A DNA stretch of 32,000 nucleotides. Origin: an uncultured Chloroflexia bacterium. Its GTDB lineage: Bacteria; Chloroflexota; Ktedonobacteria; Ktedonobacterales; JADMIN01. The translations under genes and the position numbers were made by a program. Of this stretch, positions 1 to 32,000 are shown piece by piece. The number at the start of each line of letters is the position of its first letter. Within the stretch, counting starts at the first letter, position 1. Under the pieces are notes generated by a model. That model had not been told where the DNA came from, searched no databases, and saw only the letters and a list, made by a program, of their open reading frames with translations. The stretch lies in NCBI GenBank assembly GCA_963718915.1, contig CAVRAI010000004.1, positions 60,001 through 92,000 of the forward strand, given 5' to 3'.

Positions 1-44
1 GGAAGCACGTGTGTGCAGGCAGAGGCGAGGAAAAGTAAATGCCG

Positions 45-70
45 CCGTCCGCCAGGATTTCACTGGACGG
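45..70 (-). terminator. candidate intrinsic terminator downstream of the desaturase gene
   Basis: ccgtcc (45-50) pairs with ggacgg (65-70), plus 2 more bp after a 3-nt bulge. On the minus strand the hairpin is followed by cggcaTTTacTTTT. It lies 41 nt after the stop at 111-113. Confidence 0.4.
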
Positions 71-110
71 TAGGGGCGGCTCTATTTCTCGCTCGTGAAC
101 CGTAATATGC

Positions 111-1151
111 TCAGGCGGCGGTTCGTAATCGTAGCGGCGCGCCGATAGCATGCAGATACGAGAGGATCTCGCGATAGGATCGCAGCATGCCCGTCTCGTG
201 ATAGCTAATCGCGTGCTGCTGGCAATAGGTGCGAATGATGCGTTGCGCTTCGGCCAGACTTGAACGTGGCATCGTGGGGAAGAGATGGTGTTCGATCTGG
301 TAATTCAGGCCGCCGTACCACGTATCGAGAATAGGATGCGCGTGGACGTTGCGTGAGGTGAGCACCTGGCGGCGGAGAAAGTCCATCTCGCTTCCGTGTT
401 CGACGATCAACATCCCCTTGTGGTTGGGCGCGAAGACCGACCCCAGATAGAGACCCGTCGCCGCTTTGTGGATGACCAGAAACGCCAGCGCCTGCCACGG
501 CGGCAACGCAATCAGCAGCAGTCCAAAGTAGCCAACATAATGCACCAGCAAGAGGGCGACCTCGGTTTTGGGATAGCGTGCCTTCCCCTGAAGCAGGAAG
601 CGAATGCTGTTCGCCTGAAGATCGAACGCGACCAGCGCCAGCAACGGGAAGAAGAAGAGCGCCTGATGCGCGGCGATAAACCGGGGCAGCCCGCGTTTTT
701 CGGCGGCCTCCTCAGCGGTGAAGGTCAACATGGGGATGTCGATGTCGGGGTCGCTGTCGATCTCGTTAGGCCGGGCATGGTGGCGATTGTGTTTATCCAT
801 CCACCACGAGAAACTCATGCCAATGATCAGGTTGCCATGCAGGAAACCGATGAGATCATTCAGGCGTGTCGAGTTGGATGACTGGCGGTGGCCCGCGTCA
901 TGGCCATTGAAGCCAATCTGGGAACTTACGAACGCCAGCAGCAGCGCGTTGAGACACTGCACCCAGAAGATATGCACCGTCAGCAGCAGCGCAACACTGA
1001 GCACGAGCAGCGCGTCAATGATGAGGAGCCGCACCAGCGCGCGCAGAGGACGTCGGTTGAGTAGCCCACGATCTTTTATCAGACGTTTGAGTTCGCCATA
1101 GGAACCGGTGAGCGGTGGTAATTGCGTTGCAAGGCGTTCGGTTTGGATCAA
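111..1151 (-). CDS. membrane fatty-acid desaturase (three His-box family)
   Basis: 346-aa ORF with His boxes HDAGH, HNRHH and QIEHHLFP in canonical order, separated by hydrophobic stretches. The start is TTG at 1151, so the 5' end is uncertain. Confidence 0.88.
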   Translation of the reverse strand: MIQTERLATQLPPLTGSYGELKRLIKDRGLLNRRPLRALVRLLIIDALLVLSVALLLTVHIFWVQCLNALLLAFVSSQIGFNGHDAGHRQSSNSTRLNDLIGFLHGNLIIGMSFSWWMDKHNRHHARPNEIDSDPDIDIPMLTFTAEEAAEKRGLPRFIAAHQALFFFPLLALVAFDLQANSIRFLLQGKARYPKTEVALLLVHYVGYFGLLLIALPPWQALAFLVIHKAATGLYLGSVFAPNHKGMLIVEHGSEMDFLRRQVLTSRNVHAHPILDTWYGGLNYQIEHHLFPTMPRSSLAEAQRIIRTYCQQHAISYHETGMLRSYREILSYLHAIGAPLRLRTAA

Positions 1152-1296
1152 GCGAAGTGGCCATCTTTCCTGAGGGCGCTAAGCGAGCGGGAGACCTGGA
1201 GACAAAACATCTTGTTCCGTCGGGATTAGAGTCCATTGAGTATACGAATGTTTCATCGCCTAAGTTTGCGCCCCCCCCGACCGGGCAAGCGAGCGG

Positions 1297-2442
1297 TTAG
1301 ATGCCTTCGGCGGCGACGAAATCGAGGATGGCTCCCAGCGCCGCGCAGGCGTCGTCGGCGGCGGTGTTGGCGCAGGCGCTATCGAGGAGCGCGCGCGCCT
1401 GGTCGCATTGTTCCCGGAGCATCGTTCGCGTGCGTTCGCGCGCGCCGCTACGTTCGAGAATCGCCAGCAACGCGGCGATCTGGGCCTCGCTGACCGGGCC
1501 GCGCTGGCCGTAAATTCTGGCGAGCGCGCGCCGATCCGCTGGCGTCGCGTCTTCCAGGGCGGAGATGACCGGCAGGCTCATCTTCTTCTGGCGCAGGTCG
1601 CCCGCCTCGGTCTTGCCCAGCGCATGCGCCGACCAGATGCCCAGCATGTCGTCACGCAACTGGAAGCCGATACCGAGCGCTCGCCCAAAGGCGCCCAGTT
1701 GCGCGCTGAGTCGCTGGTTCTCTGGCGCGCCGATCAAGCTGCCCATCCTCGCGGCGCAGTCCATCAGCGCCGCCGTCTTGCGTCCAATCATATCGAGGTA
1801 CATCACTACCGTGACATCCTGCCTGCCCTCGAAGCGCATATCGAGGTGCTGTCCCTCGCACAGTTCGATACAGGTGGCGTCGAGTTGGGCGGACAGCTCG
1901 ATGATCGTCTCCGCCGGGACGCCACGCGCGCGCAGGTGGCTCAGTTGCAGGCGCGCCAGCGCGAAGATGCCATCGCCCGTGTTGATTGCCAGCGGAACGC
2001 CCCACAGCTTCCAGAGCGTTGGCTGATGATGGCGTTCTTCATCGCCGTCTTCGATGTCATCGTGCGCCAGCGAGAAGTTATGCACCAATTCCACCGCCAG
2101 CGCCGCCGGAATCGCCTGCTGAACAGCCGCCTGTTGCTCCCGGTCACTCTGCCCACTTAGTCGCTGTCCCGCCGCCACTTCGCATGCCAGCAGCAGCAAC
2201 GTTGGCCGAATTAACTTGCCGGGATGCCACGGTTTCGGTTGAAGGTCGGGAGCGCGCCAGCCATGATGATATTCGATCTGACCGTAGAACTCATCAAGGA
2301 TCTCACGGGTAGCCGTGGCGGATGGAGCGCTCGCTCGCGCATCCTGGATGGCCTGAAGCAGCGCCTCGCCCAGCAGCGCCCGATAGCGCCCGAGGACGGC
2401 GTCCAGATTGCCCGATGTTGCTGCTGCTCTCCCAGTGCTCAC
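1297..2442 (-). CDS. trans-polyprenyl diphosphate synthase (chain length not determinable)
   Basis: Both Asp-rich motifs are present: LAHDDIEDGDEERHHQPT and FQLRDDMLG. I place the start at GTG 2442, with AGGAGA 6 nt upstream and 35 nt after the upstream stop. The ORF-track start at 2601 adds 53 Arg-rich aa that overlap the upstream gene. Confidence 0.85.
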   Translation of the reverse strand: MSTGRAAATSGNLDAVLGRYRALLGEALLQAIQDARASAPSATATREILDEFYGQIEYHHGWRAPDLQPKPWHPGKLIRPTLLLLACEVAAGQRLSGQSDREQQAAVQQAIPAALAVELVHNFSLAHDDIEDGDEERHHQPTLWKLWGVPLAINTGDGIFALARLQLSHLRARGVPAETIIELSAQLDATCIELCEGQHLDMRFEGRQDVTVVMYLDMIGRKTAALMDCAARMGSLIGAPENQRLSAQLGAFGRALGIGFQLRDDMLGIWSAHALGKTEAGDLRQKKMSLPVISALEDATPADRRALARIYGQRGPVSEAQIAALLAILERSGARERTRTMLREQCDQARALLDSACANTAADDACAALGAILDFVAAEGI

Positions 2443-2477
2443 GCGGCTTCTCCTGTTACGGTCTCTTACGATGGCGA

Positions 2478-2960
2478 TTAGTGCGGTATAAGCTCGACAT
2501 AGGCGAGCATACCCGCGACCGCGACGCCGCTTATGCCAATGAGCCAGCGCACCGCGCCCGGCAGCCCGCCGATATGGCGAAATGGCGCGCAGATGTTGCA
2601 ATAGCGCCGGGTGACGTGGTAACGCTGCGAGCGCATGCCATCATGCGCCAGCTCGACGCCCTCGATGCGGATGCGGGTATGGCGCTCGTCGCAGATATAG
2701 CGGCCGCAGCCCGCGCAGTTATGCGGGTCAATGTAGTGCGCGAAGCTGGTGGATGACCATTGCTGCGGCAGCGTCGGCGCGCTACAGATGTAGCAGGTGA
2801 AGCGAGCCGCCGCATCTCGCAGGTGTGTCGCGCATGGCTCATGCTCATCGCGCGGAAAGTGATCCAGGCAGAGCGGACGACGACACGAAGGGCAGCGCGC
2901 CACCGATTGTATGCCACATTCGCGGCACGAGGGGACCGCGATCGGAAGATTTGCCGCCAT
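2478..2960 (-). CDS. Cys-rich (five CxxC pairs) zinc-ribbon protein with C-terminal membrane anchor, function unknown
   Basis: 160-aa ORF with ATG start. CxxC pairs: CRECG, CPSC, CYIC, CAGC, CNIC. C-terminal hydrophobic helix WLIGISGVAVAGMLAYV. Same strand as, and 35 nt upstream of, the polyprenyl synthase. No family recognised. Confidence 0.55.
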   Translation of the reverse strand: MAANLPIAVPSCRECGIQSVARCPSCRRPLCLDHFPRDEHEPCATHLRDAAARFTCYICSAPTLPQQWSSTSFAHYIDPHNCAGCGRYICDERHTRIRIEGVELAHDGMRSQRYHVTRRYCNICAPFRHIGGLPGAVRWLIGISGVAVAGMLAYVELIPH

Positions 2961-3098
2961 GCGCGAAGTCCCTTTCTATCGTGCCGCTTGTGTGCCGCCT
3001 TGTTGTGTGCCGCCTGTGTGCCCTGCCATGCCTGCCGAAGTGGGAGTATAGCAGCATGCGCCGGGCTGGTCAAACGTGTTGGGCCGCTGGGTGGCTGC

Positions 3099-4121
3099 TC
3101 AGGGCGCTGGCGTGACGAGCCACGGTGGCGTATATCCCGCGGCGGCGTAGATACGTTCGATGGATTCCGCCTGCTCCAGGCTATCGTCCAGCGAGATGAA
3201 CGGCGCGATGTCGTGGCGAATGCCGCTGCTGAAGCCCTCAATCTCCAGCATGTATTGATCGATACCGCTGAAGTGGCGCTCGAGTGTCTCATCCCCCGTT
3301 TCGATGCGCACCACCGTCTCGGCGTGGCCAGGCGTGAACGGGGCAGGAAGGACAATGCGCCCGTGTTCGCCGACAACCTCGGCAAAGAAACCCCGTGGCA
3401 GCGAGAAGCTCGCATCGATCACGCCCAGGCGCCCCTCGCCAAAGTCCAGCACGGCGCCAATCGCCAGCTCCACTTCGCTGCCTGGCGGCACGACGACATG
3501 CGCCGCAATCTCGCGTGGCGGGCCGCCGAAGACGGCGCGGCAGAAGTTGAGCGGGTAGCAGCCGACATCCATCATCGAGCCGCCGCCAAGCGCGCCCTGC
3601 AGCCGAATATCTCCGGGTCGGCTGTGCAGATCGAAGACGAACGACGAACGCACCATCCGAACAGCCCCGATACGCCCGGCGGCCACCTGTTCCAACGCCC
3701 AGCGGATTTGCGGGTGGAAGCGGTACATGAACGCCTCCATCACCCAGCGGTTGGCTTGCTCGCTGGCCACACGAATACGCCGCACCTCCTCAGCGGTGAT
3801 GCCGAGCGGCTTCTCGCAAAGCACGTGCTTGCCCGCCTCCAGCGCGCGGATTGCCCACTCGGCATGCAAACTGTTGGGCAGCGGGATATAGACCGCCTCG
3901 ATCTCGTCGTCGTCGAGCAGCGCCTCATAGCTTGCCAGCGCACGCGCGCCGGGATAGGCTGCCGCGAGGGTCTGTGCGCGTGCGGTGTCGCGACTGGCAA
4001 TCGCCACCAGTTTGGCATTGCTTGCCGCGGCAATTGCTGGGATTACCGCGCGCACGCCGATCTTGGCGGTGCTCATCACGCCCCAGCGCACTGGATCCGC
4101 CTGTTGGGTGTCCTCGTCCAC
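3099..4121 (-). CDS. Gfo/Idh/MocA family NAD(P)-dependent oxidoreductase
   Basis: N-terminal Rossmann pattern VRWGVMSTAKIGVRAVIPAI...LVAIASRD and the family motif HVLCEKPL. GTG start at 4121 with AGGAGG upstream. Confidence 0.88.
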   Translation of the reverse strand: MDEDTQQADPVRWGVMSTAKIGVRAVIPAIAAASNAKLVAIASRDTARAQTLAAAYPGARALASYEALLDDDEIEAVYIPLPNSLHAEWAIRALEAGKHVLCEKPLGITAEEVRRIRVASEQANRWVMEAFMYRFHPQIRWALEQVAAGRIGAVRMVRSSFVFDLHSRPGDIRLQGALGGGSMMDVGCYPLNFCRAVFGGPPREIAAHVVVPPGSEVELAIGAVLDFGEGRLGVIDASFSLPRGFFAEVVGEHGRIVLPAPFTPGHAETVVRIETGDETLERHFSGIDQYMLEIEGFSSGIRHDIAPFISLDDSLEQAESIERIYAAAGYTPPWLVTPAP

Positions 4122-4243
4122 TGAAACCTCCTGGGCTTTTGCCGCTCGTTCTCGCGTATAATTACAGCTATAGCATACCCTAACGTACCTGGCGCTGACG
4201 AGTTGGCGCCGCTCTCTAGTGCCTGAGAGGATGGTCGCGCAGC

Positions 4244-4831
4244 ATGCCTCGCATCAAACCACTGAACCCGGAGGATGTCGATCCAGAGATGCAGGCAATA
4301 TTCGCCCGCTATCAACGCGACCGCGGTAACATCCCCAACATGATTCGCACGATGGCGTATCGTCCGGAGATTGCCGCTACCGCCGATGCCCATCTCCAGG
4401 CCATTTTCAATACCGGTACGGTCGAGAAACGCCTGAAAGAGATGCTGGCGGTGCGCGTCTCGCAGATCAACGACTGCGCCTATTGAAAGTCCTCTCATAC
4501 TGCTTTGGCAAAGCAGCAGGGCGTATCCGAGGAGCTGCTCGATGCGATGTATCACATCGACGAGCATGCCGAGATGTTCACTCCCGCCGAACGCGCCGCG
4601 CTCACACTGGCGGAGCGTATGACGACCGACGCGCGTGGGGTGGATGAAGACGTCTGGGCGGATCTGCGCGAGCATTTTGACGAGGGCGAGATCATCGAGC
4701 TGGCCGCCGTGATTGGGCTGTTCAACTACTTCAACCGTTTCAATGACGCGCTCAAAGTGCCGGTCACGCCGGCTCCCTCTGCGGCTAAGCCAGGCCGCCG
4801 ACCGCGCGGGCACGAACGAGAGCCAAAGTGA
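4244..4831 (+). CDS. AhpD/carboxymuconolactone-decarboxylase family protein with in-frame TGA at 4484-4486 (candidate CxxU selenoprotein; otherwise a nonsense-disrupted gene)
   Basis: ORFs 4244-4486 and 4505-4831 share one frame (261 nt apart). The joined peptide reads ...VSQINDCAY-[TGA]-KSSHTALAKQQG..., which matches the family active site C-x-x-C-x-x-x-H with TGA at the second Cys. The C-terminal half is typical of the family (ELAAVIGLFNYFNRFNDAL). Confidence 0.65.
4500..4516 (+). promoter_or_regulatory. SECIS-like hairpin 3' of the in-frame UGA
   Basis: Perfect 7-bp stem ctgcttt/aaagcag with apical loop GGC. The stem starts 14 nt after the UGA, and the loop G residues are 23-24 nt from the U of UGA. 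Confidence 0.4.
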
Positions 4832-4881
4832 GTAGTTAATGGTAGCTAGTTCCTCATTGTCATGTGGAGGTTGAGACGACC

Positions 4882-5484
4882 ATGCAAGAACCTGCGGTCG
4901 TGTCATCGTTCGGACGCGTGCGTCGCGTCTTTTGGATAGGCTTTGTCGCAGCAATTCTGCTAGCGCTTAGTGTGCCCGCCGTGACGCTTTGGCGTGACGC
5001 AGCGACAGCCTTGCAGGTTGAGGCTTATATTCAGCCCGCGTCTCCACGTGCTGGTGAGGCAGCGCATGTCGTCATCGTCGTGCCAGATGCAGCGGATCGT
5101 ACAGATATCCTCAACCCGGCATCGCAGATCGCAGCGCGCTGGGATATGTTGAATATGACCATGGGCACGCGTGAGTCCGCGCTTCCAGGCCCACCGAGTC
5201 ATTCAGATTCCCTCACGCTTCCGCTGCATCTCGACATGCCAGGACCCTGGTGGGTTCAGGTTGCGGTGCACGTGCCCGGTCGCCCAGCATGGCAAACACG
5301 GTTGGATATCACCGTACAGCCGCCCGTCGCCATGGAGCAGAGCGCGGAACTAGCGGTATTTCAAAATGCTCCAGAGACGGCACCACGGCCTGAGGCGACA
5401 AATCATCTGAGCAGTCCCACAGGAATACGATCAGCATGCACCATACGACCACAGAAACGAGCAACACGAGCGGTAAGCGTATGA
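4882..5484 (+). CDS. membrane-anchored YtkA/FixH-like domain protein
   Basis: N-terminal TM helix VFWIGFVAAILLALSVPAV. The domain has the same signature as the C-termini of the Sco and CopCD proteins below (WDMLNMTMG...DMPGPWWVQVAVHV). I prefer ATG 4882, with GGAGG at 4866-4870; GTG 4864 is also possible. The stop overlaps the kinase start (ATGA at 5481-5484). Confidence 0.55.
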   Translation: MQEPAVVSSFGRVRRVFWIGFVAAILLALSVPAVTLWRDAATALQVEAYIQPASPRAGEAAHVVIVVPDAADRTDILNPASQIAARWDMLNMTMGTRESALPGPPSHSDSLTLPLHLDMPGPWWVQVAVHVPGRPAWQTRLDITVQPPVAMEQSAELAVFQNAPETAPRPEATNHLSSPTGIRSACTIRPQKRATRAVSV

Positions 5485-6716
5485 ACATAGGAAGCCCTAC
5501 AACTGGCTCCTTCGTGCGGATGTGCCAGCGCCTCTGGTTCTGGCTCAGGCACATTTCGACCTTCGAGAAGGTTATTGCTGCCAACAGTTGCATCATTCTG
5601 CTCGATTCGGCGATTGGGTGGTGGGTTACCCAGCACAACCCAGAACCGTATCATTTCCTCATCGATACCGCCTTTATCATCCTCGCGAGCGTCTTCGGAC
5701 TGGCCGTCAATTTTGTGCTGCTGCGCGCGGCATTCGCTCCTCTCCATACCCTGCTGGCCACGATTCGTGTCGTGGCGCGTGGTGATGTGAACGCCCGTGT
5801 GATGGCACAAGAGAGCGGCGCCGATACCGCCGACCTGGCCGATGCCTTCAACATTATGCTCGACCGCTTGGAAGACATGCACCGCGAGGCGGCGGCGCGC
5901 GTACTTCGTGCCCAGGAGGAGGAACGGCGTCGGCTGGCCCTCGAACTCCACGACCAAACTGGCCAGAGCCTCACCGCGCTGGCGCTCCATGCTGCGGCGA
6001 TTGCTCAGCGGCTCGAACACGAGCACAGCGATGCCGCTATACAGGCACGCCAGCAAGCGGAACGCTTAGGGCTGCTGGCCCAGCGAACTCTGACGGAGGT
6101 ACAGGTGCTCTCCCGTCAACTGCGCCCACCACTCTTGGACGATGTTGGCCTAGAGGCTGCGCTCCGCTGGCTGGCCGAGGATGCGAGTGAGCGCTTGAAA
6201 ACACCAGTGACCGTTCGCATTATCCCCGCTGGCGCTCCTGGAAACTTTGACAGCGACCATGCCGCCGAGGAGGAGGTCCCCCTCAATGGCCCGGTCCGCT
6301 GGCCAGAGGATATAGAGACGGCCTTGTTCCGTATCGCCCAGGAAAGTGTGACCAATGCCGTACGTCATGGCCATGCGCAACACATCACCATAGCGCTTTC
6401 CTACACAGCGCCAACCCTGACGCTTCAGGTGAGCGACGACGGATGTGGATTCGATACAACGGCCATCTCTCAGGCAGCGTCAAGCCGCAGCCATGGCGGC
6501 GTTGGCGGCGTTGGCATCGAGGGCATGCAAGAGCGCGCGCAACTCATCGAAGCGCACTTTGCCATCCAATCTCAGCGCGGGCGAGGGTGTATAGTAGTGG
6601 TGAGTGTCCCGCTCACGGCTGGCATGCCAGATGTAGAAACCGAACAGGGGCAAGGACAGGGGCAGCAGACGAGCGCACCAGACAACTCTTCGGCCTCACC
6701 GGCAATGAAGCCATGA
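5481..6716 (+). CDS. NarL-type (HisKA_3) sensor histidine kinase with two TM helices, a minimal external loop and a HAMP-like linker
   Basis: H-box LALELHDQTGQSLTAL. ATPase motifs ESVTNAVRHG, DDGCGF and GVGIEGMQERA. The TM segments VIAANSCIILLDSAIGWWV and FLIDTAFIILASVFGLAVNFVLL are separated by about 8 residues. I chose the start at ATG 5481 (ATGA overlap); ATG 5436 is also open. Confidence 0.85.
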   Translation: MNIGSPTTGSFVRMCQRLWFWLRHISTFEKVIAANSCIILLDSAIGWWVTQHNPEPYHFLIDTAFIILASVFGLAVNFVLLRAAFAPLHTLLATIRVVARGDVNARVMAQESGADTADLADAFNIMLDRLEDMHREAAARVLRAQEEERRRLALELHDQTGQSLTALALHAAAIAQRLEHEHSDAAIQARQQAERLGLLAQRTLTEVQVLSRQLRPPLLDDVGLEAALRWLAEDASERLKTPVTVRIIPAGAPGNFDSDHAAEEEVPLNGPVRWPEDIETALFRIAQESVTNAVRHGHAQHITIALSYTAPTLTLQVSDDGCGFDTTAISQAASSRSHGGVGGVGIEGMQERAQLIEAHFAIQSQRGRGCIVVVSVPLTAGMPDVETEQGQGQGQQTSAPDNSSASPAMKP

Positions 6717-6750
6717 AGAACACATGTTAACAGTATGAAGCGAGCATAGT

Positions 6751-7500
6751 GTGAGCACATTGCTAACCACAACTGACTCCGAATCGCAGCCTGGCGAAGC
6801 AGGCGCTATTCGCATTCTCATTGCCGACGACCACGACATCCTGCGTGATGGTCTGCGCGCCCTGCTGGAGTTGGCAGGCGATATGCAGGTGGTTGGCGAG
6901 GCGCGAACGGGCCGCGAAGCGGTGGCCGAAGCGGAGCGACTGCGCCCTGACATCGTGCTTATGGACATCAGTATGCCTGAACTGGATGGGGTGGAAGCAT
7001 GCCAGCGCATTCGCCAGCAGACGACCGACGTGCAGGTGCTGTTTTTGACGATGCATGAGGCAGAGGAGTACTTCTTTCGAGCATTGCGTGCAGGTGCGGC
7101 AGGCTACGTCATTAAGCGTACAGCAGCGGCCGATCTGTTGGCGGCTGTCCGTGCGGTGGCGCATGGTGAGTCCTTCCTCTCGCCGAGCATCGCACGCGCA
7201 CTGGTCGAGGATTACACACGTCAGCAATCTCGTCAGCAATCGCGGATGTCACAATCAGGGTTAGCGCGGGATGGCGCTGAGCAATTCGACAATTATGACG
7301 CGCTGTCCGGTCGTGAGCGTGAGGTGTTGCAATTGGTCGGCGAGGGACATACCAACCAGGAGATCGCGAATATGCTGCATCTCAGCATCAAGACCGTGCA
7401 GTCACATCGCGCATCGGTTATGGAGAAGCTTGGGTTGCGCGACGTTACGCACCTAGTGCGTTATGCAGTACGACGTGGGCTAGTGAACCCTGAGCAATAG
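6751..7500 (+). CDS. NarL/FixJ-family response regulator (REC + LuxR-type HTH)
   Basis: REC motifs ILIADDHDILRDGL and DIVLMDISMPELDG. C-terminal HTH LSGREREVLQLVGEGHTNQEIANMLHLSIKTVQSHRASVMEKLG. GTG start. Confidence 0.9.
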   Translation: MSTLLTTTDSESQPGEAGAIRILIADDHDILRDGLRALLELAGDMQVVGEARTGREAVAEAERLRPDIVLMDISMPELDGVEACQRIRQQTTDVQVLFLTMHEAEEYFFRALRAGAAGYVIKRTAAADLLAAVRAVAHGESFLSPSIARALVEDYTRQQSRQQSRMSQSGLARDGAEQFDNYDALSGREREVLQLVGEGHTNQEIANMLHLSIKTVQSHRASVMEKLGLRDVTHLVRYAVRRGLVNPEQ

Positions 7501-7518
7501 GTTTCTTCCGCGAAGCTG

Positions 7519-8625
7519 CTACGATGCTGTCAGAACTGACTGCCAGTGTCGTCCTCCATCAGTAGTAAGATCAAGCCCCAGTGGGTACGAGAACCCGACA
7601 TAAGCGATGTTGGCGTCTTCAGGATCAACAGCGACCTGGCTAGGATGCCCGCTCAGCGGAGCTGTTGCTCGCCAGCTCTTTCCACCATCAAGCGTTCGCT
7701 CCACCCCTGTTCCGGTCAAGCCGTAACCCTCGGTAGGGGCTACAGCGCAAAACTCGATGCTTGAAAAATTGACCGTCGGATTGACCAAGTGGAAGAGTGT
7801 TCCGGTCGTATCGGACGCAAATAGTCCCGAATCGCTTTGGACATAGATCAGTTTGTCGGCAAACGTGAGCCCATACACACCACCTTGCACACTGGAGACA
7901 GGGTTCCAGCTTCCTCCGTGGTCAGTACTTTGATACAGCCCACTCGCTGGACTCCAGATAAGCAGATGATCGGGATGTGCAGGGTCATCGGCCACGCCTG
8001 TAACGTCGCTGGTAGGCAATGGTGGCTGTGCCTTCCAGTGCGCGCCTGCGTCGTCGCTCGCGGAAAGGCCGTGAGTCGCCAGTGCTGGCAGGAATGCATA
8101 CACATCACTCGCTGTACCTGCCCCGACAGCGATTGTATATACGCTCCGGGTCGAAGATGAGGTAAAGGGGGTCGCAAGTTGCCAGGTTTGTCCCGCATCT
8201 GCACTCCTATACAATCCAGGCGCTGCTGGCGGAGGAACGCTGGAACGGAGCGTCGCCAGGGCATAAATGCGTTTTGGATCCAATGGACTTTGCGCTAGCT
8301 TGAAGATCATCAGGCCATCCATCGCCTGGCCAGGACCGCCCGCAACCTGACGCCAGGTCTGTCCGCGATCCGTCGTACGGTAGAGTCCCAAATGTGTCGC
8401 AAGCAACACCGTCCCAGCGATTCCATGGAGTGGCAACAAATCATGGAGGTGATTCAGTGAGCCGCCATATGCTGGACTCGCCGACGTTGATCCATTCGCG
8501 CATCCAGCCATTGCAACCATTGCAACCATCGGCAATAAAGCGCACAAGGCGAGGACGAACAGAGCCGTACGAAAGACTATTCCCGAGCGGCGTCTCGCAC
8601 TCCATTGTCGCATTGGAAATGTCAT
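7519..8625 (-). CDS. secreted lipoprotein, BNR/Asp-box repeat beta-propeller
   Basis: Signal peptide ending in lipobox-like AMAGC. Six Asp-box-like repeats: TDRGQTW, SADAGQTW, SDDAGAHW, STDHGGSW, TLDGGKSW, TTDGGRHW. GGAGGAGG precedes the ATG. The start overlaps the upstream stop (ATGA at 8622-8625). Confidence 0.8.
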   Translation of the reverse strand: MTFPMRQWSARRRSGIVFRTALFVLALCALLPMVAMVAMAGCANGSTSASPAYGGSLNHLHDLLPLHGIAGTVLLATHLGLYRTTDRGQTWRQVAGGPGQAMDGLMIFKLAQSPLDPKRIYALATLRSSVPPPAAPGLYRSADAGQTWQLATPFTSSSTRSVYTIAVGAGTASDVYAFLPALATHGLSASDDAGAHWKAQPPLPTSDVTGVADDPAHPDHLLIWSPASGLYQSTDHGGSWNPVSSVQGGVYGLTFADKLIYVQSDSGLFASDTTGTLFHLVNPTVNFSSIEFCAVAPTEGYGLTGTGVERTLDGGKSWRATAPLSGHPSQVAVDPEDANIAYVGFSYPLGLDLTTDGGRHWQSVLTAS

Positions 8626-9875
8626 GAGAGCCTCCTCCTATGAGCGCGAAGGGATTCACGAATTGCCAGAAATAGGAGAGTGCCGAAAACCACGATGAAG
8701 GCGCCAAGAATGAGCGCTACGACAATGACGGTGGTCTGGCGATCAAGCGGAGGTGGATATGGACCCGTAACGATTGCACGTGGTTCGCCCCCGACGGCCA
8801 CGGCGCCAAGAGTCTGGCGGTTTGTGATATCAAGCTCTACCACGCGCCCATCGGCACGTTCGGCGACGAATCCCAAAGCCCCCTCAAATGTGATCGCGAC
8901 TGCCGATGGCTCACCGGAGAATCTTAGGATATGTAGCGGCTCTGCCGGAGCCACCAGACTTCCATTTCCTCCTACCCCGCTGGGTCTTAGGATCACTACC
9001 CGGTTCTTCGTAGGAACTGGTATGTAGATTTGACCGGTGATGGCATCATAATCCATCGTCCCCGGTGTCCCACCCAGGTCTGACAGCACTGTGCCGAGTA
9101 CCTCGTGCGATGCCAGTCCGACCGCAAGTACTGCTCCCTGGCAGGTCGCTACATAGGCGATGCCGCCTGTTGACGGAATGTTGATCGCGCATGGCGGTGC
9201 AGGCAGCGCAATTGTAGCCAACGTGCGCAGATCGCGCGTCGCAATGACCGAGACTGTTTGGCTCTGGCGATTAGCGACGTAGACCTCAAGTGTAGATGGA
9301 TCGCTGATTCCGCTATTTGAGGCGGCCACAGCAACGCTGACTGGTGCATTGCCAACTGTCAATGTCGCTTTCACTCGTTGGGTATCTGAGTCGAGAATAG
9401 TGAGGGTATTTCCGGCGGTATCGGCAACGAACAGCCAGTGCAAACTGCCTGATGGATCCACTGCTATTGCCTGCGGACTAGAACCAGTCGGCATACTCCC
9501 AACCACGCTATGCTCGCGCGTGTCAACGATGGCAACCCGGTTAGCGTCTGCCTCGGTGACATAGGCAAAGCGGCCATCGCTGCTTAAGACAACCGCTTGT
9601 GGCCGATTTCCTAGGGCGAGAGTCCACGCCACATTCCGTTTCCCAATATCCATGACAGTGAGATTGTCACTTGAGCTTCCTCCGCCCACGATATAGGCGA
9701 GGTTTGGAGCGCCACCGTCAGCTCTCGCTGGCATAGCCCCACCGTACCACCAGATAGTCAGAGTTAGAACTAAGGCGAATAGCGTTGCGAATCCTATATG
9801 TCTTCGTCGAATTTGGCCAAACGATGTGTTTATTCTCAGCTTTCGTACGTGTCTCCGTCGCGGGTGAAGTCTCAT
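8622..9875 (-). CDS. YVTN-type (YncE-like) beta-propeller repeat protein with N-terminal signal/anchor and C-terminal TM helix
   Basis: Repeats of the form AYVTEADANRVAIVDTREHSVVGSMPTGSSPQAIAVDP, LFVADTAGNTLTILDSDTQRV and VYVANRQSQTVSVIATRDLRT. C-terminal helix VIVVALILGAFIVVFGTLLFLAI. Confidence 0.8.
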   Translation of the reverse strand: MRLHPRRRHVRKLRINTSFGQIRRRHIGFATLFALVLTLTIWWYGGAMPARADGGAPNLAYIVGGGSSSDNLTVMDIGKRNVAWTLALGNRPQAVVLSSDGRFAYVTEADANRVAIVDTREHSVVGSMPTGSSPQAIAVDPSGSLHWLFVADTAGNTLTILDSDTQRVKATLTVGNAPVSVAVAASNSGISDPSTLEVYVANRQSQTVSVIATRDLRTLATIALPAPPCAINIPSTGGIAYVATCQGAVLAVGLASHEVLGTVLSDLGGTPGTMDYDAITGQIYIPVPTKNRVVILRPSGVGGNGSLVAPAEPLHILRFSGEPSAVAITFEGALGFVAERADGRVVELDITNRQTLGAVAVGGEPRAIVTGPYPPPLDRQTTVIVVALILGAFIVVFGTLLFLAIRESLRAHRRRLS

Positions 9876-10242
9876 CTGCCGTCCTCGCCACCAAGTGTCA
9901 CATTGATTGTGTTCAAGTATACGCCTTCACCGCCACGCTGCAATACATCTCGATGCTTTTCAGTTGGCATGGTTGAGCATCAACGCATTAGGACAGGACA
10001 AAGGCAGTGTGTTATAACTCTTTCCAGAGACCACCTGGCGAGTCTCTATAATATTCCCTGCTCAAACTCCAGGCAGTTTCACATCTTGCGCACATCTGTT
10101 TCATGTATCGTTGATAGGCGGCATGCGCAATACAGCCATCCCTCGCGCGTCCAGGCAGTGTGCCGCCATCCACTCTCAGTTTGTAGGTATCATTTTCCGT
10201 ACGTGTTCGGCGTGCGGCAACTGCCTAAGGTTGGAGGTTGCT

Positions 10243-11346
10243 ATGCAGACATCTCGCGACGAATCTCCAGCGAGCGTTACGGAAAACAAGGACGACGACC
10301 ATCAGCAGGAATCCTCTTCGAACCAATCCGCGAAGAGTACTTCAGGGGTGCTACGATGGCTATGGGTGGGGACAGTTATAAGTGCTGCTACCATCGTTCT
10401 ACTTGGTACGATCCTGCTGATGAGGCCTACTCAAGGGACTGGATCGTCCCAATTGCTGGGAACCGACCTTGGGGGAACTCCAGCGCCCTCGTTCACCCTC
10501 GTCGACCAGAATGGCAAAAACGTCAGCATTTCCCAGTTGCGTGGGCATCCGATAATGCTCACGTTTTTCGACTCGGTGTGTCCACATACGGATTGTTCAC
10601 TCATGGCCAACTATGTCAACACAAGTTATCAGGAGATGGCATCCTCTGAGCGCTCACGTGTGATCTGGCTCGCCATCAGTCTCAACCCCTGGCATGATAC
10701 ACCTAGCACAGCGCAGACCTTTCTTACCTCACGCGGTGTCAGTGCTCCGATCCACTTCATGCTGGGATCAGTGTCGCAACTCGCGCCCATCTGGGGTGAC
10801 TATCATATCCAATCGGTGCTGCAATCCAATGGCATTGTGGTTCACACGACCGGCGTCTATATCATCGATCAGCAGGGGCGTGAGCGTATTTTCCTCGATG
10901 AGGGATTCGACCCCCACATGCTTAGCGGCGATCTGCATCTGCTGCTCACCGCACACCCCTCTGTGAATGCGCAGCAGGCGGCGCAGACCGATGGCAGTGT
11001 CACCATGACGAAGACGGTAAGAGGGGGAACAGTGACATTGCAGGCGACACCAGATGCCTATGGCACGTACAGTTACCTCGTCTGGGTGTGGGATGCCAAA
11101 GGGCAGCCCCTTGCAAATGGCACAGGGACACTGGATCTGACAATGCCTGCGATGACCATGCAGCCTCTTCACATTCCCCTGGTACAGGATACCTCTATTG
11201 GGCCAGGGATTTTCCGGGCCACTGGAGTGCTCTCTATGGCCGGACAATGGCAAGTGATTGTGAGCGCAAGCCCATTGCGTACCGCTCTGCCCGGCTCGAC
11301 CTCGCCTGCAATTCTGGCCACCTTCACTTTCACTTCCAAATACTGA
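10243..11346 (+). CDS. Sco1/SenC-like thioredoxin-fold copper chaperone fused to a C-terminal YtkA-like domain
   Basis: TM anchor, then FTLVDQNGKNVSISQLRGHPIMLTFFDSVCPHTDC (Cys pair with 4-residue spacing rather than the usual CxxxC), ISLNPWHDTP and the conserved His in VVHTTGVYIIDQQG. C-terminal LDLTMPAMTMQPL...SMAGQWQVIVSA. ATG 10243 with GGAGG at 10233-10237. The upstream part of the 10111 ORF is rejected. Confidence 0.8.
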   Translation: MQTSRDESPASVTENKDDDHQQESSSNQSAKSTSGVLRWLWVGTVISAATIVLLGTILLMRPTQGTGSSQLLGTDLGGTPAPSFTLVDQNGKNVSISQLRGHPIMLTFFDSVCPHTDCSLMANYVNTSYQEMASSERSRVIWLAISLNPWHDTPSTAQTFLTSRGVSAPIHFMLGSVSQLAPIWGDYHIQSVLQSNGIVVHTTGVYIIDQQGRERIFLDEGFDPHMLSGDLHLLLTAHPSVNAQQAAQTDGSVTMTKTVRGGTVTLQATPDAYGTYSYLVWVWDAKGQPLANGTGTLDLTMPAMTMQPLHIPLVQDTSIGPGIFRATGVLSMAGQWQVIVSASPLRTALPGSTSPAILATFTFTSKY

Positions 11347-11550
11347 AAAGAGTGGTCAGCGGGACTCGGTGCTAGCTTACCGAGCCACGCCGACTCCATT
11401 AGGATGGCCTCAGGAGAAGTACTGAGAAAGGCAGTGGAACTCTCCCAATAGACAGTCCTCTACCGCCAGCACTAGACTCACTCAGAGATATGGCGCACGC
11501 CATCTTCTTGGTCAATCCTCGTGATTGTGGAGTATTCTGAGGGGGTTATC

Positions 11551-12114
11551 ATGCATCGTATCCGCATGTCTCGCATCCTACAATGGATGATAGTATGCTC
11601 ACTCACAATCCTGGCGGCGCTCTTCGCTTTGGTCACAGGTAGCCTCACCGCACAGGCGCACGCAGCCTACAAATCGTCCACTCCAGCTGCGAACTCGGTA
11701 CTCAAGACAGCACCGACGAGTGTCTCCATCACGTTTGTGCAGAAGCTTGACCCGCAGGGGTTGAACATCACGGTCTATGGCAACAAAGGCGAGGTGGTCT
11801 CTATCGGCCAGGCGCAGATCTCGGCAAGCGATCCCTACACTGCGACGGTTGCCATGAAAGGCGACGACTCGGATATCTATCGCGTCGATTGGAATAATGT
11901 CTCGGCTGAGGATGGCGATCCTACGCTCGGCGCCTTTGTGTTCGCGGTAGATGCCAGTGGTACGAGCGACAAAGTCACTCCAACGCAGAGCGCAACAGTC
12001 GCGAGCACAGGCTCTGACGTCTCCATTTGGATAGCAATCCTGGCAGGTGTCGGTGGCCTGGTGGTTGGTGGCGCAGCGACATTCTTCGGACAGCGAGCGC
12101 GTACCACCAAGTAA
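11551..12114 (+). CDS. CopC-domain copper-binding protein with C-terminal TM anchor
   Basis: Signal peptide, then a mature N-terminus HAAYKSSTPAANSVLKTAPTSVSITF...YRVDWNNVSAEDGDPTLGAFVFAV, which is the CopC/YobA pattern. ATG 11551 is preceded by GAGGGGG. Confidence 0.85.
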   Translation: MHRIRMSRILQWMIVCSLTILAALFALVTGSLTAQAHAAYKSSTPAANSVLKTAPTSVSITFVQKLDPQGLNITVYGNKGEVVSIGQAQISASDPYTATVAMKGDDSDIYRVDWNNVSAEDGDPTLGAFVFAVDASGTSDKVTPTQSATVASTGSDVSIWIAILAGVGGLVVGGAATFFGQRARTTK

Positions 12115-12173
12115 CCTGATTCATTCGCTGATGAATTGGCCGGGTGATCTTGGCGACGTTAAGGGGGCGCATT

Positions 12174-14159
12174 ATGCGTAGCGTAAGACGGTCACTGCAG
12201 CGCGGAAGTCTCATATCACTCCTCGCGCTGGGGGGAGCGCTCCTGTTGCTCACCGCGTGGCCGTCTACGCCTGTATTGGCGCGCGCCGAACATCCGCAGG
12301 CTCCTTTGCACGCGCTTCCGGTCCGCTACAATCCTGCACAGAATGCGGTGCTGCGGACACCACCAACCAAGGTGCAGATCACCTTTAGCGAGCACCTGAA
12401 TCCTGACATCTCGAAGATCGTGGTTGTGAATCCCTCCAATCAACAGGTGGATAACCGCGACAGCCAGGTCAGCGGCGATGCGCTGACGATGACCGTCACG
12501 CTGCCGCTGCTCCCAGCGGGTACCTATGTAGTATTCTGGCGCACGCACTCCGCCGATGATGGACACATCGTTGGAGGGTCATACCTCTTCCATATCGCGC
12601 GCGCCGATGGCACTGTTCCGCCTCTCTCTGGAGCGCTTCCCAGCGGGAATATTATTGGCGGTGCTGGGCTTGCCAACACTGGCAGTCTTGATGGGCCAAA
12701 TTTGCTCGGCGCACTCGCGCGATGGGTTGCTCTGCTGGCGCTGACCTTCCTGCTTGGGCTGCTGTTTTGGGCATACGTTGTCCAGCCGCGTCAGCTCTAC
12801 CTTGATGATGCCTTTCGAGCAGACTTCTCGCGCCGGATGCGCCGCGGGATGCAACTCGCGCTGGGCATCATGCTCGTTGCGACGGTCGTCGAGGTCGCTG
12901 CGCAAGCGTGGCTAGTCGATGGGTCCCTCCAGGGAGTAACGTCGCTATCACTCCTGCGCAGTATTCTCTTCGAGAGCCGTTTTGGGCGTGCGCTTGTCAT
13001 CTTCGTGCTCTTCGCCTTCTATGGGCTGGTGGCGCTGGCCTTACGTAAACGGCCACTGACCGATAAACTTTTGCAGGGAATTATTGCCTTCGTTTTCGGC
13101 ATTGGGCTGGCTTTAGCCTTTGAGTATTCCGGCCATGGCGGCGCGGCGCAGCAATGGTGGGGGCCAATTATTGATTTCTTACACCTCCTGGCGAATAGCG
13201 TCTGGCTCGGAGGGCTATTCGTGATCGCGCTCGTGATCGTTCCGCTCTTGCTCCAGCGGGGACGTGAAGAGCGCGAGGCATATCTTGCGCAAAGTGTCCC
13301 AGCCTTTAGTGTGCCAGCGTTGATCGCAGTCGGCTTCTTGATTATCACTGGTCCGCTGAATGCCACCGTCCGCCTGACGAGCGTTCAGCAACTCTGGACG
13401 ACCCCGTATGGGATTGTGCTCGATCTCAAATCGCTGCTTTTTCTCATCATGGTATCTATCAGTTATCACCATGCCTTCCGACTCCGACCAGTTCTCGCCG
13501 CCGAGCAGGCAACTGCTGGCACAGCTACATCGCCGACGGCATGGTATAGCGAACTTCCGATCATTGGGAATCTCGCCCATGTCATGTTAACGCCGCAAAG
13601 GCCGAGTGATGTAGTAGCAGGTATCCCTTCTGGAGGTGTGGTAGCCGTGCCCCAGCGCAACCGAAGGTATCAGTCGAATGACAAGGCAGACCTGATACTC
13701 TACTGGATGCGTGTGGAAGCCATCGTTGGAGCGAGCGTTCTGCTCTGCGCTGCGCTCCTAGCGCCGCTGGCAGGCACGCTTGCCCCTGCGCTGGCGTCGG
13801 CAAGCGCGAGTTTCGGCGCGTCAGGCGGTGCGCAAACATTCACACAAAAAGCGGACGCCTTGACCGTGACGCTCGGTGTCAATCCCGGCAAATTTGGCAC
13901 AAACACCTTCACGATCGTGGTCAAGAATCCTGATGGAACGCCTGCCAGCAACGGCACTGTATTTCTAGAGACTGAAATGGTTGAGATGGACATGGGTACG
14001 AACGAAATCGACCTTACGCCATCGGCTGCTCCTGGGACATATAGTGGTCAAGGTGAGATCGCGATGGCAGGTCATTGGCGGATTCAAGTAGTCATTCGCA
14101 CCAAAGAAGATCCTGGCCATCTGCACCGCACAACTTTTACAATCAGTGCGAGTTATTAG
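12174..14159 (+). CDS. CopC-CopD fusion (YcnJ-like copper transporter) with C-terminal YtkA-like domain
   Basis: N-terminal CopC pattern HALPVRYNPAQNAVLRTPPTKVQITF...FWRTHSADDGHIVGGSYLFHI. Then about 8 hydrophobic helices of CopD type (HLLANSVWLGGLFVIALVIVP). C-terminal VFLETEMVEMDMG...AMAGHWRIQVVIRT. ATG 12174 is preceded by AAGGGGG. Confidence 0.85.
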   Translation: MRSVRRSLQRGSLISLLALGGALLLLTAWPSTPVLARAEHPQAPLHALPVRYNPAQNAVLRTPPTKVQITFSEHLNPDISKIVVVNPSNQQVDNRDSQVSGDALTMTVTLPLLPAGTYVVFWRTHSADDGHIVGGSYLFHIARADGTVPPLSGALPSGNIIGGAGLANTGSLDGPNLLGALARWVALLALTFLLGLLFWAYVVQPRQLYLDDAFRADFSRRMRRGMQLALGIMLVATVVEVAAQAWLVDGSLQGVTSLSLLRSILFESRFGRALVIFVLFAFYGLVALALRKRPLTDKLLQGIIAFVFGIGLALAFEYSGHGGAAQQWWGPIIDFLHLLANSVWLGGLFVIALVIVPLLLQRGREEREAYLAQSVPAFSVPALIAVGFLIITGPLNATVRLTSVQQLWTTPYGIVLDLKSLLFLIMVSISYHHAFRLRPVLAAEQATAGTATSPTAWYSELPIIGNLAHVMLTPQRPSDVVAGIPSGGVVAVPQRNRRYQSNDKADLILYWMRVEAIVGASVLLCAALLAPLAGTLAPALASASASFGASGGAQTFTQKADALTVTLGVNPGKFGTNTFTIVVKNPDGTPASNGTVFLETEMVEMDMGTNEIDLTPSAAPGTYSGQGEIAMAGHWRIQVVIRTKEDPGHLHRTTFTISASY

Positions 14160-14459
14160 CAGTCGTCCAAGGCAACTCCTTCTCGAAGCCGGTTCAGTGC
14201 AGAGGTGTAGCCTCACCTTGCATGAACCTGCCAGCGATGCATACAATTTCACCCTAGCGGAGATGCTACGGGTGAGGCATTGGACGGCCTGGAATCCGCT
14301 TGAGTGCGCGGACTATGTGCTGCAATGTCTCTACGTCTTCATAATCTGAATCTGAATAAGAACGGGATGGTGGCCGCGCTGAAGGCTCCGATCACGCCGC
14401 CGGGCGCGCCAGCGACAGACAGATCAGAATCCGATAGCTGAAATTTGTGGATACCTGAC

Positions 14460-14855
14460 ATGACAACGCACAATTCTGACAAAGAATCCCAGGCGAAGAG
14501 GCCCGATGCCGCGACTGAGAGTGCGGAGCGGCTGGAGGGGCTGCTCCGCGACCTGGAGACGTTGCAGGCGTACCTTCAGGAGCGAGGGCGCCATGCCTAC
14601 GAGCTGGCGCAGCGCTTTCTGGCGAATGCGCGGCGAGACGCGGGGTCGCGCGCATATGACGAACGGCAGGCGACGATGCTGGAGTATCAGCACTACATCT
14701 GGCACGAGATTGCCGGGCGCGTCTCACAGCTGCTGGTGGCGTATGGCGAGCCTGACCAGGTATTGCTGGGAGAATCCACTGGTGAGCCAGATGGCGCAAC
14801 TGAAGCTGAAGCGTCGTCCTCCCACCAGGCGCCGACGAGTGAGCAGGACTCCTGA
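14460..14855 (+). CDS. hypothetical acidic, helix-rich protein
   Basis: 131-aa ORF from ATG 14460. Balanced composition (E/L/Q/A) with G/C-rich third positions, unlike the Arg/Pro-rich overlapping frames. It ends 3 nt before the next start. No family recognised. Confidence 0.45.
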   Translation: MTTHNSDKESQAKRPDAATESAERLEGLLRDLETLQAYLQERGRHAYELAQRFLANARRDAGSRAYDERQATMLEYQHYIWHEIAGRVSQLLVAYGEPDQVLLGESTGEPDGATEAEASSSHQAPTSEQDS

Positions 14856-14858
14856 GCC

Positions 14859-15149
14859 ATGGCACAACGCAATTCCACCACGCCAACGTCCCGCGAGCGC
14901 CAGCTACAGCGCACGCTGCTCGCCATACGACTCGGCGCGACGGTCTTCGGAGTGCTGGCGGGCCTCGTCTGCTACGTCGCGCTGGATCAGTTCACGGCGA
15001 TTGGGCTTGTGCCAGCGTTCGTGATTGGCCTGATCTTCGCGCTGCTCACCCGCACCGCCTCTGCCTCGCTTGCGCGTGACTGGCTGGTGCGCAACGCGAG
15101 GCAACATGATCCACAGCGAGCAGAGCGCCGCCATCGCAATGCGCAATAG
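14859..15149 (+). CDS. hypothetical small membrane protein (two predicted TM helices)
   Basis: 96-aa ORF with hydrophobic segments GATVFGVLAGLVCYVAL and GLVPAFVIGLIFALL. Tightly spaced after the 14460-14855 ORF. Confidence 0.45.
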   Translation: MAQRNSTTPTSRERQLQRTLLAIRLGATVFGVLAGLVCYVALDQFTAIGLVPAFVIGLIFALLTRTASASLARDWLVRNARQHDPQRAERRHRNAQ

Positions 15150-15183
15150 AGCGCGAGTTCTGTCAACACCGCGCGTCGGGATT

Positions 15184-16443
15184 TCATGTCGAGGTATCCA
15201 ATAACATGACCGGCTCTCTGGCGAACAGCAATGGCGCGCTGATACGCCAGTACACCGCGCCCGTGGTAGCGTTGAGCGCATTCACCGCCGACGGCGGCTC
15301 GCAGTCGGGCGGGCATGACGTGATATAGTGCGGGTAGATGATAGAGGACTTCACAAACAGCACGCCGTTGAGAATCACTGGGGTGCCGAACCCAACGTTC
15401 GCATTCGAGCCGATGGCGCCAGACACGATGCCCGTCGCTTACATGCACTGCATCGAGGTAGATATCACTGGCATAGTAGACCAGCATCGCCAGCTTCGAC
15501 AGCCTGTGGAACCTGAGGCATTGACAACCTTATACCTCCATTGCAGGTTCCCCGTTTGTGCATTGAGGCTGTTGAGATAGTCGGTTTCGCCCACGGTGGC
15601 GACCATCTCGAAAGTCCGATAGTACACACTGTTCGCCCCAACACTCACTGGATCCTCAGGCCACTGATTCGCCAGCGGTCGCAACCACGCCGGAGAGCCA
15701 TCACGCGCGTTCAACGCCACTATGCTATGGATGAGTACGGATAACACCATTCCGTCGCCATATGTTGGCATGCCCTGCACATACTCTCCGTCAGGCACGA
15801 CACGCTTCCTCCAGACGAGCGCGCCATCACGCTCATGGAACGCCGAGATGTTGCCAAAGGGCACGCCGACAAACACCAATCCCTGCCCGACGGTCACCGG
15901 GCCACCCAGTGGGAGACTCCATGCCAGCGCGCCAGTATCGGCACGCAGCGCGAAAACCAGAACGCCAGGAGCATTATCCGAGTTTGTAGTACTGGCGCTG
16001 GCGCTGAGAAAGAGCATCCCATCTGACACGATTGGTGGAGCAAGAAACCTCAGGCGGGTTTGCGGCTCCAGCGAATTGGTGAGCGGCGTGCGCCAGAGTT
16101 CCTGGCCGTCGCTTGCGCGCACGGCGACGATAGTTTGCGGTTGATCCGCCACAAGGTAAATGGTGTGCTCGTCCGCAACAGAAAACGTTCCAGCATACGT
16201 TCCAGCATACGTTGAGGAGCCGTCAATCGCATACTGCCAGCGCGTCGCGCCGGTGCGCGCGTTGAGGGAGATAAGCGCCGAGGCAGATCCGTAGGGTATC
16301 CGCACAAACGCCAGCGATAGCGAATCGGCCACAGGCGCAGATATATTTACCAGCGGTGGTTGATGCACGACTCGCGACGCTGACACCCGCGCACGAGATG
16401 GTCGACGAGCACGGGCACGCAGAGCGTCAGCAGAATCTTCCAC
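15184..16443 (-). pseudogene. PQQ-like (BamB-type) beta-propeller repeat gene interrupted by an in-frame TAA and local frame excursions
   Basis: Blades end in TGATRWQY, DGQELWRT, TGALAWSL, DGALVWRK, DGSPAWLR, TGNLQWRY and TGAVYWRI. ORFs 15439-16443 and 15184-15426 are in the same frame, separated by TAA at 15439-15441. Between about 15426 and 15530 the propeller-like peptide (PQAVEAGDAG / LVYYASDIYLDAVHVSDGHRVW) is found only in the other two frames. Confidence 0.6.
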
Positions 16444-16651
16444 AGCCGACGCTTGGCGCGAATTGCCAGCACAATCGGCAGTATCACGAGCAGCATGGCC
16501 GCGATTTCTGCCCAGGGGAGCCAGGGGAAATTCTCGAAGACGTAGATTCTCATTGGCTGGCCCTCATCCGTAGCGCGCGTTGCAATCGTCTGCTTGCACT
16601 ACGATACCAGGCCAGGCCATTCTCACACGTGCGGAGAAGCGGCGTTAGCTA

Positions 16652-18099
16652 CTACACGTCGTCATCCCGATTCTGTTCGTCGGGATCGCCATACTCGTTG
16701 ATGGGCATGAAGATCACGTCGCGCACGTAAGGATGAATCCGCAGGCGATTGCTCACCTTCTCTTCCGTGCCAGGAAGCACGTAGGTGAGGAAGCCATGCT
16801 TGCGCGGGATGATGCGGAGCGGGCGCGCCTCATTGGATGAAAGCAGCCGTTGCGCCTGCCCAACGGAGACGCCGGAACGGAAGAAGACCGCGATGCGTCC
16901 CGGCCCCAGGAAAGGCGCCTGCTGGCGCGCGGGATCAGGCTCGAAGCGTCCGACGATGGCCTGCGCGGCGTGTTCCGCCTGATTATGGATCCGCCTGAAG
17001 GCAGGCGCCGCCGCTGATTGGGCGCGCTCGGTCAGGCCACGCGCCGAGGCGGTCAGCCGCCCGAAGACATCGCCCAGGCGCGAGGATGGCGCTGGCTCAT
17101 AGGCTGGAATAGGATGGACACCGCTGGCGCGCGCTTCGTGCTGATAGTCCAATGCTTCTTGCAGGCCTGGGCGCAGATCACTCCACCACTGCCGCACGCG
17201 CTCGGTGACCTGTTTGTCCGTAGTGGGATCCTGCTCGCCCTGCTCTTTGGCGTCTCGTCGGCGGTGTAGCTCCTGGAGGCGTTGCATGCGGGGATCAGGT
17301 AATGCTGTGGGTGGGAGGCCTGAGGGTGGAGCCCCAGGCATAGGCCGACCCTTGGGCGAGGCGTAGCGTTGCAGTCCGGTCCGGTCGGGGCGCGGAATGG
17401 CGCGGCGGTGCAGACTGGCGGCTGCCTCCGGGAGCGTTCCTGGGATGGATGCCCCCGACGCCGGGAGCGGCGGCCAGACGGCTCGTTCGTCGGTGTCGAG
17501 GAAGTGCGGGCGGGCGCTCAGGGCCATACCGGGCGCCAGGGCAACGGTAGGCTGGTCGGCGATGGCCCACTCTTCCTCATCTCTCGCCGCGTAATCGGTC
17601 TCGTCGAGAATCTCATCGTCGAAGAACGTGAATGGTTCCGGCTCTGGCGGTGGTGGAGGGGGTAGCGGCGCGCCGTGCGGATTTGTGCCGCCCCGCGCGC
17701 GCGTGATGGAGGCCAGCGTATGGTGGCGCGGACGCTCTGGCTCAGGTGGCGCGCCGGGCGTGTCCGTGTCATTGGTGTCATCAACGTGCGCGGCGACGAT
17801 GGGCGCGCTCATCTCAGCCGATGGCCCGGTCTCGCCTTCAAGGCTATCCCCGGCGTCGACAATCGCGTGCTCGCCAGACTCCTCAGATTCCGCGGACTCT
17901 TCCGGGACAAGAGGCGCCAGCTCGCGTGTCGCGCGCGAGTCATCCGTGCCTTCGCCTACTTCGTCTGCTATGTCGCTACGTCTGCTATGTCGTCTTCGAC
18001 TGGATCAGCCACCGCGTCCGCGACTGCGGGAGTCTCTTCCAGCGTCACTGCGGGAAGCTCTGTCGTTGTTTTTCCGCTGTCGTTCGATGATTTGGTCAT
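16652..18099 (-). pseudogene. acidic / proline-rich protein gene split by a 17-bp tandem duplication (function unknown)
   Basis: ATG 18099 (GAGGG 7 nt upstream) opens a 43-codon ORF that stops at 17968-17970, inside the duplication. The span 18099-16652 is 1448 nt; removing 17 nt gives 1431 nt (3 x 477) and fuses it in frame to the 386-aa ORF starting at 17812. Composition is continuous across the junction (acidic, then PPPPPPEPEP, then a C-terminal globular part). Confidence 0.6.
17959..17992. repeat. 17-bp tandem duplication (16/17 identical)
   Basis: cttcgtctgctatgtcg (17959-17975) is followed directly by ctacgtctgctatgtcg (17976-17992). Confidence 0.9.
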
Positions 18100-18388
18100 A
18101 CTGATACCCTCAAGCCACTGTCCCAGAACGGCGTGAGCCGTATGATCTGGCTAACCACGGCCCCGTTGCTTGACGCCTTCCTCGTGTCTCTGCACGCCCC
18201 ACGCCGTGGATGCGATGGATGATGCTTACCACAGCATACTTCCATTGTTACTGCGGATGTGCGCCTGCAAGCAGCCCTCAGCACAGGCGGCAAGCGGCGC
18301 GACACCCTGTATAGGGCAAGGTTGCCAGTGGGAGAAATATGCTACTGCGCTATGACCGCGGGATGACGGAATATTCTGTCACCGTGCG

Positions 18389-19531
18389 CTACTCTCCTGG
18401 CTGCCCCAGATAGTTGCTCAGCAATTGTCTGGCGTGACGCGCGACATCCGGTCTCAGCTCGTAGAAGGTCATGCGCTCGCGGTCATAGAGCGTCACCAGC
18501 CCGGCATCGCGCAGTTTCACCATGTGATGTTTGGTCGTGGCCTTGGTCAGATCCATCCGCTCGGCCAGCTCGGTCAGATACATCTGGCGCTCGGCCAGCA
18601 GCCGCAGGATGCGCAATCGCGAGGGGTCGCCCAGGGCGAGGAAGAAGCGCAGCGTCTCTTCGTCGGGCGCGCGCGGGTCGCCACGGCGGGCATCAGGGGA
18701 GGCGTAGATTATTGGGGCACAGAATGTCAGCGTGCCATGCCAGACATGATAGAGGACGGCGGGACGGCAGAAATAGCTGGGGGCAAAGACGATACGTCGC
18801 AGACCAGCCGCGCTTTGCCACTGCACGCCGCGCATTGCCTGTTCGATGAAGGCGTCGGGCGGCATCTCGGCGCGTCGCCGCTCCAGGGCTTCCGCCTCCT
18901 GGCGTAGCAGCGGCAGAATGCGTTCGCGTTCGGCGGCGAAGACCGCATCGTACCAGACATGTAAGGCCGCCAGCAGCGTGTCGCGCGTGCCCTCCAGATC
19001 GTCGAGGACGGCGGCGACGGTTGGGCGCATGTCTTCGGGGTAGCGCGCCAGCAGCCGCTTATAGGCTGCCCCCGCGACGTTGGACGACGCCAGCTCTTCA
19101 AGCGTCGCGGCGAGCAACTCCGCCCAGTCTGGCCCAAGCCCTTCCTGGTCCAGCAGTACCTCGGTCAGTTTCGCCGAGGGCAGCTCGCGCAGCCATGCGA
19201 GAAATTCCAGTGGCTCGCGCGGCTCCGGGCAGCGCCAGACCAGCGAGATGAGCGTGGCGTGCAGTGACCCAGGCCGGCCATCGCCCAGGTGGCGCCCCAG
19301 CACGGTCAGCGCTTCGGGATTCGCCTGGTCGCAGCGTTTGCGCGCCGCCTCGATCCACTCGCGGCCCACATCATAGTCGGCATAGTCATGCTCCGCGGAG
19401 GCGAGTGCGACATGCAGGCTGATGAGAAAATCGTAGGTGACGCTCACCAGTATCTCGACATCGAGAATACGTCCGCGGCGCAGATCAACCGCGCGCGGTG
19501 CGGCGAGGCGTGGATCGGTGCGTGTATCCAC
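18389..19531 (-). CDS. ArsR/SmtB-type winged-helix regulator with a long (about 280 aa) N-terminal domain of unknown function
   Basis: C-terminal HTH FLALGDPSRLRILRLLAERQMYLTELAERMDLTKATTKHHMVKLRDAGLVTLYDRERMTFYEL. GTG start at 19531 with AGGAGAA upstream. Confidence 0.85.
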   Translation of the reverse strand: MDTRTDPRLAAPRAVDLRRGRILDVEILVSVTYDFLISLHVALASAEHDYADYDVGREWIEAARKRCDQANPEALTVLGRHLGDGRPGSLHATLISLVWRCPEPREPLEFLAWLRELPSAKLTEVLLDQEGLGPDWAELLAATLEELASSNVAGAAYKRLLARYPEDMRPTVAAVLDDLEGTRDTLLAALHVWYDAVFAAERERILPLLRQEAEALERRRAEMPPDAFIEQAMRGVQWQSAAGLRRIVFAPSYFCRPAVLYHVWHGTLTFCAPIIYASPDARRGDPRAPDEETLRFFLALGDPSRLRILRLLAERQMYLTELAERMDLTKATTKHHMVKLRDAGLVTLYDRERMTFYELRPDVARHARQLLSNYLGQPGE

Positions 19532-19820
19532 CAGCGTTCTCCTGACTGGGTGACTGCGGCGCGATGAAGTCCATTCCGCCGACCATCACGTCTGGCGACA
19601 TCTGAACGAACGGGCGAGCGCCGTGCGTGCATCGTACCCGCGAGCGCTTGTGTTGTGCAAATCGCTCCCTCAGATGGCTATCACCAGTGTGTGATATATA
19701 TCTTACAGCAGATTTCGCGGGGCCGCATCATGCCCCGATGTGTACGTTGGGATGCGGATGTTACAATAGGCAAAACGGCGTAGTCTCGCACGGTGAGCAA
19801 TTATTCACTCAAGGAGCGAT

Positions 19821-20606
19821 ATGGGCACACAGTGGGCAGTGTTGGTGGCGGCGTTTCTGGCGTCGACCGTCGAGTTTGTCGAGGCTTTTACCATCGTGCT
19901 GGTGGTGGGCATCACCATCAACTGGCGTAGCGCGTTCGCGGGCACAGCGGCGGCGGCGCTGGCGCTGGCGGCGCTCGTCGGCGTTTTTGGAACGGCGCTC
20001 GTGCGCTATGTTCCGCTTGAGGCCTTGCGGTTCGCCGTTGGCGTTCTGCTGGTGCTCTTTGGCCTGAAATGGCTGAAGAAGGCCATTCTACGCTATGCCG
20101 GACTCAAGGCGATGCACGACGAAGAGGCGATCTACGAGGAACAGATGGCGGAGTTGCGCGCGCGCGGCGAGCACCATCAGCAGCGGATCGATCCCTTCGG
20201 CGTCGTGACCTCGTTCAAGAGCGTGCTGCTGGAAGGGCTGGAAGTCGCTTTCATCGTCATCACCTTTGGCTCGGCGGCTGATAGCATCGGCTCGGCCATC
20301 TGGGGCGCGCTGGCCGCAGGTGTGCTGGTCGTGCTGGTGGGGGCGCTGGCGCGCGCGCCGTTGCAGCGAGTGCCCGAGAACACGCTCAAGTTTGTCGTGG
20401 GTATTATGCTGACCAGCTTCGGTACCTTCTGGGGCGGCGAGGGCATCGGCATCACGTGGTGGCGCGAAGACCTCTTTCTGCCGATTCTGGTCGTCTTCTA
20501 TCTCATCGTCACGGGCCTGCTGATTCTCTGGCTGCGCCCATATGCGCCAGCGAAATCCGCCGAGGCCGCCGCGTCGGAATCGGCCGCCAAAGAGGTGATC
20601 TCATGA
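19821..20606 (+). CDS. integral membrane protein with two-fold internal repeat, putative cation transporter
   Basis: 261 aa with about 6 hydrophobic helices. The two halves each begin with an acidic intramembrane motif (STVEFVEAFTIVLVVG and SVLLEGLEVAFIVITFG), joined by a charged loop. AAGGAG precedes the ATG. The family assignment is tentative. Confidence 0.7.
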   Translation: MGTQWAVLVAAFLASTVEFVEAFTIVLVVGITINWRSAFAGTAAAALALAALVGVFGTALVRYVPLEALRFAVGVLLVLFGLKWLKKAILRYAGLKAMHDEEAIYEEQMAELRARGEHHQQRIDPFGVVTSFKSVLLEGLEVAFIVITFGSAADSIGSAIWGALAAGVLVVLVGALARAPLQRVPENTLKFVVGIMLTSFGTFWGGEGIGITWWREDLFLPILVVFYLIVTGLLILWLRPYAPAKSAEAAASESAAKEVIS

Positions 20607-20824
20607 CCGCGATACAACGCGCGCTCAAAGCAACGTATAACTTCTTTTCGGGCGACGCGATTCTGCTGATCGCCACTGCGGTCGCGTTTGTGCTTGGTCT
20701 GTTGCTGGTTCACTCACTGGCCGCGCCCAATCCGCTGGTGGCGGTGGTCTTCGTCGGCTGTATCGTCGGTGGCCTGGCGCTGACGCTGGGGCGCGAGCTA
20801 CGCGGGCGGGCGCGCCAGCGGTAG
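20603..20824 (+). CDS. small membrane protein (two TM helices), translationally coupled to the upstream transporter-like gene
   Basis: ATG 20603 overlaps the upstream stop (ATGA at 20603-20606). 73 aa with helices AILLIATAVAFVLGLLLV and LVAVVFVGCIVGGLALTL. Confidence 0.5.
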   Translation: MTAIQRALKATYNFFSGDAILLIATAVAFVLGLLLVHSLAAPNPLVAVVFVGCIVGGLALTLGRELRGRARQR

Positions 20825-20839
20825 GTTGTTGGCCAGCGG

Positions 20840-21709
20840 TCAGGCAAGCCCCTGCGCGGTCCGTTTGGCCAGCGAATACTGGGCGAAGCCACCACCCAGC
20901 GCGCCATAGACCAGCGCCAACGCGCCCATTATCAGGAAGATCGCCGCGAAGAGGAGCGCGGGCGCTATGAGACAGCCGATACTCCGCAAGAAGCTTTGCC
21001 AGCCGTGCCAAATCGGAATCCATCCCCAGTACAATGACCATGCGCCGTAGATTGCTACAGGAACGAGCAGGAGAAGCCCTGTTGGCGCTGCGCCTGTCAC
21101 GTAGGTTCCTGTGACATCGTTAAGCTGCTGGGTAGGTGTGAAGGCTTTCACGATGAGACTAATTGCGATCCAGCCGCCAATTACAGCGGTAAATATCCAG
21201 CTCCACATAATGAGCCGTTGCGCATGCGCTGGTGTCCGACGTGACGCATGGCTCGGCTGCTGACTTTTAGGGAGCACGGTCGCAGTGGTAGGCATTGGTT
21301 GTGGCGTCGCCGGTTGCGGTTGTGACGCCACGGTCGGCCGCGGAGCAGGTGTCATGATCGGAGTGGATGTTGCGGTCTCCTTGCTCGTTGGTCTGTCCGT
21401 AATGACATCTGTCATGTCAGCGCCAAACGTTACGGCCCCATCGAAGAACACCTGGCTGATATTTGCGCCATGCAGAATTGCACCGCTCAATGTCGCCTGA
21501 GAAAAGTTGCAGCGTGTGAGATCAGCCCCGCTCAGGTTTGCCCCTTTCAGGTTAGCGCGAAAGAAGTTCGCGTCTTTGAGCGTCGCGTTCCGCAGATCAG
21601 CGCCAGCGAGATCCCAGTGGGCAAACATCCGCTGGCCATCGGCGTATGCGGCAAGCAGTTCGGTAGCCGTACGCTGTTGATTGCGCGAAGAATCTAGTTG
21701 CTGCGTCAT
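20840..21709 (-). CDS. pentapeptide-repeat protein with Pro/Thr-rich linker and C-terminal multi-TM domain
   Basis: Pentapeptide run DLAGADLRNATLKDANFFRANLKGANLSGADLTRCNFSQATLSGAILHGANISQ. Then a PT-rich linker and 3-4 hydrophobic helices. GGAGGA precedes the ATG. Confidence 0.85.
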   Translation of the reverse strand: MTQQLDSSRNQQRTATELLAAYADGQRMFAHWDLAGADLRNATLKDANFFRANLKGANLSGADLTRCNFSQATLSGAILHGANISQVFFDGAVTFGADMTDVITDRPTSKETATSTPIMTPAPRPTVASQPQPATPQPMPTTATVLPKSQQPSHASRRTPAHAQRLIMWSWIFTAVIGGWIAISLIVKAFTPTQQLNDVTGTYVTGAAPTGLLLLVPVAIYGAWSLYWGWIPIWHGWQSFLRSIGCLIAPALLFAAIFLIMGALALVYGALGGGFAQYSLAKRTAQGLA

Positions 21710-22026
21710 CGCTACATCCTCCTATGACCCCTGGTACGAAGTGCGGTCAATGCTGCGTGGTCTATTCTAACATAGCAGTCAATATCCCAACCTGGCGGTT
21801 ATACATTTCCCGGCTGGAGCATGAACTGCGTTGATGGGTGCGCCAGCGAAATGAGAGCCATGACTCCTCGACGCATCAGTCTGGCGGAATGCTTGCCCCG
21901 GCGGCCTTGGCGGTGTATACTCGTTGGGAGTATGCCCGCAACCTCGCGCGCAGACCCATGCCACCTCATCTGAAGTTACCTGAACTGGCACGCGCGAACA
22001 GGGCGATAAGGGAGCGATCACCGACA

Positions 22027-22554
22027 ATGAAGGTTATTTTGTTACAGGAAGTCCCCGGACTGGGCAAGCCGGGTGATGTGAAGGAAGTTGCCAACGGCTA
22101 CGCGCGCAACTACCTGTTGCCGCAGCACATGGTGACGGCGGCGACGCCCGGCGAGCTGGCGAATCTGCAGCAGCGCGTGGTGGCGGCTCAGCGGCGCACG
22201 GAGAAGCAGCGCCAGGAGCACGACTCGCTGGCGACGAAACTGGCGGCGGTGACGCTGACCTTCGCGGTGCGCGTCGGGCGGGGCGACCGCCTCTATGGCT
22301 CGGTGACCAGCCAGGATATCGCCAACGCGCTCGAAGAGCAGGAACACCTGACTGTTGATCGCCGGACGATTCAACTGCGCGATCCGCTGCGCACGTTGGG
22401 CACGTTCGAGGTGCCGGTGCGTATTGCGGCAAAGGTCGAGCCGAAGGTGAAGGTGACGCTCGTCGCCAATCAGGAGCTTCCCGCAGCCGAGCAGGAAGAG
22501 TCTGCCGTCACCGAAGCCACCGAGGATGAGGAAGCTGTCTCCGAGGAGGAGTAG
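22027..22554 (+). CDS. rplI: 50S ribosomal protein L9
   Basis: N-terminus MKVILLQEVPGLGKPGDVKEVANGYARNYLLPQ is the canonical L9 signature. Acidic C-terminal tail. The ORF-track extension back to 21838 is rejected. Confidence 0.95.
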   Translation: MKVILLQEVPGLGKPGDVKEVANGYARNYLLPQHMVTAATPGELANLQQRVVAAQRRTEKQRQEHDSLATKLAAVTLTFAVRVGRGDRLYGSVTSQDIANALEEQEHLTVDRRTIQLRDPLRTLGTFEVPVRIAAKVEPKVKVTLVANQELPAAEQEESAVTEATEDEEAVSEEE

Positions 22555-22574
22555 ACTATCTCTGGATCAACCAG

Positions 22575-22615
22575 CGCCCCCGCATTCTGTGCCGAGAGCC
22601 AGAACAGCGGGGGCG
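22575..22615 (+). terminator. probable terminator hairpin after rplI
   Basis: cgcccccgc (22575-22583) pairs with gcgggggcg (22607-22615), and ttctg (22585-22589) pairs with cagaa (22600-22604), with a 10-nt loop. It is followed by aggcgaTTTTcc and starts 21 nt after the rplI stop. Confidence 0.5.
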
Positions 22616-22670
22616 AGGCGATTTTCCCGTGGGTGGGTGAGCGGTTCAAACCACGCCTGAATGGCCTCAC

Positions 22671-22895
22671 TTGCTTCGGTTCGCGAATCTTATAGCGGCG
22701 ATAGGAACCGGGGCGATAGGTTTTGTCGCGCAATGCATCGCGCAGGCGTAGTAGCTCATCTTCGAGACAGTACTCAAAGGTGGCGACATCGGGGCGACTG
22801 CGCTTGCCGCGAGCGGCGCGACGATAGGCAAAGAGCAGATTCTCGAAGGAGCAGAGGCGCTCATAGAGGGAGGGAGTTTCAGGGACATCAGCCAT
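22671..22895 (-). pseudogene. N-terminal 75-codon remnant of a DGR-type reverse transcriptase
   Basis: MADVPETPSLYERLCSFENLLFAYRRAARGKRSRPDVATFEYCLEDELLRLRDALRDKTYRPGSYRRYKIREPKQ follows the N-terminal pattern of DGR RTs (..WENL..AY....GKR......F......L..L...L....Y.P..Y..F.I.EPK.R.I). Similarity stops at EPKQ, before any RT palm motif, and none of the three frames continues it. Own RBS (GGGAGGA) and ATG are intact. Confidence 0.7.
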
Positions 22896-22947
22896 AGGAC
22901 ATCCTCCCACTCGCACGGGATTCCAAACTACCCCTCCGGCGCCTCAC

Positions 22948-22981
22948 AAAAAATTCGCGAATTTTCCGCGCTACGCGCGGA
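22948..22981 (-). terminator. tandem-hairpin terminator downstream of the TIR-TPR-FGE gene
   Basis: On the minus strand: GC hairpin tccgcgc-gta-gcgcgga (22965-22981), then the AT palindrome aaaattcgcgaatttt running into a T-tract (22948-22965). Confidence 0.5.
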
Positions 22982-23074
22982 CAGAGCCAGAGACCCGCAC
23001 GAACATTGCCGCGTTCATTGCATTGATAGTGTAATTCAGTGGATTGAGAAAGCAAGAACCGGAATTAATCACTA

Positions 23075-25192
23075 CTATGAACCAGCCGGGGCGACAACGA
23101 GACGGAAACCAATGTTGTAGTTGAGGCCGACCGGCCTGAAGTTGTCGCGATAGGCCGCGCGCGCGACCTGCTGGATGTTGACCCACGAACCGCCACGCAG
23201 TACTCGATTCTCAGTAGAATTTGCCACCTCCCGGCCATCATTCCCAGTGTAGGGATAGGGCTTGTAGAGGCTGTGAACCCACTCCCAGACGTTGCCCGCC
23301 ATGTCTTCTGCTCCACATGGGCTGGCCCCATTGGGGTAGCTGCCCACTGCCGTCGTAGTTCGTTTGCCACTTTCGTTGGTATTCGCCCGCGACTGGTCGA
23401 ACGTGTCACCCCAGGGATAGAGACGCGCGACGCCCGCACGCTGGTCCCATCGCGCCGCTTTCTCCCACTCCGCCTCGGTCGGCAGTCGCCAGGGCTGTCC
23501 CGTCGTCCGCGCCAGCCAGGCGGCATAGGCGACGGCGTCATCCCACGAAACGTATGTGACGGGATGATCGAGCTTTTGCATCTGGTTGGCCCATTGCTGT
23601 GGCTGGTTGTGCTTTGCGGCCTCGACGAAGCAGGCGTACTCGGCCACCGTCACCGGGAAGCGCGCGATAGAGAAGGCGGCGACCATGATGCGTGATTGCG
23701 GTTGCTCGTTGGCCTGCGCCTGATTGTCACGGCGCGGGTCGCTGCCCATCAGGAACTCGCCCGCGGGCACGGCGCAGACCGGCGGGTTGATGAACTTGAC
23801 ACCGTTCCGCGCCTGAGCGATGAAGCCCAGTTCTGCCAATCGCGCTGAGAAGCGGTCAGGCTTGAGGATCACCAGCAACTCCTGCCGCGCCTGGGTGACG
23901 GCGGCATCATTTGGCGCCAACCGTGTGGCGGCATCGAGGGCAGTGCGCACCTCGTCGGTGGGGTTCTCGCCCGCCAGTTTCCACGCCAGCCGTGCGCGCG
24001 TGAGCCAGAGCGGGGCGGTGGCCTCGGGGCGGGCGGTCAGCGCACGGGCCATCTCCAGCGCCTCAGCGTCGCGTCCCAGCCCGCCAAGCGCCTCCAGCTT
24101 GATTGCCTGCCAGCCCGCGTCGCTCGCGCCCGCCAGGCTCAGCCCCTCGTTGGCCACGCGCAGCAGCGTCGTCCAGTGGGTCTGGGCGCTCGCTCCACTT
24201 TCAGCGCGCGCGACCTCACGCAGCACGCTGGCGTCGATGCGCAGCAGCGCCAGCCGTTGGGCGCGGTCGTTTGTCAGGGTGAGCGCGTCGTCGAGCAGCG
24301 GGAGGGCAGCGGCCTTCTCGCCCAGCGCGATACGGGCATCGGCGGCGGCTCGCAGCGCGGTCACATCGAGCGGGTCGCGTTGCCGCACGGTATCCCAGGC
24401 GGCTTTGGCTCCGGCATAGTCGCGTTCGGCCATCAGCGCCCGTCCCTGCATCGCGTAGACCTCGTTGGGCAGCCGCTCGGCGGGGACGCTACGCTGGATG
24501 AAGGCGGCCAGCCGCGCTACCTGCGGCCAGTCCTGCGCATTGAAGGCATCGCGCAGCTGCGGCAGGAAGCGTGCCAGCAGGTCGCTGACAGGATCGGCTG
24601 GTGTGGCGGGTGGTGTCGTCGGCGGTGTGGGAGCCGGTGCGGGAGGCGCATCGCCGATCCAGCTGGCGATGTGAGCCGTCAGGCGCGCAATGTCGTGGTC
24701 GAAATCGGGATGGCGCCGGATTGGGGTGGCATTGCGATTGGTCAGCTCACGCAGACTCGCGGGCAACCCGTCCGCGTCGGGCATGCGCGCCCCCTGCACC
24801 AGCAACGGAATGAGCAGCAGGCCACTGGCAGGCTCACCCGCCGCATTCACCGGGGCCAGCGCCAGCGCCTGTTCCACCTCAATGCGCACATGATCGGACG
24901 GATCGTTGAGACGGGCCTGTCCAGCATACCGCCCCGATGGCTCGACGACGGTTGGCCACGAGGGGCCAAGCACGATCAGCGCGACACGGCACTGGCGCAG
25001 CACATAATCAACGTATCCCGGAAAGCTGTAGCCCGGCGGAATCCCATCCACATCCATAAAAATGGCCTCGCGACCAAAGCGGTCTTTGAGACGGTCGTAG
25101 ATATGGTCAACGGTCGCCTGGCTATCCTCGCGGCGGTAGGAGATGAAAATCTTGTACGGACTGGGTTGGCCGGGTTGGCTGCCTGCGTTCAT
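23075..25192 (-). CDS. TIR domain - TPR-like repeats - C-terminal FGE-sulfatase/C-type-lectin-fold domain protein
   Basis: 705 aa. N-terminal TIR pattern [39 protein letters not shown]...ALIVLGPSW...[25 protein letters not shown] linker. Ala/Leu-rich TPR-like helices. C-terminal FGE-family motifs [53 protein letters not shown] and RVLRGGSW...NIGFRLVV. There is no Cys pair after GGSW where catalytic FGEs carry one. Confidence 0.9.
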
Positions 25193-25278
25193 TGTTGTCT
25201 GCTCGCTTGCTATACGGCTATGGCGTCTGGCTGCCCTGCCAGTGTAGCATCAGAACCAATAGTGTTCAAGAGAGCGAG

Positions 25279-25526
25279 TGAACCAGGCGAAATGACTTAT
25301 ACTGATTTCGGGTGAGTTGTTGTGGTTCAGGCGGCCACCGTAGCCTGAAGGCCACGGCGAATTTCCTCGGCCGCAGCCTCGTCCACCCATTCGCCGTAGC
25401 GTTTACGCTACGGTCTGCTCGCCCGCCACAACGCGCGGTGTTCGGAGTAATAAGTGAACGTTCATAGCGCTACGGCCTGGAAACGACAAGCACCACAACG
25501 ACATCAGTATGAACCAGGCGAAATGA
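25279..25526. other. structured intergenic element: 17-nt direct repeats flanking a segment of about 215 bp with terminal inverted repeats and internal hairpins (MITE-like or ncRNA)
   Basis: Direct repeats tgaaccaggcgaaatga at 25279-25295 and 25510-25526. Inverted termini: atactgat (25299-25306) with atcagtat (25503-25510), and gttgttgtggt (25316-25326) with accacaacgac (25492-25502). Hairpins: ccgtagcc-tgaa-ggccacgg (25338-25357) and a perfect ccgtagcg-ttta-cgctacgg (25394-25413). Palindrome tgaacgttca at 25455-25464. Confidence 0.45.
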
Positions 25527-25535
25527 TTTTCAGGG

Positions 25536-26667
25536 CTACGGCAGCAGCAGATGCAGGTCGCCGAACTCGTGCCAGAGATAGCGCTCGTGTAGCGCCTCGC
25601 GATAGGCCGCGCTCACATGCGCCCGTCCGGCGATGGCTTCGAGCATGGCGAGATGGCTGGCGCGCGGCTCGTGCAGTCCGGTGAGCAGCCCCTGCACCGC
25701 GCGCACGCCACGTTCCGGTGTGATGATCAGCGGCGTCCACCCCTCGCCGGGATGGGTCGCGCCTTCCTCATCGGTCACGGTCTCCAGCGCGCGCACGACG
25801 GTCGTGCCGACGGCCACCACGCGCCGATGGGCGGCATGAGCCGCGTTGACCGCATGCGCCGTCGCCAGCGGTACCCGGTAATACTCTTCGTAGGGCGGCT
25901 CGTGGTCTTCGAGGCTGGAGACGCCAGTATGCAGCAACAGCGGCGCGATCTGGACGCCGCGCGCGATCAGGCGCGTTAGCAGTTCCGGGGTGAACGCGCG
26001 CCCTGCCGAGGGCATCTCCGCGCTGCCCATCTCGGTCGCATACACCGTCTGGTAATATTCGCCGGGCCAGCGTCGTGGCACATAGCTATAGCGGATGGGG
26101 AAGCCGTATTGCGCGAGGTAGTCGTTCAGCGGGCAGGGCAGCGCGAGCGTCGCCAGCCAGAGCCGCACGCCGCCTATCTATTGGGAGCGATGCGCGGTCG
26201 GTGGCATAGGGCGCCAGCAGCGTCGCCGTCGCGCCCGCGGGCAGGCTGATGACCTCGCCCGCGCGTCCGTCGCGGAAGGGCAGCGTCCCGTTTGGGCCGG
26301 GGAGTCGTAGCTCCAGCGTCCAGATGTCGCCGGGCAGATGCGTCGAGAGATGAACCTCCAGCGGTGACTCGTCGGCGCGGGTGGCGTCGAGCGCCGCGTT
26401 GAGGGCGCCACTGGTGTTGATGACCAGCAGGTCGCCCGGTTCGAGCGCCTCCACAATCGCGGCAAAACGATGGTGGCTGACGAGCGGCTCCGCCCCGCGC
26501 GAAACCATCAGCCGCACGCCGTCGCGTCCCAGCCCGCGCGCCTCTGGCGGCTCGTGCGCCTCCAACTCTGGAGGCAGCGTGAAGTCGAGCGGCTCGAGCT
26601 CCTCGAATGGTCCGCCTCGCGGCTCGTCGCGCGATGACGCAATCAAGGTCAGATGTTTCGTCGTCAT
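25536..26667 (-). pseudogene. queA: S-adenosylmethionine:tRNA ribosyltransferase-isomerase (QueA)-like gene, frameshifted by a 4-bp tandem duplication
   Basis: The N-terminal ORF (LDFTLPPELEAHEPPEARGLGRDGVRLMVS..., LLVINTSG) and the C-terminal ORF (RLWLATL...YQTVYA...GSAEMPSAGRAFT...LLLHTGVSS...AVGTTVVRALE) match QueA order. The 1132-nt span minus 4 nt gives 1128 nt (3 x 376). The junction reads ctc cca ATAG ATAG gc ggc gtg on the coding strand (plus-strand ctatctat at 26174-26181). Confidence 0.8.
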
Positions 26668-26700
26668 GGCTATATCTCGTTATCTTCAGCGCCGTGCGCG

Positions 26701-27408
26701 TCATCCCAGCGTGCGCGCGGCATAGCGCCCGGAGGACAGATCGCCGGTTAGCAGCACGATCAGGCCAGGCACGCTCGTCTCGGGCAGCGGTCGGTCGCTG
26801 ATATCCTCGCCCGGAAACGCTTCCTGATGCATTTGCGTTCGCATATCGCCCGGATCGACCCAGTAGACGCGCCATTCCTCGTTCTCAGCAGCCAGGATGT
26901 GCGAGAGTTGCTCCAGCGCGGCCTTGCTCGATCCATAGCCGCCCCAGCCCTCGTAGGGTTCGACGCCCGCGTCGCTGGTGATATTGAGGATGCGTGCGCC
27001 GGGCTTGAGCGTCTGTCGCAGCGCCTGGGTCAGCGCCAGCGGCGCGATCACGTTGGTGCGATAGACCTGTTCCAGCACATCCAGCGGGTAGTCGAGCAGT
27101 TCTGGTTGCGGGCTTGGGCCGAGGGTGCTGGCGTTGTTGACCAGGGCATCCAGCCCGCCGAGTCTCTCCGCGGCGTCGGCCAGCGCGGCCCGGTGCGCCG
27201 GGTCAGTGACATCCCCGGCAATGGCGACCACTCGCGCCTGCCCGGCCACCTCAGCCAGTTCAGCGCGAGCAGCCTCAAGAGCATCAGCGCCACGCGCGTC
27301 GATCAGCAGCGTCCAACCGTCGCGGGCTAACTGGCGCGCCAGGGCAAGCCCCAGCCCGCGCGAGGCCCCGGTGATGAGAATGGCGTGAGCAGGTGTTGCG
27401 TTCATCAT
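26701..27408 (-). CDS. short-chain dehydrogenase/reductase (SDR) family oxidoreductase
   Basis: ILITGASRGLGLALARQL cofactor motif, NNAS, and the catalytic YGSSKAALE motif. AGGAGA precedes the ATG. Confidence 0.9.
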   Translation of the reverse strand: MMNATPAHAILITGASRGLGLALARQLARDGWTLLIDARGADALEAARAELAEVAGQARVVAIAGDVTDPAHRAALADAAERLGGLDALVNNASTLGPSPQPELLDYPLDVLEQVYRTNVIAPLALTQALRQTLKPGARILNITSDAGVEPYEGWGGYGSSKAALEQLSHILAAENEEWRVYWVDPGDMRTQMHQEAFPGEDISDRPLPETSVPGLIVLLTGDLSSGRYAARTLG

Positions 27409-27652
27409 CTATCTCCTGTCCAGGAAGCGCTGGACGTAGCGAATTCCAGTCTGTCACCAGACATTGTACGCGCGCATGCTATTGCACACCATGCACAATA
27501 GGCCAGGCGCGACCTGTACTCACGGACAGGCGCGCGCAGGTTGTTCACGTGGATATGTCTGCAAGAACCGCCACATTGGTTGTACAACAAGAGAGGGCCA
27601 TATTGGGTCTCCTGGAATTGCCAGACAGCTAGTTGCGCAAGGAGAAGTTTGC

Positions 27653-28417
27653 ATGAGTCAGCAGAAGGTTGCCATCGTGACGGGTGGCTCGCTGGGCATT
27701 GGCGCGGCGGTCGTACGTCGGTTGGCGCGCGATGGCTACGCCGTTACCCTCGACTACCATACCCATAGCGACGCCGCCAACACCATCGCGCAAGAGATCG
27801 CGGGCCAGGGCGGTCAGGCGCTGGTGGTTCAGGCGGACGTCTCGCGCGTGGCTGATGTCGCCAATCTGGTGGCTCAGACCGTTGCCCGTTTCGGGCGACT
27901 CGACCTGCTGGTGAACAATGCGGGCATCGAGCAGCGGATGGCGTTCCTGGAGACCACCGAATCGGCCTTCGATCAGCAGATCGCGGTAGACCTCAGAGGG
28001 CCATACTTCGCGACGCAGGCTGCCGCGCGCCAGATGGTTGCGCAGGGCGGTGGAGGCTGCATCATCAATGTCAGCTCGGTACATGAAGACTTGCCGATGG
28101 TGGGCAATGCCGTCTACTGCGCCGCCAAAGGTGGGCTGCGCATGCTCACACGCACACTGGCGAACGAGCTTTCCGCCCATGGCATCCGCATCGTCAACAT
28201 TGGCCCAGGCGCGGTGGCCACACCCATCAACACGGCGACACTGGCCGATCCAGAGAAAGTGAAGGCGCTGCTGGCGGAAATCCCGCTCGACCGTATCGGC
28301 CAGCCCGATGATATCGCTAACGCCGTCGCCTGGCTCGCCTCCGATCAGGCGAGTTACATCACCGGCACAACCCTCTTCGTCGATGGCGGCCTGATGGTCT
28401 ACGCGGGCAGCCTGTGA
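27653..28417 (+). CDS. SDR family oxidoreductase (classical FabG / glucose-1-dehydrogenase-like)
   Basis: VAIVTGGSLGIGAAVVRRLA, NNAGI, and SSVH...YCAAKGGLRMLTRTLA. ATG 27653 with AAGGAGAA upstream. The ORF-track extension to 27464 is rejected. Confidence 0.9.
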   Translation: MSQQKVAIVTGGSLGIGAAVVRRLARDGYAVTLDYHTHSDAANTIAQEIAGQGGQALVVQADVSRVADVANLVAQTVARFGRLDLLVNNAGIEQRMAFLETTESAFDQQIAVDLRGPYFATQAAARQMVAQGGGGCIINVSSVHEDLPMVGNAVYCAAKGGLRMLTRTLANELSAHGIRIVNIGPGAVATPINTATLADPEKVKALLAEIPLDRIGQPDDIANAVAWLASDQASYITGTTLFVDGGLMVYAGSL

Positions 28418-28470
28418 GCAGAGATTTACGCCTCTCCTTGGCAGGCCGAGATCGGTGATAGCCGTGGTGA

Positions 28471-28528
28471 GCGCGGGCGGTTAAAACCGCGCCTTCATGG
28501 CCTGCGGCCACAAAACCCGCCTGCGCGG
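28471..28528 (+). repeat. REP-like GC-rich imperfect-palindrome element, copy 1
   Basis: gcgcgggcggttaaaaccgcgccttcatggcctgcggccacaaaacccgcctgcgcgg. The termini gcgcgggcgg and ccgcctgcgc are mutually complementary (9/10). It lies between convergent genes. Confidence 0.6.
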
Positions 28529-28636
28529 GTTAGAGAGCAGAGAGTTGAGCATGTGCCGGCACGTACGGCTGCCATCACGAGTTGAACAGATCCATCTGGC
28601 GAGCGCCGATCCAGGCAATAGAGAGTCTGGATGAGT

Positions 28637-28704
28637 CCGCGCAGGCGGACTTCGTGGCCGCAGTGAAGCGGAGGCCCTTAAGGCGCGGTTTCAACCGCCC
28701 GCGC
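28637..28704 (-). repeat. REP-like element, copy 2 (inverted relative to copy 1)
   Basis: The reverse complement, gcgcgggcggttgaaaccgcgccttaagggcctccgcttcactgcggccacgaagtccgcctgcgcgg, aligns to copy 1. The first 24 nt match 23/24 and the last 12 match 12/12. There is a 10-nt insertion and a few central mismatches. Confidence 0.6.
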
Positions 28705-28739
28705 GTCTTGCCGCCAGCCACCAACGCATACACAAAATG

Positions 28740-28763
28740 CCCCCTCTCCCACAGGAGAGGGGG
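28740..28763 (-). terminator. intrinsic terminator of the PP2C-vWA-FHA gene set
   Basis: Perfect 10-bp stem ccccctctcc/ggagaggggg with a 4-nt loop. On the minus strand it is followed by caTTTTgtgtat. It starts 15 nt after the FHA gene stop. Confidence 0.7.
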
Positions 28764-28777
28764 TTGGGGGTGAGGTT

Positions 28778-29266
28778 CTAGGCGGTCTGGAACTTCATGA
28801 CGACGCGGCCCAGGCGAAGCTCGTCGCCGTTGTTGATCGGCGTCGGCGTCTTGGGCGCCAGCTTCTGCTTGTTCACGAAGGTGAAGTTGGTGCTGTTCTC
28901 ATCCTCGACCATATACTGGCTGCCCTGCAAGAAAATCTTGGCGTGCAGTCGCGAGACGCCGCCCTCTTCGCCGCCATGGGGCGTCAGGTCAACATCGGGA
29001 TAGATGTTGCTGATCGGATCCTCACGACCGATGAGAATCTCGCTCTTGCCCGCGAGGTCGAATGTTTGTCCATCCGCCTCGACGACGAGCTTGGGTGCTG
29101 TGGCGGGCGCAGCGGGTGGCGCCGAGACGGCTGTGGCGGCAGGAGCCGCGACGGGCGTGGACGCCGCGGAGCTGCTGGCAGACTGGGGATCCAGTTGCTC
29201 GCCACATTCATCGCAGAAAAGGGATCCATCCGGATTTTCGTGTCCCAGTGAGCAACGAACGGTCAT
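28778..29266 (-). CDS. FHA-domain protein with N-terminal zinc ribbon
   Basis: N-terminus MTVRCSLGHENPDGSLFCDECGEQL, an Ala/Pro-rich linker, then the FHA core ILIGREDP...VSRLHAKIFLQGSQYMVEDENSTNFTFVN...LRLGRVVMKF. GAGGAGAG precedes the ATG. Confidence 0.9.
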   Translation of the reverse strand: MTVRCSLGHENPDGSLFCDECGEQLDPQSASSSAASTPVAAPAATAVSAPPAAPATAPKLVVEADGQTFDLAGKSEILIGREDPISNIYPDVDLTPHGGEEGGVSRLHAKIFLQGSQYMVEDENSTNFTFVNKQKLAPKTPTPINNGDELRLGRVVMKFQTA

Positions 29267-29377
29267 TATACTCTCCTCTTGATCTGGTTCGAGTCAGCGC
29301 GCGCGCGACCTCTCTGGTCAGCATACCACATGCCCCAACGCACGAGCAGCCTGCGTCCTGCGCCCCGCCCCAATGGG

Positions 29378-30598
29378 TTAGTCCAGCATCTGCGTCAGTT
29401 TGCGCGTCTTGTTGCCAATGTTCTTGACTTCCTCTTTCGAGACCGGGCCACCCGCCGCAAGCTGGTCGAGCGCGCGCTGTGTCTCGGGGTCAAGCATGCG
29501 GGTGACGTTGGGATGGAGCCGGGTCGTGACCTTGCCTGTCTTCTTGTACTCATCCAGCACCTTCGTCACCAACCGGTGCGCGTTCGACTTCTCGGCATAG
29601 TTCAGCACGACCGCGTTGGCTTCCTCAGGCGGCACCGGATCGTTGGTGAATGTCACAACCGCATCGGCGCGCACCTTCTCTGTGCCACCGCCGGGCACGT
29701 CGTACGAAAGCTCCGCCTGCGCAATGCGGAAGACGCCAACAGGCCGATTCTCGACCAATAGCTCGAAGAGCACCGCCTGCGGGGCTGTGCGCTCGATATC
29801 GCCGACCGTGATGACCGCCTCGCGGTCGGAGAGGCGCTCCTGGCTCAGCTCCGAAATCAGCGGCAGCACTTTGACCGCGCGCTTGGGCGAGACGCCAGCC
29901 GAGAGGCGCAGCGTAATCTCGGCGTTGCGCACGGAGACCGCCGCCGCATTTGCCAACTGCTGCTCGAAGATGGCCAGCGCGTCATCGGGTCGGCGGATAA
30001 ATTCGGCGGGCATGCCGCTGCTTCGCTGGCCGATGTTATCCAGCAGGTCTTCATCCCAGTCGGCGCCGATGCCCAGCGGGTAGATGCCCACGCCAGCCGC
30101 GCCCGCGTCGTCGGCGATGCGTCGGCAGCGATCGGTATCGCCATAGGTGACGCCATCGGTCAGCAGGATCATCCGGTTGACGGTCTGCGGCGAGGCGAAC
30201 TTTTTCAGTTCCATCAGGCCGATGTTCATGCCCAGTGACATGGCCGTGCCACCGCCGTCGCGGATGCCTTCGATCATGCCCTTGATGTGCTCTTTGTCGC
30301 TCGCGGGCTGTGCTGGCACCACCACATGTACGTTGTCGTCGAAGATCACCACCGAGACGATATCGGTGGGCAACATGTGATCCACCACTAGCTTCACCGC
30401 GTCTTTGACCGCCCGCAGCTTCGCGCCCTTCATCGAGCCGGAGTGATCCAGCACGAGCGCGAAGTTCAGCGGCATGCGCGTCTGCGTTGCTGTCGCGACG
30501 GGGCGCGCCTCCACCAGCACATAGGCAAGCTGGCTGCCACCGGTCACGGTCATGCGCTCGCGTCCTACCTGACAGTCCAGAGTTACTTCGCCGGCCAT
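29378..30598 (-). CDS. von Willebrand factor type A (vWA) domain protein with extended C-terminal region
   Basis: MIDAS motif FALVLDHSGSM, then GGGTAMSLG and ILLTDGVTYGD. I place the start at ATG 30598 (MAGEVTLD...). The 24 codons upstream in the ORF track are Arg-rich. Confidence 0.85.
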   Translation of the reverse strand: MAGEVTLDCQVGRERMTVTGGSQLAYVLVEARPVATATQTRMPLNFALVLDHSGSMKGAKLRAVKDAVKLVVDHMLPTDIVSVVIFDDNVHVVVPAQPASDKEHIKGMIEGIRDGGGTAMSLGMNIGLMELKKFASPQTVNRMILLTDGVTYGDTDRCRRIADDAGAAGVGIYPLGIGADWDEDLLDNIGQRSSGMPAEFIRRPDDALAIFEQQLANAAAVSVRNAEITLRLSAGVSPKRAVKVLPLISELSQERLSDREAVITVGDIERTAPQAVLFELLVENRPVGVFRIAQAELSYDVPGGGTEKVRADAVVTFTNDPVPPEEANAVVLNYAEKSNAHRLVTKVLDEYKKTGKVTTRLHPNVTRMLDPETQRALDQLAAGGPVSKEEVKNIGNKTRKLTQMLD

Positions 30599-30779
30599 CT
30601 TCTCTCGCCGTTCCCTTTCCTCACGCCGCCATCGCACTCGCCACCGCGCGGCGTTGCCATGCGCGAGCACATATCTTCATATTTGACGGTTTGCTCTTCC
30701 CCGCAAAACTGCGTACCGTTAACGTGTACGCTAGGCTCCATGCGAGGGTTGCGAACGGCTGTGGCTGATAAGGCGTGGC

Positions 30780-31976
30780 TCAAGCGCTGGCGTCGAGCAG
30801 GACGACGCTGATGTTGTCTTCACCGCCGTTCTCGTTCGCCGCGCGCACGATACGCTCGCAAGCCTCAGCCGTGCTGACGGTTTCGCGCAGAATGCGTGCC
30901 AGTTCGTCGTCGCGCACCATCTCCCAGACGCCATCCGAGCAGAGCAGAATGCGCATACCTGGTCGCAGTTCCTGCGGGAAGATATCGGCTTCCAGTCGCG
31001 GGTCAGCGCCGAGACTCTTGAGGATCTGGTTGCGTTGTGGATGCTCGTAGCGCTCGTCGGGCGTAATCATGCCCGCGTCAATCAGCTGCTCGACCAGTGA
31101 ATGGTCCTTCGTCACGCGGCGCAAGCCATGGTCGTCGTAGACGTAGCCGCGGCTGTCGCCCATATTCACGATCCAGGCGATATCGCCTGCGATGAGCGCG
31201 GCGACGAGCGTTGATCCCATATCGGCCTGCTGCGCGTCATTGGCGGCGCAGAGCGCGACGTTGGCGGCGCGTGCGGCCTCTCGTAGCAGCTTCTCGCCGT
31301 CAAATGCGGACACATCGGTATCGTTAGTCTCTTCACTGTGCTCGTCGGTGGGCGTTGCTGGCATAAGGGCAGGCGCGAGCACCTCCAGCATTGTTTGCAC
31401 GACGAGTTGGCTGGCCTCCTGGCCGTTGTCGTGGCCGCCAAGGCCATCGGCGACGATCCCCAGCGCGCGCGGGTCGTGGCGCGAGTTATAGACCGCGTCG
31501 AAGGCGAGCAGCGCTGTGCTATCCTCATTGGCCTCGCCATGGCGCGTCTGCCCATGGTCGGCGGTCACATACGCGCTCACGCGCACGCCACTGGGGAAAT
31601 GAATGGCGCTGATGGGTTTGGGCGCGACCTCATACGTGCGCAACCCCTGGGTGAAGATGCGCTGTCCCGCTTCCGTCTCGGCATCGGTTGCGTCGGCTAC
31701 CCCCGTATCGCTGGTGAGCCGTTCGACGAGCACAAACTCGCGTGAGAGCATATCGGCGCCGCACTGATCGCAGTAGGGATCGAGCGCGGTCGCGTTATCG
31801 TGCTGTGCTCCACACGACCAGCACTCTTCGTAGGCCTGAAGGTCGCGCGCGCGATAGACATTCTCCGGCCCAAGCTCGGTCTGAGACGAACGCACCAACT
31901 CTTCGACGCGATAGCGTCCCCCGACGATGATGGTGGGAGGCAGCGGCCACGGCAGGCCATCGGTGGGCGTCGGCAT
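30780..31976 (-). CDS. PP2C-family Ser/Thr phosphatase with N-terminal zinc-ribbon module (5' end may extend beyond the window)
   Basis: PP2C motifs EANEDS, IVADGLGGHDNG, MGSTLVAALI, NMGDSRGYV, LLCSDGVWEMV and GGEDNISVVLLD. The N-terminal region has CWSCG...CDQCG. The frame stays open from ATG 31976 to position 32000, so the true start is uncertain. Confidence 0.85.
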   Translation of the reverse strand: MPTPTDGLPWPLPPTIIVGGRYRVEELVRSSQTELGPENVYRARDLQAYEECWSCGAQHDNATALDPYCDQCGADMLSREFVLVERLTSDTGVADATDAETEAGQRIFTQGLRTYEVAPKPISAIHFPSGVRVSAYVTADHGQTRHGEANEDSTALLAFDAVYNSRHDPRALGIVADGLGGHDNGQEASQLVVQTMLEVLAPALMPATPTDEHSEETNDTDVSAFDGEKLLREAARAANVALCAANDAQQADMGSTLVAALIAGDIAWIVNMGDSRGYVYDDHGLRRVTKDHSLVEQLIDAGMITPDERYEHPQRNQILKSLGADPRLEADIFPQELRPGMRILLCSDGVWEMVRDDELARILRETVSTAEACERIVRAANENGGEDNISVVLLDASA

Positions 31977-32000
31977 GGCGGGCTGCGCCGGGTGCTCTGG

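Follow-up and report, generated by a model that had tools for sequence, protein, structure and literature searches.

An intact TIR-TPR-lectin gene beside a truncated reverse transcriptase: a probable degenerate diversity-generating retroelement in a Ktedonobacterales genome

A contig of an uncultured Ktedonobacterales bacterium carries a gene for a 705-aa protein with an N-terminal TIR domain and a lectin-fold C-terminus, followed by an open reading frame that resembles only the first part of a reverse transcriptase (RT). This raises the question of whether the two genes descend from a diversity-generating retroelement (DGR), in which an RT rewrites the variable region (VR) of a target gene from a template repeat (TR), and whether the target can still be rewritten. 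The 32-kb stretch of DNA that was analysed is referred to as the window, and the features found in it are collected in Table 1. The locus is very probably a degenerate DGR, in which an intact TIR-TPR-lectin target stands beside the truncated RT of a former target(VR)-RT-Avd-TR cassette.

Table 1. Features of the locus, with window coordinates
Feature	Coordinates	Strand	Evidence
Target gene, intact 705-aa TIR / TPR-superhelix / FGE-type C-type-lectin protein	23075..25192	-	ORF check, Pfam, family alignment, AlphaFold/Foldseek
TIR domain, about residues 13-180	24653..25156	-	Pfam TIR_2, PADLOC, family alignment, model
TPR-like alpha-solenoid linker, about residues 200-440	23873..24595	-	AlphaFold, Foldseek
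FGE-sulfatase / C-type-lectin-fold domain, residues 473-699	23096..23776	-	Pfam PF03781 1.8e-55
VR	23078..23203	-	Bounds set by comparison with the homologous TR/VR pair in cassette L087
Hypervariable core of VR, residues 671-694	23111-23182	-	Family alignment
Conserved box: VR 3' end, stop codon and first 32 nt of spacer (GGCTGGTTCATAGTAGTGATTAATTCCGGTTCTTGCTTTCTCAAT)	23043..23087	-	Homology to L087
Terminator-like element: GC hairpin, small AT-rich hairpin, T-run	22946..22981	-	Conservation
GC hairpin CCGCGC-GTA-GCGCGG	22966-22980	-	
RT stub, codons 1-75 of a DGR-type reverse transcriptase	22671..22895	-	PDB and PHROG matches, N-terminus alignments
Junction where RT homology is lost; holds rplI terminator hairpin (CGCCCCCGC...GCGGGGGCG, z=-2.4); abuts rplI	22555..22670	.	
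rplI, convergent with RT stub	22027-22554	+	

The TIR, TPR-like and FGE-sulfatase-family architecture described in the initial annotation was recovered for the target. HMM searches returned TIR_2 at residues 15-138 (8.9e-9; 36.3 bits against a Pfam cut-off of 28 bits) and FGE-sulfatase, with TPR_16 found below threshold only, and the middle region, which holds no NTPase domain, was modelled as a TPR solenoid. AlphaFold modelling of the full protein from a 12-sequence alignment resolved the TIR domain (pLDDT 70-88) and the solenoid (pLDDT about 90-96) well, and the best Foldseek matches of the latter were consensus TPR superhelices at a probability of 1.0. As the FGE/CLec domain was poorly modelled (pLDDT below 50), its fold is assigned from sequence, including PDB matches to FGE, EgtB and TvpA (2y3c, 6e-5). 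The protein is cytoplasmic and lacks both a signal peptide and a TM segment; the highest Kyte-Doolittle score of any 19-mer in it is 1.35. Its TIR domain has an insertion after strand C and a ThsB-like PADLOC match (9e-7). V102 and E105 are invariant across the family alignment, and E105 falls in the motif S-D-H-V-R-I-E, at the position of the glutamate in S-x-(W/H)-x-x-x-E. Sequence alignments to solved TIRs end ahead of this motif; it is the motif position only that marks E105 as the putative catalytic glutamate.

Cysteines of the target are confined to residues 68, 473, 521 and 626. There are none after residue 626, in the last 79 residues of the protein, and the cysteine pair of catalytic FGEs is missing as had been claimed. 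We take the active-site pair of a catalytic FGE to lie in the segment after GGS (human C336/C341), and in the target this segment is the VR. The FGE domain is predicted to be catalytically dead, and the protein not to be a catalytic formylglycine-generating enzyme.

Among Ktedonobacterales homologues, the last ~40 codons hold the only hypervariable patch (2.27 vs 1.02 bits, p=2e-7), which is confined to residues 671-694, flanked by invariant GGSW and GFRL motifs and dominated in the family by residues that NNC codons can encode. The NNC richness of the last codons, which had been noted with the reservation that high GC3 might account for it, exceeded that bias: NNC codons made up 16/23 in the VR compared with 260/666 outside it (Fisher p=0.0035), and 12/12 family-hypervariable codons were NNC in the window, at a joint probability of 1.7e-4 when conditioned on per-residue codon usage in ten window genes. 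A comparison with the closest relative, L120, gave a silent-site identity of 86% in the VR constant codons vs 62% upstream (p=0.014). Codon positions 1 and 2 of the VR were scrambled between the two and 13/14 variable codons shared their third base (C), at an amino-acid identity of just 29%. The 90% protein cluster of the target comprised the target and one N-terminal fragment only. The window VR also aligned codon for codon with real TRs, with its variable codons over mostly AAC-type (A-rich) TR codons. As in other DGR targets, the VR lies at the C-terminus of a CLec/FGE fold, and the NNC, L120 and sister-locus data (below) agree on variation at codon positions 1 and 2 with the third base fixed. 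Three independent signatures, namely hypervariability, C3-locked NNC codons and silent-site conservation, thus mark the C-terminal ~40 codons as a probable DGR variable region, as first proposed.

The second gene starts with an ATG at 22895-22893, 7 nt downstream of the RBS GGGAGGA (22902-22908), and its RT homology ends at 22671 with codon 75, the Q of EPKQ. Past this codon the ORF reads through unrelated sequence to 22470: the frame continues for about 115 nt into the terminator hairpin of rplI, and from there enters rplI in antisense. The intact start, the abrupt end at EPKQ and the run into the rplI terminator region were all described correctly in the initial annotation. Neither an RT catalytic motif (including YxDD) after the stub nor further RT homology was found in the window, and no transposon or MITE was seen at the truncation junction. 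The best PDB match of the stub was the Bordetella phage DGR RT 8ub7 (residues 7-72, E=1.2e-5), the match to a group II intron/retron-type RT being far weaker (E=0.64), and the stub matched phrog_1423 'Reverse transcriptase' at 2e-19. It was 47-63% identical to aligned RT N-termini, among them those of L016, L009 and L025, which are bona fide DGR RTs, and those of other RTs within Avd/TR cassettes. Judged by these matches the stub is of DGR type, as originally called, and neither retron nor group II.

The spacer between target and stub measures 179 nt (22896-23074); its annotated length, 180 nt, was off by one. The VR 3' flank, spacer and hairpin of the window are homologous to those of L087, a complete cassette of TIR-FGE target, RT, bAvd and TR. 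The conserved box at the end of the VR is nearly identical there; it is a candidate IMH or target-recognition flank. L087 and L099 retain the GC hairpin ahead of the RT start, as does L092 with the loop flipped. As the fold energies of the hairpins were not significantly better than those of shuffled sequences, it is conservation that supports the element.

The complete cassettes examined were those with RTs among the closest to the stub, together with some layouts from distant FGE loci among the matches listed by a contig scan with generic FGE peptide patterns. The order in L016, L009, L025, L087, L094, L095, L105 and L106 was FGE target, RT, Avd, TR, with the TR 1.7-1.9 kb after the VR. Mismatches between TR and VR fell at TR adenines in 14/16 cases in L016 and 24/27 in L009. 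The canonical order assumed at the outset, target-TR-RT, was therefore not borne out, and the absence of a TR from the target-RT spacer is normal for cassettes of this kind. An intact TR had not been noticed in the window, and no repeat of the VR was found in its 32 kb by blastn (word size 7) or repeat finding, which is explained if the truncation that removed most of the RT also took the TR. The window likewise holds no Avd (tblastn with a relative's Avd; relatives carry bAvd) and no second RT or second FGE gene. Lacking an intact RT, a TR and an accessory protein (Avd or HRDC), the window contains no functional cis-complete DGR. The neighbours of the pair are queA and rplI, and no MoxR, vWA, VMAP or iSTAND genes were found near the target in the window. 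At least one apparent frameshift in queA makes the assembly quality uncertain; indel errors cannot create an RT truncation of ~275 codons.

The loss of the cassette's machinery leaves the present state of the target to be weighed. One reading, to which we give close to an even chance, is that the cis cassette is dead and has no donor in trans, so that the VR is now a fixed C-terminus on a protein that has one specificity or is heading to pseudogenisation. The truncated RT and the absence of Avd and TR from 32 kb are consistent with this, as is the closest relative module, L120-L123, which looks frozen and decaying because its VR is identical in four sequencing runs and its target gene is split. 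The module of target 3' flank, hairpin spacer and RT 5' stump is present here, in L120-L123 and in L092, and several RT stumps besides the one here occur in the lineage (P0084, P0086, P0067, L092, L088 and a second copy in L009). These recurring target-plus-stump modules show the decay of DGR cassettes into remote targets. A possible clustering of stump break points at codons 75-95 was set aside as uninterpretable, because the searches had started from the first 75 residues of the RT, an ascertainment bias. A fixed C-terminus is, however, at odds with a target reading frame that is fully intact, with 12 hypervariable codons free of third-position drift, and with the elevated silent-site conservation of the VR.

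These same features favour a second reading, namely that the stump is debris of no consequence while an intact RT-Avd-TR cassette elsewhere in the genome still rewrites the VR in trans, the target being part of a multi-paralogue repertoire served by a few master DGRs; we consider this a serious possibility that falls somewhat short of even odds. The 705-codon frame has been kept while the RT was destroyed, and all variable codons are still C3-locked. Between the target and L120, silent sites are better conserved within the VR than outside it, which suggests rewriting after the genes diverged. Diversification in trans is visible in a sister gene of the target that has no RT nearby and was recovered twice as the same locus, L119 and L089: the two, from near-identical strains, differ at 30/2401 nt, and 23/30 differences fall in a VR of 97 nt, every one of the 23 at a first or second codon position. 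As these RT-less copies differ almost only in the VR, diversification in trans happens in the target family, and the metagenomic pair is direct evidence of it. For each of the homologues P0001, P0004, P0006 and P0071 the surroundings are unrelated and contain no RT, and degenerate loci served in trans are known from the literature (PMC10907252).

Against rewriting in trans stand the frozen appearance of L120-L123 and the lack of a matching template. No TR cognate to the window VR was found among 124 loci, nor at any of the 27 RT loci returned by a metagenome scan with the 75-aa stub (0/27), and the predicted 'NNN-QQ-N-ARAA' TR/VR IUPAC patterns gave 0 matches in metagenome and viral contigs. 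The TR of L087, the only one from a TIR-FGE cassette in hand for mismatch comparison, was rejected as donor since it differs from the window VR at 33 positions, only 15 of them at A. On balance we lean slightly towards a target copy that was recently, or still is, served in trans by a master DGR elsewhere. A more elaborate proposal, which we think unlikely, is that the target is a live member of a large trans-hypermutated repertoire of TIR-TPR-lectin receptors in mycelial Ktedonobacteria with a few master DGRs, the flank-hairpin-stump module being kept for remote-homing cis signals; were this so, it would show what a locus needs to be a competent remote DGR target.

That the locus is no DGR remnant at all, with a fast-evolving FGE-family loop as the C-terminus and a short ORF that is there by chance or is a retron/group II RT fragment, is highly improbable: the 148-aa ORF has no Pfam match, a weak group II RT match in NCBIfam (0.15) and weak generic RT and UG19 matches in PADLOC, but its best structural-database match is a DGR RT, several of the RT N-termini related to it belong to cassettes that also hold Avd and a TR/VR pair mutated at A, a complete TIR-FGE DGR cassette has a homologous spacer, and the codon and silent-site signatures of the VR are specific to templated A-mutagenesis.

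As a degenerate DGR, the locus would have descended from a cassette of target(VR), spacer with hairpin, RT, Avd and TR. The error-prone RT would have copied the TR RNA, misincorporating at template adenines, and the cDNA would then have taken the place of the target's final ~40 codons. In the catalytically dead FGE / C-type-lectin domain, about 12-14 AAC-type codons of the ligand-binding face would thereby have been randomised. The RT codons from about 76 on, the Avd gene and the TR may later have been lost by deletion or rearrangement, so that what is left is a target gene that is still intact, the putative 3' recognition flank behind it, and an RT stump of 75 codons next to rplI. The target itself would be a single-chain cytoplasmic sensor-effector. 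Its hypervariable lectin tip may bind a non-self ligand, the TPR solenoid may couple binding to oligomerisation, and the clustered TIR domains may then consume NAD+ or make a signal, in a defence of the abortive-infection type. Ligand sensing and TIR output are proposed here from the domain composition.

Features of several known systems recur at this locus. The stub aligns to the bRT of the BPP-1 DGR (8ub7), and as in Mtd of BPP-1 and TvpA of Treponema denticola, the latter detected by sequence (2y3c), the VR makes up the final ~40 codons of a CLec fold, with AAC-type codons and a GC hairpin downstream. The gene order differs, being mtd(VR)-avd-TR-brt in BPP-1 and VR-RT-Avd-TR in close relatives of the window locus. 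The target, moreover, is cytoplasmic and fused to a TIR domain, unlike a phage tail fibre or surface lipoprotein, and unlike in BPP-1 the RT is a 75-codon stump. With TIR defence effectors (Thoeris ThsB-type, SAVED/STING-TIR NADases) the target shares TIR_2, weak ThsB-like matches and a conserved glutamate at the expected motif position. It differs from these effectors in profile scores far under the family cut-offs (ThcB4 25.8 bits vs 220) and in that no ThsA or other partner was found, and its presumed trigger is a fused hypervariable lectin instead of a separate sensor.

The closest parallels are in multicellular bacteria and in conflict systems, where TIR-CLec DGR targets, degenerate loci and activity in trans have been described (Doré et al. 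2024, PMC10907252; Kaur et al. 2020, PMC7159879). Kaur, Burroughs, Iyer and Aravind (2020, eLife) reported FGS-domain effectors and sensors of NTP-dependent conflict systems coupled to DGRs, in which the FGS (FGE-sulfatase-like) domain invariably follows N-terminal domains of various kinds, TIR among them, the C-terminal VR is hypervariable and the TR may lie nearby or elsewhere in the genome. These traits are in common with the window locus; unlike those systems the target has no MoxR/vWA/VMAP/iSTAND gene near it in the window and appears to be a stand-alone single-chain protein. Doré et al. (2024, PNAS) reported putative antigen sensors diversified by DGRs whose RTs belong to 'clade 5'. They have in common with this locus a CLec/FGE domain at the C-terminus with the VR in it and a conflict effector at the N-terminus (TIR, PF13676), a multicellular or filamentous host lineage (Chloroflexota, Ktedonobacterales-like), several paralogous targets per genome with 'degenerate' loci whose RT or TR is missing or pseudogenised, diversification in trans, and variable positions at codon positions 1 and 2. 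The target differs from them in having no STAND/NACHT NTPase and no vWA-MoxR ternary partner, the TIR domain being joined to the CLec by the TPR solenoid, and the locus differs also in the lack of any transposon or MITE seen where the RT breaks off and in the 75 residues to which its RT is reduced. With neither a central NTPase nor adjacent MoxR/vWA genes, the locus does not qualify as a STAND/NLR-like or vWA-MoxR ternary conflict system.

A literature search found no paper on DGRs in the Ktedonobacterales lineage. The locus extends the current picture and does not change it, the type of system having already been described in multicellular bacteria, and it provides a clean Ktedonobacterales example of DGR-hypermutated sensors fused to death or immune effectors in such bacteria. 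Since this TIR-TPR-CLec protein is minimal and without an NTPase, it is a simple candidate for testing whether a TIR domain is triggered directly by ligand binding to a hypervariable lectin.

Pfam searches placed a TIR_2 domain at residues 15–138 (8.9e-9) and an FGE-sulfatase domain at residues 473–699 (1.8e-55) of the 705-aa protein, with a helical middle part weakly called as TPR. The middle part was modelled by AlphaFold at a pLDDT of ~90–96 and its Foldseek matches were TPR superhelices. The TIR-TPR-FGE architecture that had been read from the sequence is thereby confirmed. Within the TIR domain, Glu105 is invariant in the family and lies in an S-x-H-x-x-x-E motif, ahead of which alignments to solved TIR domains end. 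The protein has no hydrophobic segment. It also has no cysteine beyond residue 626, so the active-site Cys pair of FGE is absent, as claimed in the initial annotation. Going by the position of this pair in human FGE, it would lie in the stretch that is the variable patch of the 705-aa protein.

Homologues were TIR-(TPR)-FGE proteins, several of them source-labelled Ktedonobacterales, and the closest full-length ones were 57–69% identical. Conservation among them is strong as far as an invariant RGGSW and resumes at GFRL. The intervening 24 residues are scrambled, with a mean column entropy of 2.27 bits versus 1.02 elsewhere in the domain (p=2e-7), and are almost all encodable by NNC codons. 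In the window all 12 of the 12 family-hypervariable codons are NNC, for which the joint probability is 1.7e-4 given same-amino-acid codon usage in ten window genes. The bias therefore exceeds GC3, the alternative source of NNC richness raised earlier. The variable region (VR) matches real template repeats (TRs) of related cassettes codon for codon, and its variable codons lie over mostly AAC-type, A-rich TR codons (e.g. the L009 and L087 loci). The closest relative, metagenome locus L120, is 80% identical to the window in the FGE domain. At same-residue codons, third-position identity between the two was 86% in constant codons of the VR versus 62% upstream (p=0.014); third base C was common to 13 of 14 variable codons, at an amino-acid identity there of 29%. 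Ordinary fast evolution of the C-terminus was rejected on account of these retained silent sites and third bases. The silent-site pattern is the trace left by templated copying of a conserved TR. Family hypervariability, NNC bias, TR register and the silent-site pattern establish the DGR origin of the VR, as had been proposed.

Residues 1–75 of the short downstream ORF aligned to residues 7–72 of the Bordetella phage DGR reverse transcriptase (RT) 8ub7 in a PDB search (E=1.2e-5), the next RT match being a group II intron/retron-type enzyme at only 0.64. PHROGs returned 'reverse transcriptase' (2e-19). The ORF is assigned by this homology as a DGR-type RT stump. RT similarity ends after ...REPKQ (22671), in keeping with the truncated RT with RBS, ATG and abrupt end at EPKQ first described, and ~115 nt further the frame reaches the terminator hairpin of rplI, beyond which it continues into that gene in antisense. 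In the 32 kb, tblastn with a full-length relative detected neither another RT nor an Avd or a second FGE gene. No sequence in the window repeats the VR, which agrees with the earlier failure to find a TR there.

Of the full-length RTs in the fetched loci, those closest to the stump belonged to complete cassettes (L016, L009, L025, L087, L094, L095, L105 and L106) ordered FGE target, ~70–210 nt, RT, Avd and TR, with the TR 1.7–1.9 kb downstream of the VR. The order target, TR, RT assumed in the initial annotation is thus not valid for this clade. TR-to-VR mismatches fell at TR adenines in 14/16 (L016) and 24/27 (L009) cases. L087, a TIR-FGE, RT, bAvd and TR cassette from ENA assembly ERZ25039457, as is family member P0006, carries a nearly identical copy of the box at 23043–23087 (the end of the VR, the stop codon and the first 32 nt of the spacer) and a homologue of the GC hairpin CCGCGC-GTA-GCGCGG (22966–22980). 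This hairpin also precedes the RT start in L099 and, with its loop flipped, in L092. The relatives' cassette order and the L087 homologies identify the window as a cassette-type locus that has lost its cis machinery: Avd, TR and the RT from about codon 76 on went together.

RT stumps also occur in entries P0084, P0086 and P0067, and are common in this lineage. Other truncated DGR RTs adjoin or lie near FGE targets in L009 (8693–9000), L092 (5292–5650) and L088 (1905–2327), breaking at roughly codons 100–120. The second RT copy in L009 is a stump followed by sequence unrelated to RTs, and the stump in L092 is followed after ~40 nt by the start of an unrelated ORF. In L087 (6436–9700) the genes for TIR-FGE, RT and Avd are frameshifted, as is the P0006 VR in L004 (2372–2493), a contig likewise from ERZ25039457; either assembly indels or genuine decay would account for this. 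Several remote targets (L001, L005, L089, L119) carry, ~130–150 nt downstream of the stop, a conserved hairpin motif (G)GATTAGCCGCAGG-N6-7-CCTGCGGC, unlike CCGCGC-GTA-GCGCGG of cassette-type loci.

Most homologues reside in unrelated neighbourhoods without an RT (P0001, P0004, P0006, P0071, P0079). L119 (292–2292) and L089–L091 represent the same RT-less TIR-TPR-FGE locus from sibling metagenome samples. Over 2401 nt, L119 and L089 (322–2322) show 30 differences. A 97-nt VR holds 23 of them, every one at codon position 1 or 2, and only 7 fall in the remaining ~2300 nt. Remote RT-less copies in the family are therefore rewritten, and this pair is direct evidence of DGR diversification in trans.

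As to the window copy itself, recent rewriting by service in trans and the status of a relic are about equally probable. The intact 705-codon frame, the C3-locked variable codons and the silent-site pattern versus L120 argue for the former and against the latter, but no cognate TR was found in the window, the fetched loci or metagenome and viral pattern scans. A relic is favoured by the nearest relatives of the module, L120–L123 (Logan, four SRA runs; e.g. L120 4899–7361), in which the VR is identical across the four runs and the TIR-TPR-FGE gene is split into two ORFs, followed by an 84-aa RT stump ending ...ISAAPYRDR. Their context differs from that of the window, with ABC transporters and APH upstream and Fer2 and xanthine dehydrogenase downstream, and is syntenic with L004.

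Doré et al. (PMC10907252) described 'degenerate' loci in which RT or TR is missing. They also reported diversification in trans and an enrichment in multicellular bacteria, filamentous Chloroflexi among them. In the proteins described by Kaur et al. 2020 (PMC7159879), the FGS domain invariably lies on the C-terminal side of variable effector domains; these authors also reported FGS-coupled DGRs with the TR nearby or elsewhere in the genome. The window locus is like these DGR-coupled sensors in kind but differs in its TPR linker, the lack of a STAND or vWA-MoxR partner and its Ktedonobacterales-like host; our literature search found no paper on DGRs in the Ktedonobacterales lineage, as the single one listed with both terms deals with a different topic. 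The DGR-relic feature is real and fits an already described kind of system, and the overall reading as a DGR-diversified TIR sensor is upheld by the stump, the VR, the relatives' cassettes and trans activity in the family. By analogy with what is established for bacterial TIR effectors and for the variable proteins of DGRs, a non-self ligand in the cytoplasm would be bound by the diversified face of the lectin domain, upon which clustered TIR domains would either hydrolyse NAD+ or produce a signal; the TPR solenoid may mediate autoinhibition or oligomerisation.

Layout of the DGR-derived locus and its flanking genes
Feature	Position or length	Strand	Remark
queA	25536-26667	-	split by apparent frameshift
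gap, queA to 705-aa ORF	343 nt	-	
705-aa ORF (TIR-TPR-FGE target)	23075-25192	-	
spacer, target to RT stump	179 nt	-	
short ORF (RT stump)	ATG at 22895	-	RBS GGGAGGA
rplI	22027-22554	+	convergent; bounds interval on far side

The queA gene (S-adenosylmethionine:tRNA ribosyltransferase-isomerase) consists of two overlapping ORFs matching Pfam Queuosine_synth positions 3–104 and 125–322, which places a frameshift near 26086–26168. The split either marks queA as a pseudogene or stems from an indel error in long reads, and it is relevant to assembly quality. Just past rplI, 20840–21709 (minus strand) encodes a 289-aa protein whose N-terminal part has pentapeptide repeats (7e-20) and whose C-terminal half is hydrophobic; no connection between it and the DGR locus was found. 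An inverted repeat at 28471–28506 and 28669–28704 has 89%-complementary arms 162 nt apart. Its arm GCGGGCGGTTGAAACCGCGCCTTAAGGGCCTCCG is closely similar to the sequence directly after the target stop codon in L119 and L089, and the repeat (28471–28704) looks like a REP/MITE-like element common to these genomes.
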